From NCBI RefSeq assembly GCF_003790525.1, contig NZ_CP033635.1: a stretch of 64,000 nt of DNA; one strand, written 5' to 3'. Shown one piece after another: positions 1 to 64,000 of the stretch. Numbering within the stretch: the first letter of the stretch is position 1; every line of letters starts with the position of its first letter. This stretch comes from Escherichia coli (GTDB lineage: Bacteria > Pseudomonadota > Gammaproteobacteria > Enterobacterales > Enterobacteriaceae). Position numbers and translations under genes: made by a program. The notes beneath the pieces were generated by a model. That model did not search any database. It was given only the letters and a program-made list of their open reading frames with translations, and was not told the origin of the DNA.

Positions 1-296
<296 letters not shown>

Positions 297-498
297 CTAT
301 TCTGCATTGCCGCTAAGACTTTTCCCATCACTTCGGGGACAATATTTTTTTATCAAAACGTCGCTTTGATAGAGAGTTTTTATCAAATATGTGAATAATG
401 CAGAAAATGGCATTCTGGACTTTTCACAGGGTCTGGTTGCGCAGGTATAGTAATACTTACAGCGTATTAAAGACGTTACGGGAAGGAGTAGGTATAGA

Positions 499-1741
<1,243 letters not shown>

Positions 1742-1742
1742 A

Positions 1743-2666
1743 GTGAAAAAATTACGTATCGGCGTAGTGGGGTTAGGCGGCATCGCGCAAAAAGCGTGGT
1801 TACCGGTGCTGGCGGCAGCGTCTGACTGGACGTTACAAGGTGCGTGGTCGCCTACGCGCGCCAAAGCCCTGCCAATTTGTGACAGCTGGCGCATTCCTTA
1901 TGCTGATTCGTTATCCAGCCTTGCCGCCAGTTGCGATGCGGTTTTTGTGCATTCCAGCACCGCCAGCCACTTTGACGTGGTCAGTACGTTACTCAATGCG
2001 GGGGGACATGTCTGTGTCGATAAACCGCTGGCAGAAAATCTGCGCGATGCTGAACGGCTGGTGGAACTGGCGGCGCGGAAAAAATTGACGTTGATGGTCG
2101 GTTTTAACCGTCGTTTCGCACCACTCTACGGTGAGTTAAAAACGCAACTCGCCACCGCAGCCTCGCTAAGAATGGATAAACATCGTAGCAATAGCGTCGG
2201 GCCACACGATCTTTATTTCACGTTGCTGGATGATTATCTGCATGTGGTGGATACCGCGCTGTGGTTGTCGGGCGGTAAAGCCTCTCTGGATGGCGGTACG
2301 CTACTGACTAATGACGCTGGCGAAATGCTGTTTGCCGAGCACCATTTTTCGGCCGGTCCTTTGCAGATCACCACCTGTATGCATCGCCGTGCCGGAAGTC
2401 AGCGTGAAACCGTGCAGGCCGTGACTGACGGTGCGCTCATCGACATTACGGATATGCGCGAATGGCGTGAGGAGCGCGGGCAGGGCGTAGTGCATAAACC
2501 GATTCTTGGTTGGCAGAGTACGCTTGAGCAACGTGGATTTGTCGGCTGTGCGCGGCACTTCATTGAATGCGTGCAAAATCAGACAGTTCCGCAAACCGCC
2601 GGCGAACAGGCAGTGCTGGCGCAACGTATCGTTGACAAGATCTGGCGCGATGCGATGAGTGAATAA
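1743..2666 (+). CDS. yceM: Predicted NAD(P)-dependent oxidoreductase (Gfo/Idh/MocA family)
   Basis: GTG at 1743 directly after the yceH stop gives 307 aa; N-terminal KKLRIGVVGLGGIAQKAWLP is a Rossmann motif. Confidence 0.85.
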   Translation: MKKLRIGVVGLGGIAQKAWLPVLAAASDWTLQGAWSPTRAKALPICDSWRIPYADSLSSLAASCDAVFVHSSTASHFDVVSTLLNAGGHVCVDKPLAENLRDAERLVELAARKKLTLMVGFNRRFAPLYGELKTQLATAASLRMDKHRSNSVGPHDLYFTLLDDYLHVVDTALWLSGGKASLDGGTLLTNDAGEMLFAEHHFSAGPLQITTCMHRRAGSQRETVQAVTDGALIDITDMREWREERGQGVVHKPILGWQSTLEQRGFVGCARHFIECVQNQTVPQTAGEQAVLAQRIVDKIWRDAMSE

Positions 2667-2688
2667 ACCCTGTAACATCTGGCGGTAG

Positions 2689-4311
<1,623 letters not shown>

Positions 4312-4350
4312 CAATGCATTCCGGCCTGCAGTGCAGGCCGGAGATAATCT

Positions 4351-4767
4351 TCAGATCGAAATCTTTTTACTGCCGCGATGGGTTGTTGAGGTCTGACCGT
4401 TCGCCCCATATAGCGTCGGTTCCTGATGCGGTTTCAACATTTCCAGCGCCTGTTGATTGCGCTCAATCTGTCCTTCCAGTAACCAGCCGTTATGTTGATT
4501 CATTTGACGTAGTTGCTGCGTTTTCACAGTAATTTCCTGCCAGCGTTGACTAATATCAACGCTATTTGCTGAATTGGGTTCTTTCCTGCGTAACTGTTCG
4601 AGGTAATCCAGCGTCGCCAGCAGTGAGCTTTTTTGTTCTGTAATCCATTGCAACTGGCTGCCGTTGATCTGCCCCATTGAGAGATGTTGCTGCTCTTGAT
4701 CCATTACCGTTTTGAGATCGTTAAGCACAGCGGACATCTGGTCGAGGATCTCTGCAAGACGCGTCAT
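4351..4767 (-). CDS. flgN: Flagellar export chaperone FlgN
   Basis: 138 aa minus-strand ORF downstream of flgM; matches FlgN. Confidence 0.93.
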   Translation of the reverse strand: MTRLAEILDQMSAVLNDLKTVMDQEQQHLSMGQINGSQLQWITEQKSSLLATLDYLEQLRRKEPNSANSVDISQRWQEITVKTQQLRQMNQHNGWLLEGQIERNQQALEMLKPHQEPTLYGANGQTSTTHRGSKKISI

Positions 4768-4771
4768 ACGA

Positions 4772-5065
4772 TCAGTTACTCTGCAAGTCTTGCTGCGCTT
4801 CGTTGATCAGCGCATCGGCAATTTTGCCGGTGTCCATTTTTAGTTCACCGTTACGAATCGCCAGCTTTAACGCTTCGACACGTTCAGGATTGATATCACT
4901 GCTGCCGGGTTGCATCAGTTTTGCTTGCGCGTCGCTTAACGTCACACTGGTGCTGGTGGCGGCGGTTGTTTTTGCCGCCCGGGTATTCGTTACCGGCGCG
5001 TCAGTGGTTTCACGCGGTTGAACGGTGCTTACGGGCTTCAGAGGTGAAGTGCGGTCAATACTCAT
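4772..5065 (-). CDS. flgM: Anti-sigma-28 factor FlgM
   Basis: 97 aa minus-strand ORF; matches FlgM in length and sequence. Confidence 0.93.
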
Positions 5066-5108
5066 GGTTTATTCCTCATTGAGGGCGCTTTTATCATGTG
5101 TTGCTTAT

Positions 5109-5135
5109 TTATCGGCAAGGGACGGGTAATCTTTA
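5109..5135 (-). promoter_or_regulatory. Sigma-28 (FliA) class 3 promoter for flgMN
   Basis: Minus strand reads TAAAGATT-N11-GCCGATAA (consensus TAAAGTTT-N11-GCCGATAA), about 45 nt upstream of the flgM ATG and just downstream of the flgA stop. Confidence 0.7.
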
Positions 5136-5140
5136 ACAGC

Positions 5141-5800
5141 TTACAGGTTTATAAGAATATTCCCATCTGCATCAACAACGCCGCTGACCACCTGTCCCGA
5201 TACCATGCGCACCCGCGCATTCTGTGCGACGGCAGCATTGTTCAGCGCCTGACCTTCTGCGTTGGCGCTAAACCCATCACCGCTGGCGATCACGTTGACG
5301 CGTTGTCCCGCTTTTACCCGCCATGCCTGGCGAAACTGGGTTAACTGGATAGGTTGATCGGGTGATATATCGCGCAGGCTAACGGCATCAACAAGTTGAT
5401 TGATATCCAGCACCGTACGCGGTGGCAGGGTATCCAGCCTGCCGCGTTTCAGTTTGACATTGCCAGCTTCCAGTTTTCCTCCCCGCACAATGGGCATCGC
5501 GGCAACCACATAATTTCCTGTAGCCTGCACATTAACTTGTAAATATCGTTTGTCGTTACCGCAGCGAGCCAACACATTCACATTGCCCCACAGGCGGGAA
5601 TTATTGCTCATCGAAAGCAATGGCTGCTCGCACGGCGGTAGTAGATTGGGCGCTGTACGAATAGAAACACGAACCTCATCACTTACCCCCGCGAGCTGGG
5701 CGCTAAAAAAGGTGTGCAATTGCGATGTGAGATTGCTCGCCGCACTTAACGGACTGAACAGTATCGCGATGATCGCCACGCGACGTTTTATTGCCAGCAT
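5141..5800 (-). CDS. flgA: Flagellar P-ring assembly chaperone FlgA
   Basis: Internal Met (MLAIKRRVAIIAILFSPLSAA, signal peptide) gives 219 aa; the listed ORF extends upstream to 5863. Confidence 0.88.
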   Translation of the reverse strand: MLAIKRRVAIIAILFSPLSAASNLTSQLHTFFSAQLAGVSDEVRVSIRTAPNLLPPCEQPLLSMSNNSRLWGNVNVLARCGNDKRYLQVNVQATGNYVVAAMPIVRGGKLEAGNVKLKRGRLDTLPPRTVLDINQLVDAVSLRDISPDQPIQLTQFRQAWRVKAGQRVNVIASGDGFSANAEGQALNNAAVAQNARVRMVSGQVVSGVVDADGNILINL

Positions 5801-5955
5801 TTTCGCCCCCCAGCCATTTCTACAACGTGAATTGTACCTGTCCGCAATGACCATCAACGGCATAAATAGCGACCCATTTTGCGTTTATTCCGCCGATAAC
5901 GCGCGCGTAAAGGCATTTAAGCTGATGGCAGAATTTTGATACCTGCGGAGGAGAT
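5801..5955. promoter_or_regulatory. Divergent flgA / flgB promoter region (class 2, FlhDC-dependent by established knowledge)
   Basis: 155 bp spacer between divergent flgA and flgB starts; regulatory role assigned from known flagellar regulon architecture, sites not mapped here. Confidence 0.5.
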
Positions 5956-6372
5956 ATGCTCGATAAGCTCGACGCCGCCTTACGTTTTCAACAAGAGGCG
6001 CTCAATCTGCGCGCCCAGCGTCAGGAAGTGCTGGCAGCAAACATCGCCAATGCCGATACCCCTGGTTATCAGGCTCGCGATATCGATTTTGCCAGTGAAC
6101 TTAAAAAAGTCATGCAACGTGGACGGGATGCAACAAGTGTGGTTGCACTGACGATGACCTCAACGCAACACATTCCGGCGCAGGCGCTGACGCCTCCTAC
6201 CGCAGAACTGCAATACCGTATTCCGGACCAGCCTTCGCTTGACGGTAATACCGTCGATATGGATCGCGAACGCACCCAGTTTGCCGATAACAGCCTGCAA
6301 TACCAGATGAGCCTTAGCGCGTTGAGCGGGCAAATCAAAGGCATGATGAACGTTTTACAGAGCGGAAATTAA
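5956..6372 (+). CDS. flgB: Flagellar basal-body rod protein FlgB
   Basis: 138 aa ORF, first gene of the flgB operon; sequence match. Confidence 0.95.
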
Positions 6373-6375
6373 CGG

Positions 6376-6780
6376 ATGGCACTGCTGAATATTTTTGATA
6401 TCGCCGGTTCGGCGTTAACTGCCCAGTCCCAGCGCCTGAACGTGGCGGCCAGTAATCTGGCGAATGCTGATAGCTTGACCGGTCCCGATGGACAGCCATA
6501 TCGGGCAAAACAGGTGGTATTTCAGGTTAACGCTGCGCCAGGTGCTGCGACAGGCGGCGTAAAAGTTGCCGATGTTATAGAAAGTCAGGCCCCGGACAAA
6601 CTGGTTTATGAACCGGGTAATCCGCTGGCGGATGCAAAGGGCTACGTGAAAATGCCAAACGTTGATGTCGTCGGGGAGATGGTTAACACCATGTCGGCGT
6701 CACGCAGTTATCAGGCCAATGTTGAAGTGCTCAACACGGTGAAAAGCATGATGCTGAAAACCCTTACGCTCGGTCAATAA
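6376..6780 (+). CDS. flgC: Flagellar basal-body rod protein FlgC
   Basis: 134 aa ORF; sequence match. Confidence 0.95.
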
Positions 6781-6791
6781 AGGAGAAAGCT

Positions 6792-7487
6792 ATGTCCATT
6801 GCGGTAACAACCACCGATCCGACAAATACCGGCGTCAGCACCACCAGTAGTAGTTCGCTCACGGGCAGCAACGCCGCAGATTTACAAAGCAGTTTTCTGA
6901 CTTTGTTGGTGGCGCAGCTGAAAAACCAGGACCCGACCAATCCAATGGAAAACAACGAGCTGACGTCGCAATTGGCACAAATCAGCACGGTCAGCGGGAT
7001 TGAAAAACTCAATACCACGCTCGGATCTATTTCCGGACAGATTGATAACAGCCAGTCGTTACAGGCCAGTAACCTGATCGGTCACGGTGTGATGATCCCC
7101 GGTACCACAGTTCTTGCGGGAACCGGCAGTGATGAAGGGGCTGTGACCACGACCACGCCGTTTGGTGTTGAGCTGCAACAGGCGGCAGACAAAGTTACGG
7201 CCACCATCACCGATAAAAACGGTGCAGTTGTCCGTACCATTGATATCGGTGAACTGACTGCCGGAGTCCACAGTTTCACCTGGGACGGTACGTTGACTGA
7301 CGGCAGCACTGCGCCGAACGGTTCTTACAATGTAGCGATTAGCGCCAGTAGCGGTGGTACACAACTGGTTGCCCAGCCGCTGCAGTTTGCTCTGGTGCAG
7401 GGTGTGATCCGCGGCAACAACGGTAATACGCTGGATCTCGGCACTTACGGCACCACCACCCTCGACGAAGTACGGCAGATAATTTAA
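6792..7487 (+). CDS. flgD: Flagellar hook capping/assembly protein FlgD
   Basis: 231 aa ORF; sequence match. Confidence 0.95.
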   Translation: MSIAVTTTDPTNTGVSTTSSSSLTGSNAADLQSSFLTLLVAQLKNQDPTNPMENNELTSQLAQISTVSGIEKLNTTLGSISGQIDNSQSLQASNLIGHGVMIPGTTVLAGTGSDEGAVTTTTPFGVELQQAADKVTATITDKNGAVVRTIDIGELTAGVHSFTWDGTLTDGSTAPNGSYNVAISASSGGTQLVAQPLQFALVQGVIRGNNGNTLDLGTYGTTTLDEVRQII

Positions 7488-7511
7488 GCCTTCACATTTC
7501 AGGAGTCAGTC

Positions 7512-8717
7512 ATGGCCTTTTCTCAAGCGGTTAGCGGATTAAACGCTGCCGCCACCAACCTCGATGTTATTGGCAACAATATCGCCAACTCCGCCACCTA
7601 CGGCTTTAAATCAGGCACGGCCTCTTTTGCCGATATGTTTGCCGGTTCGAAAGTGGGACTGGGGGTAAAAGTTGCCGGTATCACTCAGGACTTTACCGAT
7701 GGCACGACCACCAACACCGGGCGAGGTCTGGACGTTGCTATCAGCCAGAACGGTTTTTTCCGTCTGGTAGACAGCAACGGTTCGGTGTTCTACAGCCGTA
7801 ACGGACAATTTAAGCTGGATGAAAACCGTAACCTGGTGAATATGCAAGGTTTACAGCTGACGGGTTACCCGGCAACCGGTACGCCGCCGACTATTCAGCA
7901 AGGGGCGAATCCGACCAATATTTCGATCCCGAATACCCTGATGGCAGCGAAAACTACCACCACGGCGTCGATGCAGATCAACCTGAATTCCAGTGATCCG
8001 CTTCCCTCTGTTAAAGCATTCGATGCCAGCAATGCGGATAGCTATAACAAAAAAGGTTCGGTGACTGTTTTCGATAGTCAGGGTAATGCTCATGATATGA
8101 GCGTTTATTTTGTGAAGACCGGGGATAACAACTGGGATGTTTACACCCTGGATAGCAGTGATCCAACAGGCACAGCTAACCCTGCAACGACGCTGGTGTT
8201 TAATGCCAATGGCGTTCTGACCTCAGATCCAACAAAGGATATTACCACCGGCGCAATTAACGGCGCAGATCCCGCCACGTTTAGCCTGAGCTTCCTCAAC
8301 TCCATGCAGCAAAATACCGGCGCGAACAACATTGTGGCAACCACCCAGAACGGCTACAAACCGGGCGATCTGGTGAGTTATCAAATCAATGATGACGGTA
8401 CGGTTGTCGGCAACTATTCCAACGAACAAACCCAACTGCTGGGGCAGATTGTACTGGCGAACTTTGCCAACAACGAAGGTCTGGCATCCGAAGGCGACAA
8501 CGTCTGGTCTGCGACGCAATCTTCTGGCGTGGCGCTGTTGGGGACAGCCGGGACGGGCAACTTTGGCACCCTGACCAACGGTGCGCTGGAAGCGTCCAAC
8601 GTCGATCTCAGTAAAGAACTGGTCAATATGATCGTTGCCCAGCGTAACTATCAGTCTAACGCCCAGACCATCAAAACCCAGGACCAGATCCTCAACACGC
8701 TGGTTAACTTACGCTAA
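7512..8717 (+). CDS. flgE: Flagellar hook protein FlgE
   Basis: 401 aa ORF with conserved rod/hook N- and C-terminal segments. Confidence 0.95.
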   Translation: MAFSQAVSGLNAAATNLDVIGNNIANSATYGFKSGTASFADMFAGSKVGLGVKVAGITQDFTDGTTTNTGRGLDVAISQNGFFRLVDSNGSVFYSRNGQFKLDENRNLVNMQGLQLTGYPATGTPPTIQQGANPTNISIPNTLMAAKTTTTASMQINLNSSDPLPSVKAFDASNADSYNKKGSVTVFDSQGNAHDMSVYFVKTGDNNWDVYTLDSSDPTGTANPATTLVFNANGVLTSDPTKDITTGAINGADPATFSLSFLNSMQQNTGANNIVATTQNGYKPGDLVSYQINDDGTVVGNYSNEQTQLLGQIVLANFANNEGLASEGDNVWSATQSSGVALLGTAGTGNFGTLTNGALEASNVDLSKELVNMIVAQRNYQSNAQTIKTQDQILNTLVNLR

Positions 8718-8736
8718 TCGCTGACGGGATAGCTCA

Positions 8737-9492
8737 ATGGATCACGCAATTTATACCGCGATGGGAGCAGCCAGCCAGACGCTGAATCAACAGGCGGTAA
8801 CCGCCAGTAATCTGGCCAATGCCTCTACGCCCGGTTTTCGCGCGCAGTTAAACGCCTTGCGCGCAGTGCCGGTGGAAGGGCTTTCACTGCCCACGCGCAC
8901 GCTGGTAACGGCGTCAACGCCGGGTGCAGACATGACGCCCGGTAAGATGGATTACACCTCGCGCCCGCTGGACGTTGCGTTGCAGCAGGATGGCTGGCTG
9001 GCCGTGCAGACCGCTGACGGTAGCGAAGGGTATACGCGTAATGGCAGCATTCAGGTTGATCCCACCGGGCAACTGACAATTCAGGGACATCCGGTGATAG
9101 GCGAGGCTGGGCCAATTGCTGTGCCGGAAGGGGCGGAAATCACTATTGCTGCCGATGGCACAATCTCGGCGCTGAATCCGGGCGATCCGGCAAATACGGT
9201 TGCGCCAGTGGGGCGTCTGAAACTGGTGAAAGCCACGGGCAGCGAAGTGCAGCGCGGTGACGACGGCATTTTTCGTTTAAGCGCGGAAAGCCAGGCCACG
9301 CGTGGGCCGGTACTGCAGGCAGATCCAACCTTGCGTGTGATGTCGGGAGTTCTGGAAGGCAGTAACGTCAATGCCGTTGCGGCAATGAGCGACATGATTG
9401 CCAGCGCGCGGCGTTTTGAAATGCAGATGAAGGTGATCAGCAGCGTCGATGATAACGCAGGCCGTGCCAACCAACTGCTGTCGATGAGTTAA
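8737..9492 (+). CDS. flgF: Flagellar proximal rod protein FlgF
   Basis: 251 aa ORF; sequence match. Confidence 0.95.
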   Translation: MDHAIYTAMGAASQTLNQQAVTASNLANASTPGFRAQLNALRAVPVEGLSLPTRTLVTASTPGADMTPGKMDYTSRPLDVALQQDGWLAVQTADGSEGYTRNGSIQVDPTGQLTIQGHPVIGEAGPIAVPEGAEITIAADGTISALNPGDPANTVAPVGRLKLVKATGSEVQRGDDGIFRLSAESQATRGPVLQADPTLRVMSGVLEGSNVNAVAAMSDMIASARRFEMQMKVISSVDDNAGRANQLLSMS

Positions 9493-9610
9493 TTAAACGA
9501 TTGATGACATTGCAATAAAAGCGCGCGGACTATTCTCTCGCCCATTTTGGGAGAGGTTAGGGTGAGGGGAAATTCGCACCGTCGCGTGCTTCTGCTCTGC
9601 TTGTCACTAA

Positions 9611-10411
<801 letters not shown>

Positions 10412-10463
10412 GGCATAACCGGTGGCAGATTCACCGGTTTACTGATTTTTGAAGATGATAGCC

Positions 10464-11162
10464 ATGCAAAAAAACGCTGCGCATACTTATGCCATTTCCA
10501 GCTTGTTGGTGCTTTCACTAACCGCCTGCGCCTGGATACCCTCCACGCCGCTGGTACAGGGGGCGACCAGTGCACAACCGGTTCCCGGTCCGACGCCCGT
10601 CGCCAACGGTTCTATTTTCCAGTCTGCTCAGCCGATTAACTATGGCTATCAACCGCTGTTTGAAGATCGTCGACCACGCAATATTGGCGATACGCTGACC
10701 ATCGTGTTGCAGGAGAACGTCAGCGCCAGCAAAAGCTCCTCTGCGAATGCCAGCCGTGACGGTAAATCTAATTTTGGCTTTGATACTGTGCCGCGCTATT
10801 TGCAGGGGCTGTTTGGTAACGCTCGTGCCGATGTCGAAGCCTCCGGTGGTAACACGTTCAACGGAAAGGGCGGGGCCAATGCCAGCAATACCTTTAGCGG
10901 CACGTTGACGGTGACGGTTGACCAGGTACTGGTCAACGGCAACCTACATGTGGTGGGTGAAAAACAGATTGCCATTAATCAGGGTACCGAATTTATTCGC
11001 TTCTCTGGCGTGGTTAATCCACGCACCATCAGCGGCAGCAATACCGTACCGTCTACTCAGGTGGCGGATGCGCGCATTGAATACGTAGGCAATGGCTACA
11101 TTAACGAAGCGCAAAATATGGGCTGGTTGCAGCGTTTCTTCCTTAACCTGTCGCCAATGTAA
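10464..11162 (+). CDS. flgH: Flagellar L-ring lipoprotein FlgH
   Basis: Start [22 protein letters not shown] gives 232 aa (ORF opens at 10449); lipobox LTAC. Confidence 0.9.
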
Positions 11163-11173
11163 GTGAGGCTGTG

Positions 11174-12271
11174 GTGATTAAATTTCTCTCTGCATTAATT
11201 CTTCTACTGGTTACGACGGCGGTTCAGGCTGAGCGTATTCGCGATCTCACCAGTGTTCAGGGGGTAAGGCAAAACTCACTGATTGGCTATGGCCTGGTGG
11301 TGGGGCTGGATGGCACCGGTGACCAGACAACTCAGACGCCGTTTACCACACAAACGCTTAATAACATGCTCTCACAGCTGGGAATTACCGTTCCGACGGG
11401 CACCAATATGCAGCTAAAAAACGTCGCTGCGGTAATGGTGACGGCGTCACTTCCACCGTTTGGACGCCAGGGGCAAACCATTGACGTGGTGGTTTCTTCC
11501 ATGGGAAATGCCAAAAGTCTGCGTGGCGGTACGTTATTGATGACACCGCTTAAGGGCGTTGACAGTCAGGTGTATGCGCTGGCACAGGGCAATATTCTGG
11601 TTGGCGGCGCAGGGGCCTCCGCTGGCGGTAGCAGTGTTCAGGTGAACCAACTGAACGGTGGACGGATCACCAATGGTGCGGTTATTGAACGTGAATTGCC
11701 CAGCCAGTTTGGCGTCGGGAATACCCTTAATTTGCAACTTAACGACGAAGATTTCAGTATGGCGCAGCAAATCGCTGACACCATCAACCGCGTGCGTGGA
11801 TATGGCAGCGCCACCGCGTTAGATGCGCGGACTATTCAGGTGCGCGTACCGAGTGGCAACAGTTCCCAGGTCCGTTTCCTTGCCGATATCCAGAATATGC
11901 AGGTTAATGTTACCCCGCAGGACGCTAAAGTAGTGATTAACTCGCGCACTGGTTCGGTGGTGATGAATCGCGAAGTGACCCTCGACAGCTGCGCGGTAGC
12001 GCAGGGGAATCTCTCGGTTACGGTAAATCGGCAGGCCAATGTCAGCCAGCCAGATACACCGTTTGGTGGCGGGCAGACTGTGGTTACTCCACAAACGCAG
12101 ATCGATTTACGCCAGAGCGGCGGTTCGCTGCAAAGCGTACGTTCCAGCGCCAGCCTCAATAACGTGGTGCGTGCGCTCAATGCGCTGGGCGCTACGCCGA
12201 TGGATCTGATGTCCATACTGCAATCAATGCAAAGTGCGGGATGTCTGCGGGCAAAACTGGAAATCATCTGA
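11174..12271 (+). CDS. flgI: Flagellar P-ring protein FlgI
   Basis: GTG start gives 365 aa, [19 protein letters not shown] signal peptide; stop overlaps the flgJ start (TGATG). Confidence 0.93.
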
Positions 12272-13212
12272 TGATCAGCGACAGCAAACTACTGGCAAGT
12301 GCGGCCTGGGATGCACAATCGCTCAACGAACTTAAGGCGAAAGCGGGCGAAGATCCGGCGGCAAATATCCGTCCGGTGGCCCGCCAGGTGGAAGGGATGT
12401 TCGTGCAGATGATGTTGAAAAGCATGCGCGACGCTTTACCAAAAGATGGCCTGTTCAGCAGCGAGCACACTCGCCTGTATACCAGTATGTATGACCAGCA
12501 GATTGCCCAACAGATGACGGCGGGCAAAGGTCTGGGGCTGGCAGAGATGATGGTTAAACAGATGACGCCAGAACAACCATTGCCAGAGGAGTCCATGCCA
12601 GCAGCACCGATGAAATTCCCGCTCGAAACCGTGGTGCGTTATCAAAATCAGACGCTTTCGCAGCTGGTGCAAAAGGCCGTACCACGTAACTACGATGATT
12701 CGCTGCCGGGTGACAGTAAAGCATTCCTCGCGCAACTCTCGTTGCCCGCCCAACTGGCAAGCCAGCAAAGCGGTGTGCCACATCATTTGATCTTCGCTCA
12801 GGCGGCGCTGGAATCTGGCTGGGGACAACGGCAAATCCGCCGTGAAAACGGCGAGCCGAGCTATAACCTGTTTGGCGTCAAAGCCTCTGGCAACTGGAAA
12901 GGGCCAGTCACTGAAATCACCACGACTGAATATGAAAATGGCGAAGCGAAGAAAGTAAAAGCGAAGTTTCGGGTCTACAGCTCGTATCTGGAAGCATTGT
13001 CGGATTACGTTGGGCTGTTAACGCGTAACCCGCGCTACGCCGCCGTGACGACCGCCGCGAGTGCGGAGCAGGGGGCGCAGGCCCTACAGGACGCGGGCTA
13101 TGCCACCGATCCTCACTATGCCCGCAAACTCACCAGCATGATTCAGCAGATGAAATCGATAAGCGACAAGGTGAGCAAAACCTACAGCATGAACATTGAT
13201 AATCTGTTCTGA
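12271..13212 (+). CDS. flgJ: Flagellar rod assembly protein / peptidoglycan hydrolase FlgJ
   Basis: Internal Met [14 protein letters not shown] gives 313 aa; C-terminal glucosaminidase-like region. Confidence 0.92.
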   Translation: MISDSKLLASAAWDAQSLNELKAKAGEDPAANIRPVARQVEGMFVQMMLKSMRDALPKDGLFSSEHTRLYTSMYDQQIAQQMTAGKGLGLAEMMVKQMTPEQPLPEESMPAAPMKFPLETVVRYQNQTLSQLVQKAVPRNYDDSLPGDSKAFLAQLSLPAQLASQQSGVPHHLIFAQAALESGWGQRQIRRENGEPSYNLFGVKASGNWKGPVTEITTTEYENGEAKKVKAKFRVYSSYLEALSDYVGLLTRNPRYAAVTTAASAEQGAQALQDAGYATDPHYARKLTSMIQQMKSISDKVSKTYSMNIDNLF

Positions 13213-13217
13213 ATAAC

Positions 13218-13244
13218 TCAAGTCCGGCGGGTCGCTGCCGATAA
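13218..13244 (+). promoter_or_regulatory. Putative sigma-28 class 3 promoter for flgKL
   Basis: GCCGATAA at 13237-13244 inside the 3' end of flgJ; the -35 element is weak. flgKL is known to have its own class 3 promoter. Confidence 0.45.
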
Positions 13245-13277
13245 TACTCTGTAATTGAAGGCTTATAAGGAACCTCC

Positions 13278-14921
13278 ATGTCCAGCTTGATCAATAACGC
13301 CATGAGCGGACTGAACGCGGCCCAGGCGGCGTTAAATACGGCAAGTAATAATATCTCCAGCTATAACGTTGCCGGATATACCCGCCAAACCACTATTATG
13401 GCGCAGGCCAATAGCACGTTGGGCGCTGGCGGCTGGGTTGGCAATGGCGTCTACGTTTCTGGTGTGCAGCGTGAGTATGATGCGTTTATTACCAACCAGT
13501 TACGTGCTGCGCAGACGCAAAGTAGCGGCCTGACTGCCCGCTATGAGCAGATGTCGAAAATCGACAATATGCTCTCCACCAGTACCTCTTCGTTGGCAAC
13601 ACAGATGCAGGATTTCTTCACCAGCCTGCAAACGCTGGTGAGTAACGCGGAAGACCCGGCAGCGCGCCAGGCGCTGATTGGGAAATCAGAAGGGTTGGTG
13701 AATCAGTTTAAAACCACCGATCAATATCTGCGCGACCAGGACAAACAGGTCAATATCGCGATAGGTGCCAGCGTTGATCAGATCAACAATTACGCTAAAC
13801 AAATCGCCAGCCTGAACGATCAGATCTCCCGCCTGACAGGCGTGGGGGCAGGGGCGTCACCTAACAATCTGCTGGATCAACGCGATCAACTGGTGAGCGA
13901 ATTAAACCAGATTGTTGGCGTAGAAGTCAGCGTTCAGGATGGTGGCACTTATAACATCACGATGGCCAATGGCTACTCACTGGTTCAGGGAAGTACGGCG
14001 CGGCAGCTGGCGGCAGTTCCTTCCAGCGCCGACCCTTCTCGTACGACTGTCGCTTATATTGATGGGACGGCTGGCAATATTGAGATCCCGGAGAAATTGC
14101 TGAATACCGGGTCGCTGGGCGGCATTCTGACATTCCGTTCTCAGGATCTGGACCAGACGCGTAATACGCTCGGACAACTGGCGCTGGCATTTGCCGAGGC
14201 TTTCAACACCCAACACAAAGCCGGATTTGATGCTAACGGCGATGCCGGTGAAGATTTCTTTGCTATCGGTAAGCCCGCGGTTCTGCAAAACACGAAAAAC
14301 AAAGGTGACGTTGCGATCGGTGCAACGGTAACTGATGCCTCCGCGGTACTGGCGACAGATTACAAAATCTCGTTCGATAATAATCAGTGGCAGGCCACCC
14401 GCCTTGCCAGCAATACCACTTTTACGGTGACGCCGGATGCCAACGGTAAAGTGGCATTTGATGGTCTGGAGTTGACGTTTACAGGAACGCCTGCCGTTAA
14501 CGACAGCTTCACGTTGAAACCGGTAAGTGACGCCATCGTCAACATGGATGTATTAATCACTGACGAAGCGAAAATCGCCATGGCGAGCGAAGAAGATGTG
14601 GGTGATAGCGACAACCGCAACGGTCAGGCCCTGCTGGATCTGCAAAGCAACAGTAAAACGGTGGGCGGTGCGAAATCCTTTAACGACGCTTATGCCTCGT
14701 TAGTGAGTGATATCGGTAATAAAACCGCGACGTTGAAAACCAGTAGCGCCACGCAAGGTAATGTGGTGACGCAGCTTTCCAATCAGCAGCAGTCGATTTC
14801 CGGTGTCAATCTCGATGAGGAGTACGGAAATCTGCAACGTTTTCAGCAGTATTACCTGGCGAATGCGCAGGTTCTGCAGACGGCAAACGCGATTTTTGAT
14901 GCGCTGATTAACATTCGCTAA
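13278..14921 (+). CDS. flgK: Flagellar hook-filament junction protein 1 FlgK
   Basis: 547 aa ORF; sequence match. Confidence 0.95.
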   Translation: MSSLINNAMSGLNAAQAALNTASNNISSYNVAGYTRQTTIMAQANSTLGAGGWVGNGVYVSGVQREYDAFITNQLRAAQTQSSGLTARYEQMSKIDNMLSTSTSSLATQMQDFFTSLQTLVSNAEDPAARQALIGKSEGLVNQFKTTDQYLRDQDKQVNIAIGASVDQINNYAKQIASLNDQISRLTGVGAGASPNNLLDQRDQLVSELNQIVGVEVSVQDGGTYNITMANGYSLVQGSTARQLAAVPSSADPSRTTVAYIDGTAGNIEIPEKLLNTGSLGGILTFRSQDLDQTRNTLGQLALAFAEAFNTQHKAGFDANGDAGEDFFAIGKPAVLQNTKNKGDVAIGATVTDASAVLATDYKISFDNNQWQATRLASNTTFTVTPDANGKVAFDGLELTFTGTPAVNDSFTLKPVSDAIVNMDVLITDEAKIAMASEEDVGDSDNRNGQALLDLQSNSKTVGGAKSFNDAYASLVSDIGNKTATLKTSSATQGNVVTQLSNQQQSISGVNLDEEYGNLQRFQQYYLANAQVLQTANAIFDALINIR

Positions 14922-14932
14922 GGGGAGATAAA

Positions 14933-28930: not shown

Positions 28931-29002
28931 CTTAGCTTTTATTCCGACTTGTTCCGTAGTGAACATGCTGCCACACTAACAATTCTCTGATAAGGAGCCG
29001 GT

Positions 29003-29812
29003 ATGTTCTTAATTAACGGTCATAAGCAGGAATCGCTGGCAGTAAGCGATCGGGCAACGCAGTTTGGTGATGGTTGTTTTACCACCGCCAGAGTTATCGA
29101 CGGTAAAGTCAGTTTGTTATCGGCGCATATCCAGCGACTACAGGATGCTTGTCAGCGGTTGATGATTTCCTGTGACTTCTGGCCTCAGCTTGAACTAGAG
29201 ATGAAAACGCTGGCAGCAGAACAGCAAAATGGTGTGCTGAAAGTGGTGATCAGTCGCGGTAGTGGCGGGCGAGGATACAGCACATTGAACAGCGGACCGG
29301 CAACGCGGATTCTCTCCGTTACGGTTTATCCCGCACATTACGACCGTTTGCGTAACGAGGGGATGACGTTGGCGCTAAGCCCGGTGCGGCTGGGGCGCAA
29401 TCCTCATCTGGCAGGTATTAAACATCTTAATCGGCTTGAGCAAGTATTGATCCGCTCTCATCTTGAGCAGACAAACGCTGATGAGGCGCTGGTCCTTGAC
29501 AGCGAAGGGTGGGTTACGGAATGCTGTGCGGCTAATTTGTTCTGGCGGAAGGGCAACGTAGTTTATACGCCGCGACTGGATCAGGCAGGTGTTAACGGCA
29601 TTATGCGACAATTCTGTATCCGTTTACTGGCACAATCCTCTTATCAGCTTGTCGAAGTGCAAGCCTCGCTGGAGGAGGCGTTGCAGGCAGATGAGATGGT
29701 TATTTGTAATGCGTTAATGCCAGTGATGCCCGTACGTGCCTGTGGCGATGTCTCCTTTTCGTCAGCAACGTTATATGAATATTTAGCCCCACTTTGTGAG
29801 CGCCCGAATTAG
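29003..29812 (+). CDS. pabC: Aminodeoxychorismate lyase
   Basis: 269 aa ORF; sequence match. Confidence 0.92.
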
Positions 29813-29814
29813 TC

Positions 29815-30837
29815 ATGAAAAAAGTGTTATTGATTATCTTGTTATTGCTGGTGGTACTGGGTATCGCCGCTGGTGTGGGCGTCTGGAAGGTTCGCCATCT
29901 TGCCGACAGCAAATTGCTTATCAAAGAAGAGACGATATTTACCCTGAAGGCTGGGACCGGACGTCTGGCGCTCGGTGAACAGCTTTATGCCGATAAGATC
30001 ATCAATCGCCCACGGGTTTTCCAATGGCTGCTGCGTATCGAACCGGATCTTTCTCACTTTAAAGCCGGGACTTACCGCTTTACACCGCAGATGACCGTGC
30101 GCGAGATGCTGAAATTGCTGGAAAGCGGTAAAGAAGCACAGTTCCCTCTGCGACTGGTAGAAGGGATGCGTCTGAGCGATTACCTCAAGCAATTGCGTGA
30201 GGCCCCGTATATCAAGCATACGCTGAGCGACGATAAGTACGCCACCGTAGCGCAGGCACTTGAACTGGAAAACCCAGAGTGGATTGAAGGTTGGTTCTGG
30301 CCAGACACCTGGATGTATACCGCCAATACCACCGATGTCGCGTTACTCAAGCGAGCGCACAAGAAAATGGTGAAAGCGGTCGATAGCGCCTGGGAAGGGC
30401 GTGCGGACGGTCTGCCCTATAAAGATAAAAACCAGCTGGTGACGATGGCATCAATTATCGAAAAAGAAACCGCCGTTGCCAGTGAACGCGATCAGGTTGC
30501 CTCGGTATTTATCAACCGGTTACGCATTGGTATGCGCCTGCAGACCGACCCGACCGTGATTTACGGGATGGGAGAGCGTTATAATGGCAAACTTTCTCGT
30601 GCAGACCTGGAAACGCCGACAGCGTATAACACCTATACCATTACCGGTTTGCCGCCAGGTGCAATAGCTACGCCGGGGGCGGATTCGCTGAAGGCTGCTG
30701 CGCATCCGGCAAAAACGCCGTATCTCTATTTTGTGGCCGATGGTAAAGGTGGTCACACGTTTAATACCAATCTTGCCAGTCATAACAAGTCTGTGCAGGA
30801 TTATCTGAAAGTGCTTAAGGAAAAAAATGCGCAGTAA
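29815..30837 (+). CDS. mltG: Endolytic murein transglycosylase MltG (YceG)
   Basis: 340 aa with N-terminal transmembrane segment; overlaps the tmk start by 11 nt. Confidence 0.92.
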
Positions 30838-31468
30838 GTATATCGTCATTGAGGGGCTGGAAGGCGCAGGCAAAACTACCGCGCGTAACGTGGTGGTTGA
30901 GACGCTCGAGCAACTGGGTATCCGCGACATGGTTTTCACTCGGGAACCTGGCGGTACGCAACTTGCCGAAAAGTTAAGAAGCCTGGTGCTGGATATCAAA
31001 TCGGTAGGCGATGAAGTCATTACCGATAAAGCCGAAGTTCTGATGTTTTATGCCGCGCGCGTTCAACTGGTAGAAACGGTCATCAAACCAGCGCTGGCTA
31101 ACGGCACTTGGGTGATTGGCGATCGCCACGATCTCTCCACTCAGGCGTATCAGGGCGGCGGACGTGGTATTGACCAACATATGCTGGCAACATTGCGTGA
31201 TGCTGTTCTCGGGGATTTTCGCCCCGACTTAACGCTCTATCTCGATGTTACCCCGGAAGTTGGCTTAAAACGTGCGCGTGCTCGCGGCGAGCTGGATCGT
31301 ATTGAGCAAGAGTCTTTCGATTTCTTTAATCGCACCCGCGCCCGCTATCTGGAACTGGCAGCACAAGATAAAAGCATTCATACCATTGATGCCACCCAGC
31401 CGCTGGAGTCCGTGATGGATGCAATCCGCACTACCGTGACCAATTGGGTGAAGGAGTTGGACGCATGA
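30827..31468 (+). CDS. tmk: Thymidylate kinase
   Basis: 213 aa; P-loop GLEGAGKTT. Confidence 0.95.
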
Positions 31469-32469
31469 GATGGTATCCATGGTTACGACCTGATTTCGAA
31501 AAACTGGTAGCCAGCTATCAGGCCGGAAGAGGTCACCATGCGCTACTCATTCAGGCGTTACCGGGTATGGGCGAGGATGCTTTAATCTACGCCCTGAGCC
31601 GTTATTTACTCTGCCAACAACCGCAGGGCCACAAAAGTTGCGGTCACTGTCGTGGATGTCAGTTGATGCAGGCTGGTACGCATCCCGATTATTACACCCT
31701 GGCTCCCGAGAAAGGGAAAAATGCGCTGGGCATTGATGCGGTACGTGAAGTCACCGAAAAGTTAAATGAGCACGCACGTTTAGGTGGTGCGAAAGTTGTC
31801 TGGGTAACCGATGCTGCCTTACTGACCGACGCCGCGGCTAACGCATTGCTGAAAACGCTTGAAGAGCCACCAGCAGAAACCTGGTTTTTCCTGGCTACCC
31901 GCGAGCCTGAACGTTTACTGGCAACATTACGTAGTCGTTGTCGGTTACATTACCTTGCGCCGCCGCCGGAACAGTACGCCGTGACCTGGCTTTCACGCGA
32001 AGTGACAATGTCACAGGATGCATTACTTGCCGCATTGCGCTTAAGCGCCGGTTCGCCTGGCGCGGCACTGGCGTTGTTTCAGGGAGATAACTGGCAGGCT
32101 CGTGAAACATTGTGTCAGGCGTTGGCATATAGCGTGCCATCGGGCGACTGGTATTCGCTGCTGGCGGCCCTTAATCATGAACAAGCTCCGGCGCGTTTAC
32201 ACTGGCTGGCAACGTTGCTGATGGATGCGCTAAAACGCCATCATGGCGCTGCGCAGGTGACCAATGTTGATGTGCCGGGCCTGGTCGTCGAACTGGCAAA
32301 CCATCTATCTCCCTCGCGCCTGCAGGCTATACTGGGGGATGTTTGCCACATTCGTGAACAGTTAATGTCTGTCACAGGCATCAACCGCGAGCTTCTCATC
32401 ACCGATCTTTTACTGCGTATTGAGCATTACCTGCAACCGGGCGTTGTGCTACCGGTTCCTCATCTTTAA
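31465..32469 (+). CDS. holB: DNA polymerase III delta-prime subunit
   Basis: Start [14 protein letters not shown] gives 334 aa; ATGA overlap with the tmk stop. Confidence 0.92.
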
Positions 32470-32479
32470 GAGAGACATC

Positions 32480-33277
32480 ATGTTTTTAGTCGACTCACAC
32501 TGCCATCTCGATGGTCTGGATTATGAATCTTTGCATAAGGACGTGGATGACGTTCTGGCGAAAGCCGCCGCACGCGATGTGAAATTTTGTCTGGCAGTCG
32601 CCACAACATTACCGGGTTATTTACACATGCGGGATCTGGTAGGCGAACGTGACAACGTCGTATTTTCTTGTGGCGTGCATCCACTCAACCAGAATGATCC
32701 CTACGATGTAGAAGATTTACGCCGTCTGGCGGCAGAAGAGGGCGTTGTTGCGCTGGGTGAAACCGGGCTGGATTATTATTACACGCCGGAAACTAAAGTA
32801 CGTCAGCAAGAGTCCTTCATCCATCATATCCAGATTGGTCGTGAACTGAACAAGCCGGTTATCGTCCACACCCGTGACGCCCGCGCCGATACGCTGGCAA
32901 TTCTGCGCGAAGAAAAAGTGACGGATTGCGGTGGCGTACTACACTGTTTTACAGAGGATAGAGAAACGGCGGGTAAATTACTGGATCTCGGATTTTACAT
33001 CTCCTTTTCCGGCATTGTGACCTTCCGTAATGCGGAGCAACTGCGCGATGCTGCGCGTTATGTCCCCCTGGATCGGTTACTGGTGGAAACTGACTCACCT
33101 TACCTTGCGCCGGTACCGCATCGAGGAAAAGAGAATCAACCTGCGATGGTTCGTGACGTTGCAGAATACATGGCTGTGTTGAAAGGTGTTGCCGTTGAAG
33201 AACTGGCGCAGGTAACCACCGATAACTTCGCCCGTCTGTTTCACATCGACGCTTCCCGCCTTCAATCCATCCGTTGA
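32480..33277 (+). CDS. ycfH: TatD-family metal-dependent DNase YcfH
   Basis: Start [11 protein letters not shown] gives 265 aa (ORF opens at 32420). Confidence 0.9.
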
Positions 33278-33451
33278 ATGAGTTTTTTTAAAGCTCGTAA
33301 TTAATGGCTAAAACGAGTAAAGTTCACCGCCGAAAATTGGGCGGTGAATAACCACGTTTGAAATATTGTGACATATGTTTTGTCAAAATGTGCAACTTCT
33401 CCAATGATCTGAAGTTGAAACGTGATAGCCGTCAAACAAATCGGCACTGAA

Positions 33452-33478
33452 TTATTTTACTCTGTGTAATAAATAAAG
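33452..33478. promoter_or_regulatory. Mlc (DgsA) operator palindrome in the ptsG promoter region
   Basis: TTATTTTACTCTGTGTAATAAATAA palindrome about 95-120 bp upstream of the ptsG ATG; matches the known Mlc operator form. Confidence 0.6.
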
Positions 33479-33571
33479 GGCGCTTAGATGCCCTGTACAC
33501 GGCGAGGCTCTCCCCCCTTGCCACGCGTGAGAACGTAAAAAAAGCACCCATACTCAGGAGCACTCTCAATT

Positions 33572-35005
33572 ATGTTTAAGAATGCATTTGCTAACCTGCA
33601 AAAGGTCGGTAAATCGCTGATGCTGCCGGTATCCGTACTGCCTATCGCAGGTATTCTGCTGGGCGTCGGTTCCGCGAATTTCAGCTGGCTGCCCGCCGTT
33701 GTATCGCATGTTATGGCAGAAGCAGGCGGTTCCGTCTTTGCAAACATGCCACTGATTTTTGCGATCGGTGTCGCCCTCGGCTTTACCAATAACGATGGCG
33801 TATCCGCGCTGGCCGCAGTTGTTGCCTATGGCATCATGGTTAAAACCATGGCCGTGGTTGCGCCACTGGTACTGCATTTACCTGCTGAAGAAATTGCCTC
33901 TAAACACCTGGCGGATACTGGCGTACTCGGGGGGATTATCTCCGGTGCGATCGCAGCGTACATGTTTAACCGTTTCTACCGTATTAAGCTGCCTGAGTAT
34001 CTTGGCTTCTTTGCCGGTAAACGCTTTGTGCCGATCATTTCTGGCCTGGCTGCCATCTTTACTGGCGTTGTGCTGTCCTTCATTTGGCCGCCGATTGGTT
34101 CTGCAATCCAGACCTTCTCTCAGTGGGCTGCTTACCAGAACCCGGTAGTTGCGTTTGGCATTTACGGTTTCATCGAACGTTGCCTGGTACCGTTTGGTCT
34201 GCACCACATCTGGAACGTACCTTTCCAGATGCAAATTGGTGAATACACCAACGCAGCAGGTCAGGTTTTCCACGGCGACATTCCGCGTTATATGGCGGGT
34301 GACCCGACTGCGGGTAAACTGTCTGGTGGCTTCCTGTTCAAAATGTACGGTCTGCCAGCTGCCGCAATTGCTATCTGGCACTCTGCTAAACCAGAAAACC
34401 GCGCGAAAGTGGGCGGTATTATGATCTCCGCGGCGCTGACCTCGTTCCTGACCGGTATCACCGAGCCGATCGAGTTCTCCTTCATGTTCGTTGCGCCGAT
34501 CCTGTACATCATCCACGCGATTCTGGCAGGCCTGGCATTCCCAATCTGTATTCTTTTGGGGATGCGTGACGGTACGTCGTTCTCGCACGGTCTGATCGAC
34601 TTCATCGTTCTGTCTGGTAACAGCAGCAAACTGTGGCTGTTCCCGATCGTCGGTATCGGTTATGCGATTGTTTACTACACCATCTTCCGCGTGCTGATTA
34701 AAGCACTGGATCTGAAAACGCCGGGTCGTGAAGACGCGACTGAAGACGCAAAAGCGACAGGTACCAGCGAAATGGCACCGGCTCTGGTTGCTGCATTTGG
34801 TGGTAAAGAAAACATTACTAACCTCGACGCATGTATTACCCGTCTGCGCGTCAGCGTTGCTGATGTGTCTAAAGTGGATCAGGCTGGCCTGAAGAAACTG
34901 GGCGCAGCGGGCGTAGTGGTTGCTGGTTCTGGTGTTCAGGCGATTTTCGGTACTAAATCCGATAACCTGAAAACCGAGATGGATGAGTACATCCGTAACC
35001 ACTAA
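33572..35005 (+). CDS. ptsG: Glucose-specific PTS enzyme IICB
   Basis: 477 aa; [27 protein letters not shown]. Confidence 0.97.
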
Positions 35006-35029
35006 TCCGTAAGACGTTGGGGAGACTAA

Positions 35030-35053
35030 GGCAGCCAGATGGCTGCCTTTTTT
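35030..35053. terminator. Intrinsic terminator between convergent ptsG and fhuE
   Basis: ggcagcc-agat-ggctgcc hairpin followed by TTTTTT. Confidence 0.75.
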
Positions 35054-35064
35054 ACAGGTGTTAT

Positions 35065-37254
35065 TCAGAATTGATACGTGCCGGTAATGCTGAAATTACG
35101 CGGTGCGCCGTAGACGATAGAACCTTCCACGTTGGTATCGTAGGTTTTGTCGAACAGGTTATTGACGTTCCCCTGTAACGAGAAGTTTTTCGTCACCTGG
35201 TAGCGGGTGAAGAGATCCACCAGCGCGTAGCTACCTTGCTCGGCGCGGAAGGTGCCATACGGTGTCACGGTGTCGGTATACACGCGATTTTGCCAGTTAA
35301 CACCACCGCCGACCGTCAACTCTAGCATGACAGGCAACCGATAGCTGGTGAACATTTTAATCGTGGAGCGTGGCAGATTAGGATTAACGGCGTTTCCTTC
35401 GTTATCCTCTGCAATATAGCGCGTTGCGCCAAACGTCAGCTGCCAGTTGTCGGTAATTGCGCCGTTGAGTTCAAATTCCACACCTTTACTGACTGTCCCA
35501 TCCACCGCTTTATAGGCGGTTTCGCCGTTGCTGCCGGGGATAGGTGTACCGGTGGACTGAGCGACATTATCCTGCTCAATACGGAAGATGGCTAACGTGG
35601 TGGTCAGACGGCTATTCATCCAGTCCGATTTCAGACCCAACTCGTAGTTGTTACCGGTGATTGGAGTCAGATATTTACCTGAACTGTCACGATCATTTTG
35701 CGGCTGGAAAATAGAGGTATAGCTGGCGTAGGTCGACCAGTTGTCATTGATGTCAAACACCAGACCAGCATAAGGCGTGGTGTGGTTTTTCTCCATGCTG
35801 TAAGTCAGCGTATCAACCCGCCAGTTGGTATAACGAGCGCCGAGGATCAGATGCAGCGGATCGGCAAGGGTGACACGAGTGGCAGCATATAACGATTTCA
35901 TATGTGTGGTATCGTCCTGCGCCAGGCTCTGTGGTGACCAGTCGGTTTGTGGGAAATTGCCATTAAAGTTGTAGAAACTGCCAATTTCATCCGGGAAGAT
36001 GTTGGCCCATGAACTGAAGTAACGATTGTTTTGTTTGCTGTAACTGCCACCAAACATTAGATTGTGCTGACGACCAAACAATTCATAACTACCGTCAGCG
36101 AACAAATCCAGCGCATCAACTTTACGTTTGCCGCTGTTCCAACCGGTGCCGCCGACATAATCAAAACCAGGTCCATAATTACTGTATGGCCCAACCAGCA
36201 TACCATCCGCTTTGTTTACATAGGCATCGACATACATCATTTTGCTGTCAAATTCGACTTCAGAGTGGGTGGCATTCAGCGTCGCTTGCCAGGTATCAGC
36301 AAACCGCTGCTTCAGGGTCATAAAGACCTTGTTGATCTCTTTATCGTTGTACGCCCAGTCAGGTGCGGTACTGCGTGCGCGATCGTAACTGTTGCTGCTG
36401 CCATCAGTATTCCAGCGCGGTAAACCGCCCCAGGTTGGGCTATTAACATCAATACGCTGATATTCGTAACCGGCTGAAAGCATCGTAAGATCGCCTAAAT
36501 CAGCATCGACAATGCCGGAGAAGAAGGTCTTTTCACTGTTGTAGCGGTCCAGCCATGAGTCGTTATTCTGGTAGCCGCCGACAATTCGTGCGCGGATTTT
36601 ACCATCTTCGGTGAGTGGGCTTTGTAAATCCGCCACATACCGTTCTTTGTTCCAGCTACCGTATTCCGCCGAGACATCGCCTTTAAATTCACGACTGGTC
36701 GCGTGTTTTCGAACCATATTAATTGCCGCAGATGGATTACCCGTCCCGGTCATGAGGCCTGTCGCGCCACGCACTACTTCTACGCGTTCAAACAGTGCCA
36801 TATCAGAAAGTGCGTCGCCCAGATTCCAGCGCGATTCAAAATAGGTGGGGATACCATCAACCATATAGTTATCGATCTGGAATCCGCGGGAATAATAAAG
36901 AGCACGATCGGAATCCGCCTGACTTTTGCTGATCCCCAGCGTGTTTTCCATCACTTCGCCCAGCGTTTGTAACTGCTGATCTTCCATCCGCTGCTGGCTA
37001 ACAATAGTGACCGACTGAGGAATATCACGTTGAGTCATCTGCATTTTTGTACCCGCAGAGGTAGACGTTACGTTGTAATCATTTTCGCCATCATCTGGGG
37101 CTGTGGCTGAACCCTCAACAATCACCGTTTCTTCAGTGACTGGTGCAGCAAAAGCGGCGGAAGGTAATAGTGCCAGTGCTATGCAACCGGCAAGGAGTGA
37201 CGATTTGATGATAGCTTGATGTTGATTATCCCTGTTAAATTGTGTCGAAAGCAT
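35065..37254 (-). CDS. fhuE: TonB-dependent outer-membrane ferric siderophore receptor FhuE
   Basis: 729 aa with signal peptide and C-terminal aromatic residue typical of OM beta-barrels. Fur regulation is known for the family; no Fur box mapped here. Confidence 0.95.
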   Translation of the reverse strand: MLSTQFNRDNQHQAIIKSSLLAGCIALALLPSAAFAAPVTEETVIVEGSATAPDDGENDYNVTSTSAGTKMQMTQRDIPQSVTIVSQQRMEDQQLQTLGEVMENTLGISKSQADSDRALYYSRGFQIDNYMVDGIPTYFESRWNLGDALSDMALFERVEVVRGATGLMTGTGNPSAAINMVRKHATSREFKGDVSAEYGSWNKERYVADLQSPLTEDGKIRARIVGGYQNNDSWLDRYNSEKTFFSGIVDADLGDLTMLSAGYEYQRIDVNSPTWGGLPRWNTDGSSNSYDRARSTAPDWAYNDKEINKVFMTLKQRFADTWQATLNATHSEVEFDSKMMYVDAYVNKADGMLVGPYSNYGPGFDYVGGTGWNSGKRKVDALDLFADGSYELFGRQHNLMFGGSYSKQNNRYFSSWANIFPDEIGSFYNFNGNFPQTDWSPQSLAQDDTTHMKSLYAATRVTLADPLHLILGARYTNWRVDTLTYSMEKNHTTPYAGLVFDINDNWSTYASYTSIFQPQNDRDSSGKYLTPITGNNYELGLKSDWMNSRLTTTLAIFRIEQDNVAQSTGTPIPGSNGETAYKAVDGTVSKGVEFELNGAITDNWQLTFGATRYIAEDNEGNAVNPNLPRSTIKMFTSYRLPVMLELTVGGGVNWQNRVYTDTVTPYGTFRAEQGSYALVDLFTRYQVTKNFSLQGNVNNLFDKTYDTNVEGSIVYGAPRNFSITGTYQF

Positions 37255-37587
37255 TTGAAATCTCTTGGTTTATGTTGGCGTCAGGCTCATGCCGGAGCAG
37301 GGTGATGAGCGGTTATATTTAGTGTGCGAATAATTTTGTATGTAAATGCAAATGAGAAATATACGCATTCATATTTAGTGTGTAAACCAAACAGAGAATG
37401 TCTTTTCAGCGCATTCGCAGGCAGAAATGGGAATAATGGCGATATATACGGCAGCAAAACGATTTTTTGCTTAAGAAATCGTGAGTTAAGGTTGAAAGAG
37501 CAGGTTTAACTCGACCATACTCTATACTCGCAGTGTGGCGCGGCGTAGCATGGCGCAACGCATGGCTATTTGAAAAAGGAAAATGTC

Positions 37588-37947
37588 GTGGCAGAAGAAA
37601 CTATATTCAGCAAAATTATTCGTCGTGAGATCCCCTCCGATATCGTCTACCAGGATGATCTGGTAACGGCGTTTCGCGATATTTCGCCGCAAGCGCCAAC
37701 GCATATTCTGATCATTCCGAATATCCTCATTCCGACTGTGAACGACGTGTCTGCTGAGCATGAGCAGGCGCTGGGACGCATGATCACCGTAGCGGCAAAA
37801 ATTGCTGAGCAAGAAGGTATTGCCGAAGATGGCTATCGTCTGATCATGAACACCAACCGCCACGGCGGACAAGAGGTTTACCACATCCATATGCACTTGT
37901 TGGGTGGCCGTCCGCTTGGACCAATGCTGGCGCATAAAGGTCTGTAA
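37588..37947 (+). CDS. hinT: Purine nucleoside phosphoramidase HinT (HIT family)
   Basis: GTG start gives 119 aa; HIHMHLL histidine-triad motif. Confidence 0.92.
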
Positions 37948-37949
37948 CG

Positions 37950-38327
37950 ATGAGAAAAGGATGCTTTGGGCTGGTGTCTCTGGCGTTGTTAGTGCTGTTG
38001 GGCTGTCGTTCACATCCGGAAATTCCGGTGAATGATGAGCAATCGCTGGTGATGGAGTCATCTTTATTGGCTGCGGGCATCAGTGCAGAAAAGCCCGTCC
38101 TTTCGACATCTGATATTCAACCTTCAGCATCCTCAACGCTTTATAACGAAAGGCAAGAACCCGTTACCGTTCATTATCGTTTTTACTGGTATGACGCCAG
38201 AGGGCTGGAGATGCATCCTCTGGAAAGGCCACGCAGCGTTACCATTCCCGCACATTCGGCGGTCACGCTGTACGGCAGCGCCAATTTTCTGGGGGCGCAC
38301 AAAGTCAGACTTTATCTATATTTGTAA
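37950..38327 (+). CDS. ycfL: Lipoprotein YcfL
   Basis: 125 aa; lipobox LLGC. Confidence 0.88.
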   Translation: MRKGCFGLVSLALLVLLGCRSHPEIPVNDEQSLVMESSLLAAGISAEKPVLSTSDIQPSASSTLYNERQEPVTVHYRFYWYDARGLEMHPLERPRSVTIPAHSAVTLYGSANFLGAHKVRLYLYL

Positions 38328-38340
38328 GGGGTGAATCTTG

Positions 38341-38962
38341 ATGACAAAAATGAGTCGCTACGCCTTGATTACCGCGCTGGCGATGTTTCTCGCCGGGTGT
38401 GTGGGGCAACGTGAACCTGCGCCGGTAGAAGAAGTGAAACCAGCGCCGGAACAACCAGCCGAGCCGCAACAGCCTGTCCCCACAGTGCCATCGGTGCCGA
38501 CGATACCGCAGCAGCCAGGCCCAATTGAGCACGAAGATCAAACTGCACCGCCTGCGCCGCATATTCGCCATTATGACTGGAATGGCGCAATGCAGCCGAT
38601 GGTCAGTAAGATGCTTGGGGCTGATGGCGTGACTGCGGGTAGCGTCCTGCTGGTTGATAGCGTTAACAACCGTACTAACGGTTCGCTGAATGCCGCAGAA
38701 GCGACCGAAACGCTGCGAAATGCGCTGGCTAATAACGGTAAATTTACCCTGGTTTCCGCCCAGCAGCTGTCGATGGCTAAGCAACAATTAGGTTTGTCGC
38801 CGCAGGACAGTTTAGGCACCCGTAGTAAAGCCATAGGCATTGCCCGCAATGTTGGCGCTCATTACGTGCTGTACTCCAGCGCCTCTGGCAACGTTAACGC
38901 TCCGACCCTACAAATGCAGCTGATGCTGGTGCAGACGGGCGAAATTATCTGGTCAGGTAAAG

Positions 38963-38982
<20 letters not shown>
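38341..38982 (+). CDS. lpoB: Outer-membrane lipoprotein activator of PBP1B, LpoB
   Basis: 213 aa from the second Met; lipobox LAGC; Pro-rich linker. Confidence 0.9.
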
Positions 38983-40823
<1,841 letters not shown>

Positions 40824-40845
40824 CCCTGGCTTATGTGAGGAAGCG

Positions 40846-41388
40846 ATGATTATCTATTTGCACGGTTTTGACTCTAACAGTCCGGGTAACCACGAGAAAG
40901 TCTTACAATTGCAGTTTATTGACCCGGATGTACGGCTAATAAGCTACAGTACGCGGCATCCGAAACATGATATGCAGCATTTGCTCAAAGAAGTGGACAA
41001 AATGTTGCAACTGAACGTCGACGAGCGCCCGCTCATTTGTGGTGTTGGTCTGGGCGGTTATTGGGCTGAGCGGATTGGTTTTCTCTGTGATATCCGCCAG
41101 GTGATCTTCAACCCCAATTTGTTCCCTTATGAGAACATGGAAGGGAAGATTGATCGCCCGGAAGAGTATGCCGATATTGCCACTAAGTGTGTGACCAACT
41201 TCCGTGAGAAGAATCGCGATCGTTGCCTGGTGATTTTGTCGCGTAATGATGAAGCGCTTAACAGCCAGCGGACATCTGAAGAGTTGCATCATTATTACGA
41301 GATTGTCTGGGACGAAGAGCAGACGCACAAATTCAAGAATATCTCCCCGCATTTACAGCGCATTAAAGCGTTCAAAACCCTCGGGTAA
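40846..41388 (+). CDS. ycfP: Predicted esterase YcfP (UPF0227)
   Basis: Start [15 protein letters not shown] gives 180 aa (ORF opens at 40789). Confidence 0.88.
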
Positions 41389-41394
41389 ATGCCC

Positions 41395-41520
<126 letters not shown>

Positions 41521-41787
41521 CGCCCTCCATACACACCTCACTCTATATCATTCTCACAAATCAGCTCAAATAATAAACAACAAACTCTGTTTTTTGATCT
41601 CACCCGGTAAAGTCGCCTATCTTTTCAGCAACAAAACTTGATTAACATCAATTTTGGTATGACCAATGCACCATTCATGTTATTCTCATTAGCGAAGAAC
41701 ATTTTCATTGCTGTAACCTGTTGTTAATTAAGAGCTATGTTAATAACTATTAGTTAACAATTGGTTAATAAATTTAAGGGGGTCACG

Positions 41788-43092
41788 TTGACTACGCCAT
41801 TGAAAAAAATTGTGATTGTCGGCGGCGGTGCTGGTGGGCTGGAAATGGCGACACAGCTGGGACATAAGCAGGGACGCAAGAAAAAAGCCAAAATTACGCT
41901 GGTCGATCGTAACCACAGCCACTTGTGGAAACCGCTGCTGCACGAAGTGGCGACTGGCTCGCTTGATGAAGGCGTCGATGCGTTGAGCTATCTGGCCCAT
42001 GCGCGCAATCATGGTTTCCAGTTCCAGCTGGGTTCCGTCATTGATATCGATCGTGAAGCGAAAACAATCACTATTGCAGAACTGCGCGACGAAAAAGGTG
42101 AATTGCTGGTTCCGGAACGTAAAATCGCCTATGACACCCTGGTAATGGCGCTGGGTAGCACCTCTAACGATTTCAATACGCCAGGTGTCAAAGAGAACTG
42201 CATTTTCCTCGATAACCCGCACCAGGCGCGTCGCTTCCACCAGGAGATGCTGAATCTGTTTCTGAAATACTCCGCCAACCTGGGCGCGAATGGCAAAGTG
42301 AACATTGCGATTGTCGGCGGCGGCGCGACGGGTGTAGAACTCTCCGCTGAATTGCACAACGCGGTCAAGCAACTGCACAGCTACGGTTATAAAGGTCTGA
42401 CCAACGAAGCCCTGAACGTAACGCTGGTAGAAGCGGGCGAACGTATTTTGCCTGCATTGCCGCCACGTATCTCTGCTGCGGCCCATAGTGAGTTAACGAA
42501 ACTTGGCGTTCGCGTGCTGACGCAAACCATGGTCACCAGTGCTGATGAAGGCGGCCTGCATACTAAAGATGGCGAATATATTGAGGCTGATCTGATGGTG
42601 TGGGCAGCCGGGATCAAAGCGCCAGACTTCCTGAAAGATATCGGTGGTCTTGAAACCAACCGTATCAACCAGCTGGTGGTGGAACCGACGCTGCAAACCA
42701 CCCGCGATCCAGACATTTACGCTATTGGCGATTGCGCGTCATGCCCGCGTCCGGAAGGGGGCTTTGTTCCGCCGCGCGCTCAGGCTGCACACCAGATGGC
42801 AACTTGCGCAATGAACAACATTCTGGCGCAGATGAACGGTAAGCCGCTGAAAAGTTATCAGTATAAAGATCACGGTTCTCTGGTATCGCTGTCGAACTTC
42901 TCCACCGTCGGTAGCCTGATGGGTAACCTGACGCGCGGCTCAATGATGATTGAAGGACGAATTGCGCGCTTTGTATACATCTCGCTATACAGAATGCATC
43001 AGATTGCGCTGCATGGTTACTTTAAAACCGGATTAATGATGCTGGTGGGGAGTATTAACCGCGTTATCCGTCCACGTTTGAAGTTGCATTAA
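41788..43092 (+). CDS. ndh: NADH:quinone oxidoreductase II (NDH-2)
   Basis: TTG start gives 434 aa, [20 protein letters not shown]-binding motif. Confidence 0.93.
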
Positions 43093-43104
43093 TCGGCTTG
43101 TACT

Positions 43105-43195
43105 GGCGGATGGGGCATAAACGCCTCATCCGCCCTGGACAAATGGTACGAGCGGTAGGCCTGATAAGACGCGTTAAGCGTCGCATCAGGCATTC
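43105..43195. repeat. REP element(s) downstream of ndh
   Basis: ggcggatg...catccgcc hairpin and ggtaggcctgataagacgcgttaagcgtcgcatcaggc REP unit. Confidence 0.7.
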
Positions 43196-43318
43196 CTTCA
43201 GACTCCTCCGAATCCTTAAGTATTTCCAGCCATTCTCGCGCTTTTCATCTTCTGTCTGATAGCTGCTTTTCTCCTTCGCTTGCATGATTGGCATAACTGC
43301 AAAGAAGGAGGTGTTCCC

Positions 43319-43858
43319 GTGAATAAATCAATGTTGGCGGGTATCGGGATTGGTGTCGCAGCTGCGCTGGGCGTAGCGGCAGTGGCCAGTCTGAACGTGT
43401 TTGAACGTGGCCCGCAATACGCTCAGGTTGTTTCTGCAACCCCAATCAAGGAAACGGTTAAAACACCGCGTCAGGAGTGTCGCAACGTCACAGTGACCCA
43501 TCGTCGACCGGTGCAGGATGAAAATCGCATTACCGGGTCGGTGCTCGGCGCTGTTGCTGGTGGCGTGATAGGGCATCAGTTTGGTGGTGGTCGCGGTAAA
43601 GATGTCGCTACTGTTGTGGGGGCGCTGGGTGGTGGATATGCCGGTAACCAGATCCAGGGCTCTCTCCAGGAAAGCGATACTTACACGACTACGCAACAGC
43701 GTTGTAAAACGGTGTATGACAAGTCAGAAAAAATGCTCGGTTATGATGTGACCTATAAGATTGGCGATCAGCAGGGCAAAATCCGCATGGACCGCGATCC
43801 GGGTACGCAGATCCCGCTAGATAGCAACGGGCAACTGATTTTGAATAACAAAGTATAA
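43319..43858 (+). CDS. ycfJ: Outer-membrane lipoprotein YcfJ (glycine-zipper protein)
   Basis: GTG start gives 179 aa; Gly-rich segment GAVAGGVIGHQFGGGRG. Confidence 0.85.
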   Translation: MNKSMLAGIGIGVAAALGVAAVASLNVFERGPQYAQVVSATPIKETVKTPRQECRNVTVTHRRPVQDENRITGSVLGAVAGGVIGHQFGGGRGKDVATVVGALGGGYAGNQIQGSLQESDTYTTTQQRCKTVYDKSEKMLGYDVTYKIGDQQGKIRMDRDPGTQIPLDSNGQLILNNKV

Positions 43859-43880
43859 CAAGGCTGTACTCTGCAATTTA

Positions 43881-43914
43881 GCCCCTCATTCGCTCAGGCT
43901 GAGGGGCTTTTTTT
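43881..43914 (+). terminator. Intrinsic terminator after ycfJ
   Basis: gcccctca...tgaggggc hairpin followed by TTTTTTT. Confidence 0.8.
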
Positions 43915-43919
43915 GCGCC

Positions 43920-44552
43920 TTATTTCACCAGTTCGGGCCATAAACGCAAAGTCGTTCGGGCAATCTGCATCAGTTTTTCCAGCGATGCACCTTCGCGTGC
44001 GCTGATCGACATCCCCTGAATAATACAATTAAGGAATTCTGCCAGATGCGTCACGTCACAGTGGGTCGGGATTTCCCCGCGCGCTTGTCGTTGACATAAA
44101 AACTGCTGCAAAGTGCGCTCTTGCATCGCATGGCGTGATTTCAGCGTATTGCCGATATCTCCGGAATCCGGGGAGAGGGTGGTGCAGTTGTTGATCATAA
44201 AGCAGCCAGCCGGGGTGTCTTTGCTGGTAAAGCAGTTGGCGATGGCAGCAAAATAGTCAGCCAGCGCAGACTCCACGCTTTTCTCTTCACAAAACAGCTG
44301 TGCTTCATGCTTAGCGGCAAAACGATCGATATAGCGGTCGAGTACGGCGCGGAATAACCCCTCTTTGTTGGTAAATTCCGCGTATAGCGTGGGCGCTTTA
44401 GCTCCGGTCGCTTCAACGAGGTCCGCAAGAGAAGTCGCTTCATAACCGTGTTGCCAGAACAATTTCATGGCCTTATCAAGCGCGGCATCCCTGTCGAACA
44501 CTTTTGGGCGGCCACGGCTTTTTTTTACACATTGTGTTGAGTCAGTTGCCAT
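43920..44552 (-). CDS. comR: TetR-family transcriptional repressor ComR (YcfQ)
   Basis: Start MATDSTQCVKKSRGRPKVFD gives 210 aa; N-terminal TetR helix-turn-helix. Confidence 0.9.
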   Translation of the reverse strand: MATDSTQCVKKSRGRPKVFDRDAALDKAMKLFWQHGYEATSLADLVEATGAKAPTLYAEFTNKEGLFRAVLDRYIDRFAAKHEAQLFCEEKSVESALADYFAAIANCFTSKDTPAGCFMINNCTTLSPDSGDIGNTLKSRHAMQERTLQQFLCQRQARGEIPTHCDVTHLAEFLNCIIQGMSISAREGASLEKLMQIARTTLRLWPELVK

Positions 44553-44707
44553 GATGCCGTTGTACCTGGTGACTGTGAATGAAAGGTTATTATAAAAATA
44601 ATCACCTCCGTTCACCAGTCCAGATCCCATAAAAATAATTGCTTTCTATTTAACTGAAATTTAAAGATTTTCAAATTAATTAATGATTGTTATAAAAAAT
44701 ATCTTGT

Positions 44708-44725
44708 ATGTGATCCAGATCACAT
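44708..44725. promoter_or_regulatory. Palindrome ATGTGATC-ca-GATCACAT (CRP-consensus-like) in the comR/bhsA divergent region
   Basis: TGTGA-N6-TCACA with both half-sites perfect; contains two GATC Dam sites; about 70 bp upstream of bhsA. Confidence 0.5.
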
Positions 44726-44792
44726 CTATCATTTAGTTATCGATCGTTAAGTAATTGCTTGCGACGTCATTCATCTGCATAAGGCCACTATT

Positions 44793-45050
44793 ATGAAAAA
44801 CGTAAAAACCCTCATCGCTGCGGCGATTTTAAGCTCAATGTCATTTGCCAGCTTTGCGGCTGTCGAAGTTCAGTCAACGCCAGAAGGCCAACAAAAAGTC
44901 GGTACTATCAGTGCTAACGCGGGGACAAATCTGGGATCGCTGGAAGAGCAGCTGGCGCAAAAAGCGGATGAGATGGGCGCAAAATCTTTCCGTATTACTT
45001 CTGTAACCGGTCCGAATACCCTCCATGGAACAGCAGTAATTTATAAATAA
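44793..45050 (+). CDS. bhsA: Stress-resistance outer-membrane protein BhsA (YcfR)
   Basis: 85 aa with signal peptide; sequence match. Confidence 0.93.
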   Translation: MKNVKTLIAAAILSSMSFASFAAVEVQSTPEGQQKVGTISANAGTNLGSLEEQLAQKADEMGAKSFRITSVTGPNTLHGTAVIYK

Positions 45051-45090
45051 GCATTAACCCTCATTAATGCCTGCTACTGCTGATTTTTTC

Positions 45091-45123
45091 CCCGCGACAT
45101 GCCGTGTCGCGGGGATTTTTTTA
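45091..45123 (+). terminator. Intrinsic terminator after bhsA
   Basis: ccccgcgac...gtcgcgggg hairpin followed by a T7 run. Confidence 0.85.
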
Positions 45124-45131
45124 TCCAGGAT

Positions 45132-46091
45132 TTACAGAGTTTGTGGGCTCACTTGATGACGGCGGACATCCACCGGCATCCCGGAACGGACATCCATCAC
45201 ATGTTGCATCACTTCAGCGTCAGTTTGTGCTGCATCTTTAAATGATTGCATTGCGCTATTCAGCGTAATTGGCAGCAGCTGCGGATCGTCATCAATCTTC
45301 TCAGACAGCGGCTGATGTACTTCAACCAGACGCGCACCGTTTGGTTCGGCAGAGACTTTTATCGGAGTGTTGATGATATTCACTTTGGTGCCTGGGGTGA
45401 CCTGGCTAAAGAGTGTTTTGATATCGTCATCCCGCAGACGAATACAGCCAGAACTTACCCGCATGCCAATGCCGAAATCGGCGTTCGTACCATGAAGCAA
45501 ATAAACGCCGCCATAGGCCGCCAGACGAATCGCATGATGGCCCATTGGGTTATCCGGTCCAGCCGGCACTACCGCAGGCAACTCAATTCCCTGTGCTTTA
45601 TAACGGGCGCGGATGTTTGCCGTTGGCGTCCAGGTTGGGTTTGCACGTTTGTCTGAAACGGTGGTCACCATTGTTGGTGTCAGCGTGTCACCACCCAACT
45701 GACCAATGCCGATGGGATACACGGTTACCGAATTTTTACCCGGCGGGTAGTAATAGAGACGCAGCTCCGCAATGTTGATCACAATGCCTTCACGCGGCGC
45801 GTCTGGAAGTAGGGTTTGCAACGGGATCGTTAACACGCTACCCGCGCGCGGTACGTAAGGATCAACGCCGGGGTTAGCCTGTAACAGCGCGAGAAAGCCG
45901 ACGTTATATTTTTTGGCGATGGCTTCCAGAGAACCACCGTCATTTTCCACAACATGAAATTTGTTTTCACCAACCAGACGACTGCCCGCAGGCGGCAGCG
46001 GCCAGGTGTTGGCTTTTGCCGGTAGCGCCAGCGCCACGGCAGCGGCGAACGTAAAAAACGTTAGCCAGCGAGAAAAATGCGTTTTGATCAT
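45132..46091 (-). CDS. ldtC: L,D-transpeptidase LdtC (YcfS)
   Basis: About 319 aa with signal peptide, LysM-like region and YkuD catalytic motif (HGT...SSGCIRL); the start could instead be 46097. Confidence 0.9.
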   Translation of the reverse strand: MIKTHFSRWLTFFTFAAAVALALPAKANTWPLPPAGSRLVGENKFHVVENDGGSLEAIAKKYNVGFLALLQANPGVDPYVPRAGSVLTIPLQTLLPDAPREGIVINIAELRLYYYPPGKNSVTVYPIGIGQLGGDTLTPTMVTTVSDKRANPTWTPTANIRARYKAQGIELPAVVPAGPDNPMGHHAIRLAAYGGVYLLHGTNADFGIGMRVSSGCIRLRDDDIKTLFSQVTPGTKVNIINTPIKVSAEPNGARLVEVHQPLSEKIDDDPQLLPITLNSAMQSFKDAAQTDAEVMQHVMDVRSGMPVDVRRHQVSPQTL

Positions 46092-46238
46092 CACCAAAAA
46101 TCCATAATAAATATAAGGTTATTGTAATAAACAGATAAGCCTGAATTATGGATGGTGACAGTGTCGGATAGTGCAGGGAAGTGCAAAGAATTTGTAAATG
46201 TTGCAGATGGGGGCGCAGAAACGCCCCTAATCTAACCA

Positions 46239-49200
46239 TCAAGCGATCGCGTTCTCTTCCAGTTCACGCATAAACTGGCGTACCCATTCGATACGCGTTT
46301 TCCGCTCACTCAAATCCTGAATAAACTTCAGGCGCGTCGGGCCATCGAGGCGATAATGCTGCGGCTGTTTTTGCAGCAAACCAATCAACCAGGCCGGATT
46401 AACGTGATTCTTCTCGGCAAATTCGATCACGCCGCCTTTCTCATTACCTTCCAGCTTCCTGATCCCCAGTTTCTGCGCTTGCTGGCGCAGACGGGCAATA
46501 TCCAGCAGGGTACGCGCCGGATCCGGCAGCAGGCCGAAGCGATCGATAAGCTCGACTTTGATCTCTTCCAGTTCGTTTTCCGTTTTGGCGCTGGCAATAC
46601 GTTTATAGAACGACAAACGCGTATTCACGTCAGGAATGAAATCATCTGGCAATAGCGACGGTATCCGCAGCTCGACTTCTGTTTGCTGGCTGGTGAGATC
46701 TTCCAGCGACGGCTCGCGTCCGGCTTTCAGCGCATCGACGGCGTTTTCCAGCAACTCCATATACAGCGAGAAACCGATGGTTTCCATTGAGCCGCTTTGT
46801 TCTTCGCCAAGCAGTTCACCCGCGCCGCGGATCTCCAGATCGTGCGTTGCCAGCGCAAAACCTGCACCGAGATCTTCCAGCGAGGCAATCGCTTCAAGAC
46901 GTTTTTGTGCATCGGTAGTCATCGCTTTTGGATGCGGTGTCAGCAACCATGCATATGCCTGATGATGCGAACGTCCGACGCGACCGCGTAACTGGTGCAG
47001 CTGCGCCAGACCGAAGTGATCCGCGCGTTCAATGATAATGGTGTTGGCTGTCGGGATGTCGATCCCGGTTTCGATAATGGTGGTACAAACCAGCACGTTG
47101 AAACGTTGATGATGGAAATCATTCATCACCCGTTCCAGTTCGCGCTCACGCATTTGCCCGTGACCGATGGCGATCCGCGCTTCTGGCACCAGTTCTGCCA
47201 GCCGTTCGGCGGCTTTCTGGATGTTTTCCACATCATTGTAAAGATAATAAACCTGCCCCCCGCGCAAAATTTCACGCAGGATCGCCTCCCTGACCACCAG
47301 GCTGTCATACTCACGGACAAAGGTTTTAACTGCCAGACGACGGGCGGGCGGCGTGGCGATAATCGACAGGTCACGCATTCCGCTCATTGCCATATTCAGC
47401 GTACGTGGGATCGGCGTTGCGGTAAGTGTCAGAATATCCACGTTCGCCCGCATCGCTTTAATGCGCTCTTTATGACGCACCCCGAAGCGGTGTTCTTCAT
47501 CGACAATCAGCAGACCTAAATCTTTAAACTTGACGTCATTTTGCAGCAGTTTGTGCGTACCGATCAGAATATCGATTTTCCCTTCCGCCACTTCCGCAAG
47601 GATTTGCGTCTGCTCTTTGGCGCTACGGAAACGGGAGATCATTTCGATGCGTACTGGCCAGTTAGCGAAACGGTCGCGGAAGTTGTCGTAATGCTGCTGC
47701 GCGAGAAGGGTGGTAGGCACCAGCACCGCCACCTGCTTGTGGTTATCTACTGCCAGGAAAGCGGCGCGCATCGCCACTTCTGTTTTACCAAAGCCAACAT
47801 CGCCGCACACCAGACGATCCATTGCCAGCGGCTGACACATGTCGCTAAGTACCGCATTAATGGCCTGTGCCTGATCCGGCGTGGTTTCAAACGGGAAGCT
47901 GTCGCAGAACAACTGATACTGCTCACGATCGTGTTTAAACGCGAAGCCCTCTTTGGCGGCTCGTTGCGCGTAGATATCCAGCAATTCTGCTGCCACATCA
48001 CGCACTTTTTCCGCCGCTTTCTGCCGAGCGCGTGACCACGCATCGCCGCCAAGTTTATGCAGCGGGGCGTTTTCTTCCGCGCCACCCGCGTAACGGCTAA
48101 TCAGATGCAGTGACGACACCGGAACATACAGTTTGGCGTCGTTGGCATAGGTGAGCATCAAATACTCGCCAGTAATGCCGCCCGCTTCGAGCGTGGTCAT
48201 TCCGGCATAGCGGCCGACACCGTGCTCCAGATGGACCACCGGCTGACCAATATGCAGCTCCGCGAGGTTACGGATCAGTGTATCGGGGTTGATGGTGCGG
48301 CGAGAGTCCTGACGACGACGGGCAACACGTTCACCGAGCAGATCGCTTTCGCAAATCAGCGCCAGATTACGCACCGTATCGACAAAACCATGTTCGGCAG
48401 CGCCAATCATCAGATAACGCCCACGGTCTTTGGCTTCATCAAGACGCATAATGCGTTGAGGAGCAATTTTAATTCGCGCGAGCAGTTCACCCAGCGCTTC
48501 ACGGCGACCTTCACTTTCTACCGAGAACACCACCGGACCGTCGAAAGACTCGAGGAACTTACGCAGCGCATCCAGCGGTGCTTTTTGTTGTGCCTGAACG
48601 GCCAGGTCTGGCAGTTTCTGGAAACCTAAATTGGCATTCGCGGCTTTTGTCGGTAAATGTTCAGTTTTTAGCTGCACTCGGGGCCAGTTTTTCAGCTCTG
48701 AGAAGAGCTCGTCCACCCGCAGCCAGAGCGATTGTGGTGGCAACAGTGGGCGCATCGGATCGACGCCGCGATTCTCAAAACGCGCCAGCGTGTCAGCCTG
48801 GAAACGTTCGGCACTGTTTTCCAGATCGCCAGTATTCACCAGCAAGGTATTGGCAGGGAAATAACTGAACAGCGGCGGCAGTGGTTCGCTGAAGAATAGC
48901 GGCTGCCAGTACTCGATCCCGGCAGGTAATGTGCCTTTACTCACTTGCTGGTAAATATGTTCCGGATCGCGCTTCACTTCGAAGGTATCGCGCCACTGGC
49001 TGCGGAACAGTTCAATTGCCGCTTTATCGGTCGGAAATTCGTGCGCGGGCAGCAGATTGATCGCTTCTACTTCCTCCAGCGTGCGCTGGCTGTCGACGTC
49101 AAACACCCGCAGGCTGTCGATTTCATCATCAAAGAAATCAAGACGATAAGGCAGCTCACTCCCCATCGGGAAGAGATCCAGCAACGCGCCGCGCGTGGCG

Positions 49201-49685
49201 TATTCGCCGTGCTCCATCACCTGGTCAACATGGCGATAACCGGCGCTGTCCAGTTGGGTTCGTAATGCATCTCGTGACAGGCGCTGACCTTTTTTCATCA
49301 CCAGCGCATGGCCGTGGAGAAAACTGTGCGGGCAAACGCGCTGCATAAGCGTATTCACCGGAACAATCAGTACGCCACGCTGCATCGTCGGTAGCTGGTA
49401 AAGGGTGGAAAGGCGCGAGGAGATAATGTCCTGATGAGGCGAAAAACTGTCGTAGGGAAGAGTTTCCCAGTCCGCCAGATTCATCACCATCTGGTCGGTA
49501 AACTGGCTAATTTCATCATGCAAACGCAGAGCATTTTGCATATCTGGCGCAATAAGCACCACTGGTCCGGCGTGACGTTCGGCAATTTCCGCTACCAGCG
49601 TCGCGCAGGCAGCGCCAGTTAACTCGCCCAGCAGACGCTGCTCACCCGCTTTGACGGGCAGCGTATAACGATATTGTTCAGGCAT
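46239..49685 (-). CDS. mfd: Transcription-repair coupling factor Mfd
   Basis: Start MPEQYRYTLPVKAGEQ gives 1148 aa (ORF opens at 49748); helicase motifs GDVGFGKTEVA and DEEHRFG. Confidence 0.95.
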   Translation of the reverse strand: MPEQYRYTLPVKAGEQRLLGELTGAACATLVAEIAERHAGPVVLIAPDMQNALRLHDEISQFTDQMVMNLADWETLPYDSFSPHQDIISSRLSTLYQLPTMQRGVLIVPVNTLMQRVCPHSFLHGHALVMKKGQRLSRDALRTQLDSAGYRHVDQVMEHGEYATRGALLDLFPMGSELPYRLDFFDDEIDSLRVFDVDSQRTLEEVEAINLLPAHEFPTDKAAIELFRSQWRDTFEVKRDPEHIYQQVSKGTLPAGIEYWQPLFFSEPLPPLFSYFPANTLLVNTGDLENSAERFQADTLARFENRGVDPMRPLLPPQSLWLRVDELFSELKNWPRVQLKTEHLPTKAANANLGFQKLPDLAVQAQQKAPLDALRKFLESFDGPVVFSVESEGRREALGELLARIKIAPQRIMRLDEAKDRGRYLMIGAAEHGFVDTVRNLALICESDLLGERVARRRQDSRRTINPDTLIRNLAELHIGQPVVHLEHGVGRYAGMTTLEAGGITGEYLMLTYANDAKLYVPVSSLHLISRYAGGAEENAPLHKLGGDAWSRARQKAAEKVRDVAAELLDIYAQRAAKEGFAFKHDREQYQLFCDSFPFETTPDQAQAINAVLSDMCQPLAMDRLVCGDVGFGKTEVAMRAAFLAVDNHKQVAVLVPTTLLAQQHYDNFRDRFANWPVRIEMISRFRSAKEQTQILAEVAEGKIDILIGTHKLLQNDVKFKDLGLLIVDEEHRFGVRHKERIKAMRANVDILTLTATPIPRTLNMAMSGMRDLSIIATPPARRLAVKTFVREYDSLVVREAILREILRGGQVYYLYNDVENIQKAAERLAELVPEARIAIGHGQMRERELERVMNDFHHQRFNVLVCTTIIETGIDIPTANTIIIERADHFGLAQLHQLRGRVGRSHHQAYAWLLTPHPKAMTTDAQKRLEAIASLEDLGAGFALATHDLEIRGAGELLGEEQSGSMETIGFSLYMELLENAVDALKAGREPSLEDLTSQQTEVELRIPSLLPDDFIPDVNTRLSFYKRIASAKTENELEEIKVELIDRFGLLPDPARTLLDIARLRQQAQKLGIRKLEGNEKGGVIEFAEKNHVNPAWLIGLLQKQPQHYRLDGPTRLKFIQDLSERKTRIEWVRQFMRELEENAIA

Positions 49686-49812
49686 AACGGTTGTCAGATT
49701 CTCGTTAGGATATGCCTCAACATATGGGGGCATATCTCTGATAAGCAATGCTGTTCATTATCCGTAATCGACATGGTTTAGCAAATTGAATCGCCCCGGC
49801 TGGGGCGATGGC

Positions 49813-50886
49813 TTAGCGGGAGTAACTGACGGCCGCGGGCAGAGAAGGCGGGGAGAACAACAGATCGCTGAATGCGCGCTGTGAAAGTTTTCTTACCAGC
49901 AAGCCCGCAACAGTACAGATGAACAAACTAACAAAGGGGTAAACCAGCAGGAGTGTCAGTTCGACTTGCGGCGACCAGCGTGCTGCGTTCATTTGCGCAA
50001 GCAGAGTTAAGCTGAATATTTCAACCAGAATGCGATGGGTGGTGTAGATAGCAATGGTGTTGGAACCAATCACATTCAGCAGGCTGGAGGAACGCATACC
50101 GAAACGCTGCTCGTACTGATAAAACAGCTTCATGATTACCACAATCGATACCAGCGACAACAGCAGCGAGATAGTAAACAACCAGGCACCGACCGCCAGA
50201 ACGGTCAGCAAAGAAGCCATCAGCAGATGGCGGCGCAACGGCACCTCTTTAACACAGGTCATTATTGTTGCGCCAAACCATGCGCCAAGGCTGTAATAAG
50301 GCAAATTGCGGATCACACTGTTCATTCCCCACCACGGCGTGGGAACGAAATTAACCGCCACACTCAGCAGTACAAACAAGGCGAATAGTGGCAGCGCCAG
50401 GCGGTTAAAAATTTTACATATCACGAAATAGACAATTAAAGCATACAGATACCACAAGCTGGTGCTGGCGGTGATCATCCCGTGCAGGAACTCACCGGTA
50501 GAATCGGCATAAGCGGCATTGGAGGCATTACTTAAATTGCGCTCAGGTGCCAGCCACTGATTTAGTGCACTTATCGCCAGCCACTGCACTACGCCCCAAA
50601 GTGCCAGCACCCAGAAGATGCTCCAGATGCGTTTATCAAGACAATTTCCCCATGGCACGCTGTCGATATAGCGGCGAATTAAATAGCCAGAGATAAAGAA
50701 AAAAACCGGCATACGAAAGGGGGCAAGGTAAAGATTGAAATAGATCCAGCATTTGCTCAGGACTTCCGATAACGGATGCTGAAAAGTGCTCAGATGCGGA
50801 TAAAAGGTAATCACCGAGTGATAAATCACTACCAGACAAATACATAACCCTTTGATCTGGTTAATCCATAGCTCTTTTTGTTTCAT
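49813..50886 (-). CDS. ycfT: Inner-membrane acyltransferase-3 family protein YcfT
   Basis: 357 aa polytopic membrane protein. Confidence 0.88.
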   Translation of the reverse strand: MKQKELWINQIKGLCICLVVIYHSVITFYPHLSTFQHPLSEVLSKCWIYFNLYLAPFRMPVFFFISGYLIRRYIDSVPWGNCLDKRIWSIFWVLALWGVVQWLAISALNQWLAPERNLSNASNAAYADSTGEFLHGMITASTSLWYLYALIVYFVICKIFNRLALPLFALFVLLSVAVNFVPTPWWGMNSVIRNLPYYSLGAWFGATIMTCVKEVPLRRHLLMASLLTVLAVGAWLFTISLLLSLVSIVVIMKLFYQYEQRFGMRSSSLLNVIGSNTIAIYTTHRILVEIFSLTLLAQMNAARWSPQVELTLLLVYPFVSLFICTVAGLLVRKLSQRAFSDLLFSPPSLPAAVSYSR

Positions 50887-51035
50887 CAGGACAACACGCT
50901 CTTTTTATTTAACATGCTGTTGATCCTGAGGGGCCAGTCGCGTGGTGTAATGCGTATCTGTCTGTATTTGGTTATTTTTCAGATAAAGATCAGGCCACAA
51001 GGCCAATGAGAAAATGAGGCCCTTTAGTCGATTGA

Positions 51036-54284
<3,249 letters not shown>

Positions 54285-54312
54285 AGGCAGTACATTAAAA
54301 CAAGGAGCGGCA

Positions 54313-55224
54313 ATGTATTACGGGTTTGATATTGGTGGAACAAAAATTGCGCTAGGCGTGTTTGATAGCGGTCGGCAGTTGCAGTGGGAAAAGCGGGTGC
54401 CGACACCGCGTGACAGCTATGACGCATTTTTAGATGCAGTGTGTGAGCTGGTAGCTGAAGCTGACCAACGTTTTGGCTGTAAAGGCTCTGTCGGCATCGG
54501 TATTCCGGGAATGCCGGAAACAGAAGATGGTACGCTGTATGCCGCCAATGTCCCCGCTGCCAGCGGTAAACCGCTGCGTGCCGACCTGAGCGCACGTCTT
54601 GATCGCGATGTACGCCTTGATAACGATGCCAACTGTTTTGCCCTTTCAGAAGCCTGGGATGATGAATTTACTCAATATCCACTGGTGATGGGGTTGATTC
54701 TCGGCACCGGCGTTGGCGGCGGGCTGATTTTCAACGGTAAACCAATTACCGGTAAAAGCTATATTACCGGCGAATTTGGCCATATGCGTCTGCCGGTTGA
54801 TGCGTTAACCATGATGGGGCTGGATTTCCCGTTACGCCGCTGCGGCTGTGGTCAGCATGGCTGCATTGAAAATTATCTGTCTGGTCGCGGTTTTGCGTGG
54901 CTGTATCAACACTATTATCATCAACCGTTGCAGGCTCCTGAGATCATTGCGCTTTATGATCAAGGCGATGAGCAGGCAAGGGCGCACGTTGAGCGTTATC
55001 TGGATTTATTAGCGGTTTGTCTGGGAAATATCCTGACCATTGTTGACCCTGACCTGGTCGTCATTGGTGGAGGCTTATCGAATTTCCCGGCAATCACAAC
55101 GCAACTGGCGGACAGGCTGCCTCGTCATCTCTTACCTGTAGCTCGTGTTCCGCGCATTGAACGCGCGCGCCACGGTGATGCGGGGGGAATGCGTGGTGCG
55201 GCCTTCCTACATCTAACCGATTAA
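54313..55224 (+). CDS. nagK: N-acetyl-D-glucosamine kinase
   Basis: Start [17 protein letters not shown] gives 303 aa (ORF opens at 54253); ROK family. Confidence 0.92.
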
Positions 55225-55239
55225 TCAACAGAGGTTGCT

Positions 55240-56061
55240 ATGCTGTCGCGTCGGGGTCATCGGTTAAGTCGTTTTCGTAAAAATAAACGCCGCCTGCGCG
55301 AGCGTTTGCGTCAGCGTATTTTTTTCAGAGATAAAGTGGTGCCGGAAGCAATGGAAAAACCAAGAGTACTCGTACTGACAGGGGCAGGGATTTCTGCGGA
55401 ATCAGGTATTCGTACCTTTCGCGCCGCAGATGGCCTGTGGGAAGAACATCGGGTTGAAGATGTGGCAACGCCGGAAGGTTTTGATCGCGATCCTGAACTG
55501 GTGCAAGCGTTTTATAACGCCCGTCGCCGACAGCTGCAGCAGCCAGAAATTCAGCCTAACGCCGCGCATCTTGCGCTGGCTAAACTGCAAGACGCCCTCG
55601 GCGATCGCTTTTTGCTGGTGACGCAGAATATCGACAACCTTCATGAGCGTGCCGGTAACACCAATGTTATTCATATGCATGGGGAACTGCTGAAAGTTCG
55701 TTGTTCACAAAGTGGTCAGGTTCTCGACTGGACCGGAGACGTTACCCCAGAAGATAAATGCCATTGCTGCCAGTTCCCGGCACCCTTGCGACCGCACGTA
55801 GTGTGGTTTGGCGAAATGCCACTCGGCATGGATGAAATTTATATGGCGTTGTCGATGGCCGATATTTTCATTGCCATTGGTACTTCGGGGCATGTTTATC
55901 CAGCGGCTGGGTTTGTTCACGAAGCGAAACTGCATGGCGCGCACACCGTGGAACTGAATCTTGAACCAAGTCAGGTCGGTAATGAATTTGCCGAGAAATA
56001 TTACGGCCCGGCAAGCCAGGTGGTGCCAGAATTTGTTGAAAAGTTGCTGAAGGGATTATAA
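55240..56061 (+). CDS. cobB: NAD-dependent protein deacylase (sirtuin) CobB, long form
   Basis: 273 aa; Arg-rich 37-aa N-terminal extension, then [20 protein letters not shown] (internal start at 55351 would give a 236 aa short form). Confidence 0.92.
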
Positions 56062-56074
56062 AGCGGGAAAAATT

Positions 56075-56170
56075 GCCTGATGCGCTACGCTTGTCAGGCC
56101 TGTGAAGGGGCGCAATTAATTGAATTTGCAGGTTTTGTGGGCCGGATAAGGCGTTCGCGCCGCATCCGGC
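56075..56170. repeat. REP elements downstream of cobB
   Basis: gcctgatgcgctacgcttgtcaggcctg and gccggataaggcgttcgcgccgcatccggc palindromes. Confidence 0.75.
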
Positions 56171-56198
56171 ATAATACATGCGAACTTTACTGCCTCTT

Positions 56199-56987
56199 TT
56201 ACCGTTTACTCGTCCATAGTAACGCGGCAATAAACGTACAGACACCAATCAGCCCTGCCCAGAGTGGCGATATTCTGGTAATCGCAAAGCTGTTATCGAT
56301 ATACAAACATAAAGCCTGATAACCCATATTGGCAACAGCCATCGCCACTGCAAATTTTAACGCATAATAAAGGCGCGTTGTGTAGTTAAAAAATGCAGCA
56401 AAGACGATGAATGCAACTGCCCAGGCAAAAAGGCCTAATGTCGTGGTACTGCCGGGTGGATCATTTTCATGCTGTTGTCCGGGATGCGGATAATATGTCA
56501 GTGGCGGCGTCGGTTGTTTTAATATCTGTGCTTGTAAAACAGCCAATGCATTATTGATTCCCTGATACCAGAGATCTGCATGTAAATAAGCCAGAGTGTG
56601 ATTTTCTACCAGAAGGCCGAGATGTTTATCGTCCATACTGCTTTCGACCTGGCCGTTGGTTATCATAATTAACCGTGGCTCGCGGGTAGTAAAGAGTAAC
56701 AGAATACTTCCTTTTACATTACTCATTGAAGATGCCGCATGCGCCAGCATCGCTTTGCCATTTTGCCTGAGACTGGCTTCATTATTAATGTCGGGTAAAA
56801 CCACAATAAACGGTACAACTCCGGTTTGTTGGCGAAAAAGTTCGGCTTTATGCGCGATCTCTTCAGCATCTGGTACAGTACCGGTAACATCCGTAAAAAG
56901 TGTCTTCATTATTGGAATTAAGGGCTTACTGATTGCCGTCAGAGGCAGGAACATCAGTAAACTGAGCAGTATCATGATTTTTTTCAT
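56199..56987 (-). CDS. ycfZ: Inner-membrane protein YcfZ
   Basis: 262 aa with signal/transmembrane regions. Confidence 0.88.
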
Positions 56988-57445
56988 GGGCGGGACTTCC
57001 GTTTCCTGCGTGTCTTTTTAGAGGAGGGCATACTGATTAATAAACCGACGGCGATAAAAATAACGCCCATAATGCCGATAAACCCCCATTTAAAAAAATT
57101 AACCCACGGGTTATTTATCTCAGCCTTTTCAGGATGTCCTGGAGAATAATAAACATTAACTTTATCGCCTTCGCTGTCTTCATAAAAATCGCTGCCAATA
57201 CTCGAATTGAAAATTAGCGTGTAATCTGGCGTCGGACGAAAGGCAACGACGGGATACCACGAACCATTTTTACCCGTGCGATGAGAATGACTGGAGTGCC
57301 AGACGGTATCAACAATGACGCCTTCAGTATGAATCGCGTCTTTGCTATAGGTGAACTGGTTATAAAAGATAACAACAGAAATGAGGATCAGTACCAGACC
57401 GATACCGAAGAATATACGAAAGAAAACTTTACTGTCCTGACTCAT
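56984..57445 (-). CDS. ymfA: Inner-membrane protein YmfA
   Basis: About 153 aa from Met MSQDSKVFF (ORF opens at 57487; start uncertain); ATGA overlap with ycfZ. Confidence 0.8.
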
Positions 57446-57502
57446 TAGCCACATCCTTGCTAAATAAAAAACGGGCGGTAATACCACCGCCCGCTTGCTG
57501 AA

Positions 57503-58549
57503 TTAACGTCCTGCTTTCAGCTTCTGATAATACTCTTCATAAATGCTGCTGGCTGCGCCAACGTCATTCTGCCATTCACCATTTTTAATGGTTTCAGCAT
57601 CCGGGTAGAGCGTTTTGTCGTTCGCCACTTCAGGACTTAACAGCTTACGCGCCGCAAGGTTTGGCGTTGGATAACCGATAGTTTCAGCAACCTGTTTTGC
57701 CACATCGGGGCGCAGCAGGAAGTTGATCAATTTCAGCGCACCTTCTTTGTTTTTGGCATTTGCCGGGATCGCCAGGCTGTCCATCCAGAAAATGCCGCCT
57801 TCTTTCGGCCACACCACGTCAATTGGCGTACCCGCCTGCCGTGCAACGAAAGCAGAACCGTTCCAGATCATGCCGAGGTTAACTTCGCCTTCCATGTACG
57901 GGTTAGCCGGGTTATCGGAGTTAAACGCTGCGACGTTTGGCATCAGTTTTTTCAGCTCGTTATATGCAGCTTCAATCTCTTTCGGATCGGTAGTGTTACC
58001 GGAGTAGCCCAGTTTGCGCAGCGCCATCTGGAACACTTCACGGGCATCGTCGGTCAGCAGCAGGCTGCCTTTGTACTCAGGTTTCCACAGATCGGCCCAG
58101 CTGGTGACAGATTTCGGATCCACCGCATCACCGTTAACGCCAATCGCCGTCGCACCCCAGATATACGGAATGGAGTAGTCGTTATTCGGGTCAAACGGCT
58201 TGTTGAGCATGTCTGGATCGAGGTTGCTGAAATTGCTTAACTTCGACTTGTCGATCTTCTGGATCATCCCTTCTTTACGCATTTTATCGACGTAATAGGT
58301 TGAAGGAACCACCAGGTCATAGGCACCGTCTTTGTACGTTTTCAGCTTCGCGTACATGGTTTCGTTCGACTCGTAAGTCGAATAGATAACCTTAATACCG
58401 GTTTCTTTGGTGAACTGTTCAAGCAGTCCTGGCGGCACGTACTCGGTCCAGTTGTAGAAATACAGCGTGTTGTTGTCATCGGCGTGAGCGGCGCTCATGC
58501 CCAGTGCCAGAGCACCCGCCGCGAGCAGGTGGCGTGACCATTTTTTCAT
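57503..58549 (-). CDS. potD: Spermidine/putrescine ABC transporter periplasmic binding protein
   Basis: 348 aa with signal peptide; sequence match. Confidence 0.96.
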   Translation of the reverse strand: MKKWSRHLLAAGALALGMSAAHADDNNTLYFYNWTEYVPPGLLEQFTKETGIKVIYSTYESNETMYAKLKTYKDGAYDLVVPSTYYVDKMRKEGMIQKIDKSKLSNFSNLDPDMLNKPFDPNNDYSIPYIWGATAIGVNGDAVDPKSVTSWADLWKPEYKGSLLLTDDAREVFQMALRKLGYSGNTTDPKEIEAAYNELKKLMPNVAAFNSDNPANPYMEGEVNLGMIWNGSAFVARQAGTPIDVVWPKEGGIFWMDSLAIPANAKNKEGALKLINFLLRPDVAKQVAETIGYPTPNLAARKLLSPEVANDKTLYPDAETIKNGEWQNDVGAASSIYEEYYQKLKAGR

Positions 58550-59340
58550 TTAACGTCCCCTGTGTTACCTTTCGTTTTATCACGAGCAATAAGCTGGCTG
58601 GCAATTACCATCACCAGCGACAGCACCAGTAATATGGTTGCCAGCGCGTTAACTTCCGGCGATACGCCGACTTTGACCATCGAATAAATTTTTAACGGCA
58701 GAATTTCATAACTCGGCCCGGTGACAAACGAAGAAACTACCACATCGTCCATCGACAGGGTAAAGCTTAACACCCAGCCCGCCGCTACCGCTGGCATTGC
58801 CAGTGGCAGAATGATTTTTCGCAGAATGGTAAATTCGCTGGCACCGAGATCTTTCGCCGCTTCCAGCATTCGCACGTCAAAACCTTTCAGGCGCGAATAC
58901 ACTGTCACTACCACAAATGGCAGGCAGAAGGTGATATGCGAGAACAGCAGCGACCAGAAGCCAAGCTGAATACCCAGCAGCATAAACAGCACCAGCAGCG
59001 AAATCGCCATCACGATATCTGGTGACATCATCACCACAAACAGCATTCCGCTAACGAACGGCTTACCACGAAAGCGATAACGGTACAGCGCAACTGCCGT
59101 CAGTGAACCGATAAGCGTAGCAAACGTCGCCGAAAACACCGCCATTGTTAGTGAATGCTGCGCTGCCTGTAACAGGCTGTCGTTGTTCATCAGCAGGCTA
59201 TACCATTTGGTGGTAAAACCTTGCCAGTTGATGCCAAAGCGCGAGCTGTTAAAGGAGTTCACAATCAAAATAATGATTGGGATATACAGGTACGCGTAGA
59301 TAGCGGTCATAAAACCGCCGCGAAGCAGTCGACCGATCAT
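58546..59340 (-). CDS. potC: Spermidine/putrescine ABC transporter permease
   Basis: 264 aa; 4-nt overlap with potD. Confidence 0.95.
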   Translation of the reverse strand: MIGRLLRGGFMTAIYAYLYIPIIILIVNSFNSSRFGINWQGFTTKWYSLLMNNDSLLQAAQHSLTMAVFSATFATLIGSLTAVALYRYRFRGKPFVSGMLFVVMMSPDIVMAISLLVLFMLLGIQLGFWSLLFSHITFCLPFVVVTVYSRLKGFDVRMLEAAKDLGASEFTILRKIILPLAMPAVAAGWVLSFTLSMDDVVVSSFVTGPSYEILPLKIYSMVKVGVSPEVNALATILLVLSLVMVIASQLIARDKTKGNTGDVK

Positions 59341-60194
59341 TCGAGTTCCACCTTCTTATTCAGCAAACGAGAAGCGCGCCAGTAAACCAGCAACATCAGG
59401 CCCATTACGATAGTCAGCGTAATGCTGGTGGCTGCACCAAACGGCCAGTCACGAATATTGAGGAACTGTACCTTGATGACGTTACCGATCAGCAGGTTTT
59501 TCGCACCGCCCATCAGGTCGGACACATAGAACAGGCCCATCGCTGGCAGCATCACCAGCAGACATCCGGCAATAATCCCCGGCATCGTCAGTGGAATAAT
59601 GATGCGGATAAAAGTCTGTAACTTGCTGGCACCGAGATCGCGCGCCGCCTCAAGCAACGGCTTATCCAGTTTTTCGATACTGGAGTACAGCGGCATCACC
59701 ATAAACGGCAGCAGAATGTAAACCAGACCGATAATCACCGCACTGGGCGTGAACATGATGCGAATTGGTGTATCAATAACGCCCAGCCAGAGCAAAAACT
59801 CGTTGAGATAGCCTTTGGTGCTGAGGAAAATTTTCAGCCCGTAGATACGAATCAATGAGTTGGTCCAGAACGGAACAATCAGCAGAAACAGCAGCAGCGG
59901 ACGCACCTTGTGTGGCAACTTCGCCAGAAACCAGGCAAAAGGATAGCCCAGCACCAGGCAGGCGAGGGTGGCGATCAGCGCCATATTCAGCGAGTGCAAT
60001 AGCACTTCAAAATAGAGCGGATCGAGCAGACGCGTGTAGTTATCCAGCGTAAAGACCATTTTGACGAAACTGGCGTCGTCGCGGGTCAAAAAGCTGGTGC
60101 CAATGATCATCAGGTTGGGCAGAAAGACAAACAACACAAGCCAACCGACAATAGTGACAATCACTACATTCTGGAACTTACTTGTGTTCTTCAT
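59337..60194 (-). CDS. potB: Spermidine/putrescine ABC transporter permease
   Basis: 285 aa ORF (the true start may be slightly downstream); overlaps potC and potA. Confidence 0.93.
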
Positions 60195-61314
60195 CAGCCA
60201 GTACGACCTCCCAGCTTTCTACCCAATTAATGGCCATTTTTTGGTCGAGAGAGTGGTCAAAGTCAGGGTCGTCTTCATTGAAGAATTCGCTGACCATCAC
60301 CATCTTGCCATTTTCCAGTTCAACAACCGACTCCAGCGTCATGCCTTTGTAGTTACGCTCGCGAACGTAACCAATCAGCCCTTCAGCGTGGTTGTCGTCG
60401 TTAATCTCTTCAACACGTAAGTCTTCCGGGCGCAGCAGAACATGCAGTTTTTGCCCCGGTTCAACGGCGAAGTTAACGTAGATATTACATTCGCGGCCTT
60501 CAACGTTGGCGCGTACCCGCTGCTCGTCGAGACGTTCGATGACAGTGGCGTTAAACATATTGATTTCGCCAATAAACCCAGCAACAAACAGGTTTTTCGG
60601 CTCTTCATAGATTTCACGCGGCGTGCCGTCTTGCTCAATGCGACCATCGCGCATCACCACAATCCTGTCCGACATGGTGAGTGCTTCTTCCTGGTCGTGA
60701 GTCACGAAGACGAATGTAATGCCAAGCTTACGCTGTAACGCTTTCAGCTCGTTCTGCATTTGCTTGCGCAGTTTGTAATCCAGCGCTGAGAGCGACTCAT
60801 CCAGCAACAACAGACGAGGCTTGTTAACCACCGCGCGGGCAATGGCGACGCGTTGCTGTTGACCACCAGAGAGCTGATGCGGTTTGCGTTGAGCGAAGGT
60901 TTCCAGCTGCACCATCCGCAGGGCTTCCATCACGCGGGGCGTAATTTCAGCAGCGGGGGTTTTTTGCATGCGCAACCCAAAGGCCACATTTTCGAACACG
61001 GTCATGTGGGGGAAAAGTGCGTAGCTTTGGAAAACAGTATTCACATAGCGGTTTTCCGCCGGAACGTGGGTGATGTCCTCGTTATCCAGCATGATGCGTC
61101 CGGAATCAACAGTTTCCAGACCTGCAATCAGGCGAAGAACGGTTGTTTTACCGCAGCCAGAAGGGCCAAGCAGCGTGAGGAACTCGCCATTGTTGATAGT
61201 CAGATCCAGCTGGGGAATGACCTCTTTACCATCAAAGCATTTGCGAATTCCCGCCAATTGCACCAGCGGTGAAAGCGAACTCGGTTGTTTATTCAATTTT
61301 TTACTCTGTCCCAT
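60178..61314 (-). CDS. potA: Spermidine/putrescine ABC transporter ATPase
   Basis: 378 aa; Walker [10 protein letters not shown] and signature LSGGQQQR. Confidence 0.96.
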
Positions 61315-61563
61315 GTAAACGCAACGGATGGCTTACCGATGCGGGGTTTGTGGTTAACCACCTTGGTGACTCTTAATGAGGGCGGTAATTCTACGGCAAA
61401 CCGCTTGAATCGCCAATCTTTGTTGTGAATTACTGGCTTAGCTTTATATTCATTAAGGTAATGCTGATAAATATTCCCGCTTGCAGGGGTAAAAGTGACC
61501 TGACGCAATATTTGTCTTTTCTTGCTTCTTAATAATGTTGTCACAAAAAGTGAGGGTGACTAC

Positions 61564-62790
61564 ATGGATAAACTACTTGAGCGATTTTTGAACTACGTGT
61601 CTCTGGATACCCAATCAAAAGCAGGGGTGAGACAGGTTCCCAGCACGGAAGGCCAATGGAAGTTATTGCATCTGCTGAAAGAGCAGCTCGAAGAGATGGG
61701 GCTTATCAATGTGACCTTAAGTGAGAAGGGCACTTTGATGGCGACGTTACCGGCTAACGTCCCTGGCGATATCCCGGCGATTGGCTTTATTTCTCATGTG
61801 GATACCTCACCGGATTGCAGCGGCAAAAATGTGAATCCGCAAATTGTTGAAAACTATCGCGGTGGCGATATTGCGCTGGGTATCGGCGATGAAGTTTTAT
61901 CACCGGTTATGTTCCCGGTGCTTCATCAGCTACTGGGTCAGACGCTGATTACCACCGATGGTAAAACCTTGTTAGGTGCCGATGACAAAGCAGGTATTGC
62001 AGAAATCATGACCGCGCTGGCGGTATTGCAACAGAAAAACATTCCGCATGGTGATATTCGCGTCGCCTTTACCCCGGATGAAGAAGTGGGCAAAGGGGCG
62101 AAGCATTTTGATGTTGACGCCTTCGATGCCCGCTGGGCTTACACCGTTGATGGTGGTGGCGTAGGCGAACTGGAGTTTGAAAACTTCAACGCCGCGTCGG
62201 TCAATATCAAAATTGTCGGTAACAATGTTCACCCGGGCACGGCGAAAGGCGTGATGGTAAATGCGCTGTCGCTGGCGGCACGTATTCATGCGGAAGTTCC
62301 GGCGGATGAAAGCCCGGAAATGACAGAAGGCTATGAAGGTTTCTATCACCTGGCGAGCATGAAAGGCACCGTTGAACGGGCCGATATGCACTACATCATC
62401 CGTGATTTCGACCGTAAACAGTTTGAAGCGCGTAAACGTAAAATGATGGAGATCGCCAAAAAAGTGGGCAAAGGGTTACATCCTGATTGCTACATTGAAC
62501 TGGTGATTGAAGACAGTTACTACAATATGCGCGAGAAAGTGGTTGAGCATCCGCATATTCTCGATATCGCCCAGCAGGCGATGCGTGACTGCGATATTGA
62601 ACCGGAACTGAAACCGATCCGCGGCGGTACCGACGGCGCGCAGTTGTCGTTTATGGGATTACCGTGCCCGAACCTGTTCACTGGCGGTTACAACTATCAT
62701 GGTAAGCATGAGTTTGTGACTCTGGAAGGTATGGAAAAAGCGGTGCAGGTGATCGTCCGTATTGCCGAGTTGACGGCGCAACGGAAGTAA
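61564..62790 (+). CDS. pepT: Peptidase T (tripeptide aminopeptidase)
   Basis: Start [18 protein letters not shown] gives 408 aa (ORF opens at 61522). Confidence 0.93.
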
Positions 62791-62798
62791 GCGAAAAG

Positions 62799-62823
62799 GG
62801 ATGCGGCATGTGATGCCGCATCC
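62799..62823. terminator. Hairpin between convergent pepT and roxA
   Basis: ggatgcggcat-gtg-atgccgcatcc palindrome; the flanking U-tracts are weak. Confidence 0.5.
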
Positions 62824-62838
62824 GGCTTAAATCCAAAC

Positions 62839-63960
62839 TTACCCTTCGAAGAACCAGTATCCGCTATTGACCAGCGCCGCGAGCATCGCGAGGAATGACG
62901 GATCTTCCAGCGCATCGCCAAAATTCTCCGCAGTCAGCGCAATGTTGCTGGCGAGTGCATCCAGTGCCGGACGGTGCGGGGAATCGATCTTCTCACCATT
63001 GGCATACACGTCGTCGCCAATGCGCAATACGCGTAGACCACCCAGGCGCACCAGCACATCACCTTGTTTCAGCGCATCGTAGATTTCATCCGGCTGATAA
63101 GGCGGCTCTGGCGGCGCGATATCCAGTTCATGACGTGACTGGGATATAAACTCCCCAAACCATTGCTTAAAGTGTTCCGGCTGGTTGATCAATTCGAGCA
63201 TCATCTCACGCAGTTTATCCATCTCTTGCGGCAGAACATCCGCAGGATGAGCGCGAGGTGGAACATCAGGATCGCTGTAGTAGTTGCCGCCCAGTTCACG
63301 TTGCAGCACATAATCGGCAAATCCGCTAATCAGTTCCCGCGTATTTGGCGCGCGAAAACCTACGGAATAGTTCATCGCATTTTCCAGCGCGTAGCCTTCA
63401 TGCGGGAATCCTGGCGGAATATAAAGAATATCGCCAGGCTCCAGCTCTTCATCGATGATGGCTTCGAACGGATCGACCTGTAACAGATCCGGGTGCGGGC
63501 AGTGCTGTTTCATTTGCAGCTTTTCGCCCACTCGCCAGCGACGACGTCCGGTACCCTGAATGATAAACACGTCGTACTGATCGAGATGCGGGCCGACGCC
63601 GCCGCCTGGTACAGAAAAAGAGATCATCAGATCATCAATACGCCAGTCCGGTAGTTCACGGAACGGTCGCATTAGCGCGGCGGTCGGCTCATGCCAGTGG
63701 TTCACTGCTTGCACTAACAATGACCAGTTAGTTTCACCGAGATGATCGTAGCTTTCGAATGGACCGTGGCTGACCTGCCATTTGCCATCCTGATGACTGA
63801 CCAGTCGACTGTCGACTTCGCTTTCCATCGCCAGACCCGCCAACTCGTCTGGAGAGATCGGGTCAATAAAATTATTAAAGCCGCGTTTTAACACCACCGG
63901 GCGTTTCTGCCAGTGACGTTCAAGAAAATCGGGCCAGTTAAGAGTGAGTTGGTATTCCAT
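62839..63960 (-). CDS. roxA: Ribosomal protein uL16 arginine hydroxylase RoxA (YcfD), JmjC/cupin family
   Basis: Start MEYQLTLNWPDFLERHW gives 373 aa. Confidence 0.9.
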   Translation of the reverse strand: MEYQLTLNWPDFLERHWQKRPVVLKRGFNNFIDPISPDELAGLAMESEVDSRLVSHQDGKWQVSHGPFESYDHLGETNWSLLVQAVNHWHEPTAALMRPFRELPDWRIDDLMISFSVPGGGVGPHLDQYDVFIIQGTGRRRWRVGEKLQMKQHCPHPDLLQVDPFEAIIDEELEPGDILYIPPGFPHEGYALENAMNYSVGFRAPNTRELISGFADYVLQRELGGNYYSDPDVPPRAHPADVLPQEMDKLREMMLELINQPEHFKQWFGEFISQSRHELDIAPPEPPYQPDEIYDALKQGDVLVRLGGLRVLRIGDDVYANGEKIDSPHRPALDALASNIALTAENFGDALEDPSFLAMLAALVNSGYWFFEG

Positions 63961-64000
63961 GTTAAGCATCCACAGGCTGGTATCTGCAACCGATTATAAC

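Follow-up and report, generated by a model that had tools for sequence, protein, structure and literature searches.

The 64,000-nucleotide stretch of DNA analyzed here, referred to as the window, is a part of the Escherichia coli chromosome that extends from rimJ to roxA, and its positions 29000-34000 match E. coli chromosomes at 100%. Gene coordinates were transferred from RefSeq strains XDL and SMS-3-5, and each was checked for a start codon, a stop codon, and an open frame. The focal unit consists of five reading frames, pabC, mltG, tmk, holB, and ycfH, which all lie on one strand and follow each other at spacings of +2, −11, −4, and +10 nt, with negative values denoting overlaps (Table 1). 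A consensus scan of 28700-33700 yields promoter and terminator matches at or below shuffle expectation, which are uninformative as to internal promoters. On the plus strand, from pabC to the end of ycfH, no consensus promoter or terminator is found except for one weak terminator-like match inside holB. In the table of Zhao 2019, yceG (mltG), tmk, holB, and ycfH share a single operon identifier. The region from pabC to ycfH is likely a single transcription unit.

Table 1. The focal unit and the other overlapping junctions of the window (position 1 is the first letter of the window).
Feature	Position	Strand	Basis or detail
pabC	29003..29812	+	First gene of five-gene unit; RefSeq annotation, Pfam Aminotran_4
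pabC/mltG junction	29810..29817	+	TAG stop, 2 nt, ATG (TAGTCATG)
mltG (yceG)	29815..30837	+	RefSeq annotation, Pfam YceG
tmk Shine-Dalgarno motif AAGGA	30817..30821	+	Within mltG coding sequence, 5 nt before ATG, −6.1 kcal/mol
mltG/tmk 11-nt overlap	30827..30837	+	mltG stop TAA 30835-30837, tmk ATG 30827-30829
tmk (dTMP kinase, 213 aa)	30827..31468	+	Annotation, 4TMK residues 1-213, Pfam
holB Shine-Dalgarno motif AAGGAG	31451..31456	+	Within tmk coding sequence, 8 nt before ATG, −8.3 kcal/mol
tmk/holB ATGA (−4)	31465..31468	+	holB ATG 31465-31467, tmk stop TGA 31466-31468
holB (DNA polymerase III delta', 334 aa)	31465..32469	+	Annotation, 1A5T residues 1-334, Pfam
holB/ycfH 10-nt spacer	32470..32479	+	Weak AGAGA motif, −5.4 kcal/mol
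ycfH (TatD-family hydrolase)	32480..33277	+	Last gene of unit; annotation and Pfam
flgI/flgJ TGATG (−1)	12269..12273	+	RefSeq coordinates and sequence
DUF1778 antitoxin/GNAT toxin ATGA	16472..16475	−	Sequence; −4
lpoB/thiK 20-nt overlap, GTG start	38963..38982	+	RefSeq coordinates and sequence
lolC/lolD 8-nt overlap (ATGAATAA)	52339..52346	+	lolC end 52346, lolD start 52339
lolD/lolE TAATG (−1)	53038..53042	+	1-nt overlap at 53040
ymfA/ycfZ ATGA (−4)	56984..56987	−	RefSeq coordinates and sequence
potC/potD ATGA (−4)	58546..58549	−	RefSeq coordinates and sequence
potB/potC ATGA (−4)	59337..59340	−	RefSeq coordinates and sequence
potA/potB 17-nt overlap	60178..60194	−	Depends on 285-aa PotB start

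Antisense ORFs on the minus strand at 30520-31020 and 31895-32140 have no Pfam family and are treated as chance ORFs. Frameshifting at the run of seven A residues at 30821-30827, which would fuse MltG to Tmk, was rejected on reasoning, as the tmk frame is +1 and not −1 relative to mltG. MltG is a membrane/periplasmic protein, and its fusion to a cytoplasmic kinase would be senseless. An Rfam scan of the whole window returns only the rne 5′ UTR element and SraB, with no match at any junction.

Overlaps occur in 11 of the 48 co-directional gene pairs of the whole window, a share that is not clearly higher (P = 0.10) than the ~15% reported genome-wide (Burkhardt 2017; Huber 2019). The overlap content of the window is ordinary for E. 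coli. Among the 27 pairs of the window spaced −20 to +20, seven are exactly −4 or −1 (P = 2e-4 against a uniform spread), and this excess indicates that junction geometry is non-random. Spacings of −4 and −1 are the commonest between prokaryotic genes, in bacteria and archaea (Brown and Wade 2025). The first-pass annotation had listed chains of overlapping stop and start codons in the mltG-tmk-holB, flgIJ, lolCDE, and potABCD series, the last of which spans 57503-61314 on the minus strand, and all of these junctions are found in the sequence where it had placed them. The lpoB/thiK (−20), ymfA/ycfZ (−4), and DUF1778/GNAT (−4) overlaps were absent from its list. The overlaps are real but are textbook E. 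coli operon packing, which is already known. The link of −4 and −1 overlaps to translational coupling has been under study since the 1980s.

It is improbable that some overlaps are annotation artefacts with the true start codon further downstream, for which potB and thiK are the candidates. An in-frame GTG 30 nt into potB, the start used in older annotations that list PotB as 275 aa, would give a spacing of +13, and the GGGAGG located 10 nt from the potB ATG is at a long distance for a Shine-Dalgarno spacer. The thiK gene has a GTG start (−20) with a weak Shine-Dalgarno energy of −4.9 kcal/mol. Against such a revision, the 285-aa form is the one found in PDB entries of PotB, one deposited chain comprising residues 7-279. 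At the focal junctions, the explanation is inapplicable. The annotated start codons fit the deposited chain lengths of Tmk (213 aa, 4TMK) and HolB (334 aa, 1A5T), as for PotB (285 aa, 8Y5F), and for Tmk and HolB the agreement with the solved structures is exact. With the P-loop of Tmk beginning no more than 10 residues after its annotated start, there is no room for an alternative one.

Conservation of the junctions was compared across 80 Enterobacteriaceae species, the best 80 loci of a contig scan, with Tmk identity of at least 84% throughout. Within these best 80 loci, the mltG/tmk spacing is −11 in 77 of 78 species, with 47 distinct junction sequences, and the tmk/holB spacing is −4 in 78 of 79 species, with 71 distinct junction sequences. 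The segment AAGGAAAAAA is at least 90% conserved over 78 species of the same set. At tmk codon −5, 77 of 78 of these species have G in the third position, against a background of 0.34, while the residue encoded there varies among K, Q, R, E, A, and G. Retention of the third-position G while the amino acid varies indicates that the holB GGAG motif inside tmk is preserved. Judged from the near-invariant −11 and −4 spacings together with the kept GGAG, the junctions are under selection, with the spacing conservation only moderately informative because all 80 species are at least 84% identical in Tmk. The pabC/mltG junction has a spacing of +2 in 42, −4 in 25, and +1 in 8 species of the best 80 loci, with the pabC stop no more than 8 nt from the mltG start in every species. 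The non-overlapping holB/ycfH spacer is also conserved, at +10 in 68 of 77 species of the set. Overlap of tmk with holB is reported for Pseudomonas putida as well.

Shine-Dalgarno sites of −6 kcal/mol or stronger precede 7 of the 11 downstream genes of overlapping pairs, compared with 6.8% of random coding 20-mers (P = 2e-6). In the focal unit, pabC has a strong site, at −8.5 kcal/mol in the window and with a median of −8.5 across 77 species of the best 80 loci, all at −6 or below. The tmk and holB motifs are conserved in 78-79 species of that set, and because each gene has its own site, independent initiation likely contributes at both. The mltG start has an energy of −1.9 kcal/mol in the window and thus no motif, and none of 78 species among the best 80 loci reaches −6. 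The window energies likewise give no Shine-Dalgarno motif for flgJ.

Translational coupling has been studied at comparable junctions elsewhere in E. coli. In reporter tests, four of five native −4 pairs were coupled, and bioBF, a tested −4 pair, showed no coupling at all (Huber 2019). Spacings of −8 to +10 are treated as predictive of reinitiation (Huber 2023), and coupling weakens with longer overlap according to the literature. Within that range fall tmk/holB (−4), pabC/mltG (+2), holB/ycfH (+10), flgI/J (−1), lolC/D (−8), lolD/E (−1), potB/C (−4), and potC/D (−4); outside it fall mltG/tmk (−11), potA/B (−17), and lpoB/thiK (−20). The known reinitiation pairs at −4 or −1, which are trpB-trpA and the hyfHI, astDB, ydbH-ynbE, and menDH pairs (Huber 2019), share with the window pairs their co-directional genes, the ATGA or TRATG found at tmk/holB, potB/C, potC/D, flgI/J, and lolD/E, and a Shine-Dalgarno motif that lies within the coding sequence of the upstream gene. 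Unlike them, mltG/tmk, potA/B, and lpoB/thiK lie beyond the range of Huber 2023, and the papers searched contain no coupling experiment on any pair of the window. The first-pass suggestion that the overlaps point to coupling holds in so far as they are a recognized signature that was coupled in most tested −4 pairs, but it is weakened by the −11 spacing of mltG/tmk, which is out of range, and by the separate Shine-Dalgarno sites of tmk and holB. By analogy with the tested pairs, coupling at these junctions is plausible.

A competing explanation is that the overlaps are by-products of genome compaction and mutation that have no coupling role, with each downstream gene translated from its own Shine-Dalgarno site. 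When a stop codon is lost, the frame runs to the next stop, and ATGA provides a ready stop in any start codon followed by A. The pabC/mltG junction switches between its +2, +1, and −4 forms in the best 80 loci via simple substitutions, the easy evolutionary route of Brown and Wade 2025, and good Shine-Dalgarno sites are present at tmk and holB. Genome-wide, relative translation varies as much in overlapping as in non-overlapping pairs, so that overlap brings no added uniformity of translation efficiency (Burkhardt 2017). The uncoupled bioBF (Huber 2019) and the unequal protein levels of the unit (Zhao 2019) are also in keeping with by-products. Furthermore, the tmk/holB overlap was described and engineered apart in genome-recoding work with viability kept, and its exact ATGA is therefore not essential. 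What makes this explanation rather doubtful is that the −11 and −4 spacings persist in 77 of 78 and 78 of 79 species of the best 80 loci despite many nearby substitutions, and that coupling was seen in the majority of the −4 pairs tested in E. coli (Huber 2019). In addition, mltG is expressed yet has no Shine-Dalgarno motif in all 78 species of the set, so some other means of ribosome recruitment is needed.

Coupling can also operate through RNA structure. In atpH-atpA and rplK-rplA, as established in the literature for these and other E. coli pairs, a hairpin with upstream coding sequence sequesters the ribosome-binding site of the downstream gene, which is freed only by translation of the upstream gene. 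The predicted hairpins at tmk/holB and lolD/lolE resemble these cases by including the downstream ribosome-binding site or start codon. In the fold of 31405-31504, the minimum-energy and centroid structures alike pair the holB GGAG with tmk codons ~25 nt upstream, and the lolE start codon lies in a predicted stem. The window hairpins differ in being predicted only and in having a stability no greater than shuffles. None of 13 junction segments is more stable than its dinucleotide shuffles (z −1.6 to +1.3), with z-scores of −0.76 for holB, −1.6 for lolE, and −0.72 to +1.32 for the remaining junctions. Unfolding by the upstream ribosome draws no support from these folds and is an unlikely basis for coupling at these junctions.

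The first-pass annotation had further regarded the overlaps as typical of operons encoding stoichiometric complexes, which fits lolCDE and potABCD and fails for the focal unit. LolCDE is a single-transporter complex, and PotB and PotC are co-deposited in 8Y5F. As in the proportional-synthesis operons of ABC transporters, lolC/D/E and potA/B/C/D encode subunits of one transporter each, with junctions of −8, −1, −17, −4, and −4. In contrast, a YceG-family cell-wall protein (MltG), the dTMP kinase (Tmk), and the delta' subunit of the clamp loader (HolB) serve three unrelated processes and do not form one complex. PDB complexes of HolB hold tau/gamma chains and not Tmk or MltG. The complex partners of HolB, dnaX and holA, are encoded elsewhere on the chromosome. 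Heteromeric complexes account for 30.4% of E. coli pairs at −8 to +10 versus 6.8% at more than 20 nt, which makes the enrichment statistically real, and ~70% of tightly spaced pairs encode no complex (Huber 2023).

Protein levels of YceG 71, Tmk 133, HolB 36, and YcfH 125 (Zhao 2019 supplement) place MltG, Tmk, and HolB 2- to 4-fold apart and thus not equimolar. An independent data set (Mori 2021) gives mass fractions of ~2.6-4.3e-5 for MltG and ~2-2.8e-5 for HolB depending on the table, with MltG at or above HolB, and translation efficiencies are 0.92 for tmk and 1.31 for ycfH (Burkhardt 2017 supplement). The excess of Tmk over MltG and of YcfH over HolB cannot arise from reinitiation alone. 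Internal promoters, or differences in the stability of mRNA or protein, could equally account for it.

These sites are ordinary operon junctions, and the downstream genes are probably translated by a mixture of reinitiation and de novo initiation. A ribosome terminating on the upstream gene would come free only a few nucleotides from the following start codon, and in the cases of tmk and holB a Shine-Dalgarno motif inside the upstream coding sequence lies ahead of that codon. Two routes may then coexist: terminating ribosomes reinitiate (termination-reinitiation coupling), or fresh ribosomes bind the internal Shine-Dalgarno site. The proportions of the routes probably differ between junctions. 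From pabC to mltG, reinitiation would predominate because mltG has no Shine-Dalgarno motif. From mltG to tmk, de novo initiation would account for most translation, given the 11-nt back-overlap and the AAGGA of tmk itself. At tmk to holB, only a fraction of ribosomes may undergo Shine-Dalgarno-assisted reinitiation, and at holB to ycfH additional de novo initiation is envisaged. The expected outcome is co-ordinated yet unequal protein output. In lolCDE and potABCD, the same architecture serves the subunits of one transporter each.

Within this mixed mechanism, the pabC/mltG junction, which the first-pass annotation did not include, is the best candidate for obligatory reinitiation. A tentative extension is that mltG owes nearly all of its translation to ribosomes coming directly from termination on pabC, whose stop wanders among +2, +1, and −4 while never being more than 8 nt away.

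The overlaps have little significance beyond confirmed annotation. They do bear on genome design, since any synonymous recoding close to a junction has to leave the overlapping reading frame and the internal ribosome-binding sites intact. Cases in point are the G-GAG within the tmk coding sequence and the second codon of holB (AGA), which has one base in common with the tmk stop. The mltG start without a Shine-Dalgarno motif, directly after the pabC stop, would be a handy natural test case for reinitiation of this kind. If mltG does depend on ribosomes arriving from pabC, translation of a folate-pathway gene would determine how much MltG is made, and pabC-mltG-tmk-holB-ycfH would constitute a translational relay that connects folate/thymidylate supply, cell-wall synthesis, and the replication clamp loader.

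Genes were assigned by carrying the RefSeq annotations of E. coli strains XDL and SMS-3-5 over to window coordinates. They run in the order rimJ, flg operons, rne, fab cluster, pabC–mltG(yceG)–tmk–holB–ycfH, ptsG, lolCDE, potABCD, and roxA. All 64 genes were examined for start and stop codons and an open reading frame, and the DUF1778 gene alone failed. Pfam backs the identity of all five pabC–ycfH genes, and the annotated starts match deposited chain lengths for Tmk (213 aa), HolB (334 aa), and PotB (285 aa, the form in PDB entries). Segment 29000–34000 matches several complete E. coli chromosomes at 100% identity; of 5426 complete genomes of the species, 5424 carry it. The window is offset by 1 nt from strain XDL from yceH, an incomplete pseudogene in the XDL annotation, up to the DUF1778 indel. 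An RNase E autoregulatory element and the small RNA SraB score above the Rfam gathering threshold. Two long intergenic regions flanking ndh contain GC-rich palindromic stretches, such as GTCGGATAAGGCGTTCACGCCGCATCCGAC, that look like REP/BIME repeats.

Junctions and other features of the window (negative spacing, stop/start overlap in nt; positive spacing, gap in nt)
Feature	Spacing or signal	Position	Strand	First-pass annotation
pabC/mltG	+2, tight, no overlap	29810–29817	+	absent
mltG/tmk	11-nt overlap	mltG TAA 30835–30837; tmk ATG 30827–30829	+	named
tmk/holB	ATGA	tmk TGA 31466–31468; holB ATG 31465–31467	+	named
holB/ycfH	+10, tight, no overlap		+	absent
flgI/flgJ	TGATG	12269–12273	+	named
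lolC/lolD	8-nt overlap	52339–52346	+	named
lolD/lolE	TAATG		+	named
potA/potB	17-nt overlap		-	named
potB/potC	4-nt overlap		-	named
potC/potD	4-nt overlap		-	named
lpoB/thiK	-20, GTG start of thiK	38963–38982	+	absent
ymfA/ycfZ	-4, ATGA	56984–56987	-	absent
DUF1778/GNAT	-4, ATGA	16472–16475	-	absent
GNAT toxin and DUF1778 antitoxin genes	between flgL and rne	15981–16764	-	
potB ATG to in-frame GTG	30 nt downstream	60164–60194	-	
yceH	intact	1094–1741 (strain XDL locus, 1093–1737)		
RNase E 5' UTR element	upstream of rne	20096–20432	-	
SraB	between yceF and yceD	22292–22460	+	
ycfP–ndh	GC-rich palindromes	about 41400–41560		
ndh–ycfJ	GC-rich palindromes	about 43100–43230		

The first-pass annotation had proposed that overlapping stop and start codons reflect translational coupling in operons encoding stoichiometric complexes, and every junction that it named was found at its place. 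Two tight junctions complete the pabC–ycfH operon. The potA/potB spacing would change from -17 to +13 if potB started at the downstream GTG, presumably the start of an older 275-aa PotB annotation. In the GNAT/DUF1778 pair, annotated in SMS-3-5 and XDL, the DUF1778 gene carries a 1-nt deletion near 16540 (a C5 run, C6 in SMS-3-5), so that the frame from ATG 16764 misses TGA 16472–16474 and runs on to 16399. Either the antitoxin gene is genuinely frameshifted or the homopolymer was misread in sequencing.

Junction geometry in the window is non-random, since spacings of precisely -4 or -1 account for 7 of the 27 pairs between -20 and +20 (P = 2e-4, compared with a uniform distribution). Across bacteria and archaea spacing is most often -4 or -1, with a smaller peak at -8 (Brown and Wade 2025). 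Overlaps occur in 11 of 48 co-directional pairs (P = 0.10), a share that does not clearly exceed the figure of roughly 15% given for E. coli and for most prokaryotes (Burkhardt 2017; Huber 2019), and the window is not unusual.

A scan of the plus strand from pabC to the end of ycfH found no consensus promoter or convincing terminator, and one proteomics supplement gives yceG, tmk, holB, and ycfH a single operon identifier (Zhao 2019). Predicted anti-Shine-Dalgarno pairing is -8.5 kcal/mol for pabC, -1.9 for mltG, -6.1 for tmk (AAGGA, 5-nt spacer), -8.3 for holB (AAGGAG, 8-nt spacer), and -5.4 for ycfH. Random coding 20-mers of the window average -2.5, and 6.8% reach -6, a level attained by the downstream gene in 7 of 11 overlapping pairs (P = 2e-6). 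None of 13 junction RNA folds was more stable than its shuffles (z from -1.6 to +1.3); hairpins are predicted to take in the Shine-Dalgarno site of holB and the start codon of lolE.

The junctions were compared among the best 80 loci from one scan of species-representative genomes with Tmk (Enterobacteriaceae, 84–99% identical), the five genes being placed by tblastn and each frame extended to its stop. Spacing is -11 at mltG/tmk in 77 of 78 species, -4 at tmk/holB in 78 of 79, and +10 at holB/ycfH in 68 of 77, and it is kept over 47 distinct mltG/tmk and 71 distinct tmk/holB junction sequences. The tmk codon supplying the first G of the holB GGAG encodes K, Q, R, E, A, or G, depending on the species, but its third base is G in 77 of 78 species, against 0.34 for all tmk third positions; GAG follows it in 74 of 78. 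These retained bases, beside a varying amino acid, are direct evidence that the holB ribosome-binding site within tmk is under selection. The pabC/mltG spacing is -4 in 25 species, +1 in 8, +2 in 42, and otherwise in three, with the pabC stop alternating between TAG (+2) and an ATGA within the mltG start (-4), which illustrates how easily a -4 overlap may arise. A Shine-Dalgarno motif precedes the leading gene pabC in 77 of 77 species and mltG in 0 of 78 (median -1.9, with no value reaching -6). One locus (L043, CACSKA010000011.1; Tmk 86% identical) is of Enterobacteriaceae type on a contig labelled Chryseobacterium sp. 18061, which suggests that the assembly is contaminated or mislabelled.

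The tmk stop and holB codon 2 (31468–31470) share a base, the last of the stop and the first of the codon. Codon 2 is AGA, a rare arginine codon, in the window and in the loci of E. coli and E. albertii, and AAA (Lys) in the commonest junction sequences of other genera among the matches listed. Napolitano 2016 describes the overlap directly: codon 2 failed in genome-wide AGR recoding because of the shared base, as AGA to CGU makes the tmk stop Cys and appeared deleterious. An overlap of tmk with holB is also present in Pseudomonas putida, where a TGATG junction was retained when tmk was replaced by engineering.

By analogy, potential coupling is a reasonable reading of the named junctions. The attribution to stoichiometric complexes suits lolCDE and potABCD and, in our judgement, the DUF1778/GNAT pair, but not mltG, tmk, and holB, whose products serve cell-wall synthesis, nucleotide metabolism, and replication, and are not equimolar. 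Deep proteomics levels are YceG 71, Tmk 133, HolB 36, and YcfH 125 (Zhao 2019 supplement); in an independent data set, mass fractions of about 2.6–4.3e-5 for MltG and 2–2.8e-5 for HolB, depending on the table, place MltG at or above HolB (Mori 2021). Tabulated translation efficiencies are 0.92 (tmk) and 1.31 (ycfH), and relative translation varies as much in overlapping as in non-overlapping pairs (Burkhardt 2017). Four of five native E. coli -4 pairs are coupled, bioBF being without coupling (Huber 2019), and complex subunits make up 30.4% of E. coli pairs spaced -8 to +10 versus 6.8% above 20 nt (Huber 2023). Longer overlap weakens coupling faster than longer spacing does (Brown and Wade review).

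Translation of the operon is most likely a graded mixture of reinitiation and independent initiation. Given the conserved Shine-Dalgarno sites of tmk and holB and the 11-nt mltG/tmk overlap, de novo initiation probably contributes substantially. Translation of mltG would rest almost wholly on reinitiation after pabC, tmk would initiate independently for the most part, holB would receive a fraction of ribosomes by Shine-Dalgarno-assisted reinitiation, and ycfH would need extra independent initiation. Nothing here is new: the genes, overlaps, and concept have all been described before, and the tmk/holB overlap has already been engineered. The window's best candidate for obligatory reinitiation is the pabC/mltG junction, and its conserved mltG start, lacking a Shine-Dalgarno motif beside the pabC stop, is a mildly useful by-product, being a natural and clean candidate for reinitiation that dispenses with such a motif.

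Follow-up and report, generated by a model that had tools for sequence, protein, structure and literature searches.

The divergently transcribed genes comR and bhsA of Escherichia coli share an intergenic region that holds a perfect palindrome with two Dam methylation targets. The question raised by this arrangement is which protein the palindrome serves: cAMP-CRP, the TetR-family repressor ComR that is encoded beside it, a regulator whose binding depends on Dam methylation, or none. This was examined in a stretch of 64,000 nucleotides of E. coli DNA (64 kb, analysed as a whole and referred to here as the window), in orthologous spacers from other enterobacteria, and in published data.

The palindrome and its genomic context

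The palindrome, ATGTGATCCAGATCACAT, is located at 44708-44725 in the 240-bp spacer between the two genes. comR (also ycfQ; CDS 43920..44552, minus strand) encodes the TetR-family repressor of bhsA, and bhsA (also ycfR or comC; CDS 44793..45050, plus strand) is the gene controlled by the promoter with the CRP site; both were assigned from open reading frames and annotation. Written as ATGTGATC-CA-GATCACAT, the element is an 18-bp perfect palindrome, and it contains TGTGA-N6-TCACA without a mismatch at 44709-44724 (core TGTGATCCAGATCACA). It was noted that this is the sole match to TGTGA-N6-TCACA within the 64-kb window, even with one mismatch permitted. The two GATC sites, which are targets of Dam, lie inside the palindrome at 44712-44715 and 44718-44721. 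Their positions in K-12 are 1168993/4 and 1168999/1169000, with a third GATC of the region at 1169023/4.

The 1.2-kb stretch around the palindrome is 100% identical to E. coli SMS-3-5, in which comR and bhsA are annotated, and it was found, with the same two genes annotated, in 5424 of 5426 complete E. coli genomes. The 36 nt around the site were identical in 5321 of 5422 E. coli genomes (98%). A look-up of the exact BhsA sequence for bhsA genes lacking comR returned only the standard E. coli context; according to the literature, comR is absent from E. fergusonii. Downstream, a strong terminator hairpin of bhsA was observed at 45089-45115, and the K-12 annotation places a 3'-end sRNA, BhsB, in the region corresponding to 45011-45122 of the window, where Rfam gave matches to unrelated sRNAs only, all of them below threshold.

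Match to the CRP motif and published binding

Perfect inverted repeats with 8-bp arms and a 2-nt gap numbered four in the window, compared to approximately one in shuffled sequences; the remaining three were found at 16970, 27568 and 35030. Palindromy alone does not go beyond chance, and it is the CRP match, together with conservation, that lies far beyond chance. We scored the site with a symmetrised, leave-one-out position weight matrix (PWM) derived from the 106 other CRP sites of a ChIP-seq table from enterotoxigenic E. coli (ETEC). The 16-mer scored 21.4 bits of a possible maximum of 21.97 and ranked first against the 106 in-vivo CRP sites, the best of which reached 20.1 bits. The runner-up in the window scored 12.2 bits, and the top score among 50 shuffles was 16.1. 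On direct reading, 18 of 22 positions agree with the textbook CRP consensus AAATGTGATCTAGATCACATTT.

CRP binding at the bhsA site is established knowledge that is already published and present in databases, as can be seen from a ChIP-seq 16-mer, a cited EMSA and database listings. The abstract of the 2007 study by Zhang and colleagues is said to report CRP binding upstream of ycfR by EMSA. In the CRP ChIP-seq data of Haycocks et al. 2015 (PMC4287617) for ETEC H10407, a peak at 1274886 is listed with the site TGTGATCTGGATCACA and the genes ycfQ/bhsA; this site, given as high-confidence, is the reverse complement of the 16-bp core at 44709-44724. ETEC H10407 is a different strain from that of the window, with the 36-nt core region being identical in 98% of E. 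coli genomes. A later paper cites Zhang et al. 2007 for binding of CRP upstream of ycfR by EMSA, and Westphal et al. 2016 list bhsA among the CRP-cAMP regulated genes. In a study of CRP feed-forward loops based on EcoCyc and RegulonDB, bhsA belongs to a loop of the incoherent type-2 class, with CRP as a repressor. The DUF1471 paralogues ybiJ and yahO, which lie outside the window, are also CRP targets in the ETEC ChIP-seq table, and CRP control may therefore be common to this family of small proteins.

Through this site, bhsA, a strongly stress-induced gene for an outer-membrane protein, is tied to carbon status by one of the best CRP sites of the genome. Because the CRP site is already in the literature and databases, finding it again adds little. 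Two by-products were obtained from the analysis. One is a predicted sequence-level model of the bhsA promoter, which runs from the A-tract and the -35 through the CRP site in the spacer to the -10, with a candidate ComR operator at the start. The other is that one GATC is conserved to a degree that CRP does not require.

Conservation across enterobacterial genera

We scanned for ComR in one genome per species and obtained 80 loci; at 72 of them, bhsA is divergent from comR and separated from it by 238-250 bp. The alignment comprised 73 orthologous spacers from approximately 17 named enterobacterial genera, including Escherichia, Salmonella, Citrobacter, Enterobacter, Lelliottia, Leclercia, Kosakonia, Phytobacter, Trabulsiella, Cedecea, Buttiauxella and Siccibacter. 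Across these spacers, GTGA (44710-13) and GATCACA (44718-24) were kept in 70-73 of 73, and the central positions 44714-17 were just 55-62% conserved, as was the first T (62%). Fixed pentamers with a free centre are the conservation pattern of CRP, as also seen in the profile of in-vivo CRP sites. Only Escherichia (4 of 73 spacers) had the left GATC and arms that are perfect over 8 bp.

Second, more divergent comR-bhsA cassettes were observed in Kosakonia and in a soil MAG (L078, L080 and L081). These cassettes keep the CRP site, the predicted -35 and -10 elements and both palindromes of the spacer, indicating that the regulatory module was duplicated or transferred as one unit.

The conservation pattern also bears on whether the palindrome could be a product of chance, or a DNA or RNA hairpin with no protein partner. 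Approximately one perfect 8-bp-arm palindrome is expected at random per 64 kb, which is the point in favor of such a reading. Against it, the CRP core is fixed over approximately 17 genera with a variable centre, and CRP occupancy has been published from ChIP-seq. The single-strand folding energy of -4.6 kcal/mol (z = -1.8) is unremarkable for a hairpin, and Rfam gives no match at the palindrome. The conservation and the ChIP-seq data in effect refute a chance palindrome or hairpin, and we leave it hardly any probability. The initial annotation had described a palindrome with TGTGA-N6-TCACA and twin GATC sites between comR and bhsA and had suggested a CRP site; the sequence is present at 44708-44725 as described, and the CRP site is borne out by the near-top PWM score, by the pentamers fixed across orthologues and by the identical 16-mer in published ChIP-seq. 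We record 44708..44725 (core 44709-44724) as an unstranded cAMP-CRP site on the basis of the PWM, the ChIP-seq table and conservation.

The predicted bhsA promoter and the position of the CRP site

From conservation and scans of the orthologues, we infer a sigma-70 promoter of bhsA around the palindrome. Its predicted -35 element is TTGTAT in E. coli (44704..44709, plus strand), and TTGACG is aligned at 44703-44708 in 66 of the 73 spacers. The predicted -10 element, TATCAT, is located at 44727..44732 on the plus strand, with a predicted start at approximately 44739; each fixed position of TATnAT is kept in at least 69 of 73 orthologues. Directly upstream of the -35 lies a conserved A-tract (44694..44699, plus strand), with A in 68-73 of 73 spacers at 44694-44697 and in 58 of 73 at 44698, and its position suggests that it is possibly UP-element-like. 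In L010 and L043, the orthologous spacers covered by a promoter scan, TTGACG-18-TATGAT/TATCAT, with 10 of 12 matches, was the sole promoter-like match, and it is directed toward bhsA. A promoter scan of the window did not call the bhsA promoter, because the -35 of E. coli matches at just three of six positions.

The near-consensus site for a cAMP-CRP dimer would therefore have its 16-bp core between the -35 and -10 elements, centred at approximately -22.5 and spanning approximately -30 to -15 relative to the predicted start at ~44739. Because the CRP site fills the predicted spacer of the promoter, repression by promoter occlusion is likely. At high cAMP, CRP would fill the spacer and exclude RNA polymerase, and bhsA would be repressed; ComR would add further repression, most likely through the neighbouring palindrome TATCGATCGTTAA at the start. 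We consider this the best explanation of the site, that is, that CRP in the -35/-10 spacer excludes RNA polymerase and represses bhsA besides ComR, and give it a probability of roughly 0.7. The occlusion geometry would agree with the sign recorded in databases, the repressor sign being taken from the database-derived network paper.

A contrasting reading is that CRP acts here as an activator, either of bhsA from a start further downstream or of the divergent comR. CRP sites mostly activate, the site is listed under ycfQ as well as bhsA in the ChIP-seq table, and the feed-forward-loop class implies a recorded link from CRP to ComR. Toward bhsA, however, there is no acceptable -10 at the -41.5 spacing, and in the database class of bhsA, CRP is a repressor. 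The likely -10 of comR is a perfect TATAAT (44589..44594, minus strand), predicted from a conserved comR-proximal block; this block, cATTATAAAAAtAat at 44589-44602, adjoins comR and lies approximately 125 bp from the CRP site. In four of the loci (L059, L065, L073 and L074), bhsA has been lost, as have the CRP site and both CGATCG palindromes, and these genomes keep comR with its TATAAT block alone. As the site is lost along with bhsA while comR stays, it belongs to the bhsA promoter and not to that of comR. Activation by CRP at this site is quite unlikely on this evidence. It was noted that in the same four loci an ldtC-like sequence adjoins comR upstream (locus positions ~1000-1500).

The candidate ComR operator

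The initial annotation had also proposed that the palindrome at 44708-44725 could be an operator of ComR. In such a reading it would be bound by ComR alone or be shared with CRP, and copper would release ComR. The palindrome is indeed an inverted repeat that separates a TetR-family gene from its divergent target. It also overlaps the predicted core promoter, and reviews report in-vitro binding of ComR to the comC promoter region. A TetR-type operator would be expected to keep both half-sites wherever the repressor is kept, and this was not the case at 44708-44725. Outside the CRP pentamers, positions 44714-15 of the left arm vary, T being kept in 24 and C in 40 of the 73 spacers, against a fixed G and A in the right arm, and the perfect 8-bp arms are confined to Escherichia.

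A second palindrome provides a better candidate. The imperfect 28-bp palindrome CATTTAGTTATCGATCGTTAAGTAATTG (44730..44757, unstranded), identified from its inverted repeat and conservation, has as its core TATCGATCGTTAA at 44738-44750, which is invariant or nearly so in the 73 spacers and overlaps the predicted start of bhsA. Overlap with the start site is a classic position for a repressor. The GATC inside the TATCGATCGTTAA palindrome is kept in 70 of 73 spacers, and the palindrome is invariant where ComR is 68-97% identical to that of the window. Judged from sequence, 44730-44757 is the best candidate for the ComR operator, 27 bp downstream of the CRP palindrome. Relative to the ATG of bhsA, this second palindrome spans -63 to -36 and the CRP palindrome -85 to -68. 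A review that summarises Mermod et al. 2012 gives a ComR site 60 bp upstream of comC, which fits the former span better than the latter.

A weaker upstream copy of the TATCGATCGTTAA motif is located at 44681..44693 (unstranded), reading TAAYGATCGTTAT in other genera and degenerate, as TAATGATTGTTAT, in E. coli; its GATC is kept in 30 of 73 spacers, and the two copies lie 57 bp apart, centre to centre. ComR ChIP-exo data list three weak peaks only (cspA, metR and uxuA) and none at bhsA. The absence of a peak speaks against ComR at the CRP palindrome, but the experiment is weak, and because it gave only three weak peaks elsewhere we regard it as uninformative. Taken together, the asymmetric conservation of the arms and the better fit of the invariant palindrome at 44738-44750 disfavor the proposed operator at 44708-44725, and we consider a role of that palindrome as a ComR operator improbable. 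The nearest solved relative of ComR is CifR of Pseudomonas aeruginosa, a TetR-family repressor.

Further conserved blocks were noted in the predicted 5'UTR of bhsA (44758-44778), with CGAC at 44762-65 and TCATCTGC at 44771-78. A consensus fold of the 5'UTR gave just a 4-bp stem (TCGT/ACGA) without compensatory changes. These blocks may represent either a third half-site for ComR or a small hairpin in the RNA.

GATC sites and Dam methylation

We then considered the two GATC sites of the palindrome, of which the left (44712..44715, unstranded) occurs in Escherichia only (4 of 73 orthologous spacers) and the right (44718..44721, unstranded) is universal (73 of 73). GATC occurs in 20% of in-vivo CRP half-sites, and 3 of the 106 sites other than that of bhsA have it twice. 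As the CRP consensus itself includes GATC, a pair of such sites is nothing special. The left site is absent outside Escherichia, so that selection does not act on the symmetric pair. The right GATC is a different matter, since it is kept in 73 of 73 spacers, yet the G and A at those positions are found in only 41% and 53%, respectively, of in-vivo CRP half-sites, and their counterparts in the left half are variable. The conservation of the right GATC exceeds what CRP needs, possibly as a conserved Dam target, through a requirement of the promoter spacer or for another protein.

These sites could be part of a switch sensitive to Dam methylation, in which the GATC state alters the binding of CRP or another protein and gives heritable or heterogeneous bhsA expression, as at pap and agn43. 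Alongside the universal right GATC, the comR/bhsA spacer contains four GATC sites compared to approximately 1.1 expected, and one paper terms CRP methylation-sensitive. Methylation-sensitive binding, which the initial annotation had raised as a possibility, has indirect support from published work, in which a GATC of the bhsA/ycfR non-coding region was variably methylated in two species. In E. coli ZK126, one non-coding GATC of bhsA (1072523/4) varies during long-term stationary phase, on both strands, with q = 0.05-0.07 (Westphal et al. 2016). In a methylome of S. Typhimurium, the methylated fraction of a GATC in the ycfR region (1,255,516) rises with ycfR transcription under H2O2 (R = 0.68), with ycfR going from ~24 to ~6,700 FPKM.

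The reported changes are modest, however, as these q and R values indicate, and a passive footprint of a bound repressor explains them equally well. The variable GATC could be any of the four in the spacer, as the transfer of ZK126 1072523/4 onto K-12 through a yccS anchor gave offsets that disagree by 400-550 bp. The bhsA locus was unmentioned in a 6mA-seq preprint and in another Salmonella methylome paper, and no report of bistable bhsA expression was found in the literature. A methylation-sensitive switch is unlikely in our assessment, with methylation sensitivity of the CRP site as such being possible. The simplest reading of the variable methylation is a passive footprint, in which a bound repressor would block Dam and induction would expose the site. 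Under the occlusion model of CRP at bhsA, the bound protein would hinder Dam and leave the non-coding region with partial, condition-dependent methylation.

A more speculative proposal is that the promoter-proximal GATC of the CRP site and the GATC of TATCGATCGTTAA are kept as Dam targets, and that competition of Dam with CRP and ComR sets a methylation pattern that in turn acts on the affinity of these repressors, leading to heterogeneity of BhsA in the Enterobacteriaceae. We hold this to be a long shot. If it were true, it would imply cell-to-cell heterogeneity of BhsA, a stress and biofilm protein, across the Enterobacteriaceae.

Comparison with known regulatory systems

Dam/regulator competition switches are known from pap with Lrp and from agn43 with OxyR, and unmethylated GATCs protected by CRP are known from mtl and cdd. 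The bhsA region resembles these systems in having a GATC inside a regulator site and in the variable methylation reported for its non-coding region. It differs from the pap-Lrp and agn43-OxyR switches, which are heritable ON/OFF systems, in that the effects reported at bhsA are small. The CRP sites with twin GATCs, namely those of hyfA (CGTGATCAAGATCACA), sdaC (AGTGATCTTGATCTCA) and one ETEC-specific site, likewise have GATC in both halves, where it arises from the consensus; at bhsA, in contrast, only the promoter-proximal GATC is conserved between genera.

With the operators of TetR-family repressors, the palindrome shares its placement between a TetR-family gene and a divergent target. The conservation of 44708-44725, however, fits CRP and not a fully symmetric operator with 8-bp arms.

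With canonical CRP sites, the palindrome shares TGTGA-N6-TCACA, T/A inner flanks, a fixed core with a free centre and published in-vivo binding of CRP. The bhsA site is nearer to the consensus than any of the 106 other chromosomal in-vivo sites, and it is located in the predicted -35/-10 spacer (approximately -22.5), compared to the usual activating positions near -41.5, -61.5 and -92.5. The promoters cyaA P2 and gal P2 are repressed by CRP, which overlaps the core promoter in both. The mechanism proposed here for bhsA, steric exclusion of RNA polymerase, would be the same, as suggested by the sequence and by the database class of the gene.

What the first reader, a model, noticed from the sequence alone, without database searches (positions are those of the whole stretch)
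55240..55353. cobB has an Arg-rich N-terminal extension and an internal alternative start
The longest cobB ORF begins [37 protein letters not shown], a strongly basic segment, before the conserved sirtuin start [20 protein letters not shown] at 55351. Two CobB isoforms from alternative starts are described in enterobacteria. The basic tail resembles a nucleic-acid or membrane binding segment and would localise or regulate the long isoform differently from the short one.
Basis: partly seen in the sequence, partly recalled or inferred. Interest (0 to 1): 0.3.

Follow-up and report, generated by a model that had tools for sequence, protein, structure and literature searches.

The report
Known long and short CobB isoforms
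This is the ordinary E. coli cobB sirtuin gene, whose arginine-rich 37-residue N-terminal extension and second in-frame start codon are real, but both protein forms and the polyanion-binding, regulatory role of the extension are already published for E. coli and Salmonella.

Summary
The cobB ORF runs 55240-56061 (+) and encodes 273 aa. ATG1 is at 55240 and an in-frame ATG2 (Met38) is at 55351. The 37 residues between them hold 12 Arg and 3 Lys.

[quoted passage not shown] They were then shown in E. coli (Umehara 2018, PMC6209979; NAR 2026, PMC12926920). Only CobB-L binds c-di-GMP, polyphosphate and dsDNA. c-di-GMP and polyphosphate inhibit it.

My own tests agree:
- Residues 1-30 are conserved as protein across Enterobacteriaceae (84% identity) while synonymous sites vary freely.
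- ATG1 has a good Shine-Dalgarno sequence. ATG2 has a weak one but sits in the least structured stretch of the cobB mRNA.
- Most other sirtuins begin where CobB-S begins.

One small addition: Klebsiella aerogenes, two Raoultella species and one distant lineage keep the extension but have no ATG at that position. The long form therefore looks like the constant one. Membrane binding is not supported. Novelty: already known. Interest is low.

The parts
54893..54921 (+). Candidate promoter inside nagK for the cobB-L transcript: -35 TTGCGT, 17-nt spacer, -10 TATCAT
   Evidence: My loose hexamer scan gives 8 of 12 matches at -347..-319 relative to ATG1. This is the interval BPROM predicted in Umehara 2018, inside their experimentally bounded region -417..-30. 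The window is identical to the K-12 lineage across -347..-319. It falls below the threshold of the stricter consensus scan.
55231..55235 (+). Shine-Dalgarno sequence (GAGGT) for ATG1
   Evidence: Duplex with the 16S 3' end is -6.5 kcal/mol with a 4-nt gap to ATG1 (55236-55239). About 6% of random window positions reach -6 or better. An equivalent SD of -5.8 to -9.4 is present in all 10 other orthologues read.
55240..56061 (+). cobB long ORF (CobB-L, 273 aa, TAA stop at 56059-56061)
   Evidence: ORF. Annotated as cobB in RefSeq. NCBIfam NF001755 equivalog scores 597.9 bits against a cut-off of 318 and covers aa 1-272.
55240..55329 (+). Conserved basic module, aa 1-30 (M[LQ]SRRxHRLSRFR[RK][15 protein letters not shown])
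   Evidence: Mean pairwise amino-acid identity across 9 orthologues from 8 Enterobacteriaceae genera is 84%, against 87.5% for the core. Synonymous diversity in the extension (codons 1-37) equals that of the core: 0.49 vs 0.47, p = 0.87. The module is present in all 120 closest homologues, one of them starting 10 residues in. AlphaFold predicts a helix at 2-28 with low confidence, pLDDT 51-60. It contains R8, R17 and E21, which are needed for c-di-GMP binding.
55330..55350 (+). Variable linker, aa 31-37
   Evidence: 49% pairwise identity, with length varying by a few residues between genera. pLDDT is below 50 for aa 28-36.
55290..55322 (+). Interval predicted to hold the internal promoter for the cobB-S transcript (+51..+83). 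The experimentally bounded interval is +1..+111, i.e. 55240-55350.
   Evidence: Umehara 2018: plasmids carrying only 30 nt of upstream sequence, or only the cobB-L ORF, still made CobB-S. The cobB-S ORF alone made nothing. The window is identical to the K-12 lineage over +1..+149. No near-consensus sigma-70 site is found here, so the exact hexamers are not settled.
55351..55353 (+). ATG2 (Met38), start of CobB-S (236 aa in this strain)
   Evidence: Its SD is weak, -3.6 kcal/mol. Met is kept at this position in 113 of the 120 closest homologues.
55321..55381 (+). Unstructured mRNA stretch around ATG2
   Evidence: The -30..+30 window has an MFE of -6.5 kcal/mol, against a cobB mean of -13.9 with sd 3.5. 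All eight least structured windows of the gene centre on codons 34-42. For the 81-nt window, z = +2.08 against dinucleotide shuffles. The same low structure, in the least structured 2-13% of the gene, is seen in all 7 orthologues with ATG2. The only two AGA Arg codons of the gene, codons 30 and 42, flank it.
55351..56058 (+). Sirtuin catalytic core shared by both isoforms
   Evidence: Pfam SIR2 covers aa 48-221, E = 4.3e-54. Identical to the E. coli CobB crystal structures 1S5P and 6RXJ over the aligned residues, aa 39/40-273.

Best explanation
This is the E. coli cobB gene, which makes two active NAD+-dependent protein deacylases from one reading frame.

CobB-L (273 aa here) starts at ATG1 (55240). 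It is translated from a nagK-cobB message or from a promoter inside nagK, and uses a normal Shine-Dalgarno sequence. CobB-S (236 aa) starts at ATG2 (55351). It is translated from a short message whose promoter lies within the first 111 nt of cobB, and ATG2 sits in an A-rich, unstructured stretch with only a weak Shine-Dalgarno sequence.

The extra 37 residues are a conserved 30-residue arginine-rich, probably helical module plus a variable 7-residue linker. They act as a regulatory handle carried by CobB-L only. They bind polyanions and anionic ligands (polyphosphate, dsDNA, c-di-GMP), promote self-association, and carry the N-terminus that YiaC/NatA acetylates. c-di-GMP, polyphosphate and N-terminal acetylation each lower CobB-L activity and leave CobB-S untouched.

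What is shown by published experiment: the two proteins, the two promoter intervals, ligand binding and inhibition. What is shown here: the anatomy, protein-level purifying selection on the extension, the unstructured initiation region, and the distribution across taxa. What is inferred: that the K-12 results carry over to this strain, based on identical sequence over the -347..-319 promoter candidate and over +1..+149, and an identical protein apart from K-12's six extra C-terminal residues. The window differs from K-12 at seven other positions within -417..-1.
For: Anatomy.

Published experiments:
- Two isoforms and two promoter intervals in E. coli (PMC6209979).
[quoted passage not shown] - Salmonella CobB-L is oligomeric and CobB-S is monomeric (PMC10965786).
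- N-terminal acetylation of CobB-L by YiaC/NatA impairs its activity (reviews).

Tests run here:
- aa 1-30 are 84% identical across genera while synonymous diversity equals the core's (0.49 vs 0.47, p = 0.87). The extension is therefore translated and under purifying selection as protein.
- SD1 is -6.5 kcal/mol and conserved. SD2 is weak and not conserved.
- The ATG2 region is the least structured part of the mRNA in E. coli, and lies in the least structured 2-13% in all 7 orthologues that have ATG2.
- The extension-coding region is present in 5425 of 5426 complete E. coli genomes at 95% identity or more.
- The window differs from K-12 cobB by 22 synonymous and 0 non-synonymous changes, none within +1..+149.
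- Most sirtuin representatives at 66% identity or less start at the CobB-S position.
Against: - No near-consensus sigma-70 promoter appears anywhere in 54200-56300 with the simple scan. Looser candidates in the +1..+111 interval reach only 7 of 12 matches. The internal promoter therefore rests on the plasmid experiments, not on sequence.
- Synonymous sites in the extension-coding region show no extra constraint that would betray an embedded promoter.
- An earlier reporter study cited by Umehara found no promoter activity in -400..+151 of cobB.
- The primary Salmonella papers (Tucker 2010, Parks 2020) are not held and were read only through citing papers.
- The measured c-di-GMP and DNA affinities are modest. 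The authors of the c-di-GMP study raise the in-vitro Kd and Ki as a concern for their own model.
Confidence: 0.9

Rival explanations
1. Both isoforms arise by alternative translation initiation on the same long nagK-cobB mRNA. Ribosomes load internally at the unstructured ATG2 region, and the internal promoter contributes little in the chromosome.
For: ATG2 lies in the least structured stretch of the cobB mRNA, and this is conserved where ATG2 exists. No near-consensus promoter is seen inside cobB, and there is no extra synonymous constraint there. An earlier reporter study found no promoter activity in -400..+151 (cited).
Against: A plasmid carrying only the cobB-L ORF with no upstream promoter still produced CobB-S but no CobB-L. 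A plasmid carrying only the cobB-S ORF produced nothing. This places a promoter in +1..+111. In Salmonella the two isoforms' transcripts were reported to start at two different sites, and Umehara equates the nagK and cobB promoters with Salmonella P2 and P3. The two routes do not exclude each other.
Confidence: 0.25
2. Only ATG1 is used, and the short protein is a proteolytic product of CobB-L, cut in the disordered linker at aa 31-37.
For: The linker is variable and predicted to be disordered. Arg-rich tails are protease-sensitive (general knowledge). SD2 is weak.
Against: CobB-S is made from constructs that make no detectable CobB-L. Met is kept at position 38 in 113 of 120 close homologues although the surrounding linker is only 49% conserved. 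The mRNA is unstructured exactly at ATG2.
Confidence: 0.04
3. The extension is a mis-called start. Only ATG2 is a true start and 55240-55350 is untranslated leader.
For: Most sirtuins start at the ATG2 position. All crystal structures omit the tail.
Against: aa 1-30 are 84% identical across genera while synonymous sites are as variable as in the core. The frame is open with a conserved ATG and SD in all 120 close homologues and all 11 loci read. Lineages with no ATG at position 38 keep the extension. Published westerns show the 31.5 kDa form.
Confidence: 0.01
4. The basic tail is chiefly a membrane-targeting amphipathic helix that localises CobB-L to the inner membrane.
For: Hydrophobic residues L2, L9, F12, L19, L23 and I27 fall within a 100-degree arc of a helical wheel. 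Basic amphipathic helices bind anionic lipids (general knowledge).
Against: The hydrophobic moment of aa 2-31 is 0.205, below the shuffle mean of 0.254; 61% of shuffles are equal or higher. Arg residues lie all round the helix. No held paper reports membrane association. The demonstrated partners are soluble polyanions and c-di-GMP.
Confidence: 0.05

Closest known systems
Salmonella enterica CobB-L / CobB-S (Tucker & Escalante-Semerena 2010, J Bacteriol 192:6200)
   Same: The architecture matches: 273 and 236 aa forms that differ by a 37-residue extension. Umehara describes the E. coli extension (15 basic, 13 hydrophobic residues) as similar to the Salmonella one. Both forms are active, and the transcripts start at separate sites, with promoters within nagK (ycfX) and within cobB.
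   Different: It is a different species. The primary paper could not be read here, so details such as the mapped 5' ends come from citing papers.
E. coli K-12 CobB (UniProt-style 279 aa; isoforms shown by Umehara 2018 and by the NAR 2026 polyP paper)
   Same: Identical protein over aa 1-273. Identical DNA over +1..+149 and over the nagK promoter candidate. Same gene order.
   Different: The window has one extra T after codon 273 (GGATTA-T-AAAG). This gives an immediate TAA stop and a 273-aa protein lacking the K-12 C-terminal KAGSIA. There are 22 synonymous differences.
Eukaryotic sirtuin N-terminal extensions and isoforms (e.g. SIRT1, SIRT2, SIRT3, SIRT5)
   Same: A conserved catalytic core carries lineage-specific terminal extensions. 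These serve as autoregulatory segments, ligand or nucleic-acid binding sites, localisation signals and sites of modification (review PMC8556138).
   Different: The eukaryotic isoforms come from splicing or processing rather than an internal promoter and start codon. The extensions are not homologous: the NTD has no Pfam or PDB match.
Arginine-rich motif (ARM) helical peptides such as HIV Rev 34-50
   Same: From memory, the stretch [11 protein letters not shown] resembles Rev RRWRERQRQI. Both are Arg-rich and predicted or known to be helical. This is a lead only.
   Different: Not tested here. RNA binding by CobB-L is not reported in the papers read. Similarity between low-complexity Arg-rich peptides is easily due to chance, and a search of PDB sequences with the NTD found nothing at E <= 10.

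Membership tests
Sir2/sirtuin family (Pfam PF02146) | Significant match to the SIR2 domain profile | tested here: met
   183.6 bits against a cut-off of 24, E = 4.3e-54, aa 48-221 covering profile positions 1-180 of 180.
Sir2/sirtuin family (Pfam PF02146) | NAD-binding GAGIS motif, catalytic His and zinc-ribbon cysteines | tested here: met
   G48, G50 and S52 are invariant. H147 is nearly invariant. C155, C174 and C177 are invariant in the 85-sequence alignment. The sequence is identical to the solved E. coli CobB 1S5P over aa 40-273.
Enterobacterial long CobB (NCBIfam NF001755, equivalog) | Full-length score above the curated cut-off, including the N-terminal extension | tested here: met
   597.9 bits against a cut-off of 318, aa 1-272 on profile positions 1-272 of 278. 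The 37-aa extension alone matches profile positions 1-36 with E = 8.9e-12.
CobB two-isoform system (CobB-L/CobB-S) | About 37-residue basic extension followed by an in-frame Met at the edge of the catalytic core | tested here: met
   15 basic residues in 37, with Met38 at 55351.
CobB two-isoform system (CobB-L/CobB-S) | Promoter inside nagK for the long form and inside cobB +1..+111 for the short form | tested here: inconclusive
   The sequence is identical to the K-12 lineage over the BPROM-predicted promoter intervals and over +1..+149. Only weak hexamer matches are found: 8 of 12 at 54893-54921 and at most 7 of 12 inside cobB. The stricter scan finds nothing. Promoter activity is published for K-12 and cannot be measured here.
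CobB two-isoform system (CobB-L/CobB-S) | Two proteins of about 31 and 27 kDa detected in vivo, each dependent on its own start | not testable with these tools
   Published for E. coli DH10B and MG1655. Indirect support here comes from the unstructured mRNA at ATG2.
Membrane-targeting amphipathic helix | Helical hydrophobic moment clearly above that expected from composition | tested here: not met
   muH of aa 2-31 is 0.205. The shuffle mean is 0.254 with sd 0.127, and 61% of shuffles are equal or higher.
Arginine-rich-motif RNA-binding peptides | Specific RNA binding by the isolated basic helix | not tested
   The resemblance to the Rev ARM is recalled from memory. There is no PDB or Pfam match to the NTD. 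Only DNA, polyP and c-di-GMP binding are published.

The most novel reading that the evidence does not exclude
CobB-L, not CobB-S, is the constant product of this gene family, and the short form is a lineage-variable add-on. The 30-residue module is kept at 84% identity in all 120 close homologues and in a 60%-identical lineage. The ATG at position 38 is absent in Klebsiella aerogenes (ATA, 14 of 14 cluster members Ile), Raoultella ornithinolytica (GTA), R. planticola (GGA) and the distant P0121 lineage (GGT). Such tight sequence conservation is more than generic polyanion binding needs. It suggests a specific, still unidentified partner or an intramolecular docking site, for example an ARM-like RNA-binding helix or a +12 tail folding back on the -12 core as an autoinhibitor that ligands release or lock.
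Probability: 0.25. Interest if true: 0.35.

Novelty: already known. Interest (0 to 1): 0.1.

Why it matters
CobB is the main protein deacetylase of E. coli. Because the extension is carried by only one of its two forms, part of the cell's deacetylase activity can be switched off by c-di-GMP, polyphosphate or N-terminal acetylation while the rest stays constitutive. That links acetylation control to biofilm signalling and starvation. All of this is published, so the finding adds nothing new for a specialist. What this check contributes is confirmation that the strain in the window carries the standard system. It also shows that the extension is more universally conserved than the internal start.

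Tried and rejected
- A strict sigma-70 consensus scan of 54200-56300 found no promoter. A looser scan recovered the published nagK candidate but nothing convincing inside cobB.
- I looked for extra synonymous-site constraint in the extension-coding DNA, as an embedded promoter might impose. There is none: 0.49 vs 0.47, p = 0.87.
- The amphipathic-helix (membrane) reading was tested with the hydrophobic moment against shuffles and is not supported.
- The NTD alone has no match in PDB sequences or Pfam.
- AlphaFold gives only a low-confidence free helix for aa 2-28, so it says nothing reliable about docking on the core.
- The primary papers PMC2981217 and PMC7354945 are not held.
- A search for cobB in retapamulin initiation-profiling papers returned nothing relevant.
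- A short-query BLAST around the stop codon could not give clean counts of 273-aa versus 279-aa alleles in E. coli.

Full report
**What is there.** The window around the finding is the E. coli lolE-nagK-cobB-ycfZ-ymfA region. It is 100% identical over 1.1 kb to strain AR_0077 and 96-97% identical to most other E. coli. The cobB ORF runs 55240-56061 on the + strand and encodes 273 aa. ATG1 is at 55240, 15 nt after the nagK stop. An in-frame ATG2 (Met38) is at 55351.

The 37 residues between the two ATGs hold 12 Arg and 3 Lys, with net charge +12. The 236-residue core has net charge -12. At the core's composition such Arg enrichment has a probability of 1.7e-7. An in-frame ATG near the start of a gene is not unusual by itself, with about 78% chance within 59 codons. 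This one, however, sits exactly at the edge of the catalytic core:
- Pfam SIR2 covers aa 48-221.
- The E. coli CobB crystal structures begin at aa 39/40.
- 100 of 128 sirtuin cluster representatives with a recognisable GAGIS motif have at most 15 residues ahead of this point, 76 of them at most 5.

**What is published.** The finding restates established biology.
- Reviews and later papers attribute the discovery of two active isoforms (273 and 236 aa) in Salmonella enterica to Tucker & Escalante-Semerena 2010. Their transcripts start at separate sites. The primary paper is not held.
- In E. coli, Umehara et al. [quoted passage not shown] Deletion constructs placed the CobB-L promoter at -417..-30, inside nagK, and the CobB-S promoter at +1..+111, inside cobB.
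- A 2026 NAR paper (PMC12926920) detected both forms in MG1655, at 31.5 and 26.7 kDa. It showed that only CobB-L binds polyphosphate and dsDNA (KD 6.4 uM for DNA). [quoted passage not shown] The authors attribute this to the Arg-rich extension.
- Xu et al. (bioRxiv 10.1101/362293) showed that residues 1-37, and specifically R8, R17 and E21, are needed for c-di-GMP binding and inhibition. They also showed that the tail mediates dimerisation.
- Beura et al. 2024 (PMC10965786) found Salmonella CobB-L to be oligomeric and CobB-S monomeric.
- Parks & Escalante-Semerena 2020, known here through reviews, showed that YiaC/NatA acetylates the N-terminus of CobB-L and lowers its activity.

**Independent tests: translation signals.** ATG1 has a good Shine-Dalgarno sequence, GAGGU at -6.5 kcal/mol. 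Only about 6% of random positions reach -6 or better, and the SD is conserved in all 10 other orthologous loci read. ATG2 has only a weak SD-like match (-3.6), and it is not conserved. ATG2 does lie in the least structured part of the cobB mRNA. The -30..+30 window folds at -6.5 kcal/mol against a gene mean of -13.9 with sd 3.5, and all eight least structured windows centre on codons 34-42. An 81-nt window has z = +2.08 against dinucleotide shuffles. In all seven orthologues that have ATG at this position, the window is among the least structured 2-13% of the gene. In the four without ATG the figure is 12-48%. This is suggestive, but the sample is small. The only two AGA arginine codons of the 24 Arg codons in the gene are codons 30 and 42, on either side of ATG2, and AGA is kept in most genera.

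**Independent tests: selection on the extension.** In a codon alignment of nine orthologues from eight Enterobacteriaceae genera, aa 1-30 are 84% identical pairwise. The core is 87.5% identical and the linker (aa 31-37) 49%. Synonymous diversity at invariant codons is the same in the extension as in the core: 0.49 vs 0.47, Mann-Whitney p = 0.87. The extension is therefore translated and under purifying selection as a protein. This rules out a mis-called start. The same result gives no sign of an additional nucleotide-level constraint from an embedded promoter.

**Independent tests: promoters.** A strict sigma-70 consensus scan finds nothing in 54200-56300. A looser scan recovers TTGCGT-17-TATCAT at 54893-54921. 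That is exactly the -347..-319 interval predicted by Umehara, and it is identical in the window and the K-12 lineage. Inside cobB only matches of 7 of 12 or fewer exist. The internal promoter therefore rests on the plasmid experiments. The window is identical to K-12 across +1..+149, so those experiments should carry over.

**Independent tests: structure.** AlphaFold2 with an 85-sequence alignment models the core with high confidence. It gives aa 2-28 as a free helix with pLDDT 51-60 and aa 28-36 below 50. Hydrophobic residues line one narrow arc of that helix, but the hydrophobic moment does not exceed that of shuffles. The membrane-binding alternative therefore gains no support. The extension alone has no PDB or Pfam match. 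NCBI's equivalog NF001755 does model it: the full-length protein scores 597.9 bits against a cut-off of 318, and the extension alone matches with E = 8.9e-12.

**Distribution across taxa.** All 120 closest homologues (82% identity or more, Enterobacteriaceae) carry the extension. Among representatives clustered at 50% identity, only one further lineage has a homologous basic extension. This is P0121/P0138, 60% identical, in a lolCDE-cobB-roxA-phoQP context without nagK. The rest start at the CobB-S position. The short architecture is thus ancestral for sirtuins, and the extension is an addition specific to Enterobacterales. Within E. coli the extension-coding region is present in 5425 of 5426 complete genomes at 95% identity or more.

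The internal ATG is less universal than the extension. Seven of the 120 homologues have I, V, L or G at that position:
- Raoultella ornithinolytica has GTA.
- R. planticola has GGA.
- Klebsiella aerogenes has ATA, and all 14 K. aerogenes cluster members read have Ile there.
- The distant P0121 lineage has Gly (GGT).

A review states, citing Umehara 2018, that the two isoforms may be conserved in enterobacteria except the genus Erwinia. The K. aerogenes and Raoultella cases extend that pattern. They suggest that CobB-L is the constant form.

**Verdict.** The most likely mechanism (confidence about 0.9) is two promoters and two start codons that give a regulatable long form and a constitutive short form. 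The extension acts as a binding handle for polyanions and c-di-GMP, drives self-association, and is the site of N-terminal acetylation. The remaining open point is how much CobB-S comes from the internal promoter and how much from internal ribosome loading on the long mRNA. These tools cannot settle that. Interest is low (0.1). The most novel reading left open is a specific partner or an autoinhibitory docking role for the highly conserved 30-residue module, with CobB-S as a dispensable add-on. I rate that at about 0.25 probability and of modest interest.

Noticed in passing
window 56056-56061: Compared with the K-12 lineage the window has one extra T (GGATTA-T-AAAGCGGG vs GGATTAAAAGCGGG). This creates a TAA stop directly after codon 273, so CobB lacks the six C-terminal residues KAGSIA of the 279-aa K-12 protein. 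Other Enterobacteriaceae homologues are 272-275 aa and their consensus ends ..KGL, so the 273-aa form looks like the usual one and the K-12 tail the derived one. Both lengths are common in the protein collection.
   Followed up: partly
window 55327-55329 and 55363-65: The only two AGA (rare) arginine codons among the 24 Arg codons of cobB are codons 30 and 42, flanking ATG2. AGA is kept at these positions in most other genera that have Arg there. This fits selection for an A-rich, unstructured initiation region, but it was not tested statistically.
   Followed up: partly
L011 (Klebsiella aerogenes-type), L007 and L010 (Raoultella), L003 (P0121 lineage), codon aligned with window 55351: The extension is intact but the internal start codon is ATA, GTA, GGA and GGT respectively. 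All 14 K. aerogenes cluster members read have Ile there. Raoultella has an in-frame GTG two codons upstream, preceded by AAGG, which might substitute.
   Followed up: partly
window 56074-56107 and 56141-56171: REP-like imperfect palindromes (e.g. GCCGGATAAGGCG / CGCCGCATCCGGC) lie in the cobB-ycfZ intergenic region. Related copies are at 41446 and 43120 in the window. They explain the multiple BLAST places per genome.
   Followed up: partly
L003 (distant lineage P0121), 1-6837: In the 60%-identical lineage that also has a basic extension, cobB follows lolCDE directly with no nagK between them. It is followed by a JmjC/RoxA-like gene and phoQ-phoP. A nagK-internal promoter therefore cannot drive the long form there. 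The taxon could not be named.
   Followed up: no
window 54253-55224: The mechanical ORF list gives nagK a TTG start at 54253 (323 aa). RefSeq annotates a 303-aa NagK, which corresponds to the ATG at 54313 in window coordinates. This is only a start-codon artefact of the ORF finder.
   Followed up: no
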